Assembly: GCA_030295235.1 (NCBI GenBank)
Contig: AP026133.1
Coordinates: forward strand, 1,054,001 to 1,118,000
Direction: 5' to 3'
Length of the DNA stretch: 64,000 nucleotides
From: Fistulifera solaris
Taxonomy: Eukaryota
Position numbers and translations under genes: made by a program. Positions within the stretch are counted from its first letter, which is position 1. Every line of letters begins with the position of its first letter. The notes beneath the pieces are model-generated. The model saw only the letters and a program-made list of their open reading frames with translations. It had not been told where the DNA came from and searched no databases. Positions 1 through 64,000 of the stretch are shown one piece after another.

Positions 1-1
1 C

Positions 2-570
2 GACAACGAGTATTTGCATTACAAAGATGACTGGTACATTATTGATTTCGAGTACGATGACAACAAAGACGGTGTACCTCCATTTGCCTTTGTGTATTAC
101 AGAGGTAGCAACGATGCTTGGGATGGATACGGAGGAGCGGTCATTTACACGCGCGATTCGAAATTTCCGGAATCGTTGCGACCGCGATTGCAGGCTGCCG
201 CCAAAAAAGTGAACATGGACTTTGATAAGGACTTTACACTGACCGACAACTCCTGTCCTGTAGATCTATCACCACAGGAGAAGTTGTTGCTGCGCGAAAA
301 GTTCTTGGGTGACGCTCTGTTGCAAACAGAGAAACAGCTCAAGTGCAGGCGACAAAGGCGCGTGGTAATGCTGTAAGCTTGATCAAAACAGAGGAGAAAC
401 AAGCCGAAAAGGCACTGGAGGAATTTGCAAAGTTGACGACCGAGTTTGAGAACGAAGTCATTAAAGACGCGGAGTTACTGGAAAAGGAACTAGAGAAGGA
501 TATTGGTCTCGTCAAGACCGAAATCGTGAATGACTTGAGTGCTTTGCTAAATGGAGATAAAAAGAAGTAA
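2..570 (+). CDS. VDE: Violaxanthin de-epoxidase, C-terminal part (5' truncated by window; 1-nt frameshift near 340)
   Basis: Lipocalin motifs HYKDDWYI and [22 protein letters not shown] plus TDNSC. An acidic Glu-rich tail follows in the 343..570 frame. Confidence 0.9.
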
Positions 571-879
571 AGCTAGGATTACTGAGCGATCGAATTAACA
601 ATTTTATAGCTCTTTTCAAGCTGCTTGGCATACTTGTCAGGTTTCTTACTTTCGACGGCGCAATCCAGCAAACAGATCGGTCAGTTACTGCGACAGCTGA
701 TAGAGATTACTCAGTTATCTCAACACGATACAGAAAGATCTAGTAAAAGTAATACTAAAGCTATGAATCACAAGTAAACATACAAAATTTCGAAAAGAAG
801 GCCAGTTGCCGCCACTATCATGTTGAAGAATGAGACGCTCGTTTCGCAGAATGAGGTGGCTGAGTTCGTCGGCAACGTT

Positions 880-1512
880 TCTGAGGAGATCCATCTCAGT
901 CAAGGTCATCCAGTTGCTGAGGTTTGATTAGTTCATACAATGTGTCGATGTGGTCCGACAACATCAGACCAGAACGCCAAACCGTTCAAATCGAAGTGGT
1001 AGCCAACATCGATGGCAAAATGGGATCTTGCTTTACAGGCTGGTCGGATGAGCCCCCGATAAAAGCGATTCAAGATGTTAGCATATCGACAAGAAGCCCA
1101 TCCGAGCGAACTCTACCATCAACATCTGTCACTCTACTACTTCGGCTAGGCGAACAAACGCTTGTAGAAAAGAGTAGCTGGGACAAAAACCTTCTAGATC
1201 GGCTGCAACTTTGAGGGTACGCAATCCTTTGTGATCCTTCAATCGCTCAAAAAGTGTTTGTAAGCATGGTCCAAAATACGATTTTCTCTCACAATCACTC
1301 GAGCAAAGAACCTGCAAGTTAATATTCGAGTGTGCGGCTAGGATGAGTTCCTGTAAAACATAGTCTGGTAGTTTCAAATTTGACCAATAAAACTTGATTT
1401 GGAGCTCCATAAAATGGACCAATTCAACAGGCGCCTCAAAACAAAACCATAAGGCCCGTAGAGAAAAATTCATCTTCAACACCAACCGAGAGACAGAGTT
1501 TCTTTGCCACAA
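880..1512 (-). pseudogene. Decayed member of a dispersed diatom LRR/RNI-like gene family
   Basis: Fragments FERLKDHKGLRTLKV, VTDVDGRVRSDGLLVDM, LNRFYRGS and RSGLMLSDHIDTLYELI are broken by stops and frameshifts. They are similar to the relic at 10051-10282. Confidence 0.55.
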
Positions 1513-1618
1513 ATTATCAAGGCCGACAAGTAAGTGTCTAAGGCTGACAACAAGATATAACCATCTAGATACTCATTTTTGCGGTCAACGAAAGAAAGAG
1601 AGTTGGTCAAATTAAATA

Positions 1619-1864
1619 AAACACCCAGATTTTATGGACACGTCAAAATGTCAAACGCCCAGATTTTATGGACACGTCAAAATATTAAACGCTCAGATTT
1701 TATGGAGACGTCAAAATATCAAACGCCCAGATTTTATGGACAAGTCAAAATATCAAACGCCCAGATTTTATGAACACGTCAAAATATCACTCGCCCAGGT
1801 TTTATGGACGACTCGTCAAAATGTCAAACTCCCAGATTTTATGGACACGTCAAAATATCAAACG
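1619..1864. repeat. Tandem minisatellite, 7 copies of a 34-bp unit
   Basis: Consensus AAACGCCCAGATTTTATGGACACGTCAAAATATC. Copies start at 1619, 1653, 1687, 1721, 1755, 1789 (37 bp) and 1826; there are no spacers. Confidence 0.95.
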
Positions 1865-2203
1865 GTTCCTCTTTGATTGTATACGGTGTTTTTGTTCATA
1901 CTTCATTCAAGTACCGGTACCGTATTGTTCAACGGTTCTCAGGGTGAGGTTAGTACCGGTATGATGGCGTAATTAACCACATGTCGTTTTCAAACTCAAC
2001 GGCTCTCTTCGCGGCGAGGAAATTCATTCTCAAGAGTGATTTTTTTGCGGCGTCGATGCATACATTGCCTCTTATTTGTTTCACTCACCTCGCTCAGTGA
2101 AGCATTTCTAGCTTTTCTAGTACGTCAAAACGCTTTCTGGTTCATCAACTGGCGGTCGTGCATACAATTACGTAGATTTATTGTCTCTTTTTAGCATAAC
2201 AAG

Positions 2204-3286
2204 ATGAAACAAACGAGTCGGTTTAGCTGCTCACGCCCGTGCGTGGCTTTCCTCGCTCTCATTGCGTTCGTCATGCTGTACTTCTCGCGTCAACAAACCT
2301 TGGATGATCTAGACGCAACGTCGCAAGAAAAGCATAACCATGTCGATATCAATCCTACCTTTGGTGATGCACCGAGTGAGAAACGCAATCCCATTCGTCA
2401 AATTAGTATTTTAGGTGAACGAAATAGCGGTACACGGTGGACCTTTGAGTACGTATCATTTGCTGTCAATAGGATGCAGTTCGTCAATCCCAGATTCTAA
2501 TTGCGTCGTCATTACAGTCACATGCTGGAATGCTTCGGTCATGCCCTGACGGTGAAAAAAGGACTTGTTCGCTATAAGCATTGGTTTCAGTATGAAGACT
2601 CGTCACTTTATCCGCACGATACACTCGTCTTGGCGCAATTCCGAAACCCGTATGATTGGCTTCAAGCCATGCAACGTGTGCCGCATCACAGTCCTGCTCA
2701 TTTGAGTACAGCCGTCGATCACAAATGGGAGATTTTCTTGTCCAAACCGTGGACCATGGAACGTATTGGTAGCGATCTGTGGCCCAATCGAACGAGTGAT
2801 GAAGACAGTCCGGCCAAAAGCTGTCAGCAGAAATTCAAGTATCGTGACATTATTAGTTGCGATATCGAACCCTTACCGCATGAAGCGTACAAACACACGA
2901 TTCGTTATAGTGAACATCAACCCTTTTACGAAATGCGAAATGATGGCTCGGGGGAGCCGTACGCCAATATCATGGAAATGAGAACAGATAAGATTCGAAA
3001 CTTTCTATCGGTCGTGGACTATGAAGGTGTCGCGGATGTGTGGGTGTTGCAATACGAGTATCTGGTTCACAAAGGCACGCAGAATTTGATCGATAAAGTG
3101 GCCGAATGGACGGGCATTGAACCAAAGTGTCAAGCCAAAGGATCACAGGTCCGCAAACCTAAAAAGACGAGAATCGTACCGACCGAAATGGCACGATATA
3201 TTCGTGAAAATCTAGATTGGGAGGTCGAAAGGTCGATCGGATACAACATTGATTTGAAACGGGAAGAAGTTGGCTGGGATTGGTAA
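2204..3286 (+). CDS. Type II membrane protein with sulfotransferase-like P-loop domain (intron 2449-2517)
   Basis: N-terminal TM segment, ILGERNSGT (5'-PSB-like loop) and FRNPYDW (3'-PB-like motif). A GT..AG intron joins the two ORFs in frame. Confidence 0.65.
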
Positions 3287-3367
3287 ATGCGACTACTTAA
3301 TACCAATATATAATAGAACGAAGAATAGCGACTGTTAAAAACGAGAGTTTTAGCGTCGTTTTTCTAT

Positions 3368-6263
3368 TTAAACATTTCGCAAGGTTTCCATTGTGACAAT
3401 CGCATCCTTATCAGCTAGGCAACTTCCGACAATAGCTCCCGTGGCTCCAGCTTCCTTTATTTGCTTGACGTAGTCCGTGGCATCATCACCTATCAGTCCT
3501 ACTCGGCCTTGAACCAGAAATTGTATGTCTCCATGTCGCTCCTTCAGCTCTTCAAAAGTGTCGCTTTTTAATAGAGAAAGAGCTTGAGCACCTGTTAAGT
3601 CGTACATGTAGTCTTCAAGGAGACGGTTCGAAAATATGAGGCCGTGAATGCTGCCCTTTTCGAGAGTCATTACGGCCCGCATCTGTACTTCCGAAGTCAC
3701 CTTGACGAATACTTGAAACTGCAAACTAGCTGCAATTTTAGATAAATACAGAAGATCTTTCGCCGCAAGTGCTCCAGCTATAAGGGATATGGCATCTGCC
3801 CCCGCGAGTCGAAGTTTGTACAATTGATATGGGTACAGGATCAAATCCATTGCTAGCACGGGCGGAACAACAACTCCATCTTCTGACATCATGTCAAGTG
3901 CTGCTTTTGCGGTCTCTTCTCTCACAGTTTGTATATCACTAAGGGAACCGCCAAAGAAGATAGGGTCGCAGTTAACCGCCATGGCTGGGGCTCCAGCCTG
4001 AACGAAAGTTCGGGAGAGCTTGGCTAGATCGTATCGACGTCGAAGCGATCCACCAACTGGGTCAGATTTTTTGAATTCCGGGATTATGATGAATTGGTCG
4101 TTTTGTGCCGCAGATTTAAGACTGGCAACAAAGTCACGGGGCTTGGGCATAGTTGGATCCGTTGCCGAAAGTCGGCACTGAGAAACTAAATTCGCCAGAG
4201 GAACTCGTTCACGGAATCGATCAACTTCTGTTTCTTTTTCCCACATGAATTCTTCCAGCGCACTCGAAGCGACGGCCGTCTTTTCAGCAACGCTCCATTC
4301 GACAGTAGAAACAGTTAAGGCCCTGCCCGAATGAATTTCTCTTCGTTTCAAAATGAGTTCGCCATCTTCACCCCGAGGTGCTTTCGAGGCCAGAGTCTGA
4401 GGACCGATCTTCGTTGCAGCGTCGTCTCCGTCGTTTTCGTCATCCGAGCTTTCTTTTGTGTTTGAGCTTTCTTTCTTAGCGTCTATCGGGTTATAGATTG
4501 CCCTACCGGAGTAACTGCCAAAGAGGAAGTATCCGGTAGCACTGCCTTGTATGGTTGTTCCAGACAACAGTACTCCATTGGAAAAGAAGCCACTGATGCA
4601 ACTGACAGATGGCAACATCCTGGCCGCAGTGCTACTTTCGTAATACTGCTTGCCCTGGAAAAACTTGCTACCACGATCGAGTGTAGGAATGATGAGGCAA
4701 CCGGCTGCCTCAAACTTGACTTTGGGCTTGTCTTCTTCAGCCGCAAACTGCTCACCTAATAACCTCTTCTTATAGCCGATCCACAGAGCCTCTATTTCCT
4801 TTTTCGCAAACTCGCTTTCACGCACAAAGAATCGCATCCGGTTACCAGGTGTAATATTTACTTTACCCAACGGTAGTGTGACGCTGCCGTCCTTCATTCC
4901 AGCCGTAGCAACCTGATGAACCGTGAACCGATGTCCTTGTCCCTCTGCTAGTCTCAAAAGTTCGGAAACGGTCCGTGCCGTCATGGGGCCCTGCTGCTGT
5001 TCTAGTCCGATCAATAAAGTACGTCTCATGAAGGCTTGATCATCATCCGAAAGCGTCCTCATCAGAAAATTGGCTTCCGCCAAGACTGGCTTGGGGATTC
5101 TGGCCTTGGCATATGCTTGCGCCTGTCGGGCTTTGACATCCATATCCTTTTCGTCCACTTCGTCGTCTTCGTCGTCCTCTTCTTCTGCTGACTCTTCCGC
5201 GTCTTTCAGTGCTTCCGTAGCTGCCTCATCCAGTACAATAGCATTGATGGTAGAATCTTCGCCTTTGAGAATTTGATAAATGCCTCCCACCGCCTTGGCA
5301 CCTTGTGCCGTCATGGTTTGTATCTGCACATCACCCTGCAAAATGACTCCAATACAACCATTGGTGTGGAAGGTAGGATTGGAGGAATGTGCCGACCATT
5401 GATAGAGTTTGGCACGACTGAGAGACGACACAGTCGACGCAATGCCCCCACAATTGTGCATTGGGGGAAATACGTTTCAATCCCAACAACAGTGCATCTA
5501 CTTGGGTCGAGAAGGCTGGACTGGGCACGAGAAGAAAGGATGTTGGTAACTGATCGAGAGTATCTTCCGCGGCAGCACTGCGTGGCAACAAACCGACTTC
5601 TTTTTTCCATTCCGTGGCGTCTAATTGTACCATATCGTCGTCCGGTAAATCCTCCAAATGAAACGTGCGAACGGTCGTATCCGGAAAGATCGCCATGGTA
5701 ATAATGACCGCCGGAATCCCTTCGTATTCGACAGTATCACACGCTTGAATAATAATATTCGGCTGATCCGCGGTCTGAACGGCCGGGGCACTCCCGATGC
5801 ATCCCGCCACAGAACTCCCAATGAGATTTTGAATTTGGACATTGTACGCAGACGCCGCCGCCAAGATGGTCGGTACCGTCAATGTCGATGGTTGTTGCGT
5901 GCCACCATCGTACAGCGACGACACGGATACCATGGCTAAATCAACTTTGAGCGGTTGGTCTTCCGTGGCAATGGGTAGAGAACGCAGCGCCATGGTGACG
6001 GCTTCTTGTAAGGCTTCGACGAGATTGGAATGACTCGAATGACCTGTACTCATCGCCATGGGTTGATTGAGATCCATATATTCCGTTGCGAATGCATCGA
6101 CAGAGAGATATCGGTTGAATTGTTGTCGTGAAGCATGATGATAAGGGTTGACATGTTTGTGGTATCGGTGAGGAAGCGCAGTGTACAAAAGAGTGAACGC
6201 ACGAGTCTGTGGCACAAACGAGGTGCTCATGAGCAACAATAAGGAAGCCCAAGGACGCAGCAT
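3368..6263 (-). CDS. Plastid-targeted FIST_N/FIST_C + IGPS (TrpC)-like fusion; frameshift near 5455
   Basis: Presequence MLRPWASLLLLMSTSFVPQTRAF. FIST motifs LIGSSVAGCIG, GGIAST, TAQGAKAVG, RMRFFVRE and ISGFFSNG. IGPS motifs LEEFMWEKETEV, PRDFVASL, IIPEFKKSDP, FFGGSLSDI and AGADAISLI. Confidence 0.8.
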
Positions 6264-6881
6264 TTTTGCCAACAGTACTGGTATGCTACCCTTGTTTCTT
6301 CTTTTAATACAAGTACATTGTGAAACCATTTTTTCTGCTGTCGAGACGCGTTTCTCTGCAACACTTGTACTTGTATGTAGTACTGGTACGGTAATGAACA
6401 ATTCTCAAGTTGTTTTGACTGTCTTTGTTCTTTGTCCACCGCAAACAATAAAATACTAATGAGAAAAAAAAAAGAGGCAACCGGAAAAACGCGAGGCGAC
6501 CGAAGAGCACGCGTTTTCGTCCGTCCATCAGCCGTTGTCACTGTGACAGAATAAGGCTCGCGATCATTCACCCACTCGAAAATGAGTAGAGGGTAGACGT
6601 ATATCGTACAAAACCTACATACTTTGTAAGGTAGTACTTGCCAATCCTCGTTGTCGTCGTCCGCTCCTCCGCAACACCATGGCGTGCAAGGATAAAGAGA
6701 AATACCTGGTACCGTGTCATCATTTCATTCCATGCATTCAACAAAAGGTACCAACACTGTTAGGACTACCATTACTGACTAAGCATTCGAGTTCGTAAAC
6801 GAAAGACTTTTGTTGCGGAAAAAACAGGAAAAGGAATTTCACAACAGTTCATTCACACACAACAACAACAACCAACAAAAA

Positions 6882-7911
6882 ATGGACGAAACCGTCGACA
6901 CCCCGTCACCCGACAGGAATGCCACAACAAGTACCGCCGCGGCCACGCCCCTTCCTCCCCTATCCTCTACTACATTAGATCCCGAAAAATCATACGCTGA
7001 TCTAGAAGCGTGGTTGGCGAAATTGACACAAGGAACACCCCTTGCGGAAGCCGAAGTCAAGTCGTTAACGGAACTCGCCCGAGAGCGTTTGTTGCAGGAA
7101 TCCAACGTACAGCCGGTACCGGCACCCGTCACCATTTGTGGGGATATACATGGTCAATGGCATGATCTCATGGAGCTCTTTCGTATTGGAGGGAGTGCGC
7201 CAGACACGAATTATTTGTTCATGGGGGACTATGTCGATCGGGGCTACTATTCCGTTGAAACCGTTTCCTTACTCGTTTGCTTGAAAGTTCGTTACCCCGA
7301 TCGAGTGTTCATTCTTCGTGGGAATCATGAATCACGACAAATTACGCAAGTCTACGGATTTTATGACGAGTGTGTTCGAAAGTATGGATCCGCGAACGTG
7401 TGGAAATTGTTCACCGACTTGTTTGATTACTTCCCCCTGACGGCCGTCGTCGATAACGCTATTTTCTGTCTACACGGTGGTCTATCGCCGAGTATCGATA
7501 CATTGGATCATGTCCGACAACTCGATCGCGTGCAAGAAGTCCCACACGAAGGTCCCATGTGCGATTTGTTGTGGAGTGACCCCGACGATCGGACCGGGTG
7601 GGGTATTTCGCCACGGGGAGCTGGATTCACCTTTGGAGCCGACATTTCCGCCGCATTCAATGCTCGCAATGGACTGACGACCGTAGCGCGGGCGCATCAA
7701 CTGGTCATGGAGGGGTACAATTGGAGTCACGAAGGTGCTGTCGTGACCATCTTTTCGGCGCCCAATTATTGCTACCGTTGTGGGAATCAAGCGGCCATTT
7801 TAGAAGTCGATGAAAATAGAACCAATCAACAGTTTTTACAGTTTGATCCGGCTCCGCGACGAGGTGAGCCGAGTTCGCTCCACCGAAAAAACTCCCGATT
7901 ACTTTTTGTAG
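6882..7911 (+). CDS. PP2AC: Ser/Thr protein phosphatase 2A catalytic subunit
   Basis: GDIHG, GDYVDRG, RGNHE and [11 protein letters not shown] motifs. Removing one A from the run at 7886-7891 restores the RKTPDYFL* C-terminus. Confidence 0.96.
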
Positions 7912-8075
7912 TTGCGCCTTCAGAGCAAGTACAATCTTAAAATGGTTAATGTTGAAAGTAGTTGCTCTAGCTTGTGCTTTTGTGCCAATCCTGTGCAAGA
8001 TTACTCGTTTGTAGTATTCAGAAAAAGTCAATGTATAGGCTAGAGTATAATAAACGGATTATACTGAACATGCTA

Positions 8076-9383
8076 TCAATAAGCATGCGAATTGCTTCCC
8101 CATCGTCCGGTGGTCTGGCTTGTCCCCGACTCCCAGTCATTTGGCGTGTGATCCTCCTCCTGATAACCACGATACCGTCGATCACTGATTGTTGTGTTGG
8201 TTTCAAAGTCAACATAAAGAGGCGGATTCGTCCTTCTTGCTGATCGGTATTTCGAGGAGTGCTCCGAGCCATCGTTTTCTCGGTAAAGCCCGGCACCTGA
8301 CCTTTGACTCGCTGTATCGTAAGGATTATCTGTGTAGTACGGTCCTGGCGGAGAAAGTTGAAGGTTGGTATGTTGAGTATTGTATGCTTCGAAGAGGACA
8401 AAGGATCGGGCAGTGCGCTCGGAACTTACCTCGTCCACTCATGGCTGGTATTTGATTCGGGTCATGTGAATACAAATACGCTTCTCCGTATGAAAGGGTG
8501 TCACTAGCGTACTCGGGAGGATAGCCATGACTGAGATCTGTATCATGAATGTGCACGCCATCGGTATATATTTCTGGTCGTGTTGTGCGTCTCTTCATGC
8601 CAACGAGAAGAAGCAAGACGGTGAATGCGGTGAGGAAACTGAGCCCCACAATCAACGGTACGTTGGGTGGCTTAGTTGAGCCTGTTGGGTTTGTAATTTG
8701 ACCGTCTTCCACTGGTTCACTGAGAATGCTTTTATCATTTTCTGTAACGTCGCTGTCACCCTCGTCTATATCTAGATCGGTCTCGGTCTCACTCTGGGTG
8801 TCTTCATCGGCGTTAGTGTCGGGTGGCTGCTCTCGGTTATACTTCAAAAGTTCACAGTGAGGACCATAAAACTCTTTTGGACAAACACAACCAAGATGGC
8901 GATATTCGTTGTTGATGGTGGTGTTCCCAGGTGCCACCTGTGCGCTAATAAAACTACTTTTGCATTTTCCTCCGTTGGTGCAAAAGGATGTCGATTCATT
9001 CGGATCATACTTGTCGGCACAATATTCAGTGTAGGGATTACGGCACATCAACGCAGCGAATCGGCTGACCTCTTCGGCTACCGAACAGTCACACATCATT
9101 TCTCCTGTGTCTCGTTGTCGCTGACATAGGCGTCCGTTTTGCATTTTCCGTCGCTCTGGCATGCTTCTACCGGGACATCGCACGCAGCACCTCCATACCC
9201 CACATCGCACACACATTCCTCAATCATCTTTCCACTCTGCACTAAAGCAGATAGCTCTTCTTGGTTATTCGACACGAAACTACAGATTCCGTGTTCACAG
9301 GATAGCCCGCATTGTTCGTTGGCTGCCAACGAAACAATTCCATGGAGAAGAACCGAGACAATTATAGAGGCTGATAAGCGCAT
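8076..9383 (-). CDS. EGF-like repeat single-pass membrane protein (frameshift near 9141; intron 8345-8429)
   Basis: Signal peptide MRLSASIIVSVLLHGIVSLA, EGF motifs CVCDVGYGGAAC and CVCPKEFYGPHC, an acidic stalk, TM helix LIVGLSFLTAFTVLLLLVGM followed by KRR, and a Tyr-rich tail. Confidence 0.8.
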
Positions 9384-10050
9384 AGTTTCCAGCTCCTCGC
9401 AGGAATAGGCATTTGCAGCACAACGGTGATGAAGTGAGCAGACTTGTAGCAACTGCTTTTCACATTCCTCCTTATGCCTGTCATGCAATTCGTTCGGATT
9501 TCAAAAAGTGGCGATCAATCTTGTCATACGCACATTTTTGGCGCTCGAATTCCGAAAACGCATCCCTACTCCCTACCAGTACCAGGTACAACTACGATTT
9601 TCCGAATACTCGGTGTACAGTTGGGGGGAATTGTCCGACCACTATTAAAATTAGCGCTATCTTTCTCACTGTACCAGGTATCTGTGTGACAAGGTATTTA
9701 CACCGAACGCCGCGAGCGAGCGGGTCAACGTCCAACGGGCCACGGGCCATAGGCACGTCGATCTACATACACTACATGAAATGAGCGCATTTTTTTTCAT
9801 TGCATTTCATCGAACAACCTTGTATTCATTTCCTATTTATCTGCTTTCAGACGCAACAATCGACATGCTTCCATTTCTTATCCTACCGATCTGGACGAAT
9901 TCTGTTGTTACGATTACAGAATTGCCATCTTGCGTAAAAACAATACGCTTACGTATTTTTTGAAACACAATAGCAACAATTTTCCCGACGATGATCGAAA
10001 ATATTTGTCTTTGAAAAGCTATTCCATGACTAGAACTTTGATACATTGCA

Positions 10051-10282
10051 GTGACTAATGGGTTCAGTGATGTCTATACTGACGGATTGTTGAGTGATGA
10101 GATTTACGCCCTCAACAACATCTCATGCCTTGTTAAACGTGCCACACTCGGAGCGACCATCGCTTGTGACCACCGCTTTTATGCAAAGCGCCTCTGGCCA
10201 TTTTCAGCGATCGGATCGTTGGTTAGCGGATCACACGGATGCCTTGCTTGAACTAATTTTGAGTGCTGTCCTGTTCTGTTAG
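10051..10282 (+). pseudogene. Second decayed fragment of the same dispersed family as 880-1512
   Basis: VTNGFSDVYTDGLLSDEIYALNN, then after a frame change ERPSLVTTAFMQSASGHFQRSDRWLADHTDALLELI. Confidence 0.55.
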
Positions 10283-10639
10283 CGAAGCATTCCGATGTCA
10301 TTCATGATCTACGTCGACGAGAAAGATATGATTTGAGAATAGTCATCAACGAAATCATCAGCCACAATACGACGCTTACAAGATTGACATGAGAATAGAA
10401 CCCAGCGACATCTTCGCACCTTTTGTTAGAAATTTATGAACAGGAGCTTTATGCAACTTCCCCTCTTTCGCAAATTGTTCCTTTATTTGCGATTTATAAA
10501 GTGGTCGAAGGGATTGTATTATCTGTTTGTTTATGCATTTTACTATGAATAAACACCGTTCAACCACAGAGGATCCGGAACGCTTTACGGTCAAAACAAT
10601 CAGCCAGAGAAAACCTGAAACATTTCGCAACAAGGTTAT

Positions 10640-13600
10640 TCACTCGGTTGCGTCGTTGCTGTGGAGACGATCAAACAAGGCATTCGCGGAAACAATTTCC
10701 GAGTACAATGAATCTTCTCCCAAGGGCATCTCCGCGAGCCCTTCCAAGATGGATGGATCGGATTTGATGACTGCTAGAGAAACTGGCAGCGGAGGACTTT
10801 TGTAGTGCATGCCCATTTTCTTCGAGAGCTCGTGACAGAATGCTGCTACTTCGGAACGACTCTCTTGAATGGCGAAAATTTCCTGCCACGCTAGTCGCTG
10901 TACAGGGATGAGTCGGGCGAATGCAAAATCTGCAGAAGTTGAAGCAGCTTGGTTCACTTACATGTTGTAAAATCGTGATATATTCTGCGTCGGTGAAAAT
11001 TTGATTGATACGTTAGAAGAGAAAACGCGACGATCGGAGACTCTACTTTCTGATTCTTACCTATGAAACCCTGCTCGACTTGGATTCTCAAAACGCGAAA
11101 TGTTATGAAGCTAGCCCATTCCCGAGGTCTATTTCGAATGAACTTCCGAAGAGCCTCTTCGTACACTTTCAACCGCTCGTACGGGACGCTCGTCGAAAAT
11201 TTCAAATTTATGAAAACAACAGCCTTAGGAGATCTAGCGGCGTTGATGATTCTGGAAGAAGCCATCGACCCGTTGGAGATCGTGGCTCTTTCATTGTTGG
11301 GTTGAAAAACCACTGTCGTCGTGTACAATGTGACATCCTAGAGAGACAGAGTGGCTCTCAGAAATCGACCGTGGAAAACGGAAAGAACCACAACAAAGAC
11401 TTACCGTCACGATCCACCCAAATGATCCATCGAGGCTGGAAGCAAAGAAAAATGAGCGAGACATCGACGCACGATTAAATCGAATGATAGTACTTACTTG
11501 GAGTCAGACTGCACATTCGATACGTGAATCCTGTCGCCAATGTCGTACTACGTGAATGATTAGGATGTCCGCAGAACAACGAAGTTACGGAAACATGCGC
11601 ACGTACCGGTCGCTGCAGCAAAACCATCAGCCAACCCTCGAACATTCGAGAAGAAGCCGAACCAATCATGAACGCGAAAGCCAGTACGAAGGATGACAAG
11701 GATAAAAATAAAGCCTTCCAAAAGACTGCTGTTAGATTGCAATCACACCTCTCACATTCAAAATTATCGACTTACCAACGGGCTTAACCCTGCGAGTCAT
11801 GTCAGGTACATATATATTGCCCTCACGCGCTCGAAACAGAATACATACCAAGCTGGTTCAGAATGATACATAAAGCAACCAAGTAAAAGACGACGTCGAT
11901 TACGTTCTCGAAGGCCTTGTCAATCTGAACGTCAAGTGTCAATAACATTGCTTGAAAGTGCTCATATACGGTACGATGTAGATACGTTTTTTACCTTTTC
12001 GCAATTGCGGACACCAGCGCTTAGTAGCTTTGCTTCCTTGTATACAGCATCGAAACTCTAAAGAAAAATGGACCGACAACATAGTTAGGGCGTCGGGTGC
12101 AGTGTAACAGTCTATCGCACATTATGACCCACCTTCACAAAGTCTAAAAGCTTGAGTTTGCCATTTCGGTCAGGACGTAGGATTCGAATCAATTCTTTCA
12201 GCGCAACCTCATCCAAGTCACCGTGGTCATCAATTGCAGCCAGAGCCAAAACGTCGAATGATATCTCCATCGTATCTTCGCCTTCTTCATCGAGACCACG
12301 AAGCGTTTGAAAAAGTTTTTGAGCATTAATAACTAAGTTTTCTCTCGAGGTAGTCTCTCCAAAAGGAGTTCCAAACATAAATCGGTCCTTCAAAACCTTC
12401 AGCGAACATTCAAACTGAGAGACAGCGCTGATGGGTATTGATTCGCCAATGCTATATTCTTTTTCGGGCTCTTCCCAAAAGCCAAGAAGTTCGTTGAGTC
12501 TTGTCTTCTCAGCTTGACTCAAGACTCGGTGTCCCTTATTTTCCTCGGCGTCGTGTATTATAAGACCATCGCCCCACAGATCGTGTACATTCTCCGATGC
12601 AAAGGACACTTTCGTGGAGTTGTCACATTTACCTTGACCTTCCATATCAGAGCCCTCACGTGTTTGATATCGAACCAAATGAATATACTGATCAGGATGG
12701 ATACGCAGTCGACGTTTATCACGCGTGCGGCGGCTACAAGTCGTTAACCGAGCTGCATTGTTGGTAGCTATGACAGCCTTGCTTAGCAAGCATATTTTGC
12801 CCATCACCTTCGTAAGATCTTCGGCATAAAACCGATACGTTTTCCGTCCTAAAGTCACTCCTAGCCACAAGCGCTTGACCGAGACGACCAACGTGATTGC
12901 TACCGCTATGCAAAGAATGCGAATATATAGCTCACTACTAGGGACCGAGCCACTTGGATTTTGATAATTGAACAATCCGAAAACATCTTGCCAGTAGGCC
13001 CAGTGATCAGCCCATGGGGTCTTGCCTGAAAGAAAGCAGAAATCTAGTATTCCCCAGAAAAAGACAATAAACGGCCATCCTTTTGATTGGACTATGAACA
13101 AAGCTGCGAGCTTGCCCACGCATTTTGGCGCTATCTGAGTGTTCACACAACAGTAGTCAACAATGATCAGTTGAATCAATGCTGCCGCGCTGAGTAGCGT
13201 TAACTGACGGACAATGAAAAGAAGCCACCATGATGCCGACGCAGTTTGCGCCTGAAACTCCTCTCCCTTGACGTTCATCAAGGTTGTTTCATTCGTCTCT
13301 GGGTCAAAGACAAACGTGACGTTGTAGTTCAAAATACCGGTTGGAGAATTGTCAGCCAAATAAAAAAGAATGAACGAAATGCCGATCAATGGAGCGACAA
13401 TCGCTATATACGCCTTTGCGTAATAGCGCAGTATGTTGAACCGAGACGACAAGAAGCTCACAAAATTAATGATATGCTTTCGATCCATGCAGTTCCGAGC
13501 ATTTTTTGACATATTATTCCATACCCCAGTTTGTTTGGGAGTAGGTTGGCCTAAATAAGTCGGGCGTTCTTGATGTGAGCCAGTCTCTTCTTCGTCACAT

Positions 13601-14985
13601 CCTTCCTCAACATGCGATAGTTTCTGGTCAACGACATTTCCATTTTCAGCGCCATAAGCAAATTTTCCACTTTGCTGGCTATGTCTGGACGTGTCATGTT
13701 TCCCCTGCTCGATGTCGTTGATAACACTGCCCGTATCTCCCCTTTCTCTGTCTGACTTGACATTGCGAAAGATTAGAGCAGCATTTTCAGCAAAAGTTGC
13801 TCCGGAGCTGAAATCCGCTGAACGAGGCTTGAGATCTTGCTCCGAAACGGACCTGTTTTCATCCAGTCCCCCAAGCACTTCTGTAAGATCCATCAATTGA
13901 GACTCTATTGTGTTTTGTCGTTGATGGGAGCGCCGCGTAGGTCTTATGGGCACGGGCATTTCGTCAGGCGTTTCATTTCCGGCTCGCTTATCTTCAATAA
14001 ACGGTTGAAATTCGGAGTCGTTGTCACCTTCATTGTCCATGTCCTCCGGACTGGATTTTTGTCTACCGGCCGGTGAAACATAGTTAGTGTCGTCTGTTAT
14101 ATTTGTCGTCAACGCCGAAGTGTCGGTTTCTGCTCGATCTCTGTTCGCATTCTCTTGCTCCTCCAGCACTCTTAATATTAGTGTTTCCGCTTCTGTTTCG
14201 AGTGGATTGCACTTCAAGACGTCATCCAAAACGACTCTCCGAGGGTGCGGCGAATTGGTGAGAAGCGAGAAAGCCGTCGCATCGCTCAAAGAAATAATGC
14301 TTTTGGTAGGCCGGTGTGTGCGATGCATGGGGTGATCTTTCGACGTTACATACGAACCCAGACTGAAATCTTCGGCTCGAACTGGAGCGCGATGACCCTG
14401 ACTCTGTTCGGCTTCCGAAAAGATATTGCTACCCAAATCATGACTCCATGATACATTGCGATGGTGACCTCGAGGACGATGCAAGTTGTTCGCAGCAATG
14501 TTGGGAATCGACAGATGCATTGTTCGGTTGGTCATGTCATTCGATGGCATGGGATTTGTTTCAGTGATCGAGTTTTCCAATGGATGGTCAGCGGCCCGAA
14601 TGCTCGCTCTTAAATGTGCATAAAAGTCATTCGTCCTAGAAAGATCCGCATAATATCCCTGTTCATATGAAATCCCGGTATTTGAATCATTGTAATCGTT
14701 CGCTCTCGTAGTTTCGTCGGTTGCATCTTTGGTCGCTTTGACGAAATCGGGCGACGGCTGCTGCTGCTGATGATGATGTTGATGATTCATTGACTCGGAC
14801 GAGTTGTTGTGTTGCGGCGCACTCGGACCGAACAAATCTGAAACAGAAGGAACGGGGCGATGAGTATTGGACCGCGGGATCGTGTTGGCATTTTCCATGG
14901 AAAGATTCGTTACGCCCAGAGTTTCAAGACGTTCCATCAACTCTTGTGTCGTGTCCTTTGCCTCATCGGTTGCTTCCACCGACAT
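10640..14985 (-). CDS. MscS-like mechanosensitive channel with EF-hand, 10 exons
   Basis: Exons 14985-12133, 12057-11995, 11924-11849, 11789-11776, 11714-11607, 11547-11498, 11435-11405, 11337-11061, 10984-10962 and 10897-10640 splice in frame. They give LSLSSFVLAFAFMIG, QRPYDIGDRI and IINAARSP; EF-loop DRNGKLKLLDF. Confidence 0.9.
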
Positions 14986-15792
14986 GCTCTCTGTCTATAA
15001 TTATGATTGTGCTTTTAAATTAAAAAGCACGTTGCACTATGAAGAAAGAAAGAAAGTCCGCAAGCTTCGAAGGAGAGATCCGCGGAACATTTTGTTTTGC
15101 GGGTTTGCGAAAAAAAATATGCTCCGCTTTCATGTTTATTCCTTTTTCGCGTTTGCCAGACTTTTTTAGCTACGGTACCCCCGGTCTGACTGCCTGTCGT
15201 CTAAGGTAATGTCGACGTAGGCGCCAGTAGGAAATGTTGAACGATGTAAGGAAGACCCGGATATTTGGGCAATTCGACATCATCCATTTTCCGGGCCTAT
15301 TTGACTGCAATGCCATAAAGCCATGAACCAACAAAGCGCATTCGCAATCATAGACGATGGTCACAATCAATGCGAAAACAAAACACAGAAATCAGCGAAG
15401 ATACAATGCTTCGAATGTCTACGTGCAAATTACGTTGGCTTGGTAGGAATTTTGTCGGTGTCGATGGCTCACGGAACTTATTATTGAGTTCGATCTCATC
15501 AATTGTCGGGTCCGACTGCAACACATTTCTCATCGACATGAAGTAGTTGAACACCAAACATGCAAGAGACAATGTATGCAAAGCTGCGATTGACTACGTG
15601 AATTTCACGTAGCCGCCGGAGGAAATTTATCGACGTAAAAGAAACCCGGATATTGTCTGTTTTACTTCTTTTGCACACGACGAGATCGATTGCAACGCTG
15701 CGTTGTTGCGAAAAAGTCATTATTTCTACGTATTTTCATTCGAGTGAAGAAACAAACCCCGTCTTCTCATTACCTTATTATTTATTAGAAAA

Positions 15793-16329
15793 ATGGCACT
15801 TTGCTGTATAGGAGGAGTATGTATTCCGTATTCGGCTTTGTTGCCTTTCTTTGCCTATGGTATTCAATGGCTTCTAGCCAAACTAGTCGCTTACGGCATC
15901 TTGCCAGACTGGCTACACGATCGTCTTCAAGGGATGCTACTGGTACCTGCCAAGAAAACAACCAAACGACAATCCGAGTCTTGTTGTACCAGCACAACGT
16001 GCAGTACTGTCTCCGATTCCGGTATTACCTCAGTACAATCGACGGACCAATGGAACGCTATCTTGCAGTCACCCAAGCCGGTGGTTTGCAAATGGACCGC
16101 TAGTTGGTGTCAACCTTGTAAAAAGATTCAACCATTCTTCGAGTCTCTCGCGGAAGATAACGATGGAGTATTTTGCATTGTAGATGTGGACGATATGGAA
16201 GATTTGGCTTCAGAATACAATGTTGCTATGATGCCCACATTTCTCGTCCTTAAAGATCAAGTCGAAGTCGCTCGATACGCCGGGAGCGATGAAAACAAGC
16301 TACGGAAGCTCATCAGCGAGAACCTATAA
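15793..16329 (+). CDS. Thioredoxin with N-terminal Cys-rich hydrophobic extension
   Basis: WTASWCQPCK active site plus VDVD and MPTF motifs. Confidence 0.9.
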   Translation: MALCCIGGVCIPYSALLPFFAYGIQWLLAKLVAYGILPDWLHDRLQGMLLVPAKKTTKRQSESCCTSTTCSTVSDSGITSVQSTDQWNAILQSPKPVVCKWTASWCQPCKKIQPFFESLAEDNDGVFCIVDVDDMEDLASEYNVAMMPTFLVLKDQVEVARYAGSDENKLRKLISENL

Positions 16330-16508
16330 GCCTTTTTCGGGAGATAATTTGTTTTATTGTTCATTCTATTGAAGAAGGTTGCACCTTAGATAATTCTTAG
16401 TTCGTTGAAGCGACTACAAGTTTTCACTATTAGTATAACCTCACACTATCCTTCTACCTTTTATGAGCTCAAATGTCTCTGACTCTAATATTTGCTAGTT
16501 TTGCATGC

Positions 16509-17337
16509 TTACTTTTTTAGTTTGTCTTCCATGAATTCCACATACTCATCAATCAGAACAGGCCAAGCCGACGAGGACTGATCGTACGCTCCCAAATCTT
16601 CGCATTCGACACAAAAATCCCAAAAGCTTGCCCATTGATCCAAGGTTATACGATTGTACTGTTGCTCTTGTTTGCCTTCCATCGACGTGAGAAACTCGCA
16701 AAAGCTCTCCAAGCGATCACTCGGAACTCGATCTTTCAGCACCATCGGCAATAGAGCCACGACCATCTCCTTATCCAAAGTTTTGTGCGTTCCTTGACGA
16801 TTGAACTGAAAGCAAAACTTGTAAAAGTCTTTGAATTCGTTGCCTGTCAGAAAACCAATATCGAGACGAGGGAGCATTTCTTTGACACTGCTCCAGCCAT
16901 TATCTACAGGCAATGTGCCGTTCTTGCAGGCTTCCATAAACTCCGTTTTCGTCAAAGCACCAGGTTTCGAAGCGCCCATTTTCCATAAAAGAACAATAAT
17001 ACGAAGATCTGTCTCAACATCAAGACCAAGTTTCTCTCCCAGTATGGCGATTCCTATAACATGATGAAAAAGTAAGTAAAGTGGGACGACATGAAAAATG
17101 TTGGTTGATTCAATATTATGTTTCGATTCCATGCTCTTGCACACGCACCTTCCATATTGAGTTGTTCCGTATCTATCTCTTCTTCTGGTTGTATCTCGGC
17201 CGCTCCATCCAAAAGCTCCTGAAACAATTTCTCGGCCGTACCCTCGAGAGCAGCTGCTTGGCTCTTCTTTTGGATTTGGAATTCCACATGTCAGTCTTGG
17301 CGGGCCTTTTTTTACTGCGTCCGCGAGTGCCTCCCAT
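16509..17337 (-). CDS. DCN1: DCN1-like NEDD8 E3 (cullin-binding/PONY domain); intron 17054-17148; frameshift near 17270; possible 5'UTR intron 17371-17525
   Basis: VLLWKMGA, FKDFYKFCFQF, ITLDQW and SAWPVLIDEYVE motifs; basic N-terminus MGGTRGRSKKRP. Confidence 0.85.
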
Positions 17338-17814
17338 AAAAGAAGGGGAGAACGATAAAAACGATCGTTACTGTAGTAATAGAAAGACAAGCACTTCTTT
17401 GGGCCTATCAAGACGCACCAAACGAAGAGGACGAGTTTTCATTGCGGTCAACAAAAATGCGAGGAACGTCGTCTCGCGGTCAAAACAGCACGTCTGTCCC
17501 CGTCGCGCCCACTTCGTCCACTCACGTTTGCCCTCCGCGTCAGCCGGTCCCGGGATGCTACTAGAGAGTGTAATCTTTTCTAAAGGCTATTGTTAGAAAA
17601 AATAAAAAGGCTCGATCAATTTTCCTAATTTTATTCCACGATTAAAATTCATTGTGCGCAAACGTTCAATTCCATTGCTAAATGACGAATATCTCTCAAC
17701 GCAACTAGATGAAAACTACAAGCAATATTGCACCAAAGATTATCACGCAAAAACACGTTTTAGTGATAAAGTAGGATATACTCGATGTTGACAATGAAAC
17801 GAGCGCCCAACTTT

Positions 17815-19109
17815 CTAATCCTGTCTTTGATTGAAGAATACGTACGCCGCTCCTTCATTGGAGTTGCCTTCGTCTTCTTGGTTAGCCCCAACAACTAAAG
17901 TCCCGGCGCTATAACTCACCGCAATTCCAAAGTTGTCCTTGTCCTGAATATCCTTCGGAGTTAATTGGACTCCTCGACGCCATTTGTATCGATTATCCGT
18001 CAGGGGCGCAAATAGATAGACGGCCCCCGCTTCTTTACGTGTTCCTGTTTTACGAAAGCCCAAGGGAGCGCCGACAGCAATACGACCATCTTGAATAGCG
18101 ACAGAAGTGCCGAAACCCTTGCCCAGCGCTGACTGTGTAGGTCGCAAATGGTCTGTCTGCTTCCAACGACCATCTTTTTCGCAAATACATACGCTTTGCC
18201 GATATCGTCGGCAACAAGAAAATCCGGTAAACGGTCAACAATTCGATTGAAAGGAAACGGCAAGGATCGCTTCTTTTTCGCTCCCACAACGACAATACCA
18301 TCTTCAATGTCTACGGCTTGACCAAACTGGTCGCCTTTGCTGGTAAAACGTCCCGCAATGCGACTTTCCAGCACCCACGAAGCGCCGTCGTCTTCGGTCT
18401 TGTAAATGTACGCCGCACCAATACCATTGTTCACCCCAATCGCCCCTGCTACCAACAAATTTCCGCTGATGCCAACATCGGTACCGAATTGATCGTTAAA
18501 AGCCACATCAATGGGCATTATTCTGACTCCATTGTCCACGTCAAATCCAGTCTCGTCGGGCTTGAACTTGTACACATGCACGGCCCCACCCGATTCTGCG
18601 ACTTCATCTTCAAGCGGTGCTCCGATAACCAAATAGGGAAGATCTAGGTCAATACTAGAACCGAAACGTGAGCCTTCAGGAGCATTGACGTATTCAATTT
18701 TCTGTGAAAAGCCGCCGTCGTCCAACTTGTAGACGTAAACGGCACCGGCATCAGGGGCAATTCCGTCGTTTCGGGATGCACCCACGACAAAGATATTTCC
18801 TTGAATCGCCACAGACTTTCCAAAGTTATCTCGAATGGCTTCACCGGTAACTTTTCGAATTTCTGTCCACTTATTCGTGGCCGGATCTCGTTCAAACACG
18901 AGGACCGCACCCGTTTCGCTGTTTTCGGAGGGTGCACCGACGATTAGGTAATTGCCGTCTACGGCAACCGAAGACCCATATCCTCGTCCGGCATCATCGG
19001 AATTGATGGGATTGGCGTCGGCAGCAATCAGTTTATGCGTCTGCTGCCACAGTGCCGACGACACACTCCAAAGTAATGAAATTAAAACCCAGGTGAATTT
19101 CGAATGCAT
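17815..19109 (-). CDS. Secreted FG-GAP repeat beta-propeller protein (frameshift near 18175)
   Basis: Signal peptide and about 7 repeats of [FY]GxSV[AD]IxG..[IV]VGA..GA[VA]Y[VI][FY]. Confidence 0.88.
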
Positions 19110-19783
19110 CTTGTCGCTTTCAGGCCGTAAAAATTCTCAATAATGTTCGTTCACTCTGATCCTTTCCTATTTTGCCGCAAGCACTGCTGTCCGTAATGTT
19201 CGTTTCTTGTTACTGCGTATTGTTTGTTATGGTGTTGGTTTGCACAACGACGGATTGGTGTGAGTGCATTTGTTGGTGTAAAAAACCTTATCTTTTTGGC
19301 GCGTCCGTCCGTTCGCGCTGTGCATTATTGCGATATACTTCATAATAGACAGTAAATGCGTGTGCAAGTACTTGTGTATCGGATTCGATGTTTAGGTTGA
19401 CCACCTGCTATATGTCTTTAATGTGAACAGATCCGTATCACAATCGCTGCTTGAGAAATTTAGCTCTAAGTACTCATCAACAAGAAAGAAAATCCGTGAC
19501 TCAATCCTCAATCATTCCTTCTCGGCTTCTCGGACTTTTACTTACCAAGTACCAAGTACAAATACCCACTACGCCTGACATCTCCCCAAAACTAAGGATT
19601 TCGACCGAGTCGCCTCAAAACTCTAGATTTCCCGTCAATTCACTACGCGCGATACTTTTGAAAAAATGATGATTTCACAAGGTGTGTAACATTTGGTATG
19701 GCTAATTCTATCGTCCCCACCGCCCGAATTGGTAACAAATTCCGCTCGAAATGAGGTCTGTCAAACACACTTCACAACAACGT

Positions 19784-20446
19784 TCAAGGTCCACCAGGAC
19801 GACGAATCATCATCGCTTCAGTACTTGTAGCTAGCTCGCTAGATATGCCGCTTTCCGCGAAAGATATGGTTGTCACTTCACATGGCGTTAGACAAATGCC
19901 CGTGCCCTCGTCGGTGCAACAACTCCCAGGGACACACCGGTCTTCTCCGGAACAATCCGCTGATGATGTACAAGTCGGGCGGTTACAACTGTCATTGATC
20001 CAGCAGAAACTTTGGTTTTCCGTGTCGGAGGAACAAAGACAGTTTTCGGATCCCGAAGTGCCACAAATGGTCTTGACATCTCCACACTGCCAAACGGCGT
20101 TACATTGACAAGATCCACACTCGTAACCGGACAGTATGTACGCTCGAGGGAAGAACGTGCACTCTGTTCTACAAGTATCTCCATCAAGGAATCGAACCGA
20201 ATATTTAGTTAAAAAGCCAAGACGCTCGGTACAAACATCCTCATCCGGACAAACGTCGAAGATGCGACTGTTGCGGCTAGCATCGTCTCTTGTATGTGAC
20301 TGACGAAGAGACACGTCAGCCGCAACTGAGCGGCTAAAGAAGAGAATTAGAGGGATGTTCACTTTGAAGGATACGGTTTGTGTCAGACTCAGCTGGGTCT
20401 ACATCCAAATCACGCCTCCTCACTCACCTTTCCTATTGACTTTCAT
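19784..20446 (-). CDS. Small Cys-rich, probably secreted protein (intron 20362-20427)
   Basis: Spliced N-terminus MKVNRKVNIPLILFFSRSVAA; 20 Cys in about 130 aa. Confidence 0.65.
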
Positions 20447-20801
20447 TGTGTTGCTACCACGAAATCACCTCAATTACAGGCTGCTGTATTATCGACTTGT
20501 CTTTCTCTGATGATATGATCCGATATGATTGAGAAACTTGCATTTACTTCGAGTGATTCCCATTCTTGACCAATGTTGCGTCAATCGCTAAAAAAAATGA
20601 AGCAGACAATTAGTAGGAGTACCGTTACGATTCCATAAATAGGCACTTGTAGGTTTATATAAGCTAAAGTGTAAACGACCTTTTTCGTGACTGCATTTTC
20701 AGTCATGAAACGTGGCACCGGAGAAACAGCTATTTCTCTTTGTCAATGTCGGAGCCACACCAACTTGTTGTTTTTACTTTGTATCAACTGAAATACTTGC
20801 G

Positions 20802-22445
20802 ATGACTTCTATTTCTTCGACACCCACCACAAAAGAAATTTGGGACACACTATGTGATCATATTCGCCGTTCGAACGGTGCGATGATTCATCCTGAATTG
20901 GAATTACGAGAAATGGCGTCCGATCATCGTGGCGTGTTTACTCGAAATGCCATTCGATACGGAGAAACTCTAATTCGTTTACCTTTATCATGTGCTATTC
21001 ACGGACAAGATATGCCTATCGAGTATTCGGTAGGGCAAGGAACGAAAAGGCAAGCATCGACCTGGCTGCGTTGTCTAGCAGCTCTTTATCGATACCAACG
21101 CGGCAACAGTGCTAAAAATGATGCCTATCTACAATCTCTACCTCATCAATTCGAAACGTTATGGAGTTGGTCTCAAGAGGAAGTAGATTCTTTCTTAGCG
21201 GGAACGTCCGCTTGTCTTCATGTGGCGGAAATTGGCGAGGATCGTGTGAATAGTTGGTATATTGATGTGGCTGCGGTTGAAGCACGATATCAAGAACATG
21301 TGCGACCGTATCTAGAGCAGCATTGTCAACTAAACTCTACTTATGACGCATTCTCACGAGCTTGTCAAATCATTTCAACAAGGGCTTTTCATTTGGCGTC
21401 GGCGAGTCAAGACTACTCGGGGCCATTTCTTTTGCCGGTCATTGATTTATTGAATCATTCTGCGGTTGACCCACTCACAACTCTTCGATTCGAACAGGGC
21501 GCCTTCATTATGAAAGCTGAGGATAATATTCCTGCTCATTTTGAAATCAAACACTCGTACGGTACAGAATTGACTGCAAGAGAGTCTTTGCGGACGTTTG
21601 GTTTCGTAGCCATGGAAGACACTCTCGCAGTATTGGAAGGAACTGAGCGATACAGTTGTTCCATTCCTGTAATTGTGGCGAAACAGGATGTGTTGGAGGC
21701 TTGTTGGAATGTCATCGAGTCGTCGGTACCGCAACAACTCGCGCAATCCATGCAGGAAATGGATCTGGACGATGAAGCATGGAAAATGCCCCGTGATTAT
21801 CGTAATCGCAATACGGATTTTTTACCCGACAACATTGTCATTAGGGCCAGATATCCTTTGTCTGACGAACTCGTCACCGCAGCCAGTTTGTCGTTTTTAC
21901 CACTTTTTGCTTATCAAGAAGTCAAGCAATTTTTTTTGGAGGCCGACATCTTGGACGATTACTTTTTAGGGAAACTCGTATCGACGTCGTTGCTGCGAGT
22001 CCTATCGGATCGCATGGCAGCCTATAAGGCCATCTACTACGAGGGTAAAGAATTTAATGACGACCACGAACTTTTGAAGCTATTGCTCGATGTGAAGGAA
22101 GATTTATCTTTGCAGCAAAAGAGACTTGTGTATGGACTCACGGTGCGTTTACGGGAAAAACAGACCTGGACTGCGTTGCGTCGAAAAGTGTGCGAAATTT
22201 TGACTCAGTTGGACGACGAGGGAGGAAGAGACGGAAGACGACAACATGAAACGACAGCGTATGGATGTGACATGACATTGCGTCTAATTTCATACATTGA
22301 CGATCTACCTTTCCGTTCCAAAAGAATAAAAGAAGCTCGAAGATTGTATAGACTACCTAATAAGTCGCCTTTCATAGGAAAGCCACATTTTGCGCATGTG
22401 GGTGAAATCGAGCGGAGGCCGGGGTACTTTTTGTATTTTTTTTAA
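20802..22445 (+). CDS. SET-domain lysine methyltransferase (Rubisco-LSMT/SETD6-like)
   Basis: RGVF, YLQSLP, ISTRAF, LLPVIDLLNHS and EIKHSYG motifs. The exact C-terminus is uncertain. Confidence 0.85.
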   Translation: MTSISSTPTTKEIWDTLCDHIRRSNGAMIHPELELREMASDHRGVFTRNAIRYGETLIRLPLSCAIHGQDMPIEYSVGQGTKRQASTWLRCLAALYRYQRGNSAKNDAYLQSLPHQFETLWSWSQEEVDSFLAGTSACLHVAEIGEDRVNSWYIDVAAVEARYQEHVRPYLEQHCQLNSTYDAFSRACQIISTRAFHLASASQDYSGPFLLPVIDLLNHSAVDPLTTLRFEQGAFIMKAEDNIPAHFEIKHSYGTELTARESLRTFGFVAMEDTLAVLEGTERYSCSIPVIVAKQDVLEACWNVIESSVPQQLAQSMQEMDLDDEAWKMPRDYRNRNTDFLPDNIVIRARYPLSDELVTAASLSFLPLFAYQEVKQFFLEADILDDYFLGKLVSTSLLRVLSDRMAAYKAIYYEGKEFNDDHELLKLLLDVKEDLSLQQKRLVYGLTVRLREKQTWTALRRKVCEILTQLDDEGGRDGRRQHETTAYGCDMTLRLISYIDDLPFRSKRIKEARRLYRLPNKSPFIGKPHFAHVGEIERRPGYFLYFF

Positions 22446-22831
22446 TGTTCATTATTTATTTAAACAACAATTGAAACAATTCACTTCTACCATTTAGCCA
22501 AAACTAATAAAGCTGATATTTTAGCGTAAATGGTTGGAACCCTGGGTCAAGTAAGTTCCCACTTCCAGGTACAGTATGTTTTATTGCAAAATAGTGACGG
22601 TCAACCATAGCAGGGACTGAGACTCAGTCGTGTCAAGACTGCTCTTTGCCCCCAAGTATGCCGATACCGGTACGATGCATTTTTCTTGAGGTCAGGATGA
22701 AACGGAAACCGCCGTCGACCGATCAAAAATCAATCGACCCACCATGAGAACTTTCCAAAATATTCTCGAAGGCAAAAGTGAATACATATTGATTAAAACC
22801 AACGCAGTCTCTTACCCAAACGCTCACAAAC

Positions 22832-24744
22832 ATGTTGCGTCGCACACCGCCGCTCCAGATGAGTGCAGGAATGCGCCGTATCCTTAAAAATAAGGGACGT
22901 GTCATAGACTATATTCGTCAATCCGTTAAAGCAGGGACGTATCGTACGTCAGAAGAGCTGGAGCAAGTGATGAAAGAACGCAACGATTCGGATGACGATC
23001 TCCGCGTTGTTATGCGGAGATTTCGTCAAGATATTATCCGTGGATCTCAAATTCACGATTATCCGATCGAATATCGTATCCTCGAGCAACATCCGCCGAT
23101 TCCGGATCCTCCTGTCATTCCCAAAAAGTATTTACGAACCATGCCCAAACAACCCAATCCAGTTGAACCTCTAGTAGAGAAATATTACCGACGACAACAG
23201 CGCGTTGAGGAAGAAGAGTCGACACAGCTTAGCGTGGAAGAATACTATCGCCGCCTGTTGGGGGTGCCTGCCCCGTCTCTGGCGGGGTCTTCCGGTTCCT
23301 CGACATCCCTGGCCCTGAAACCGGCTTCATTGCAAAAGGCTTACGCTGCTGCCATTACTCATTATAAGCTTCAGCGGACTCAGAATATGTCGGATGAGGA
23401 CGCCGTTCAGGCCGTAGATGAATTGCTCAAAGAGCAAGAAAAAACGGAAATTCAAGTCAGTGGACAGCGTGCCCAAGCTGTCGCGAAAGCAAACCCTCGT
23501 ATGATCGGCAACCAGTATGCACCAAAGATCAAATCAAATAAGACCAATGAAGACGCTGAAGAAACTAACGAATTGGGTGCTGACAAGACGCTGGATAGCA
23601 TTTTTGCGGATAATCCCCGCCTTATTGAAGGGATGATGCGATGGAGTGATCGCTTGCAGGCTGTACCCTACCGAGAATGGACGGTTGGTTCCTCAACTGC
23701 TTTGGATCATTGGATTGCTCGGTGCATCTTGGGATTGTCCGAAGAGACCTGGTGGAGTGTAGTCGAAGGCGACGAATATTCCGCCGTGGGCCGCGATATT
23801 GTTGCTGTTCGCGAAGCTCTTTTCCGGAAACTGGTGGAAGTTTAGCAGCCCAGCAGGAAGATGAAGAAAACGATGAAATTGAAGAGGAAGACATTTCCAC
23901 GAGTGGAAAAACAGTCGAGGAGTTGTTAGCTTCGTTGGGTGCGCTTAAAGTTTCGGATGATGAGGCAAAGACCTCCGTTTCAGAGGAACAGGAACCGATG
24001 GCACATGAATTGGATCAATTAGTCGATCAATTACAGGTCTGGCGCAAAAAGCAATTGAAGACTCCTTATGCACAGTGGTCCACCGAAGAACAAACTTCAT
24101 TTGATTCGTGGCTAAAAAATGAATATGTGGCTCAGGTCATGCCCGGCTCCCAAGGTGAGATCGACTTCACTGCAACCCGAGAGGCATTACTCTCAGACCC
24201 TCCTATAGATAGCCGAGCCGAGTCAGACGCTTTTTGGGATGCCCTACAAGATGAACGCACGGCGCGAGCTTGGCTTGAACAGCACAGCGAACAGCGCCTC
24301 CCCGCCGCTGCCGCACCTTGGATACCTGGGGGTTTTTGGAAGCTTTCCGAGTCCGAGCAATTGGATCGTATTCTGAATTTAGGCGCACTTCGTCCACTTC
24401 TGGATGAGTATGCAACGCCGAGTGGTCGTGCAGCTTTCTTACAAGAACATTTAACAACTCTCTTAACTGGCGTACCCTTGGAGCATTTTGTACGTGACGA
24501 TTTGGGACCAATCGAAGCATCCGAAATTGGGAAGAAAGAAGGTCGGTTCAGTATGGAAAAGCAAGCCTTTGGTGAAAATGCGAATGTCATTCTGCAGGCA
24601 TGGAATCAGCAAAAGGCAGGTCGTGCAAAATACGAAGAGCGGTTATTTCAAACTGGGCGTCTCGGTTTGCGATACTCTGATAAATTACCCTCAGAAAGCG
24701 AGATATCCGATGCAAACGAAGATAAGAGGAATCAACAAACTTAG
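22832..24744 (+). CDS. Putative mitochondrial protein with mS23 (MRPS23/RSM25)-like N-terminus and long acidic extension (frameshift near 23822)
   Basis: Arg-rich presequence-like start, YRILEQHPP motif and YKLQRTQNMSDEDAVQAV helix. ORFs 22832..23845 and 23677..24744 join at REALF/PETGG. Confidence 0.5.
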
Positions 24745-24843
24745 TTCGAAATGGAGAACAGCTTTTATTTTGGAAAGGATTCGGCACTTACAACAAGAAA
24801 TAGTTTAAGGGGAGTATCACATACACTTAAGTTGAATTATATA

Positions 24844-27490
24844 TTATTGAACTATAGATCGAACTGGACTTTGATGAAGTGGCGCGGACTGCATGTTATA
24901 GCCACTTCGAAATGTATTGCCTTGGGAAGGTGAATAGAAATATCCAGTGCGTTGTCCAGGTACTTGTTGCTGAATCACGTACGATTGCTGCGGAAACATT
25001 GCGGGTTGCTGCTGATGATGAAAGTATCCAGTTGGGTATCCAGGATGATATTGAGGTTGATGAGGGTGCGAGGAGTAATATGGATGGACTGGTGGATGAA
25101 TACCTTCTTCACCCCAAGAGCGAGACATCGAAGCCGACATTGATGCTGTCATGTCGGCTGATCTTGATTGGTGAAGTCCTCGGATATGTTTCTTCGATCC
25201 AGAATGGTTTCTTTTTTTTCTTGCTGAACATTTCCGTCAATATCTTTGTTCCTCGAAACTTATAGCGCTTTCGATGTTCGTGACTTGGTGCTTCGTAGAT
25301 GGACATAATCTCATCGTGGACATCCGTGAAGTACTGCTCTTCAAGGGGACCGAACGTTACTTTCTTCTCCTGCGAGTTCTTTTTCAAGATTCCGACCGGA
25401 GTGTGTGGCGCTTGATGCTGCCCTTGAGACCAACCTTGTTGTATTGTCTTATTTGCATCAGGTGTTTGATCCTTATCTGGCTCGGTCATCATAAGGGATG
25501 AAGCAAGTTGTTCAGCGATTGATGTCGTACTACCTCGAAGTCGCTCCCAAGCCTGTCTTGTACGTTCCTCCCAACTCAATTCCTCGGCTTTCTTACTCTC
25601 CAGCGTTTCTCCTGAATGAAGATGTCCGACACCAGAAGGGTAGGGAGTGCCTCCATAGTACACCTGCATTTCATCTGTTGGAGAATGTGGCAATGACGAC
25701 TGGTAAGCATAAGGACCAGATTTGTCCACGATCTGTCCGTATAAATTTTGATTCGAATAAAAAGGCAAGGGAGGTAGAGGCTGCTGGCTTTCAACATCCG
25801 GGCCCAGCCGTTGCTGGTTCCCAAAGGGTGAACGTGACCGACGACCAGGTGACTGGCTTCGACTGCGCCGACTTGGAGATCGACTTCTGCGTAGACTGAA
25901 GCGATCTCTCGACAATGCTTTTCCTTTCACCACATGCCGGTCTTCTCGGTCACTTGTCCATTTTCCTTGATCCATCGGGATCACACTTAGAGGAAGAGGA
26001 GCGTCCTGTCGGGATGCCGTAATGAAGCTTTGCCGGTCAAACAGATCATCGTTTGTTGGACGATCTCCAAGTCCTTGACGGTAGGCTGTTATGTAGCTTT
26101 GACGATCACTATCATCCATGGCATTGTATCCGACTTCGGAAAGAGCAGGATCGAAAGCATTTCGATATGCTGTTATCATACTCTGGCGCTCGAAAGAGTC
26201 ATCAATCGCCGACCCGTTGTTTTGGAAAGTACCACCCACAAAGGTCTTCGTGGCATGGAGATTTCGATCAAAACTCTCGCTTTTTCCAATACATCCAGGT
26301 GATGGACTGTGCGATCGCTTTCCGGTCTCGCCAATTGAATTGCGACGTTCAGCAGAGCCACTGTAGACACCCCGGGAAGGACCAGGAGATGATGCACGAC
26401 GCCCGTTTTTGCTTTGAGAAACTTTTGGCAGCCAGGATGATTTCTTGTTTTTCTCTGGTTTGCTGGCGGGAAAAATGGGCATACTCTGATCCCAGTCATC
26501 GTCTTCATTCGTTTTGCTACGAGAAGGTGATTTACCACGTTTAGACGTTATCACTGGATCCACCCCTTGCCGTGCTGGAGAGCGTCGGCGACCGCGCCCT
26601 CGGTTTTCTGGATCGGACTCGTACCCCTCCAAGCTATTTAAACCATTCTTTTCACCGCGTTTCCTTGGCCAAATTCGCTTCAACGACGAGAATCTCGACC
26701 CGCTCTTGACCGAAGAGTCAGCAGATGGAACCGACGCGATCAGACCGTCACCCATTTTTTCATCCTCTCCTTCCAGATAATCAAAAGGTTGCTTTGGTCG
26801 TCGATGATGTTCTACACGGTGTACTACCTGCCTATCGTTGCCCTCATTTTCCCTAGGAGTGGGTACATCCTTCGTCTGACCGCATTCCATGTGGACGGCT
26901 CCGCAGATATCGGCAATCAATCCGCAGTTTCCCGGTGGTGGCGGTGGAGGAGGTGGTGGAAGACGCACTTTGCTGGATTGTACGACACCGCTGTCATCCG
27001 AATCCGAACTGTCTTCTTCCATAGCCCGTTGCATGGCTGCTTTCTTCTTCGTATAGTCCGACTCTTCGGCTTTCTTGGCAGCCATCATGGCGTGCTTCTT
27101 CTCCAATTCCGTCAAGTCGTACTTCGCTAATGCTTCTTTCGCTTTCGTCGGCGACTTTACCAGTCCTACTTCAGCGCATCCATCTACGACGCTCTCAATG
27201 ACATTGCAGTGCACTTCTGTGGCCGGAGGTTTCGGATATGAGGCTTCGACGCGTTGACTCCAACGCACACCTTTTTTGCTCCCAGACGTGGCTTCGCTGA
27301 TAGTCGTAAGATTGCTTTCACTGCGACGGAACATTTTCGGCGCCCGTAAGATGCCACGATGCTTCTTCTTTTTTGCGGGAGGCTCGTAGTGACAGAAGAG
27401 TCCATTCAACATTTCTTCAGCAATGTCATCCAGCGTACCTTGAACGGCGACTGGTCGATCCGTCGAAACCAAAGTGGCGACAGGTAACAT
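24844..27490 (-). CDS. Large disordered Ser/Arg/Pro-rich hypothetical protein (probable frameshift near 25135)
   Basis: 793-aa ORF with a poly-Pro tract and RSRSP repeats, followed by a Q/H/Y-rich continuation in the 24844..25152 frame. Confidence 0.65.
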
Positions 27491-28001
27491 GGCTCGATTG
27501 ATGGGTCCTCACCGCTGTAACTCGAATTCGCAATGCAACTAACTTTTTCTTGTTTCGATGTTGTTTCAGGAGGATGTCCTTGTTGTTGCTGTAACTTGGT
27601 GCTGGTATGAGCAATGTGTTGCACCTCTTGTTCGCGTGGATTGGCGAAAGGAACAAAAAGTGATCGCCAAACAAAACGAAGGGCCAGATTCGTGGGTTAA
27701 CGTTTAGTGGAGAGCAAGGAGCGTTAAACACTTTTAAATAGGTAATTCGAACCTGACTAAATGGAATATTTCATTATCTTTTGATATGTACCCCCAAATT
27801 TCGTACGGGGCTAAATAAAAGATACACTATAGCCGAAGATGTACTTGAATGGAGTGAGAAGCTGGCAGGCGGATAATTTTCCCGCTTTGATGCGAGACGA
27901 AAAAATAAGGTCGTGGTGATGTTGCCCGCAATTACGTTTTATTAAACCTTCTTATTGAGAAGCTTTGCAGAGCACCTCTGCCTCTGCCTCTGCCTCACAC
28001 A

Positions 28002-31000
28002 ATGGCTTCCGTGCAGAAAAGTATCAAACCAAGTCGAAGAGAAAAAGAAATCGATTCTGCACCAGCAATTATGCTTACAGACGAAAGTGACGACGCTAAT
28101 TCCCCGGTACCCTTGACGCGCAAGGTCGAGCGATGGAAGTGTGATATTTGTTGTGTTCAGACATTTCCTACAAAAGAAGAATGTATTTCTCATGAAGAGA
28201 TTTGCAGTACGAATCGCAAAATAGAATCGCAGGAATCGGAAAAGAAACTACATCCGTTTTTTCAGTCTTCGAAGAGAAAAGCACCTCGTCCGTCGGAGCC
28301 GAAACGAGTCAAGAAAACAAAGGCAAACAGTAAAGCTTCGAAAGATCAATATGTCATTGAAATTGATGATACGAGTCTAACAGAAACAGCAAACAAAGGC
28401 ACTACCTCTCAATCGAGTACAAGCAGCAATGCTTTAAACGAGATGGCCGCTGCTTTAGGAGTCAGTCCAGCAACTTTGTTGGCCGAACAAAAGGCATTTG
28501 AACGTCAAGCAGACCGCATGAAACAACAGAACGCAGGCGTTGCAACGAAGTCATCATCGGTCGATGATCAAAAGTCATTATCGCAGTGGAAGGCCCAATT
28601 TTCGTATGGCGCGACAATGAATGGGAATAAGTTAGCGAAGGAAAGCAAACCGACGGAAGAAACGACGAACAAAGAGCTGAATGCTTTGGCAACTGCCCTT
28701 GGTGTAAATCCTGCTTCTCTGTTAGCCGAGCAAAGAGCACTAGAGAATCAAGCGAATCGTCAGAAAAGAAAAGCGCCGGATGAAGTTAAATCGTCACGCA
28801 ATGAAGAAGTCGTAGCGTCATCCACCGCTGTACTCCACGACCCGATCAAGCGTCGTAAAGGAGCGGCTCCAATGTTTCCGAGCCCGAATCATGTCATGCC
28901 GGTGGAGGATGACGTTATTCTATCAACGGATAGTCAAGGTTGGCTCACGTCAGGTCGTCTTGAAATGATGAAGCGTCGATGGGTTGCACAATCACTCTCT
29001 TACGAACGTGTGCAGGACAAAGATTACGAACCAGTGCGTCACTTAAATGAGAATACTACTTCATGGGAACCACAAAATAAGTCAGACAACTTGTTCGATT
29101 TTTTTGTCCAAGAATCTGAGAGTTTTACCGAACCGCAATTCGTCCACAGAGTTATGGGTGGATCGTTTCCGCATGAAAAACTTGCCTGAGGATCTTTGTG
29201 GTAACAGGCATCAGCTGGCCGAACTCGAAGCATTTTTGAAGCAATGGAAAGAGGCTCGACAGAAGTGCTTAACGCACATGGCGAGTAAACATGTCAAGAC
29301 CAAGGAAACGAAAGCTAAGAAGTACAAAGATGACGATAGCTTATGGGAGGATTCGGATACCGAAGACAATTTTGAATTACCCAGTCTTTGCGTCGTGTCG
29401 GGTCCTGTGGGTTGTGGGAAATCTGGCTTGGTGCGGGCCGTGGTCGAGTCTCACGGCTGTCGATTGTTTGAGTTAAGTACCGCTGAAAAACGTGGTGCCG
29501 GTGCATTGAAGCGAGCCATTGGTGAGGCGACTCAGAGTTTATCTTCATCTGAATTGATGCGGAATTCCAAGAAGAATTCAATTTTTGGGATTAGCACTGT
29601 CGAAAATGCAGAAGTTGACTCTGAAAGCTCATTGACTGCGATCCTATTAGACGAAGTAGATATTCTTTTCGAAAGCAACGGCGACGGAGGCTTCTGGCAG
29701 GCGCTTCATGATTTGTCTAGAAAGTCCAAATGCCCTATCTTTCTGACGACAAACAATTTGGAGTCGCCAACTTTTTATTCCGAACACGTCCAGATGGAAC
29801 GACCGCGACCCGAAGAATGTATTCATCGCTTGCGTCGATGTATACGGGAGAGTATGGCTTTTCAATTTGTATCCCAATCGGAAGAGGACCAAGACGAATT
29901 TCTCAGCGAGTTCGCTCGTTTATGTGGACTCGACATGAGAAAAGTCACACATGAACTGCACGCATACTCGCATTCCCATTTACAAGGATCCGACACGGTG
30001 GACTTGACAGAAGATGACGAGGCATCCGTAATGCCAGAAATATCTGTTTGCGACAAGCGAGAATGCTTTGAGATTCCGTCGCTGAGCTACGTACATCCAA
30101 ACCGAGTTGATTCTGATCAGTACAGTCTACTGGAAATCACGGGCAAAAGATTTTCAGTCTTCGCCGAGACCTCCGGAGAACCGAACGGTTCTAGCAAACG
30201 AGGTGTGGCTGTCAATGTGTGCATTGGTGATCAACAGTGCCCAGTAGCTCGAATTCTTAGCGACGACACAATCATGGCCGTATACCCACGCCGAGCCGAG
30301 GGTAGGGGATACAGAAACTTATTACATTATGAACAGGTTAAGATTGCATCATTACGTCGGACAGGTATCACGTCCACGACTTTCAGCGGCTTCTTCTCTA
30401 AGACGTTAGCAGACGGAAGCGCACTATTAACAGAGCACGTGCCAGTCAACGTCCAGTTCTTTCAAGGCCAAGGCACGGCAAGCGATATTCCAAAAACAAA
30501 GCAACATGAGAGCTACGACAGTGAGTCCGATGAAGAGTTTGAGTTTCAGGACGAAGATCACGTCAACATGCACAAGGACATTGCATACAATCACGTTTTT
30601 TATGACGACGGAGAAGTGTTGAGGATATTGAATGATGGTATCGACGCATGGTTGACAAGGCACCCTGAAGTGCATGAATTCAGTACCCGAACAACCAACA
30701 TAGTGCCTGAGAAATGTGGCACCAAGGATTTAATACAGCTATGCATCGATACTCAGTTAGCTAGTGATGCCGCTTTGCTGGAAGATATTGGACTGGACGG
30801 CCTTCCATATCTCACCGGGTCCGTACCTGGATTCGGATACAACTTGACCGAAGCGTATCCTTTGTGTCGTAACGAGTCAAGCAAAAGGTAAGTAAATCTG
30901 CGGCAATTTTGCAGAGACAACAAAGATCAATCCGTCTTACGCCGCTTTTCTCGCAACACCAGACCGCCTTCTGAAAGCTCTCTTTATCAAACAGGGTGGA

Positions 31001-31757
31001 AAGACGATTGCGGATTCTACGGCAGTCCCAATGCTCTCATGACATTTCCACTTACTCGAACAGAGAGGCTGTTACTTGTTAACACCGAGAGGTTAGAACG
31101 TGGACTGGCACTTCCTAAACAAGTCGTGAAGTGTGACAATGAGGAGAATGCAGAAGATGGTGTAGCTCCTACTTTTCGCGACTATGAGGACTTTTTTTCT
31201 TTCTAATCCAGTTCCCTTAGGTATCATGTCACTGCCGTATGTTTTGCGAGAAGCCAGGTCGAAAACGAAAGACTCGTACGCGGTTACTGATTCCCGAACA
31301 ATTCGTTACGAGAAAGCCAGACGATTGCGAGAAGGTGTTATACAAACATTGCAGTCCACCCTTTTCGCGGAAGAAGCGCTACCGCCTCTTTTGTTTTTTT
31401 GCGAATGTCCATCGGACTCTTCACCCCTTGTCACCGGAATGGATGAAGATCGAAAAACGGTTCTTTTTAGATTACTTTCCTTTCCTACGATGGCTTGGTG
31501 TTTGTGACCGAGCGGCGGAACGGGCGTATAAAGTAGGCAATTCTAGCAAAGCTGCTTCGGCGGATCACCGGCCTAAGAAACGAACGACACGTCAAGCCAC
31601 CCGTAAAGGTTTTTCAAATGTTTGGGAAGCAATAACGCCTTCGAGCGTGTGGGGAGAGAAAGACGAAGAAGGTAACAACCCGGGAGCATCGAAACTGACG
31701 AATATGCTAGCTGATCTTGCGATGTACAAAATTAATTGCACTCCTGTTGAGATGTAA
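28002..31757 (+). CDS. ELG1/ATAD5-like RFC large subunit (AAA+); intron 30888-30962; frameshifts near 29100, 31195 and 31465
   Basis: LWVDRF (RFC box II), GPVGCGKS Walker A, ILLDEVDILF Walker B, DGGFWQAL and SKCPIFLTTN. Confidence 0.8.
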
Positions 31758-32619
31758 ATACAAAACATGATTTCACTTCAAGTATCAATTAGGTACATAA
31801 CGAGTTGACTACTTTCATGAAAGTTAACGACTTCATTTCCGCACTTTGTGTTCATAGAAAACACTTTCTTGTGATTAGCATCAGATTGTTTGACTTTTCC
31901 GGTCTGTCAAAATGTGATGAAACATATGAACTTTTAACTTATGCATCGATTTGAGCAAAGGACATTACCGTTCCTCATTTCCTCTCCTATTTTCAGAATA
32001 ATTACAACTCATCGAAGAAAGAGCGTTTTTCATGGGAAACAAAGAAGATGGATGCGCGTCGAAGAGCTTCGACGATGAGGGTCGCCGACGGAACGTCCTC
32101 ATAAACTTGGAAATCAAAGGCAGCACTCCACTTCGCGGTCACTTAATACAATACCAATGTGTTTCATAGCGTGAATGATGATAATCATTTGAAGAACTGC
32201 AAAGATGGGGTTGAATAACCATCCAGAGGTCAACAATTCCAGGTGTTGGGTCCTGGACAAATCGCCTGGCGTTCTGGCGCGAAGACCATGTTACGTAGTA
32301 TTATGCAGTACCCCAGTATTTCGGGCGGGGTAATACCTGGTAATGTACTTTGTAGACGAGAAGTGTGGACGACTCGGTTTTCAAGTTCATGTCGCAATGT
32401 GTCTAAAAATATAACCTTAAACGGGATAACTCCTCTTATACGGAATTGCTTTTACCACGTTCTCCTTTTGATCTTAGCCTCAACCTCAAATGTTCATAAA
32501 CACTAAAATATTTACTCCTAATTATTTATTAAAGTCAGAATGTAATTTGAATTTTCCATTTGTCGTTTCATTTTACGGTCGGAGTGCCAGGTATCATCTA
32601 CGGAGTATTTTTGAGAGTC

Positions 32620-32856
32620 CTTCGTTTTGAACGATAACCTTGTACGGGCTTACTTTTCCCACATTCTCCTTTTTGACCTTAACTTTAACCTTAAAAGGTT
32701 TCATTTTTTGTATGGAGTACGGATTGAGCATCATTTATTTTTTTCGTCTTTCGTTTGAACGATAATCTTATACGGGTATACTGGCTTACTTTTCCCACGT
32801 TCTCCTTTTGACCTTAACTTTAACCTTAAAGATTCATTTTTTGTACGGAGTACGGA
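32620..32856. repeat. Imperfect tandem duplication of an about 105-bp unit (32620-32723 and 32749-32856)
   Basis: Both copies contain TTTGAACGATAA, GGCTTACTTTTCCCAC, GACCTTAACTTTAACCTTAAA and GGAGTACGGA. Confidence 0.9.
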
Positions 32857-33105
32857 GGATGTTATAGGTCCTTGTGCCTGGTGCCTGGACCCTCTTTGAG
32901 ACTCGTGACTCGTAAATATTCCGGGACAGAGACAAGGGTCGTGTAGAAGTTTACGTCGCTTAGTCGTAGGATAAAGGAACCCGGACCTATTTGTCTGTAT
33001 GCCAACCGCAATAATTTGAGTTGGCGTGGAAACGGCGAAGCTTATTGTTGACTGGTTTGATGTTAATTGTCTTTCTTATTCTTATTGAATGCAATTTGAA
33101 AGACG

Positions 33106-34672
33106 ATGTTGACTCCGCAATCGGTTCTTCGCCCCGTGGCGAGTAGGCTTGCTGCGCGCCAAGCAAATCGCGTCTTTTCTTCGAAAGCAGAGACAAATTT
33201 GGCCGGGTAAGTGAGCGTTCCCTGCGGTGTGCCTCTGTTGCGGAGTGAGCTTTCTCACACACCATATCTCACAATATCTCTCAATATAAAGTGGTTTTAA
33301 TTTCCTTTCCGATCAAGATCGTATTTTCACAAATCTTTACGGTGAACAAGACTGGCGATTAAAAGACTCGATGAAGCGCGGTGATTGGCATTTGACGAAG
33401 GAAATCATGTGCATGGGCCCGGATTGGATCGTGCAAGAAATCAAAGACTCTGGCTTGCGCGGACGCGGAGGTGCCGGTTTCCCTTCGGGTCTCAAATGGA
33501 GCTTCATGCCCAAGAATACGGACGGTCGTCCTAGTTTCTTGGTAGTGAATGCCGATGAGAGTGAGCCAGGTACCTGCAAAGATCGTGAAATTATGCGAAA
33601 GGACCCTCATAAACTTGTCGAGGGATGCTTGCTGGCCGGGTATGCGATGCGTGCTCGTGCTGCTTACATTTACATCCGCGGTGAATACTTCAACGAGGCA
33701 GTTGTGATGGATGAAGCGATTCACGAAGCCTACAGCGCCGGATTGCTTGGAAAGAATGCATGCGGATCGGGATACGATTTTGATATTTATCTTCACCGCG
33801 GAGCTGGTGCCTACATCTGCGGAGAAGAGACTGCGTTGATTGAAAGCTTGGAAGGAAAGCAAGGAAAGCCTCGCCTCAAACCTCCGTTCCCTGCGGGTGT
33901 GGGTCTCTTCGGATGTCCTTCTACGGTGACCAACGTTGAAACCGTCGCTGTGGCGCCCACGATCCTGCGACGAGGAGCTTCCTGGTTTTCTTCCTTTGGA
34001 CGTGAAAACAATCGTGGAACCAAGCTCTTTGCGATTTCGGGTCATGTAAAGAATCCCATTGTTGTCGAGGAATCCATGTCGATTCCCCTACGCGAATTGA
34101 TTGACAAGCACTGTGGTGGTATGCGTACGGGATGGGACAACCTGCAAGCCTGTATTCCTGGAGGATCTTCTGTTCCAGTTCTCAATAAGAAGCTATGCGA
34201 TGAGGCCATCATGGATTTTGATGACTTGCGCTCCAAGGGGTCTGGATTAGGAACGGCGGCAGTCACCATGTTTGATAACACTGTTGATATGGTTGGTGCA
34301 ATTCGTCGCTTATCCCACTTCTACCAGCACGAATCGTGTGGTCAGTGCACTCCTTGCCGTGAGGGAACAGGCTGGCTTGAGGACATTTTGATTCGCATGG
34401 AAAAGGGAGATGCTGACAAGCGCGAAATTCCCATGCTTGAAGAAATATCTAGACAGATTGAGGGACACACCATTTGTGCTTTGGGAGATGCCGCAGCTTG
34501 GCCCGTCCAAGGTCTAATTCGTCACTTCAAGGCTGACATTGAGAAGCGAATTGATGATCCGTCTAGCTTTGATGCCGAAGCTGCTTTCCAAAAGGCTTGG
34601 AGTGGTGATCCTTTCGACAACGCCCAATGGACCCAAGAACATGGTGGAGGAAAAACATATGCCTCTGCTTAA
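33106..34672 (+). CDS. NDUFV1: NADH:ubiquinone oxidoreductase 51-kDa flavoprotein subunit (intron 33207-33291)
   Basis: [41 protein letters not shown] and [12 protein letters not shown] motifs; mitochondrial presequence in exon 1. Confidence 0.98.
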
Positions 34673-35059
34673 AGAGCTTACAAAAATCAATCTTTAGTGC
34701 ATGTTATACTTTCATTTCGTTTTGTTGTAAAATGATAGGAAAGCTGTAGGTCGGTCGATTAGACGTTCCAATCACGGATTGCATCAAATCACGAGAAAGA
34801 TTCTTGCTTACGTAAGTGATTCAGAGTGATAGGCAACTAAAATCCTTATACAACACCTGGATTACTATGACGTGGAAAGGATCCATCCGCGATCCGTCGT
34901 CCGACGAAAAAGATCGCGCCTTTGGATAAAGCAGCTTCATGATTGATGATGACACCATCACTGGGCAAGGTTATTAGGTATTGCAACAATCGTAATCAAT
35001 CTCTACTGCAATTCGTAAAATAAAGACGACAATTTACGACAACCTACTTGTGAGCAAAG

Positions 35060-35908
35060 ATGCTGTACCGAAAACTATTCGCTTTCACCGCTTTCTGGGC
35101 TGGCTGCAGTGCATTCACAGTGCAGGAACCAGCCAGTCGCCGAGTGACCTCTCTGAGTCTGTCGGAAGATAACATGACCACGGAAGGCTCACGTCGTTCA
35201 TTTCTTTCCCAAGCCGCCATTACGACTGGAATGGCTTGCTTTGGGGAAATATTGTCGTTGCAACCCGCGAATGCCGTCAGCGGAGTGAGTAAGGTAGACG
35301 CCAAGTTACGCGGTTACGGATTGCCGCCGTTGGGCCCAGTCCCCGATGGCTTTGCTCCTCTTCTCGAAATTTACGGCAAAGGGAAAAACCGTTTTCCCAT
35401 TCTTGTTTCCTTTTCGCATCCCATTACTTGGGTTGTTCAAACGCCGAGTAACGACGTGAATGGAGAGGATGGAACTGTGCAAGCGGGAGATTACGGAAAG
35501 GGCGACACAGCAACCTTTTTCGTCTATTCCGATCCGGGACATGTGAACGATATTGCTTCGCAACCAAAAGAATTGTTTGAGAAGGCATTGATGAAGTCCA
35601 TCGGCCAGAAAGGTGAGAATATGTACCAGAACTTCAAGGTCACCAAGTTAGTGCCCGTTACCAAAGCGGGCCAAACCTACGTAATGGCCGATTTCAAGTA
35701 CCAATTGTTGACGGGTGCTGGTTTTGAAGTGGATCGAAAAGGCGTTGCTAGTATTACTAGTGAAGGTCCTGCTGTGGAAGTTCTCTGGGCGGCCTCTACA
35801 TCGGCACGTTTCAAGAAGACGGAACAGAATCTTCGCAACATTGTCGACAGCTTTCGATGCTACACGGAAGGAATTAACATGTCCGATGAGTTGATGCAAT
35901 ACGATTGA
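35060..35908 (+). CDS. Thylakoid-lumen PsbP-domain-like protein
   Basis: Tripartite targeting: signal + CSAF, twin-Arg SRRSFL and ANA cleavage site. PsbP-like C-terminus ending IVDSFR. Confidence 0.75.
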   Translation: MLYRKLFAFTAFWAGCSAFTVQEPASRRVTSLSLSEDNMTTEGSRRSFLSQAAITTGMACFGEILSLQPANAVSGVSKVDAKLRGYGLPPLGPVPDGFAPLLEIYGKGKNRFPILVSFSHPITWVVQTPSNDVNGEDGTVQAGDYGKGDTATFFVYSDPGHVNDIASQPKELFEKALMKSIGQKGENMYQNFKVTKLVPVTKAGQTYVMADFKYQLLTGAGFEVDRKGVASITSEGPAVEVLWAASTSARFKKTEQNLRNIVDSFRCYTEGINMSDELMQYD

Positions 35909-36671
35909 GCATCCCGCTAAAGTGCAGATAATTCCCATTAAAGCGCGTTCTTATTTTATGTGATACTCTTTGAACGGAATCGTTGATCCTTTGAACAAGA
36001 GCTGACTCATTCTACACTGCTAGAAGAAAAACAGAGAGTCTCGATCGCATGACCCGCAACTAATTAGTAACTTTAGCGTCGCGCAGGGAAGCGATTGTTG
36101 ATACATACTTTCTTTCGTCCATCTTTCCATCGGCACTTAATTCGGCTGTTTCTCAACCACTGTGAGCTATGAACTCTCTTCTTTCTTTCTGTCTTTCGGG
36201 ACTTCGCATTTAGGACTTCATTTAATCTTTAACTTTCTTCACTATTGGTAAGCAACTGGCTCAAGAAGAGTCGAGGGCGTCAAGGGCCCTAAGCTTTGTT
36301 TCGAGGAGCTACCTCTAGCTGGGGAAGTCCACTCCAGAATCGTTCCAGTACTGAATTCACTCTACGTCTTATAGTCATTCGAATTAGTGCTGGAGGTGCG
36401 GTGTCTTGTACAGAGTACAGAGGTGAGCGCGCGAAACGTCGTACCGATACTGAAAGTATCTCAACTTCGCCAAAAGCGCCGAAGAAGATCGGGCGGATGA
36501 ACGCAAAAGAAGGATTTCTTTTGTCCGACGACTTTCGTTTTGATAATGGGCAATATCGCCAAAGAGACATTTACTTGTAATTGCAACAAACCCTAACACA
36601 TACTGGAGTCAGTTACTGTCGAGAGACCACGCCAAACAAAAAAAAGCGATACGGAAAAGGAATCAAAACAC

Positions 36672-39270
36672 ATGGGCTGTGGACCGAGCAAAGAAGCAGC
36701 AGCAGCTGTTTTGGTAGAGACCTCGAAGGCTACAACTACTCCTCGTAAGCTGTCCTTGCGTTGCTTCGATTCCTTGTTTGTTTACATCCTTTACTGACAT
36801 CATCGTTCCAATCTTGACTGCCTAACGACTAGGTTCGATAAACTCGAAGAATATTACGGCAGCAAGTACGCAGGCGGATTCTTTACGGAAGGGTTTCTCC
36901 AATCGAGAGTTGAAACCTCTTTCCGATCACAGCAAAAAAGTCAGCGGAGGAACGCCGCAATGACTGGAAAGTCCGACCAGGTTACTCCTCTGGTGCATCT
37001 TCGTATGACGGTTCCGAGATCGGAGAGGATATTTCGACGAGAGACCTCAATCGCAGTGGAATATTGGACCTGGTCAATTTGCGTCAAGAGATGCAAGAAA
37101 AGGGTGGGATTGCTACCAATGTTGTACGAATTGAGGTATGTATGTATATTGAGAGTAACATGTGAGTCTCTGTCGAGCCACGCGCCTCAATGTTTACCTC
37201 ATTCACAACAACATAGACTCCCTTTGGAAAGCCGATTGAAGAAATTTACGACGGTGTTCATGATGGACCAGTTCTGGGTTCTGGAGTCTCGGGGATTGTC
37301 CGCTTGGTAACACATCGAGAAACAGGTGTCAATTATGCAGTAAAATGCCTCGATATTGGATTGGTCGACTCGATAGAGGGATTGCGTCAACTCCGCAATG
37401 AAATTTTTATCATGTGCCAGCTGGACCACCCCAACATTGTCAGGATAGAAGAAGTTTACGAGAGCACCAATGAAATTTATATTCTGCAGGAGTTGTGTCA
37501 CGGAGGTGATTTGTTTGATCGATTGGATGAACAACCAGATTTCCATTACACGGAAGCACAATGTGCCAGGCTCGTTAAACAAATGGTATCCGCAGTGCGA
37601 TATTTACACTCGAAAGGGATCATTCATCGTGACTTGAAACTCGAAAACTTTTTGTTTAGCAACCAAGAGCCAGATTCGGAGTTAAAAATGATCGATTTCG
37701 GTTTATCGAAACATTTTGAACTAGGACAAAGCCTTCACGATAAAGTTGGAACGCCGTACACGGTTGCTCCTGAAATCATTCAAGGCGCGTACGATGAAAA
37801 ATGTGATGTTTGGGCAGTCGGTGTCATTACTTACTTATTGCTGAGTGGTGAGACGCCTTTCGGAGGACTGGACGGCGAAAGTCTTCTTCTAGTCAAAGAA
37901 AATATCATGCGAGGCGAGCTAACTTTCGAACCTACGGATGTTTGGGCACAAGTTAGCGAGGATGGAAAGGGGTTTGTCAAGCGGTTGCTGCGTGCAGATC
38001 CGAAGAAAAGGCCCACGGCACGGGAGATACAAAAGATCGCTGGATTCAAGTGTGGGCGAAAAAGGATATACGCGAAGGAAACAAGTTAAATTCGAAAACA
38101 TTGGAAAGTCTTGTTTCGTTCAAAGAAAACTCTGACATGCAGAAGATTCTATCGGAAGTACTTAGCTTTACGCTTTTACCCGACCAAATCGCGGATCTCC
38201 GACAAGAATTTGAATTAATTGATAGCGATGGTGATGGAGAGATTACACTGAAAGCGTTGCGCACTGTTCTTCTTGAGAATGCTGAAGCTGGGACTTTAGG
38301 CGCTTTGACAGAACAAGAAATCGTGGACATATTCGACGCAATAAAGACACGAAAAAATGAACCTACAATCCGTTGGCATGACTTTCTTGCGGCTGGCCTT
38401 TCTCAAGCGCGAGTTGACGACAGAAACCTCCGTTTGGCTTTTGATCGACTTGATGGCAATCGACGTGGGTAAGTAAACCGGTCTCTTAGTTTTAAGGCCC
38501 CTTATTTTCTAAACGACGCTGTCCGCAGATATATAAGTATCGAAGATCTCCAGAATTTACTAGGGAGCTCTACAGCGTATGAAGAGCTTGAGAAAATATG
38601 GCGAGATAGTTTAAAACAATGCACTTCCAAAGATACGATCGATTTTGAAACTTTCAAAAAGCTAATGAAAGGACAACCAAAGGAAGCGGGGACTCCCGAA
38701 TCATCGTTTCGTCGTGCCGGTAAGATAGTAGGCGAAGGGTCTCTGGGGGTCTTGCCTGAAGGAGAGAGCACCGAAGATCACACATCCGATTCTATCAATG
38801 AAAGCAATAAAGGAGACAAACCCGTTCGCTTTCAGAAAAAGAAGTCTTTATCACACGAACTGAAAAGTGGGGTTGAGTGGGATGATGGGGATCGATCCGC
38901 GAGTATTGCTTTCCTGCCGTCTAAAACAGATGAGGATGAAAGTTCAGAATTTAGTTTAACATCTGCATCTCCCTTGATGGCAAATAGAGCATTGTATCGC
39001 AGACATCGCGGTATGAGGTTAGCTGTGCTTGAAGCATCGAAAGAATTCGACAAGAAAAGGACAGATCGTCAGACAAAAGATATCCCGGTGCAGGCTGGTC
39101 TGATAATGAAGCGAGGCACGATGCCGCCGGTAGAGCTCGAAGATGCACACACGCGTGCGTTATTTGATGCTGCAGCGAAGCGGTGCGGTCGCTCAAGGCG
39201 TACAAAAAATAAGACTGTCTCCGATGTTACTGGAATGTTAATGAAAAAACCGTCGCCAACTTTGAAGTGA
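36672..39270 (+). CDS. Calcium-dependent protein kinase (CDPK-like); introns 36745-36832, 37136-37216 and 38469-38528; frameshifts near 36936 and 38033
   Basis: MGCGPS acylation motif, LGSGVSG, YAVK, HRDLKLEN, DFG and APE kinase motifs; EF-hands DSDGDGEI and DGNRRGYI. Confidence 0.9.
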
Positions 39271-39399
39271 ATGAACCTGTCTCAACGGCTACATTGATTT
39301 GAGATTGGTGATCAGAAAAAGGGCACATTCAGCTTCTTAACTGAGGAAAGAAAATAAACGATTTATTATGATTATACGTTTACCCGTTTGCCTGAAAAT

Positions 39400-42070
39400 T
39401 TAATTCTGTTCTTTGGACTCGCTTAACATCTCTGGACTCTTTTCAAACGTATCGCGCATGCGTTTCAAATCATCAATAAGATCTTCTACTTTCTTTTCAC
39501 CCTCAACCTTGTTCTCACGCGTACGGATATTCACCGATCCGTTCTCCACCTCGACTTTGCCAACGACGAGCTGAAAATTATATTGGGCGATCTGAGCGTT
39601 TCGAACTTTCTTTTGAAACGTGTTCTTGGAGAAATCTACATCAGCATAAAAACCCTCGTCATGCAGTCTCTGTCTCACGTTTTCACAGTACTCGTTCCAA
39701 TCAGCGTGAACAGGAATGAGCATGACTTGGCGGGGACTAAGCCAGAATGGCCACTTGCCTCCAAAATGTTCACAAAGCACGGCGAACATGCGCTCCACGC
39801 TTCCCAGCATAGCACGATGGATCATCACAGGACGAGCAAACTGTTTGCCTTCTTCCTTGCTTGCAGTAGTGTACTGGAGATTGAAGCGAATCGGCAGCTG
39901 AAAATCTAGCTGAATGGTAGCACACTGGTGAACACGATCCATAGCATCCATAACCTTAATATCAATCTTAGGACCATAAAATGCTCCATCTCCGGGATTG
40001 ATGCGCCAGTTTCCCTCGCCGATGAATTCGTTCATCGCTCTTGCTAGAGCTGCTTCCGCTCTATCCCACAATTCAATATCACCCAAAGCTTTCGCTGGCC
40101 GAGTCGACAATTCGAGCTTGTAGGACATGCCGAATGTGTCATAGACATCCTTCATGAAGTTCAACGCCCCAACGACTTCAGACTCAATCTGGTCTTCGCG
40201 ACAATAGATGTGGGCATCGTCCTGCTGGAAGCGACGAACGCGCGTCAATCCAGTCAACGCCCCAGACAGCTCGTTGCGATGGAGAACGCCGAAGTCAGCC
40301 ATACGAATCGGAAGATCACGATAAGAGCGAATAGCGCCTCCGAAAATGAGGCAATGACCAGGGCAGTTCATGGGCTTCATAGCCCATTCAGTGCCTTCCA
40401 CATCAAAGCAAAACATTGCGTCCTTGTAATGCATGGCGTGCCCAGATTGGTGCCACAAATCGAGATTGTATATGTTAGGAGTAATGACCTCATCGTAACC
40501 ACGCTTCCAGTAGTGATCTTTGATAAAGCTGATAAGCTTATTGTAGATTCGAGCACCGTGGGGCAACCAGAATGCACTACCGGCTGACAAATCGTGGAAC
40601 ATCACAAGGTCTTGCTTTGCAGCAATGCGCCGGTGATCTCTCTCTTTGGCCTGTTTTTCCGATGGCAGTTGATAATGTTAGAAAACTTGTATAAGCAGCT
40701 TATAAACAACAAGTGTCTATTATTGCAGAAACACGGCTCAGAAGAATCAGCGGACGAATGTTTTCGGTCATAATGTAATCCGTGAATGAGATTTCTTTGT
40801 ATCCTCATAGCCAGGGTTGCGACGAGCAGCATAGAACCATCACCTACCTTTTCTTGATTCTCTTGCCATACTTTCAACATCTTCTTGTCCGGGAAGCTGA
40901 TACCGTACATTCGCTGCAAAGTGTCATTGTCTGTGTTTCCGAGCCAATTGGTAGCCGAATGGCGCGTTGCGGCAAACGCTTTGATTTTCCCAGTGTGAAC
41001 TACGTGAGGTCCCCGACAAAGATCAATCAGGTCGCCACATCGGTACACAGTAGTGCGACCATTATCAGGGACTTTAGTTTTCAAAATGGACTGCTTGAAC
41101 GGATTGTCCGCAAAGAGTTCGAGACCTTCTTCTTTGGTGATCACCATGCGCTCAAATTGTTGCTTTTGCTTGACAATTTTGTTCACCTCCTCTTCTACCG
41201 GTTTATCTATAACAAGGAAATATGAATTAGAATAGAGCGCACAAAATATATCATTGTGTCGTGTCGACCGAACTTACAATCTTCTTCACGAAACGCATCA
41301 GTCCCCATGTACGAATCATAGTAAAAGCCACCGGCCAAAGGAGGCCCGATCGTCAACTTGCATCCATACAAATGCTCCAAGGCTTCTCCCATCATATGCG
41401 CGGATGAATGCCAGAACACAGTCTTGGCGTCCTGATCCGTTTCAAATTTGAGGAATTCTAATTTGGCCACTTGTCCTACCAAAGGTCGCGTCATATCCCA
41501 CAACAAAGTCTTATCCGAGTCGGATTTCTCCAAGCCAGCATCCGCCATGGCATCACTTAACGTATCTTCGCCTTCCATGCCGTCTTCTGCCGGAGAGTAA
41601 TCATCACAGTAAGACTCGTAGGTGACTCGAGCTACCGTTGCAGCATCCGCCAATCCTTGCGAGATGGTGACCGCCACATCGTACGGTGAAGTTTTCCACG
41701 CTTGCAAAGGATTTCCTTCCTTATCTTCTGAAATCACTTTCCCATCGGGTAAAGTAATAGTAATCGGAACGGGAGTTTTCTTCGTCAACTCTTCCGCACG
41801 GCGTTGCTGGATCTTCTGATACACATCCATGCGTTGTTTCAACCAATCCGGATCTTTCGTGCGTTTCACAAACGAGTCACCACCCAACTTGAGTCCGGCA
41901 TCTATTTTGGGACCCGAAGATGCCTTGGCGCGTCGTCCTTGCAAGCCTTCCTTGTTCGCCCTGACCGAAGACGATGGCTGCGAAACACCAGGCGCATCCA
42001 TCACAGCGAATTTGTTGGTAGCATTGCATTTTAAGCTACCGAGAATGGTCGCTTTTTCCTCTGGTTTCAT
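39400..42070 (-). CDS. TARS: Cytosolic threonyl-tRNA synthetase (introns 41207-41277 and 40651-40847)
   Basis: TGS domain, [45 protein letters not shown] and the anticodon-binding domain. Confidence 0.98.
40735..40812 (-). ncRNA. Intronic box C/D snoRNA, SNORD92/SNORD53-like
   Basis: Box C variant ATGAGGA (40808-40802), box D CTGA (40741-40738) and a GGC/GCC terminal stem. The guide CCGCTGATTCTT is antisense to conserved LSU rRNA GAAUCAGCGG. The host intron is unusually long (197 bp). Confidence 0.8.
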
Positions 42071-43554
42071 GTTGCTGAATTAAGAAGTGGAATAAAGTGC
42101 CTCCCTTGTACAATACTAACTTTGTTATTGTTGCTGTATGATCTTTTCAATTGTTTGCTTGCAACACAAAACGCAACGCGAAAAACTCGTCCGCCGACTG
42201 CAGACGGATGAACGGTGGAGAATGATCAACCTTTTCCTTACAATCCCCTTGGAAAAATTCACAAATTATACTTAATAAAAAAGACATGATTCACACAGAT
42301 TATGTTTAATAGGACAAAACCAATATCTATGTATTCTTAAATGTGTAGGAGGCAACCCTTAAAGTAGTTTGGGTATTGCTCAATTGATTAAGGTTATCTG
42401 GATTGAAAGTTGGATAACCTTAATGCGATGTTGGAATGGCTCTCAGTTTTATGGTTTACACGATACACATTCAGCAACACTAAAATACTGGTTTTATCAA
42501 CTTAAATCAAATCCATGTGAGGCATGTCGTTTTAATTATGTAAAATCCGTATTTTTTTGCAAGGGGATTGTAAGGAAAACTTCGACAGTTTGCTGTTTCA
42601 TTTGCTTCGTCGTACCAGGTACAACTTAGCACGCAACTTCAATGGTCTTGCTCGAAGCTTTACCTGGTGCTTGCAATTTATAGGGACTACGAAGATGAGG
42701 ACCCGGGAGATGCTGCCGCAATTGTCGTCCGCTCTACGGAACTCTTCGTTCGTTGTCGTTGAATTCAATTAGCTGCGTAGAACATCATGACGCAATGTTA
42801 CATTTTTATTGTCTAGTGAGAACGCTGCATGCCTCCGCACCCCCTGAAGCCCGCTATCCTACCTACCCGCTATCAATTTGTTTTTCTCGGTTGATCGACT
42901 CCTTCGTATCGTCTTACTTCACTTAAAGAGTTGCAACTGTAATCGCTCTATCGAACGGAGATCACAAAGGGATCAAGCCACGTCAGTAGATAACAATTTG
43001 TCAAGTTGAAAAGTTGATTTCAGAACAGAAAATAGAGAAAACAAACATTCCGAGATAAACTGGGCATTGCATCGGCAGGGCATTGTATGATTAATGGAGA
43101 CTGTGCTCTATCCGACTCTGTTGATGGTGTTGACCTGAGTGTTTCGTCCCTCGACAGCGATTGGCTCTGCTCGTTCGCGGTCGTCAGCTACCGCGGTAAG
43201 GCACGAATGGCTATTCAAGGCAGGAAGGTGCAAAGCTCTCAGAGTTTCGATCTATTTTAACAAACATTATGAACAGAACCACACGAAAGCTTAACTTCCG
43301 TGGTTGGTGATCATGCAGTTTTGATTCAAGTTAGCCGAAAACCACTCGCCCATATAGGCTACTTCTTACTGAAACGCAAAATCTATGCATTTTGCAATGA
43401 CAAAGTCTCTATATCACTAGCCTGGTCCTTGGACGCATCTATTCACAATTTCAGAAACATTTAGTTCAATTCCTTCAAGCGCGATAATGCGAGCAGACTC
43501 ACAAAAGAAAAAAACAAATAAAGAAAGAGGCGCGTAAACATTCCAACTCATACT

Positions 43555-44244
43555 TTAAACTTCTTCGGCGGCTACATCTACAACACCCGCTAGTTCGTCT
43601 ATCGCATCCGACGCTGCGTTGTCGGTATTGTAGGAGAGATTCAAGACGGCCGTGAACTGAATAGGATCGCCTAACTTGTATCCTTTCACCATGTCTTCTA
43701 CTTTTTCCTTCACTTCCACCTGTCCATCACTCCCTGATAGTGCTTTGAGTCCATGTACATCAACAGCAGCTTCTACTGTTTTGATAATTGCTTCTTGAAT
43801 CGAAAATTGTGTAATTTGAGGCATGGCGTACGGAGGCACTTGACCCTGGTGAACAAGAAAAAGAGTGAGGCAGTGATTCAAACGAAATAATTACGCGAGG
43901 TATGTACAAGTTCTACTATACCTTTCGAAATCCAGGAAAGTTAGCCTTCTTCTTTGCGTTCTTTAAAAGTTCCGTGTGGTTGTCTTTGATCATATTTCCA
44001 TCTACGGTCGCTGTCATCCAGAATTGATACGCCGGACCATTGTCACTCTTGACGTTCTTCAGTTCTTCCATTTTTTCATACGACATCCCGCCATAGTTTT
44101 AAGGGGCGTAACTTCTTCTCCACCCTCTGGTTCCGGTTCCAAGGCCACCGCGAGGGAGGCCGATCGATGGCACAGTCGTCCGAGATTGTGGCACAACGAA
44201 AGCCGATCCGAAAGGTAAAAGTAGCAATAAAGGGAGTTTCTCAT
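43555..44244 (-). CDS. Plastid-targeted stand-alone trigger factor ribosome-binding (N) domain protein (intron 43846-43921; several frameshifts)
   Basis: ANFPGFRK|GQVP across the splice junction; the signal+GSAF presequence is recoverable with indel correction. Confidence 0.75.
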
Positions 44245-44890
44245 TCTTGTCACGATTGGGAACAGGAATGGCTAGATACTATTGTGATAAGTCAGCAACG
44301 AGATGTTATTGTGATGATGATGATGCCAAGCACCATTGTCATTCTAAAAACTGACCTGTCGTTGTGATGTGGTTTTCGAGTTTTTATGGGGCAACGAGAA
44401 GACGTCATGTCCGCGAGCCGAAAATTGCAGTGTAACCCACATTTCACGTCATAGTCATCTGATACGCGAGATGATGAAATCCAACTGACACAAATTTAAC
44501 ATCCATAAAGTTGATACGATCTTTATCAGATTTAGTCATCTATTGAAATTCCATGGATCAAAGAAGTGGCTAAGGGCGTAGTTTGCATGGAAAGGTAATC
44601 AATTGATCTTTTCGGGACTGCATTTGAATTAAGTCACGCGTGGCGTCAATCACGATCACTTTAAAAAGTGGTGGGTACCTGTACCGGTACCGGGTACCGT
44701 GCGTACCGGTACCTGCGTACAAAGTAGTAATGTTGATTTATCCCTACCCCTTGCAGCAAATATGATGTTTTCATAGCAGATGATGAAAATCTTCGCGCGT
44801 TCTATCAAAGAAAGCAAAGGTCTAAAGCCATTTCCTATCATGTAACAATCGTTCAGCTCACTCGCAATACTGGTATAAAGTCTATCTTCA

Positions 44891-46086
44891 ATGGCGTTTT
44901 GGGACGACTGTTGGGGATGTTCGAAACGAAAGCCAAGACAAGATATTTTCATTGACAACCTCGATGAAATTCCGCGTTATAAACGTGTCATTCGGTCGCA
45001 GTGTACTCTATTACAAGCTTGTTGGGATCAAGATTGGGATGTAGCGATACATAGATTACACGCAGCTCCGTGGGAAGCTTTTTACAGAAGCCGAAATTCG
45101 GGGCGCACACCGTTGCATCTCGCTACGATTCCGGGGTGGCCTCGCCTTCTACAGAACTCCTCCTCCGGTTGATCGAGATCAATCCGCATGCCGTTTTGGT
45201 GACAGACAGCGATATCAACGGATGCACTCCAATACACTTTCTTTGTGGCAACAAATCTACCCGAGGGAATCCTTCTCTAGTACGAATCTTTGTTGAAACA
45301 GCACTGAGGGAACAGGCAAAAACTCAAGATTCCGTCTCTGTGCGTAGCGAGTCGCCGCTGTACATCGCGTCGAAAAGAGGTGCACCTGCCGATGTACTTG
45401 TTATTCTAGTCCAGACCAAAAGATTCGTCCCATGGATAGCGCCATGGACTGGAACAGAAACGATTGAGGAAGCGAAAGATGTTCGTTGTCATGGCAATGA
45501 TTCGCCTCTCGTGGCTTTGTGGAGTACATGCCAAAGCATTGCAGATTTCTTTTTCATAGATGATGATCTGATGTCAACAATGCGGGAAATAGTTGTTGAT
45601 GTGCTTGATCACGAGTTGGAGAGTAGCGCATTGTCGACTTGGAATGAGAATCTTTCACCTATTTTAAGGGCATGGGTTCGTATCGTTACGCTTTTCCGAA
45701 ATCCTTGTCACGTGGCTACAACACCTACTTTACTTCGTCGCGTGAGCACATTGTATGCACCTTTACCGGATCTTGTTCAAATCGTATGTCGACTCTTTCC
45801 GGAGCAATTACTAGAGGAAGTATCAATCGCATCAAGTTGTTCTGAAATTCCGCTTCACGCTGTCCTACGCAATGTTTGGTTTGCTACGGAAGCAGAATCG
45901 ATCCATGATGTGATCAGAACGCTCATGGCAGCTCAATCCGAGTCCTTGACACAAATTCATGCTTCAACAAACCTATACACTGTTTTTTCTGGCTGCTTCG
46001 CGCAACATCTCGCTTGATCTTCTTTTTGAAATGATGCGACTTGCACCCAATGCGCTACAGTTACAGCGTATCGCTTTTTCAAGCTG
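44891..46086 (+). CDS. Diatom ankyrin-repeat-like protein (frameshifts near 45135 and 45985)
   Basis: GRTPLHLA, GCTPIHFLC, ESPLYIA and EIPLHAVL motifs. Confidence 0.65.
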
Positions 46087-46357
46087 AATTTGTAACCGGA
46101 GTGTTCATTGGCATCAAACTCGCATTCTTATGAATCTCGTTTCTTTTGATGGCGTTGATTGCCGGCAAATAGTTTCACGCCATTTTTTCGATATTCTGGA
46201 CGTCAAACCACAAAGGTTTATACAAATTGACGAAATGCATTATACAGTCAAAGCTTGCGGCACATTTACAGAGGCAAACCTATTTTCTATTACTGCTTCT
46301 ACAGTTCAGACTAATGATAAATGACGAAAACTATTAATTTTTGACAAAACGAGTGCT

Positions 46358-48842
46358 CTACTCCAGCGTTGGTAAGCCGTACTTCAATCGATATGATTCA
46401 TCACATGCGATGGGACTCTCCATTTCGAACACATAACGACATGTTTCAGGTTCATCAGCTGAGATGATCTGATTCTCAATGCCACAAGTGACACGGACCG
46501 TGGCGGAACGCTTCGGCCCGTTCCAGCATTTTGCCCCATTTGTCCATTTCCAAACTCGAGTTCCGTCATTATCAACACTAGCCCCATCCCATTTCCCAAG
46601 ATTAGTGCCTCCGGAGCCTCCTTCAGACTGGGTCGCAGAATCATTTAAACAAAGTTTGTAGGTGTATTTCCCGGAATCTATGGAGTGGCAGGAATTCTTC
46701 ATTGAATACAGCTCGCCGTCAGGGCCATAAGATCCGTCATTTCCACCATCTACTAGATCAACCATATCGCTTATTTTGCTTTGCAAGTTTTCCAACTCCG
46801 TTTCAAGTGTTGAGATACTAGCACTGAGTTCGTCTCTTTCATGTTTCGTTTCGTCGTTGTCAACAAGAGTCAAGTCGCCGAGAATGGCGTGAAACAAGTC
46901 GATTTCATCGCGACCATTAAGAACATAAAATCCTCCGTAGCCGTTTGGAATATCCCCAGGTAACGCGTCTTCTTTATCTTCTACCACGCAAGATTGCTGA
47001 GCATGCTGTAAAAGTCCAATGCAAGCTTCCTCTACTGCCTTCAGTATCTCCATTGATGGTATAGCAACAGAATTACGTCGGATAGTTGACGGTGGGCAAG
47101 TAATATGTATTTTGCAGATTTTCGAGTCTTCGTCGGCAGTTTGGAGCTCGGGAACCACGTTTGCAAGCAACTCCCAAAATTGTAAAAGGATAAATTTTCA
47201 TGGATCAATGTGCCTATCAACAGGGATTGGAGCACTGCGCGGAAGTCAGGCGGGTTGCTTGCTTCCAGTTCATCCATTAATACCTTTGCCGAAACCGCAT
47301 AGTCCAGACCTTTTTTATAGAGCAAAGCATGAGTTTGCGCGGATGGATCAAAGAAAGCTAGAAAAGGGACATCCACAATACATTGCGACGTACCGGTCTG
47401 GATAACACGTCTGCGATCATCAAGCTTGTTGCGGATGAACGGAAGAGGCACGGGGTCGATCATAGGACCAGGGTCACTATTGCCAGTCTCTTCAGCATCC
47501 TCGGTCATGTTTGCCCCTCCTTCAGCGGTCTCTTTCATTGCGTCTATCAGTGAGATGACTTTCTCAGCCTTTTGCCGCAACGCAACTCGACTCAACGAAA
47601 ACGGTTGCCCTAAAATTAGCTGCTCAAGTTGTAGTCGTCGTTCTTCTTGTTCATACTTTTTGGCGTGCTTACTTGAATCGCGTGATGGGTCTCTTCTTGG
47701 TTTGCTATCAGCGTCATTATCGTCCAAGTCTTCTCCTTCTTCATTTTCTGGGTCCACCTCTGTGAGTCGACGCCTTTGTAGCTTACTACTATGAGTGCTA
47801 CCCTTGTCAAGTGTTTTCTGTGTCCAGACAGGCGAATCGATATGCTGTAAATTAAAGTCGAGAAGCTCTGCTAGCAGTATCTTGTCAACAGCTTCGTTCA
47901 TAAACTTTGGCTTGTAGGTCGTTGACTCCCAAATTAGGCCTGCGTCGAGTCCAGCCAACCGCAACGGAACACAAGTTGTCGAATCCGTGTCTTTGCTATT
48001 ACCGCTAAATTTTGCGTCTTTTTCTTCCAAAGGAAACATGGCCTGCATCTCGCCTGCCGTTTGACACGCATGCACAATCATCCAACTAAGCTCATCGGTT
48101 GACAATCCGTTCAAAATTCCTATCTCGGGATCCGTGGCAATCTTCGCTGTTCGTTCCTTTACTTGAACAAGCCGTTGCTCGAGTCTCTTTATTTTCCATT
48201 GGGTAAGCTGGTCTTTTGCGTCGTTCAAACGCGACTCCAACGATGTTACGTAACCCCGCTCGACTTCCAAATCACGTGCTGTCTTTTCGCGAAGTTTTGA
48301 ATAAGATGCGAGTTCCTTCTTTCTGATCAACGATCCTTCACGGAAAGCGTGTAATCGTCGTTCCGCTTCCTGTCGTTCCGCCGCCAATACTTCGTCGCAT
48401 ATATCTTGACAAACACCCTGTGCTTCGTCAGCACCACTACAGCAATCACAAATGCCATCCTGTACTTTCGAAACAGCTATCTGTAGCTGCGGCTGTCCCG
48501 GGCAATGAAATTTAAGTGTACTGGTTTAATTCCAAAGTGGTAAGACTATTCTCTAACAATGAACGAGTTTAGACGGTCGCTCTCTATATATTTTACTTAC
48601 CTCGCAGTGTTGGCATGAATGCCAGGCCATTGCGTTGACCCCGAGCAAGCGTTTGTTTCCGTTTCATCTAAGCCTGAAATTGGGCAGTCACAGTATCCAT
48701 CGTTGATTTGATCTGGAGGAATTTGAATTAATTTTGCGTTGACTCCCCACCCGAAGGGACATTCAAGAAGTTGGGCCAATGTTGCGCCAAGGGGATTGAG
48801 GAGAAGAACGATAAACAGATGATTTTTCCGATTGCTTCGCAT
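46358..48842 (-). CDS. Glucosidase II beta subunit-like (PRKCSH); introns near 48523-48600 and 47310-47393; frameshift near 47190
   Basis: Signal peptide, LDLa-like INDGYCDC and DGICDCCSGADE motifs, a coiled coil, and MRH domain KYTYKLC..GAKCWNGPKRSATV..EPETCRY. Confidence 0.88.
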
Positions 48843-49473
48843 TCTGCTGTTCAAAGCTTTCGATGTATCAAGGTGCTAACCAACTTTACAAGTGCTCCAG
48901 CCTTTTGTTATTAATTATGGAGGGCTGCGAATAGCAACGGATAATGAAACATTCATCACAATAACATCAACTAAAGATGAAACGCGCGAGAAATTTACTA
49001 TAAACTTGAAGTGTTCGCCGATTTTTGGTAAGATTGAAAACAAGTCACGAGTCACGAGGCATGAACATGAACTCTACGGAGTATTTTTTCTTCCTTTTTT
49101 AGCCGATACCGGTACGGTACCAGGTACGCGATACCAGGTAGTCACTGGCTTTCGTCCGCTAAAACAGTGTCATGAAATAATGCTACCCAAAAGCAAAAGA
49201 TACTGCTAGATAAGAATATCGAACTTTGCATTTCACCCCTCAGATCTTCATGACTTTATGGAAGTCGAATTTAGTTGAGTCCCAGTCATGAGGAGGAGTC
49301 ATGAGCTAAGATACAGACACGATAAAGTTTCATTTGTTGTTTGACTCCGTCCGAAGAAATGATTCACAGAGTAGCTCCAAACTGAGATAGAGATGCTACT
49401 ACCCATTATTAACATTTGTTCTCTTGTTTCGTCGTAGTCGTCACGACCTTGTAACAGGTAGAACGAAGGGGTG

Positions 49474-51964
49474 TTATCTGCTCGTCCTCGGTCTACATTC
49501 TACCACTCCCCAGCTGACAAGAAGATTATATTCTGATGATAACTTAGCCATCCGCATGGATGTTTCTATTATTACAATTCTATTATTGCGCGACTTACTC
49601 CTTGTTGCCGTTTTGCATAATCTTTTCATTCTGCGAGGGTTTTGCGAACGCCAAAAGGCGGCACCGTCGTCTCGGTCGCGGGCGATTTTTATAGCAAAAT
49701 CGCGATCGCCGTGTCGCAAAACGTTATCCAAGCGAGGTAACAGCGCCACAGGTATTCTTTTGATTCTGACCAAGTACATGAAGCGACTTTTAATAACTCG
49801 GTCCAGTGGATAGGAAAAGTAAGCAGGGAAACGAGACACCTCAAAACGAGGATCCGTTGTTACCGCCTTCAAGAACTCCCATTTCGGCCGCAGCTCTTGT
49901 TTGACTGAATAGCCGAGGACAGGAGGAAGCCTAGTGACAAACCTGCCGATGTTCCTTATACCCACGGTTTCTCTCAAAAACTGTTCGACGGGTTTTATTT
50001 GTGTTTCAATATCCATTGTAAGTATTGCCGGAAATGATCTGAAAATGAGAGGCATACTTTCTTCGTCCACGCCCAAGTTCTTCAAGTAATCGACAACTCT
50101 TTGCATTTCTTCACGCGGCTTGCCTAGTAGTAATGGGTACAGCTGAAGAACTCGAGGAAGATCGTCTTCCCACATACCGAGGTCTTCCATCAAATACTTG
50201 GCCGTCGGTAAGATTTGTTCTTTTGCATCGAGCAGCAGCACAGAAGGATAAGCAGCAATGACTTTGCCAAGATCTGAGGTCCCAATTTTGTTTCGTAACG
50301 TCCAAGCCGTTTCGCTCATTTTCTGATAAGTTCTATTGATTCTCTCGCGGCGGGTCTGACTCCCCCGGCCATACAATGCCGACAAAACACTTGGATCTGC
50401 GTTAGAGTCCTCAAACAGTGAAGATTCCTTATCACTATATCCTGCAATTTCAGCGCCAAACAAAGTCGAGTTGTCAGCAAGATTTATAGCTGTTTTTTCA
50501 AGTCTGTTTTGCGTTTCCAATCGAGGAACAGGAGCAACAGTATCCAGTAGCTCTTGGCAACCAGGTCGGCGTAATAGAGGACCGATGCTTTCTACCGGCA
50601 TACGCACGGCATCACTGGCAAGGAAGGCAATCAGTCGGAAAACGGAAGCTGGCGACCTCGAAAGAAGAACTGGGAGCTGATTGCCCTGATTGCGAGCGAG
50701 CGACTTGGCCGAAACAGACAGCTGAACAAACAGGGCTACCATTTCCATAGCGGATCTGGATCCTCGCATAGTTAGGAGACCTGGAGTCCGACGAAGTACC
50801 TTTCGAGCTTCATATCTGCGCAGACCGAGAGTGCCACACAAAAGATCCACCAACACCCGATTTAACGTTTCTTTGAGCGTTTCCCCTTCCGACGAACTTG
50901 CAGCGTCTGTTTCGCTTTCTGCTTCGTTCTCGATGGGTCTCGCTTGCATCAAAGCAATACCCGGTGAGTGAATAAGGATTTCCGCAATGTCTCGCACCGA
51001 GAGTCCGTATTCAAGCATCAAATCCACAACATTCTCAAAATTATTTTGCAAAGTGCGGGGCTCGGAAGGAATACCCACAGGAAAGTCATCGACCGGTACA
51101 TTTACTTCTTCCACACCGTCTACCAGCCAAATACGATCTCTTTGTTTGAGAAATTCCCGAACCCTTCTTCGAGCGGTCCGTGCCAAGGCTTGTGACTGCA
51201 CGCGGTCTCCAGCCGTGATTGCCAACGTTTCCAGTTCTTTCGCATCTCCCACTTCGGTGTGAGACATTAGAACACGAGCAACACGATTGCTATTAAACTG
51301 TCCTAACCAGTTTTGGTCGCTGGTGGTGTCACCAGCTGTATCTGTTTGTCCCGAAAATGTTTCCATAAACATATAATCATCACTATCTGTTGGTTCATTC
51401 ATTTTTGAGGCCAGTGACGACGACAAGTAAGCGGCAAATGCATTCGCTCCCAAAGCTGCCCCATCATCTATGGACAGTGATGCAACTAACTCTGGCTCGT
51501 TATTCGAAATGAATTTATTCCTTTCGGGACTGTCTGTCGCTTTTTGTTGTGTTTCTCGCGATGTTCGTTGCAGCACTTGTTGTTGCATTTCTTCGTCCTG
51601 GATCCGTTGCAGTTGTCGAGCTTTCTTTTGTGCACTCACGAATCTCAGTAAATTGGAGTCCACTAACGGGGTTCGACGGGGCGGAGAGGCGGGCGTTTTG
51701 TTGGCACCTTTCCTTTTCCGTCGCGCTAAATCCATATCTAAATCGGAACTCGTCCTACTCGTTTGTATTGTAATCCAAGCCGCGGTATATCCTGTGCGAG
51801 AAAGAAGAGTTTTGCATGAATGAGACGATTTCTTAGTGTATTGTGCATTCATTGGCAAAGTCATGTCACATACCTTTCGAACAGCGTTGAGGAGGTGATT
51901 TGGAATGAAATGCTGTGCATACTACGCCCATGAGAGCAGTTGCCAAGAGCGATATTTGCCTCAT
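49474..51964 (-). CDS. Plastid-targeted mTERF-repeat protein (intron 51792-51873; likely frameshift near 49655, 3' end uncertain)
   Basis: MRQISLLATALMGVVCTAF presequence and repeats YPSVLLLD, YPLLLG, FPAILTMD, LPPVLGYS and FPAYFSYPLDRVIKSRF. Confidence 0.88.
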
Positions 51965-52672
51965 GGCCTCCTATTTAGACAATGTGTTTGTCTGTTCACC
52001 GCTTCTCTATTGATGATTGTATTGAAATAATTGAGGGAAAGGTCAAGCAATATCGACTTGCCAAGCTCTCTCACCTGCCGTTTTTGCTTTGCGGTTTTGC
52101 TTGGGTGATCTCGCCCTTCCAATCATTCCACCTTTCCGTCTTTGTAGGTAAACCGTGAAGTATGACGTCGTCCTACTTCGAAGTGATTGATGTGAAAAGT
52201 AACTGGTACTTGAGACATATCTGTGAAACGTCTACGTTTCAGGCCAATGATCGTCGAAAACGCACTTCAACTTGATCGTCGTCAAAAGAGGGACTGGAAA
52301 TACAGGTGGGGACGTCACACGAGAACTTTGCGGAAGAAATTCTTTCGCAAGACTCAAATAGCGTTTGACGGACAGATGGACAGGGTACGAACGGCAAACA
52401 GATCGCCGGCTTCGGCGAATGACGTGTGTGACGAACGGGGGGGGGAGCGCAGAGCGCCGAACAACAAAAGGAATGCTATACTTTTTCACTATATATGTAA
52501 AAGAAGTGGTACCGGTACCCGTACCTTACTACGCTCGAATGCGGTGGCAAACGACTTTGCGATACAAAACAACGAGCATACGAGCAACGCAACTCATCTC
52601 GCAACGATTCTTGACACTGCATTGCACTGCACTGCATCGTTCTGGTTACAAAAGAGCAACAAACGAACCATC

Positions 52673-53493
52673 ATGAAGGTTTCTGCAACAATTCTTGCGG
52701 TTCTTGTCGTTAGCGCTTCGGCTTACAATATGCCGACCCGCTCCACTCTCCGCAGCATGAGTGTGAAAACGGTGAGCGCCCCCGTAGCTTCGGGACGTTC
52801 GTCTTCCTCCACCATCAAGATGGAAGGTAAGTTTATGCTACTACTGTCGTGATAATAAAAGCGCCACGTTCACTCATCAACTGACAATTCCCAGATTTCG
52901 GACTTTTCAAGGGCACCAAATTGTCGTTTGACGATACCTGGGATGGTATTGAAGCTATTTCGGAAGTTGGTTTGGAGAAGCGCCTGAACAAAGATGGTCT
53001 TCGTTACAAAATGAACCGAACGGAAAAAGAGGCGGATGAAGTCGGGCGCTTGTACAATCTTCCTGGTTTCACTGTCAATCTACCTTTGATTGGAGAGACG
53101 TACTTGGGACCTCCGAAGGTGGAAAGCATTTGGGAGGCACTTGGCTTCACGGCTACCTCCAACAACCCCGCCCGCCAAAAAGAAAAGCTCAAAGCCATCG
53201 AAAAGGCTCGTGAAGCCCAGTATGGTGTCAGAGGTGGACCCGGAAAGTCGATCCGTGCGGAATGGTTGAAGAAGTACGGTTACCCTCGTCTCGTAGGCTC
53301 GGGAGGTATTTTCTATGCGGATCAGCTCTCCACGGATGAACAGCCAATGGGTGGATTCAACATGGGAAAATCGGGTGAAATGTGGCCGGTTCCCAAGGTT
53401 GTGAAGGAAGGAAACTACGGAGGATCGAAAGGATGGGGAATGAAGAAGATGGGTCTCACGGTTGACGGACTTCCTCCTCAAAAGAAGATTTAA
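52673..53493 (+). CDS. Plastid-targeted protein of uncertain function (intron 52827-52894)
   Basis: Signal MKVSATILAVLVVSASAY plus Ser/Thr/Arg transit peptide ending in M; in-frame splice gives EDFGLFKGT. Confidence 0.8.
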
Positions 53494-54071
53494 AATAGCT
53501 AGACTATAGCGATCGTTTGTTTTGCTATTCCAAATCGTGTTTGATTGTAAGGCTTATTGCTGGTTGGCGAGACTGCTTTGTTTCACTCGTCGTGTCGTTC
53601 AAATAATACTAGAAGTACGGAGTCAAATCTCACACGAATGGGCTTTATGCTGGAGCGTCGCATCAAACAAGAAAAGAGTCGAACGGATGATTCCAATGAT
53701 CTCTAAATTAGTTCACGTTGCGGAATTGGAGATCTAGGACGAGGAGCTGGGACCAGGAGGTCGTATTGATACTCTCTAGCTGATAGCCAACAAGGTAAAG
53801 GTCTTCGCGACGTCGGCCAGACCTTCACAAACAGCAGCAGCAACGTCAGTGTTTCCGCCTTGACACTGAACAATCGTGGACAGTGAGTCACGTACACGGC
53901 GTCATTGAGGGGTACTCTTTCATGTAGACTGCCGTGGCGGACACAAAACGGTCGTCTCGCCGATCGGAGGTTGGAAGGAAAAAATTGCATTGAAGCAAAA
54001 ATCGAACTGCTGTGTCAAGCATCTGTTGCACTTGCTGTTTGCTTTATCAGTCAGCGATCCTCACAGCAGCT

Positions 54072-55737
54072 ATGCGTCGACCTATTTGGTGTCCTTCTTG
54101 GTGTTTCCTTTTCCTCGCATTTACGCGGAATGGAGTATCGCTGACTTCGGCTTGGGGATGGAAACGAAGCATCGGTGCATCGCAACGCAGCAATCTTTTA
54201 ATTACAAGCGATATTGATACCTCTCTTTCACTCACGAAAAGCGACCATTTACCAAGAGGCGGAGCAATACTGAATGAGACGTCTCTGAATGATGCTGGTG
54301 GAGTTGCCGTTGAAGATCCTGCCGAAGTAAGTAAGATTCATGAAGCATCGGAAGTCCTTGCGACTATTTTTCTCACTTAACGTTTTCTTTCGTTCTAAAG
54401 AACCGAGGTCCGCTACGAGTCCTTTTCCTATCGGCAGACACTGGAGGCGGCCATCGAGCCTCAGCCGAGTCACTAGCAAAGCAGTTTCTGATCCACTATC
54501 CAGGTAGCAAGTATGAACTCTTGGATATTTGGACTCCATGTGGAGTTTTTCCCTACCGCACGCTTGTCCCTTCCTATCAGCATCTTTCCGCGAGCCCCAA
54601 ACAGTGGCGAGTCCTCTATCACGCGTCAAATACGTTACCTTGGGAGATTTTGATGGATCTTCATAGTACCTTTTTATGTGAAAAAGGAATCCGCAAGCGC
54701 ATTGCTGAGTATGATCCTGATGTAATAGTATCCGTCCATCCCGCCATGAACTATGCACCAATGAAGTCAGCGCAGAAACTTTCCAAGTTATACGGAAAGC
54801 ATATTCCTTTCTTCACTGTGGTAACCGACTTGGGTTCCGGGCATGCAACGTGGTTCCAAAAGAATGTCGATAAGCTGTACCTGGCGTCGGAGCGACTCTA
54901 TCGATTGGCCAAACGCCGAGGAGGCACCCCGGACGATCGAATCGTCATGACCGGATTGCCGATTCGCCACGATTTCACTGTGCAGGCGGATCTATTAGGG
55001 CGTGACCGGTGTAGTGCATTTGGGAAAGAGTATCAGAAACAGGTCCGACAAAAGCTGCTACCCGGTGTGGACCCGGAAAAGCCGGTAATACTGCTTATGG
55101 GAGGAGGTGAAGGTGTTGGGGCGCTATCGGAAATCGTGGACGAGCTGTACACCACACTGGTTCTCAAAGGAGTTGATGCGACAATTTGCGTCATTTGCGG
55201 TCGAAACGAAAAGCTAAAGGACAGTTTGAACGGTCGCGACTGGGCGTCCGTTTCGGAAAAGCTAGCGGCTAGCAATAGAAACAAGCGACGTAAAAGAGGA
55301 GTCGCTGGTTTGGCAAACGTCCTCCGTTGCCGCCTATTGTCAAGAGTGAACAATCCGGCAACGTGGATGTGATTGGCTTGGGCTTTTTAACAAACATCGC
55401 TGAATACATGGTCGCATCGACTATTCTTCTCAGCAAAGCGGGACCTGGAACAATAGCAGAAGCTGCTTCAGTAGGACTGCCTATTTTAATGACAAGCTTT
55501 TTACCGGGACAAGAAGCTGGAAATGTTGACTTTGCAGTTGAGAAAGGCTTTGGAGAATACTGCGATGAGCCGGTATACATAGCCGAAATAGTATCTCAGT
55601 GGTTGGAGAAACCAGACTTAATTCGAGATATGAGTCAAAAGGCGCACGCTGTCGGTCATCCAGAAGCTGCATCGGAGATTGTTCAGGATATTGGGTCAAT
55701 TACTCACACATGGAAAGTCTTGAACAATCAAACCTGA
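54072..55737 (+). CDS. MGD: Monogalactosyldiacylglycerol synthase (GT28); intron 54327-54400; frameshift near 55325
   Basis: LSADTGGGHRASAESL, SVHP, FFTVVTDLGSGHATWF, GLPIR, MGGGEG, KAGPGTIAEA and PGQEAGNV. Confidence 0.95.
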
Positions 55738-56637
55738 GTGTTTTTCTGACTTTTAATTCTTTCAATAAGCTCTTCACGCCTTGAGAGGAGCACAAACAGG
55801 AGAATCTACTAATTCAATCAATGTTTTTTACTAAGTTATCGGAGTTAACAACCTATGTCGTGTAAGATGCAGTTGCAACTGTTTTCGGATGAGATCCCGT
55901 TCTGCTTTTTGAGTCATTGAGCAAAAGAGCCCACGATCTCCGCAATGAAGATTATTCCTCGAGAGAGAGCTTCAGATTGGCAAAATACGATTGCGCAATG
56001 GAAAGTTACTAACAACCACCACCACCAACTACAACAACTTTCGGTGGCGAATTTCACACCGATGTATCCATTTATCCATCACTCGTTTGAGCTCCCATAA
56101 CTTTCTGAGGTGAGAAGAAGGTATGCCGAGTTTCAAGCCTAGAGTTTCGACAAACCTTGCTGGTGCAATTTTGTGATGATGTGAGGATGTGTGCAGTTTC
56201 TGCGTTTTCACTGTTTACGTTTCCAACTTCCACTCACGACCCACTCAGTCCGGTGAATACAGTGCCATTACTGCATACGGCACTCATCCGTCTTTAAATC
56301 CTAACACTTACTACTTTGCAGTTGACACTGCATCACGCATGCCCCCAGTGACTTCGGCCGATACTAAAACCTTACTAAACACGACGTATTCCTTACTTCA
56401 CTCGTGACTACGTCGTTGTTACTTTTAATACAAAACTGTACTTTCGGACGTTGTACTCCGCCGCCTTTCTCGCGTCTTCGGGGAAAAAACTCGCGGTATT
56501 GGCAACACTTTTTCCACCGATGGACCGATGGATGATGGATCCAGCGGCCAAACAGTTTTTCATTTGCTTCCAAAAACAGTTGCGACAAGATTACCATTGA
56601 AAGCAGCAATAAAATAAAATAAACCGATTCCATCAAA

Positions 56638-57159
56638 ATGCACCGCGTGAGATCCTTCTCTCCTTATATTGCATCCAGCAAGGAGAATCCTCCTTGTCCG
56701 GTAGTCACCATTGAAGTGGCGCCGTTGGAGGGAATTGATTTTCGACACGCGAGCGCGAACAAGCGAAATAAGCCGCATGGCGGTTTGTCGACAGCGAGCG
56801 CGACGGAAATCAGCAGTATCAGCACAACACCATCCTTTGAAAAGTCGGTAAAGTTGAGTTCCTCGCACACAACTACCCGAGCCTCACAAGTTCCTTCCTG
56901 TCACTCTCCGGTCAGCAACCAGAGTCGACCGCGCGCGAATCACACATCGGAGGAAGGCACGACTGCTCCAGACATGGAAACTTACAAAGCTATGTTGAAG
57001 AAAACCACACGACTGAATAAGAAATCACCCATGCGTCAACAACATCACCACAGCAAAGAGTCTTTAGCCAACTACAAGGATTTGGTGGCCGTGCAACATC
57101 GCGATGCTCGTCGGAAACACAAACATCTGGGTTTGCCCCCGGCATCTATACAATACTAG
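56638..57159 (+). CDS. Small Ser-rich hypothetical protein
   Basis: 173-aa ATG ORF with AAAATG context after a CA-rich leader; no recognisable domain. Confidence 0.5.
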   Translation: MHRVRSFSPYIASSKENPPCPVVTIEVAPLEGIDFRHASANKRNKPHGGLSTASATEISSISTTPSFEKSVKLSSSHTTTRASQVPSCHSPVSNQSRPRANHTSEEGTTAPDMETYKAMLKKTTRLNKKSPMRQQHHHSKESLANYKDLVAVQHRDARRKHKHLGLPPASIQY

Positions 57160-57864
57160 TTCTTCCCAAGCATCGCTACGAACTGTTTTTTTTTGAATAG
57201 AAGGAGAAGGAGATAAACTGCCAAAGTCTTTTACCATATCTCTAAATCTCGCTTGCTTTTGACAAGATCAGTAGACTTTTGAAAATACTTATACTTGTCC
57301 CAGTGTTGATCGTCAATACAAAGTACCCAAAGGAGTAATTTATGAGTTTGAGACGCATCTACAAGTATTTATCGTCAATAACACAATTACTCTTTGAAGC
57401 ACTTTTAGCAGTGACGGGAAATAAGTTTTTGTTTGCATCGATTTTGGTCCGTTTTGCGTCCGATTTGCGTCCGATGGAACTATCATGTACGTAGTAGGCT
57501 CAAGTGTAAATGTTGAATCAGCTTTTCCACGACTGGATTTGAGTCATGTGATATCGCAGATTCCGGATCGCAAAAAAAGCTCGACCATGATACCAGTTAC
57601 CAGTAGTAACATAACAAAAACAGCAGCAAAACAGACGAACATATTACTCGTTGCTTCGTATGCTTTTGATACCTCTATTTGCATTTTACTCAGTCATTCT
57701 TGCAAGAACTGTAAGAATTATTAAACAAAACGGAAAGCGAAACAAGCTGAAATATCAAGAAAAACAGAAAGTGATTCATCGACGCGATCTTTTAACGCGA
57801 TCTTTTAGATCTCCCGCGACGCTTTTATCATCGCCTATCCTTTCGTGTTCGATCTTTCTAAATC

Positions 57865-60800
57865 ATGACAAACAACAAAATCTTTTTCGGGCTGGAGGCG
57901 CCCTATCTCGTGTCGAAGAGTACTACGGTGAAGAAGCAAGGAGACAATGGGGAAGGCAACGCTCCGCAAGAAGCGGATGCCGCCGCTGGCGGAAATCCAG
58001 TCCGCGTTGCTAGTATTCACAGACAGATTTCTGCGGCTGGGGAGTCCGCTTTAGGCCGCAGTCCCTCTATGTTGTGGAGAAATCGATCGCGGAAATCGCT
58101 GCAGAATGCAGAAAGCGAGAAGGACGACGCCATCGGATCCCATCCATCACCCGATCGCAAGGTCAGCGATACGCAACAAGAGGACCAAGAAACATCTACG
58201 CAAAGTATAACACCGGACTGGCGTCTGCGTGATCGTATGAAGACGGTTAGTGTAGGACTGGTCTTGTCTTTAAATGTGGGTACGGATCCACCCGATATAG
58301 TCAAACCACATCCATGTGCTGTCTTGCAGTGTTGGATGAACCCGCTCACTGTATCCCGCTCCAAGGCCAAAGAACTGATCGGGGAACGCCTTGAACAACA
58401 GTATGCGAAGTGGCAATTCGCCAAAAGTACGGGAAATGCGGCAAATCGCCAATCGCGGCATCGCCGGACGATTGATCCAACCGTCGAGGAAGTTCGCAAT
58501 TTGTGTCTTTCCATGCGACGCCAAGCTCGAAACGAGAGAGTGCTGTTGCATTACAACGGGCATGGTGTACCGCGCCCAACAGACCACGGGGAAATATGGG
58601 TGTTCGATAACCAGCACACGGAATACATACCATTGCCCATAACGGATGTCCGTCTATGGGTGGGAAAACCGGCCATTGTTGTTTTGGACTGCAGTGCGGC
58701 GGGGATTTTGCTACCTTTCCTGACAAAGCCTTTGACGGACGATCTTCCGGGATCCCGAGATCCCAACCAAGGCGGCGTTGCACCGGGAGATGCCGCAAAT
58801 CTCTGGGTGAAGGATACTATTGTCCTGGCGCCCTGTGACGCTAAAGAGATACTACCTATGGACCCGGCATACCCAGCTGACATTTTTACTTCCTGTCTCA
58901 CAACACCCATCTACATGGCGCTTCATTGGTTCTTGCGGCGAACTCCTATGACTGGGTTGGATCCATCGATGGTGGAAAAGATTCCAGGCAAAGCGGGCGA
59001 CCGGAAAACGCCACTTGGCGAGTTGAATTGGATCTTCACAGCCGTAACGGATTCCATCGCTTGGAATGTTTTGCCCAAACATTTGTTTCAGAGGTTGTTT
59101 CGACAAGACTTGCTGGTTGCAAGCCTCTTTCGAAACTTCTTACTGGCAGATCGTATTCTGAGACAGCTTGGTTGCACTCCGGTGAGTTATCCTGCTCTAC
59201 CACCGACTGCGGATCATCCATTGTGGCAAGCTTGGGATCTTGCATGCGAAACATTATTGTTCCAGCTTGTCAGCGAAGGTTTCTTTGAGAATGTTGCGAC
59301 GGCGAGGGGTACGGAGGAGTCGGAAGATGAACCCACGATAGGCCCGAAAGACCCGGTTGCTAGAGAATCACCTGCTCAGCAAGAATACTTGAGCGTATCA
59401 TCTCCATTTTTCGCGGAACAACTCACTGCCTTTGAGATTTGGCTTGACTTTGCTGCCATCCACAAAGTTAATCTAGCGTCGGGAAAGCTTCAGCAGTCGC
59501 CAGAACAGCTTCCGGTTGTTCTACAAGTGCTGTTGAGTCAAATGCATCGAATACGTGCATTGACCCTTTTGAAACGGTTCCTAGATTTGGGGCCGTGGGC
59601 AGTCAACCTGTCTTTGAGTCTGGGGATATTTCCGTACGTGATGAAATTGCTCCAATCTCCTGAATATAAGAGTCTTTTGGTGAGCATCTGGGCCTCGATC
59701 CTAGCATTCGATCCTTCGTGTAGAGTTGATCTGTTGAAGGATGGGGCTTTTCATCATTTCGTTCAGCATCTTATGTGGGGCCTCAAGAATGAAGGAGCTG
59801 TGGATGTCATCGAAGCCGCAAGAGAAAGGACACTCGCGGCATACATTCTTGCAGTGGCTTGTCACGAGTACCCAGCTGGTCAAGCGGAAAGTGCGAGGCT
59901 GAATTTACATGGAACATGCTGTGCTTTGCTATCCTCTTACGAACAAGGAGAGCAGAACCAGACGGACGATACTGTCGAAAAGCACCTTCCCGCTCATTTT
60001 CGATTGTGGCTGGTGCTAAGCTTGGCAAGCGCATTAGTCGACAATAGCGGTGTACAGGCGGAAGCTTATGCTGCAGGCGCCCACCAACGACTTGCAGTGC
60101 GGATGTCAGACCAAAATACGCAAGTAAGAGCTGCTGTTTGCTATGCTCTGGGTTGTTTAATTGGAAGGACATCCAAACGTTCGCCGAGTCGTTCATCATC
60201 TATGCACGACATAGCAGGCTTTGTTCGACAGCAGATGGGTGGCCAGGCTTCCACACTCGTGCCAGCGCAGCACTTACCGAATGTGGTGATGCAAAACCCC
60301 ACGGCTGGTCCTGGAGGGCTTCAACCTCCTTTCGTGCAAGGCATACCGTCGAATTTGTCCTTGGCCCATTCGCAACGGCACCAGGGTCATCATTTTGTCC
60401 ACCCTGGAAGTGCAGCTCGCCAACCGGCTCTTAATATTCCTTCGAGCCAGATCACACCCCCTGTACCAACGTTTTGGAATCCCGCCATGCCGACGATGCG
60501 AGCTGAGGGACAGCAACAAGCATTTATAATGCCTATAGGGGCAACGCATTCCCAAGCACCCCATGCTAGCTTTCTGCCCTTAGACACAATTCCTTTTCAG
60601 CCTTCTCCACTTTCAATGGACACGCCGCTGAGAAATAAGCCTTCTATGTATGAAGACACACAGCGGCTGGAGCTGGATCTCTTTCCATGGACAAATTGAT
60701 AGCTGGAACCCACGATTCTTGCGTGTTGGTTAGATATGAAGCTGTTATCGGACTTTCCTCATGCGTCGCAAAGTACTTGGACTGCTTCATCGCAATAGCA

Positions 60801-62657
60801 GCTTCCTCAATGCCTGATCAAGGAGCGAGCACTGAGTATCTCGACACGGATACTGTTGATCGTTTCCGACCCGCTTGGACAAGGCTTCGTGCAATTCAGA
60901 AAGACGAATTTCATCCTAATGTGTTAAGAGCGGCCAAGAGTATCATCAGTGTTGTACATGAAAACCTTCTTTATCCTGGTGAGTATGAAGTGGATGGAAA
61001 CCGGAAGGCACGTCGTAAATCAGATCTACAGACGAACCATACATTAGCAGACCAACTCGCTAGCGTCTTGGCGAACATAGACGAAGAAAACGAAACAGAG
61101 ACACGATTGGACACCGTTGAAAGCAAATCGCGACCAGCGCCAACTCGCCAAACTAGCGATCTACGCCGGGTTAGTTCCGAGACTTTGCATTCTGATGTAG
61201 GAATATCTGCTTTGCCATCAAAACGTGGATCCCAGCCTCAAATGGTCGACAACGAGGGGGAGAGATTAAGCTACTCACTACCCAGATCCAATTTCTTTCA
61301 TTGGCAAATAGCATCGTTTGACCACACTTTCTCGGGACAAGCAGAGAACAATGAAGACATAGATCCTCTCAGTCCCCAGGGCGCGATCCGACTTTACCAC
61401 GAACGTCGGGTTTCGGCTATCACTGAGAGCGCGAGAAAGATGGCTAACCACTACTCGACACTGGCACCGAAACCACCGAAAGCAGAAAAGAGGGGAATTG
61501 AATTGATTCTCCAGGATGACGACGAGGATGCTGTTGGAGCCGTGGACGAAGATGTCAACGTTAAGAAGCGCGAGCTTGCTTTCAAGGAAGTACAAATGTT
61601 GCGCAACGACGGAGTAAAAATGACATCGATGCTATCTTTCCATCCATTCGAAGATTTCCTCGTCTCTTGTGATTCGAGCGATCAGATTGCAGCTTGGGAC
61701 ACGAATTCAGGAAGGCGCTCGTTAGCATTCAGCAATGAAAATCCTGATGGTACACGAATAACTTCCTGCTGCTGGATCAATGAGAAGTCTTGTAAAAGCA
61801 TGGTTTTGGTGGGTTCGGATGACGGAGCAGTTCGGTTGTGGGGCGGAATGATTGACGAAATTGGAAGACCAACCGGTACTACATCGCTTGTTACAGCATT
61901 CTCCGCATTACCAATGTCCCTTCCCGTAAACAGTGGAAGTGGACTAGTCTGTGAATGGCAATCGGAAAAGGGGCGTTTGATTACTGCAGGAAGTAGCCAA
62001 TTTCTGCGGAGCTGGGATGTCGAATCGGAACAGATCTCCGTTGAGCTCGAAACACACACAACGTCTCACATTACTACATTGACGTCAGCGTATGACCCTT
62101 TCATGTCTTCATCTTCCGGTCTCGGCCCCGATATTATTGTAGCTGGGCTTAGTGATGGCGCCCTTCGAATCTATGATATCCGTAGCCGCCGAACAGCACA
62201 AGAATTGCACTCAGGACATGGTAGTCGTGGTTCAAAGCGTACCGGAGCAAGGGCAACGCTCTATTCGGAGCACAAGAGCTGGGTTGTCAGAACTGCGTTC
62301 ACAAATTATGCGAGCAAAAGTGAGATAGTATCTGGAACACTGGCAGGTGAGATTAAGTTTTGGGACTTGCGAATGTCATCAAGCATCCGAACTATTGAAG
62401 GGCAACGCTCCACCATGACGACCTTGGCCGTCCACCCGCAGATACCAATGTTGGCAACTGGGTCACATGCACAGTTCATTAAGATGCTGACCCCAGACGG
62501 AGATACGTTACAAGTCTTACGATACCATGAAAAGATGGCGAATCACAGGATTGGTCCTGTTAGTTTTGTCGCCTTTCATCCCTTCAAACCTCTTCTGGCT
62601 GCCGGAGCAACAGACTCAATGATTGGCTTGTATGCACCTATCAAGAAACTTTTCTAA
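57865..62657 (+). CDS. RAPTOR: RAPTOR (TORC1 scaffold); frameshift near 60684
   Basis: RNC domain WRLRDRMKT, LHYNGHGVPRPT, ADIFTSCLTTP and LFRQDLLVASLFRNFLLA, followed by HEAT repeats and a C-terminal WD40 region. Confidence 0.97.
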
Positions 62658-62721
62658 ATACATCTTCAAAATTGTTTTTTTTCTAAAACGCCTTTAGACT
62701 TAAGACTCATTCGCCATCTGA

Positions 62722-63993
62722 TTATTCTTCCGACTGCCATCCACACATTGACGTCCCTTGAAAACTGAACATGTTCCATAGCCGTTGCTCCCACCGCAAC
62801 CTCATGTTCTGACGTGCAACAGAATAGTATTGATTTCTCAAGGTCTCCATTGACGCTGTCCAACTCCACGTCTCGGTGTCCAAGCGTGCACGATTCGCCA
62901 TTTTGTCTCGCAGACCCACATCTGACCGCAATTGACAAATCCTGTTGGCATACTCGTCGGCATCATTCGGTGTGACTAAAAATCCCGTTTCACCATCGCG
63001 GATAAGATCTACTAGACCACCCGCTCGAGCTGCCACGACGGGGACTCCACTCGCCATGCTTTCCAATACAACAAATCCAAGCGTCTCCGAAGTACTCGGC
63101 ATGACAAAGACATCAGCCGAAGCAAAGGCTTTTGACAATGCCCTACCTTGCAATGGCCCAGTAAAGAAGGCTCTTTCCGTGGGAAGCAAAAGGGAACGCA
63201 ATTCGGCTTCGTAAGGTCCATTTCCAATACAACTCAAGCGTACATTGGGAGGCAGTCGTTTCATGATTTCAGGAAGCAGATGCAAGCCTTTCTCAGTAGC
63301 TATCCGACCGACGTATACGACCAAGAAATCTTCTTTGTGACCATCGGTCATGATAACACGCATCGTCTCATCCTTATATCGTGGATGGAATGTCTCTGTA
63401 TCAACTCCTTTGGGCCACACCATCACCTGATCGATTCCGTGTTGTTGAAATTCTTGTTGAATTTGCGGACTGGTTACAATCGTGACATCCGCCAGCACGT
63501 GATGAACCCAACGGATCCACTGCCACACGATCCATTCGGGGAGTCCGAATAGTTTGGGTAGATATGTTCGCACATAGATGGGTAAATGTGTATGATAGCT
63601 CACCAAGAGAGGGATTGAGAACATGCGAGAAATCAAAGCCGCCGAAAGCACCAAGAATCCCGGGGATGATGCGTGTATGATATGCGGTCGATGATGAGCC
63701 ACCGTCCGTAGCGATCGAAATGTGTAGTCCCAAGACAGTGACATGAGCGGATAATGTGGCAACCGAAATCCAGCCGTATAATGAATGGGAAACCCCAGCC
63801 AAATTTGAGGCAGATTCTTTGTATTGACAACTTCTGTTGTCACAATTTTTACATCATCCTCCGGGTGTTTATTAGCAAGATAATTTAAGAGAGCTTGAAA
63901 TCGGTTGGCGTAACCCGACATATAGGTAAATGGGGACGGTTCTACGAACAAACAAATTCGGAGAGGAGTTTTGTCATCTTTTGCGAAAATCAT
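62722..63993 (-). CDS. SQD2: Sulfoquinovosyldiacylglycerol synthase (GT4); 5' end probably beyond the window
   Basis: LFVEPSPFTYMSGYANRF, IIHASSPG, SYHTHLP, VWPKGVD and FVMPSTSETLGFVVLESMASG. Confidence 0.93.
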   Translation of the reverse strand: MIFAKDDKTPLRICLFVEPSPFTYMSGYANRFQALLNYLANKHPEDDVKIVTTEVVNTKNLPQIWLGFPIHYTAGFRLPHYPLMSLSWDYTFRSLRTVAHHRPHIIHASSPGFLVLSAALISRMFSIPLLVSYHTHLPIYVRTYLPKLFGLPEWIVWQWIRWVHHVLADVTIVTSPQIQQEFQQHGIDQVMVWPKGVDTETFHPRYKDETMRVIMTDGHKEDFLVVYVGRIATEKGLHLLPEIMKRLPPNVRLSCIGNGPYEAELRSLLLPTERAFFTGPLQGRALSKAFASADVFVMPSTSETLGFVVLESMASGVPVVAARAGGLVDLIRDGETGFLVTPNDADEYANRICQLRSDVGLRDKMANRARLDTETWSWTASMETLRNQYYSVARQNMRLRWEQRLWNMFSFQGTSMCGWQSEE

Positions 63994-64000
63994 GGGAAAA

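Follow-up and report, generated by a model that had tools for sequence, protein, structure and literature searches.

The FIST/IGPS-like gene and its reading frame

The window analysed here is a stretch of 64,000 nucleotides from contig AP026133.1 of Fistulifera solaris. A search of the window with the annotated protein P0001 (tblastn), together with open reading frames (ORFs) and joint-free contigs, revealed a single-exon gene on the minus strand, which we term FIST/IGPS-like. The gene and its parts, with the evidence used to place them, are as follows.

3368..6263, minus strand: FIST/IGPS-like coding sequence, single exon (tblastn of P0001, ORFs, joint-free contigs)
6078..6263, minus strand: bipartite plastid presequence, predicted, residues 1-62 (alignment columns, pLDDT)
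5231..6077, minus strand: FIST_N, residues about 63-345 (Pfam PF08495, hhalign, FBXO22 fold match)
5477..5478, minus strand: first 1-nt deletion, a G absent between TTG (L262) and the AA of E263
5444..5449, minus strand: second 1-nt deletion, with one G too few in the run 5449..5445 and a frame shift at G274
5114..5230, minus strand: acidic low-complexity insert between FIST_N and FIST_C, residues 346-384, EEEDDEDDEVDEKD
4466..5113, minus strand: FIST_C, residues about 385-600 (hhalign, FBXO22 fold match, Pfam matches of relatives)
4376..4465, minus strand: acidic linker, residues 601-630 (poorly conserved; pLDDT below 50 at 605-627)
3371..4375, minus strand: IGPS-like module, residues 631-965 (Pfam PF00218, Foldseek)

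The coding sequence comprises 965 codons and a stop codon at 3370..3368, and the 965-aa P0001, annotated as 'indole-3-glycerol phosphate synthase [Fistulifera solaris]' (IGPS), was mapped by tblastn to positions 6263..3371 of the window. Reading through 3368..6263 requires one added base at each of two places. The window contains two minus-strand ORFs, at 3368..5461 (697 aa) and 5331..6401 (356 aa), and the protein is distributed over three frames, which hold residues 1-262, residues 263-273 (ETYFPQCTIVG) and residues 275-965, with the second gap within G274. The initial annotation had assumed a single indel near 5455; the frame break itself was confirmed, but it proved to consist of two 1-nt deletions, at 5444 and 5477. 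The junction between FIST_C and the TrpC-like barrel was placed correctly within the uninterrupted 697-aa ORF (3368..5461).

Both the X1 and the X2 contigs were found to carry an extra C behind 5477 and another behind 5444. The X1 contig, which derives from a public sequencing run of F. solaris, aligned with the window over 1782 nt with 0 mismatches and 2 gaps, and its extra base behind 5477 was present in one contig at a depth of 15.7 of 15.7. Since the X1 bases restored the P0001 frame exactly, the frame breaks in the window are assembly errors and the gene is intact. We also considered a 34-nt GT..AG mini-intron spanning the break, which was rejected; its removal would eliminate the invariant GGIASTVSSLS, and the contig shows two inserted bases instead.

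A neighbouring ORF at 6810..7940 encodes a PPP-type phosphatase, and four further neighbouring ORFs gave no Pfam match. The nuclear gene order around the FIST/IGPS-like gene was uninformative for functional linkage.

Plastid presequence and overall architecture

The order of the domains is presequence, FIST_N, FIST_C, acidic linker and IGPS-type barrel. Pfam, hhalign and fold matches agreed on this architecture, which had been proposed initially as the product of a single gene. The presequence begins with a hydrophobic signal peptide ending in TRA|F (A22-F23), and the region behind it was poorly conserved and modelled with low confidence (pLDDT below 50 at residues 11-57). An A/G-F motif at the cleavage site is the diatom-type signal for plastid import. 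As evident from the alignment columns, F occupied the position of F23 in 81 of 91 non-gap aligned N-termini, and 82 of 90 sequences had A or G in the column before it. The presequence motif thus predicts that the FIST/IGPS-like protein is directed to the plastid, in line with the targeting suggested at the outset.

Two acidic segments separate the folded parts of the protein. The insert between the FIST halves was left unaligned in hhalign and had a pLDDT below 50 at residues 362-375, and the linker in front of the barrel module showed a median identity of only 0.21 to P0001.

The FIST module

The FIST_N region, which contains the invariant GGIASTVSSLSR motif, encloses both assembly gaps. On the intact protein, Pfam identified FIST_N (PF08495) at residues 145-340 with an E-value of 3.5e-11 and 43.8 bits (cut-off 23.2); the domain was not found by Pfam on the broken ORFs and was thus detected on the intact protein alone. 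Pfam gave no FIST_C match in P0001. In its relatives, the Pfam FIST_C match was weak among orthologues (26.9 bits in P0061) and above the cut-off in P0175 from Vitrella (31.1 bits). A comparison of the family profile with bacterial FIST_N+FIST_C proteins by hhalign covered residues 71-582 with a probability of 99.1% and an E-value of 1.3e-18. The AF2 model of the N-terminal module (pLDDT 85.5) matched no solved fold other than the FIST structures of human FBXO22 (PDB 8ua3 and 8s7d), to which all four hits at E<=0.001 belonged (E 2.5e-10, TM by target 0.63). Profile comparison and model together point to a FIST_C domain in the protein despite the lack of a Pfam match in P0001.

The module resembles bacterial FIST_N+FIST_C proteins (PF08495+PF10442), such as NosP and CdpA, over its full length and shares their GG-A-S and GFF-NG motifs, the latter kept as GFFSNG. 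In contrast to these proteins, it contains the acidic insert and conserved extra helices between its two halves, and it is joined to a barrel derived from a metabolic enzyme, whereas the bacterial modules are joined to kinase or c-di-GMP domains. The bacterial CxGRG motif is replaced as well; in hhalign, PTLDRG aligned with the bacterial CCGRGEG motif, as the initial annotation had read it. The same annotation had noted the loss of the histidine in the C-terminal motif. This residue, which we take to be the haem ligand of NosP, is H388 (alignment A4) in the two bacterial FIST proteins compared, and the diatom position aligned with it is the invariant G574. Compared with FBXO22, the identity was about 11%, and the window protein has no F-box, whereas the FIST domain of FBXO22 recognises a protein substrate in an SCF ligase.

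The IGPS-like barrel and its catalytic positions

The C-terminal module consists of a highly conserved pre-barrel segment, alpha-0 helices and a (beta/alpha)8 barrel. Pfam identified IGPS (PF00218) at residues 670-897 with an E-value of 1.9e-25 and 90 bits (cut-off 27), and this match covered profile positions 1-203 of 254 only. The top Foldseek hits for the barrel were all IGPS or IGPS-derived designs, with TM by target of 0.76-0.86. The barrel therefore has the (beta/alpha)8 fold of canonical IGPS, N-terminal helical extension included, at 21-25% identity.

Catalysis by IGPS uses E51, K53, K110, E159, N180 and E210/S211 in the numbering of S. solfataricus (Ss). The corresponding sites were placed by sequence alignment using phmmer against IGPS entries of the PDB, BLASTP against E. 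coli TrpC, and MAFFT, and all methods agreed. Residue counts refer to 120 close homologues.

4070..4078, minus strand: E730-F731-K732, equivalent to Ss E51/K53 and retained (E in 106, D in 11 and Q in 3 at 730; K732 in 120 of 120)
3848..3850, minus strand: M806, at the position of the general-acid Lys (Ss K110, strand 3; LCKDF in E. coli)
3701..3703, minus strand: K855, at the position of the general-base Glu (Ss E159, strand 5; LTEVS in E. coli)
3623..3631, minus strand: S879-N880-R881, for the canonical N-x-R (Ss N180 and R182)
3506..3511, minus strand: Q919-G920, for the canonical E-S (Ss E210/S211)

The E/K pair was recovered as E730/K732 by every alignment method, and the initial reading of the remaining sites (K110M, E159K, GINxR to FSNR, ESG to QGR) was likewise reproduced by phmmer, BLASTP and MAFFT, the codon coordinates given for them all being correct. 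Besides the strand-1 E/K pair, the barrel keeps the N-R pair on strand 6, the Gly-rich strands 7 and 8 and, in common with canonical IGPS, the strand-6 Arg and the PYQ motif. It differs from canonical IGPS in that the general-acid Lys is replaced by M (S in the family), the general-base Glu by K (T or S in the family), N-x-R by S-N-R and E-S-G by Q-G-R, and in being joined to FIST rather than to PRAI.

Column 806 contained S in 111, M in 3, I in 3, L in 2 and N in 1 of the homologues, and column 855 contained T in 72, S in 34, K in 6, M in 4 and C in 2. Realignment did not restore either catalytic residue: Lys at 806 and Glu at 855 were each found in 0/120 close homologues and in 0/19 members of the wider alignment, in which E. 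coli TrpC and the canonical P0223 keep both. Among more distant members, position 806 was occupied by D, N or A, and position 855 by V, C or A. On these alignments, the barrel is predicted to be without the general-acid Lys and the general-base Glu of IGPS in every family member examined.

Other pocket positions were strongly conserved. D807, N880 and R881 were present in 120/120 sequences; position 879, where S879 takes the place of N180 with N880 adjacent to it, was S in 119 and T in 1; column 919 was E in 96, Q in 8 and D in 2; and column 920 was G in 107. The eleven-position consensus pocket EKSD[T/S]SNREGR occurred in 71/120 sequences, or 81/120 when variants with D730 were included. In the Fistulifera-like clade (8/120), three pocket residues, which are S, T/S and E in the family, have been replaced jointly by M/I/L, K and Q, and Q919 was confined to this clade. 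The expectation that the same substitutions would recur elsewhere thus held for the loss of Lys and Glu, which is family-wide, but not for the M, K and Q states, which are peculiarities of the Fistulifera-like clade.

Conservation and selection

Upon comparison of the gene with a second, homeolog-like copy, 36 of the 40 listed differences were synonymous; position 806 differed between the two, with M in one and I in the other. The median identity to P0001 was 0.74 for the pre-barrel and alpha-0 segment and 0.54 for the barrel. Relaxed selection on the barrel, which the initial annotation had named as evidence against its reading, was not seen in either measure, and the gene and its barrel are evidently under strong purifying selection, as judged from these comparisons.

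The family in diatoms and Vitrella, and its putative link to apicomplexans

The FIST-IGPS fusion is annotated in many diatoms beyond Fistulifera. The window protein was collinear with P0175 of Vitrella (residues 65-962 against 76-929, E 8e-76), which carries FIST, FIST_C and IGPS, and the 12 divergent members searched with Pfam contained IGPS in 12, FIST in 10 and FIST_C in 9. The earlier statement that no characterised protein of such architecture was known is not supported. A FIST-IGPS fusion in P. tricornutum was reportedly already noted by Jiroutova et al. in 2007. The fusion architecture is not new; what is new is the recognition of the FIST module in the IGPS-like family. This family, as delineated by sequence, occurs in algae with complex plastids, including Vitrella, an alga closely related to malaria parasites.

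According to Tang et al. 2019 (PMC6380595), Vitrella possesses two IGPS-like genes besides a single canonical IGPS. Because P0175 lacks the catalytic K and E and three Vitrella homologues were counted, we infer by elimination that P0175 is one of the two IGPS-like proteins. By the same elimination, the window protein would belong to the IGPS-like family that is grouped with PfAMR1 (PF3D7_1363700), the link to PfAMR1 being indirect and running through the Vitrella alignment only. A profile search with the divergent members returned 3 proteins and a search with the Vitrella barrel region 2, no apicomplexan being among them, and searches of the ESM Atlas returned nothing beyond diatom clusters and ordinary IGPS clusters.

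PfAMR1 and the Vitrella IGPS-like proteins share with the window protein an IGPS-derived barrel without the conserved catalytic residues, a large N-terminal extension and plastid targeting led by a signal peptide. They differ from it in that 'FIST' occurs 0 times in the Tang et al. paper (PMC6380595), and PfAMR1 has 790 aa compared with the 965 aa of the window protein. According to that paper, PfAMR1 is required for apicoplast biogenesis, IGPS-like relatives persist in Trp-auxotrophic apicomplexans, and PfAMR1 and the Vitrella IGPS-like genes failed to complement trpC (trpC9800), whereas the canonical Vitrella IGPS succeeded. Because western blot showed none of the complementing proteins, this negative complementation result is weak. 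Loss of AMR1 raised DOXP and MEP and blocked isoprenoid synthesis (PMC8022201).

In photosynthetic species, the IGPS-like proteins would coexist with a canonical IGPS, as in Vitrella; for diatoms, a canonical IGPS is known from papers on species other than F. solaris. A tree of InGPS-PRAI fusions contains a diatom clade (PMC3942023), and a review (PMC3901274) puts the number of IGPS ORFs in P. tricornutum at two and does not tell them apart. The TrpF-TrpC protein of Leucomyxa plasmidifera (PMC11528492) is also an ochrophyte plastid protein with a mutated essential TrpC Lys and is regarded as non-catalytic by its authors. It differs from the window protein in having no FIST and in belonging to a non-photosynthetic lineage without the rest of the pathway.

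Functional interpretation

We consider it probable, at roughly 0.65, that the locus is an intact nuclear gene for a plastid-directed protein of the IGPS-like family, in which a FIST module is fused to a non-catalytic barrel and whose role is binding or regulatory rather than that of an enzyme of tryptophan synthesis. In the mechanism that we propose, the barrel would no longer make indole-3-glycerol phosphate, a step that would fall instead to a separate canonical IGPS-PRAI protein reported in diatoms. The old active-site pocket would still bind a phosphorylated small molecule, and the FIST module would act as a second unit for binding a ligand or partner, as in bacterial FIST sensors and FBXO22. 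FIST and barrel together may make plastid biogenesis or homeostasis responsive to a metabolite signal in the plastid; a role in plastid biogenesis was shown genetically for PfAMR1 in the apicoplast (PMC6380595).

The alternative is a neofunctionalised enzyme, in which the barrel catalyses a different reaction on a phosphorylated plastid metabolite and FIST is its allosteric sensor. The eleven near-invariant polar pocket positions, which suit such an enzyme no less than a binding site, and the strong purifying selection on the barrel would speak for it, as would the usual position of bacterial FIST upstream of enzymatic output domains (PMC8846402) and the specific metabolite pattern that follows AMR1 loss (DOXP and MEP raised, PMC8022201). 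However, the Fistulifera-like clade changed three of its pocket residues at once, the M-versus-I difference between the homeologs at 806 is unexpected in a catalytic residue, distant members vary further at both 806 and 855, and the sequence suggests no candidate reaction. We regard this alternative as unlikely. Since S, T/S and E gave way to M/I/L, K and Q in the Fistulifera-like clade, we lean, on the pattern of substitutions, towards binding or regulation over new catalysis in Fistulifera solaris.

That the protein works as a true IGPS isoenzyme in plastid Trp synthesis under FIST regulation, with other residues replacing the missing Lys and Glu, appears very unlikely from the alignments. 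The source records annotate it as IGPS, the Pfam score lies far over the cut-off (90 against 27 bits), the barrel is mostly preserved, with its E/K pair and Arg, and the review of P. tricornutum cited above counts both IGPS ORFs alike (PMC3901274). Yet the general acid and base are missing family-wide (0/120 and 0/19), as expected from the initial proposal that this is not a Trp-biosynthetic enzyme. K855 of Fistulifera could in principle serve as acid, but it is present in only 6/120 sequences and therefore cannot be the family's solution. The failed trpC complementation by the Vitrella IGPS-like genes, the persistence of relatives in Trp-auxotrophic apicomplexans (both PMC6380595) and the canonical IGPS-PRAI fusion reported for diatoms (PMC3942023) also speak against this function.

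A NosP-type sensor of haem or NO is highly improbable; FIST_N+FIST_C is the architecture of NosP (PMC8846402), but the bacterial C-terminal-motif His (H388, alignment A4) is an invariant G574 in diatoms and the Cys residues of CxGRG are replaced in PTLDRG. A decaying, frameshifted pseudogene with a ruined active site, as the two frame breaks and the missing catalytic residues might suggest, has a negligible chance of being correct, given that contigs from an independent run have both missing bases, the listed homeolog differences are mostly synonymous (36/40) and the catalytic-site replacements are conserved across diatoms and Vitrella.

Implications

Databases and reviews count the FIST/IGPS-like protein as an IGPS isoenzyme of diatoms. 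In view of the evidence against IGPS function, this protein should be removed from metabolic reconstructions of tryptophan synthesis in diatoms. The analysis connects a gene of diatom-wide occurrence with the IGPS-like proteins known from chromerids and apicomplexans, among them AMR1 of the malaria parasite, which is essential for the apicoplast. The FIST module in the family gives rise to a concrete hypothesis, namely regulation that is gated by a ligand or works through partner binding, and diatoms such as Phaeodactylum are free-living, genetically tractable hosts in which this could be tested. The correlated pocket changes in the Fistulifera-like clade offer a natural experiment on the importance of individual pocket residues.

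As a tentative extension that we hold to be possible and somewhat doubtful, the diatom FIST/IGPS-like protein may be the orthologue of AMR1, the N-terminal extension of AMR1 may be a FIST module, and the family may represent an ancient factor for plastid biogenesis or isoprenoid homeostasis in red-derived complex plastids and the apicoplast. If this orthology were true, the biochemistry of AMR1 would become open to study in tractable diatoms.

Reading frames and integrity of the gene

The gene under study (window 6263..3368, minus strand) is represented in the window ORF listing by the following two frames:

3368..5461 (-), ORF of 697 aa
5331..6401 (-), overlapping ORF of 356 aa

A word-index search with the 697-aa ORF returned 297 proteins at E<=0.001 among 8000 scored candidates. 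The top match was P0001, a 965-aa protein named 'indole-3-glycerol phosphate synthase [Fistulifera solaris]' with 100% identity over the ORF; residue numbers refer to this protein. A second F. solaris protein, P0002, showed 95% identity and is taken to be its homeolog; F. solaris is an allodiploid. Using tblastn on the window, read against the DNA, we found residues 1-262 in one frame (6263..5478), residues 263-273 (ETYFPQCTIVG) in a second frame, with G274 straddling the second gap, and residues 275-965 in the frame of the 697-aa ORF. Three frames imply two 1-nt gaps; the bases missing from the window are a single G behind TTG (5480..5478) and another within the run 5449..5445.

We aligned the Logan contigs from four public runs to the gene. 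In X1, a run of the same organism and possibly the very data set behind the window assembly, a 1782-nt contig matched 5402..6263 without a mismatch and with just two gaps, at which it carries one additional base each (behind 5444 and behind 5477). Both extra bases were also present in the related organism of metagenome run X2; therefore, the two frame breaks stem from errors in the window assembly, and the gene itself is intact. The initial annotation had assumed a single indel near 5455, which is replaced here by these two 1-nt gaps. No joints were seen in the contigs of the four runs over the gene, so there was no sign of an intron. Both single-base deletions (window 5444-5478) adjoin or sit within G runs, and further apparent frameshifts of the window may be similar artefacts. 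The X2 relative (90-99% alike) carried two in-frame deletions (6 nt and 3 nt; window 5185 and 5635), one within the acidic insert and one within FIST_N, which shows length variation in low-complexity parts.

The surroundings of the gene contained the following features:

2204..2500 and 2501..3286 (+), two same-frame ORFs with only a stop codon between them, neither with a Pfam match; a single gene carrying a short intron, or a sequence error, could explain them
6810-7940 (+), neighbour in divergent orientation that codes for the catalytic subunit of a PPP-family Ser/Thr phosphatase (Metallophos, E 6.7e-43); the FIST/IGPS-like start codon is about 546 bp away, and no functional link is inferred
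8326-9216 (-), 296 aa, and 12112-14985 (-), 957 aa, long ORFs with no Pfam family at E<=0.001

Domain architecture

When the broken ORFs were compared with Pfam, only IGPS was detected (E 8.2e-26) and FIST was not found, because FIST_N spans the break. The intact P0001 contained the following regions:

Regions of P0001
145-340, FIST_N (Pfam, E 3.5e-11, 43.8 bits against a cut-off of 23.2)
346-384, acidic low-complexity stretch between FIST_N and FIST_C
601-630, acidic low-complexity linker before the barrel
670-897, IGPS (Pfam, E 1.9e-25, 90 bits against a cut-off of 27; profile positions 1-203 of 254 only)

Pfam did not find FIST_C in P0001 itself, and the domain was sub-threshold in three orthologues (best P0061, 26.9 bits against 28.5). 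We compared a family profile of 37 full-length homologues with a pair of bacterial FIST_N+FIST_C proteins using hhalign, which aligned P0001 residues 71-582 with positions 16-397 of 406 at a probability of 99.1% (E 1.3e-18). The AF2 model of residues 63-601 (pLDDT 85.5, pTM 0.86) matched a single PDB fold at E<=0.001, that of the human FIST protein FBXO22, which accounted for all four matches (best E 2.5e-10, TM by target 0.63). These profile and predicted-fold matches settle that a FIST_C is to be assigned despite the Pfam miss. The leading structure matches of the whole-protein model (pLDDT 74.8) were IGPS (3tsm, 6y88, 3t44, 1pii and 1igs; TM by target up to 0.86), and both acidic stretches were poorly modelled and poorly conserved. 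As proposed initially, the architecture comprises a presequence, FIST_N, FIST_C, a linker and an IGPS-type barrel.

A signal-peptide/A-F junction is a hallmark of diatom plastid import. In the alignment of listed homologues, the column of F23 held F in 81 of the 91 sequences with a residue there, and for the column just before it 82 of 90 sequences had A or G; together the two columns make up such a junction.

Catalytic positions of the barrel

The catalytic positions were read from three independent alignments, namely phmmer against PDB IGPS chains, BLASTP against E. coli TrpC from NC_000913.3 (E 9e-15) and MAFFT L-INS-i, and these were concordant.

Catalytic motifs, canonical and in P0001
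ECKKASP, PEFKKSDP: E and K kept
LCKDFI, LAMDLI: general-acid Lys to M806
LTEVS / LVEV, FVKVT: general-base Glu to K855
GINNR, IFSNR: Asn to S879; N880 and R881 kept
SESG, VQGR: Glu to Q919

The initial annotation had described the same losses, retentions and altered motifs from a manual alignment, and its placing of the codons was exact on the window DNA. This Lys and Glu are reportedly the acid and base of IGPS (Hennig et al. 2002, cited in PMC6380595). The Lys is also called essential in PMC11528492.

Conservation across the diatom family

The family counts refer to 120 listed homologues of the 297. PF00218 (IGPS) was among the precomputed domains of all 120, and PF08495 (FIST) was also present in about 90 by hand count. 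Most were about 900-1100 aa long, with some shorter truncated forms, and the named ones came from the diatoms Fistulifera, Phaeodactylum, Seminavis, Cylindrotheca, Nitzschia, Pseudo-nitzschia, Skeletonema, Chaetoceros, Epithemia, Mayamaea and Amphora. A MAFFT alignment gave the following columns:

Pocket columns in the 120 listed homologues
Lys column (806): S111/M3/I3/L2/N1
Glu column (855): T72/S34/K6/M4/C2
K732, D807, N880 and R881: each 120/120
Position 919: E96/Q8/D2

The most frequent pocket pattern, EKSD[T/S]SNREGR, occurred in 71 of the 120, or 81 with D730 variants. At the sequence level, the acid and base residues are lost family-wide. Many diatoms carry the fusion. The substitutions listed in the initial annotation (window 3509-3850) were not shared: the M/I/L-806, K-855 and Q-919 combination was found only in P0001 to P0007 and P0010, all eight of them Fistulifera-like, in which three otherwise conserved pocket residues jointly changed from S to M/I/L, from T/S to K (two carry T or M) and from E to Q. 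Position 806 even differed between the two homeologs (M and I). This restriction marks the substitutions as a lineage-specific second step atop an older loss.

Median identity to P0001 by region, 120 listed homologues
Presequence: 0.17
FIST_N: 0.47
FIST_C: 0.63
Linker: 0.21
Pre-barrel plus alpha-0 segment: 0.74
Barrel: 0.54

These figures describe a barrel that is maintained rather than decaying. The window was also compared with a second contig set in X1: of the base differences, the 40 with the best support comprised 36 synonymous and 4 nonsynonymous changes, with 141 further differences outside the count. Purifying selection on the protein is shown.

Divergent relatives

When 1.84 billion cluster representatives were searched exhaustively with a profile, 6848 matched at E<=0.001 and 169 at E<=1e-30, with at least 12 divergent long forms among the 150 matches listed. 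These were mostly full-length (about 780-1010 aa), with P0193 truncated N-terminally, and scanning them one by one revealed IGPS in 12/12, FIST in 10/12 and FIST_C in 9/12. By eye, the site equivalent to F23 was F in seven, Y in one and L in one of nine seemingly complete N-termini. In a barrel alignment in which the C-terminus of P0258 was aberrant and unreliable, none of 19 FIST-fused members carried either the Lys (S, A, M, I, D or N instead) or the Glu (T, S, V, C, A or K), and both were present in the TrpC of E. coli and in P0223, which is canonical and plant-like. P0223, a 511-aa representative, contains a canonical plant-type IGPS in one and a half tandem copies whose repeated segments are identical, and is probably an assembly or gene-model artefact.

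P0175, the one of these 12 forms that could be assigned to a species, Vitrella brassicaformis, contained FIST, FIST_C and IGPS domains and was collinear with P0001 (residues 76-929 against 65-962, 26% identity, E 8e-76), indicating full-length homology. Its nearest cluster in the ESM Atlas was the diatom FIST-IGPS cluster (score 0.96).

Proposed relation to IGPS-like proteins

Jiroutova et al. 2007 are said to have described a P. tricornutum InGPS fused to cyanobacteria-derived COG4398. Our literature search found no paper calling the diatom fusion non-catalytic or tying it to AMR1. Earlier work describes two IGPS ORFs in P. tricornutum (PMC3901274), a strongly supported diatom clade within the InGPS-PRAI fusion tree and an InGPS gene plus an InGPS-PRAI gene in Ectocarpus (PMC3942023), and an IGPS-PAI fusion in Nannochloropsis (PMC3499364). 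FIST-FIST_C modules also occur in NosP and CdpA, and their ligand-binding mode is described as little known (PMC8846402).

According to PMC6380595, the Plasmodium apicoplast protein PfAMR1, whose TIM barrel is most similar to IGPS, is needed for apicoplast biogenesis; in Vitrella, a single canonical IGPS (Vbra_4894) stands beside two homologues that lack the key residues; and IGPS-like homologues are kept in Trp-auxotrophic parasites and lost along with the plastid. The IGPS-like genes did not complement E. coli trpC9800, with their protein expression unverifiable. The term FIST does not occur in the text of that paper; its S6 Fig or supplements may give the names of the Vitrella genes. Other papers describe PfAMR1 (PF3D7_1363700) as a 790-aa protein that has a signal peptide and whose putative IGPS domain lacks conserved catalytic residues (PMC3637116), and AMR1 depletion as impairing isoprenoid synthesis and raising DOXP and MEP (PMC8022201).

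We infer that the FIST/IGPS-like protein is not the Trp enzyme and belongs with the IGPS-like/AMR1 group. The initial view of a two-module ligand-binding or regulatory plastid protein is partly supported: family-wide loss of the acid and base makes a Trp-pathway IGPS very unlikely, and the protein is under purifying selection, but the M/K/Q states it listed are Fistulifera-like only. Retention of the E/K and N-R pairs and of Gly-rich strands 7 and 8 suggests that the barrel may still bind a phospho-ligand; the FIST module would add a second ligand-binding or partner-binding site, and the protein may act in plastid biogenesis or homeostasis. The finding offers an annotation correction and a bridge from diatoms to the unsolved AMR1 problem.
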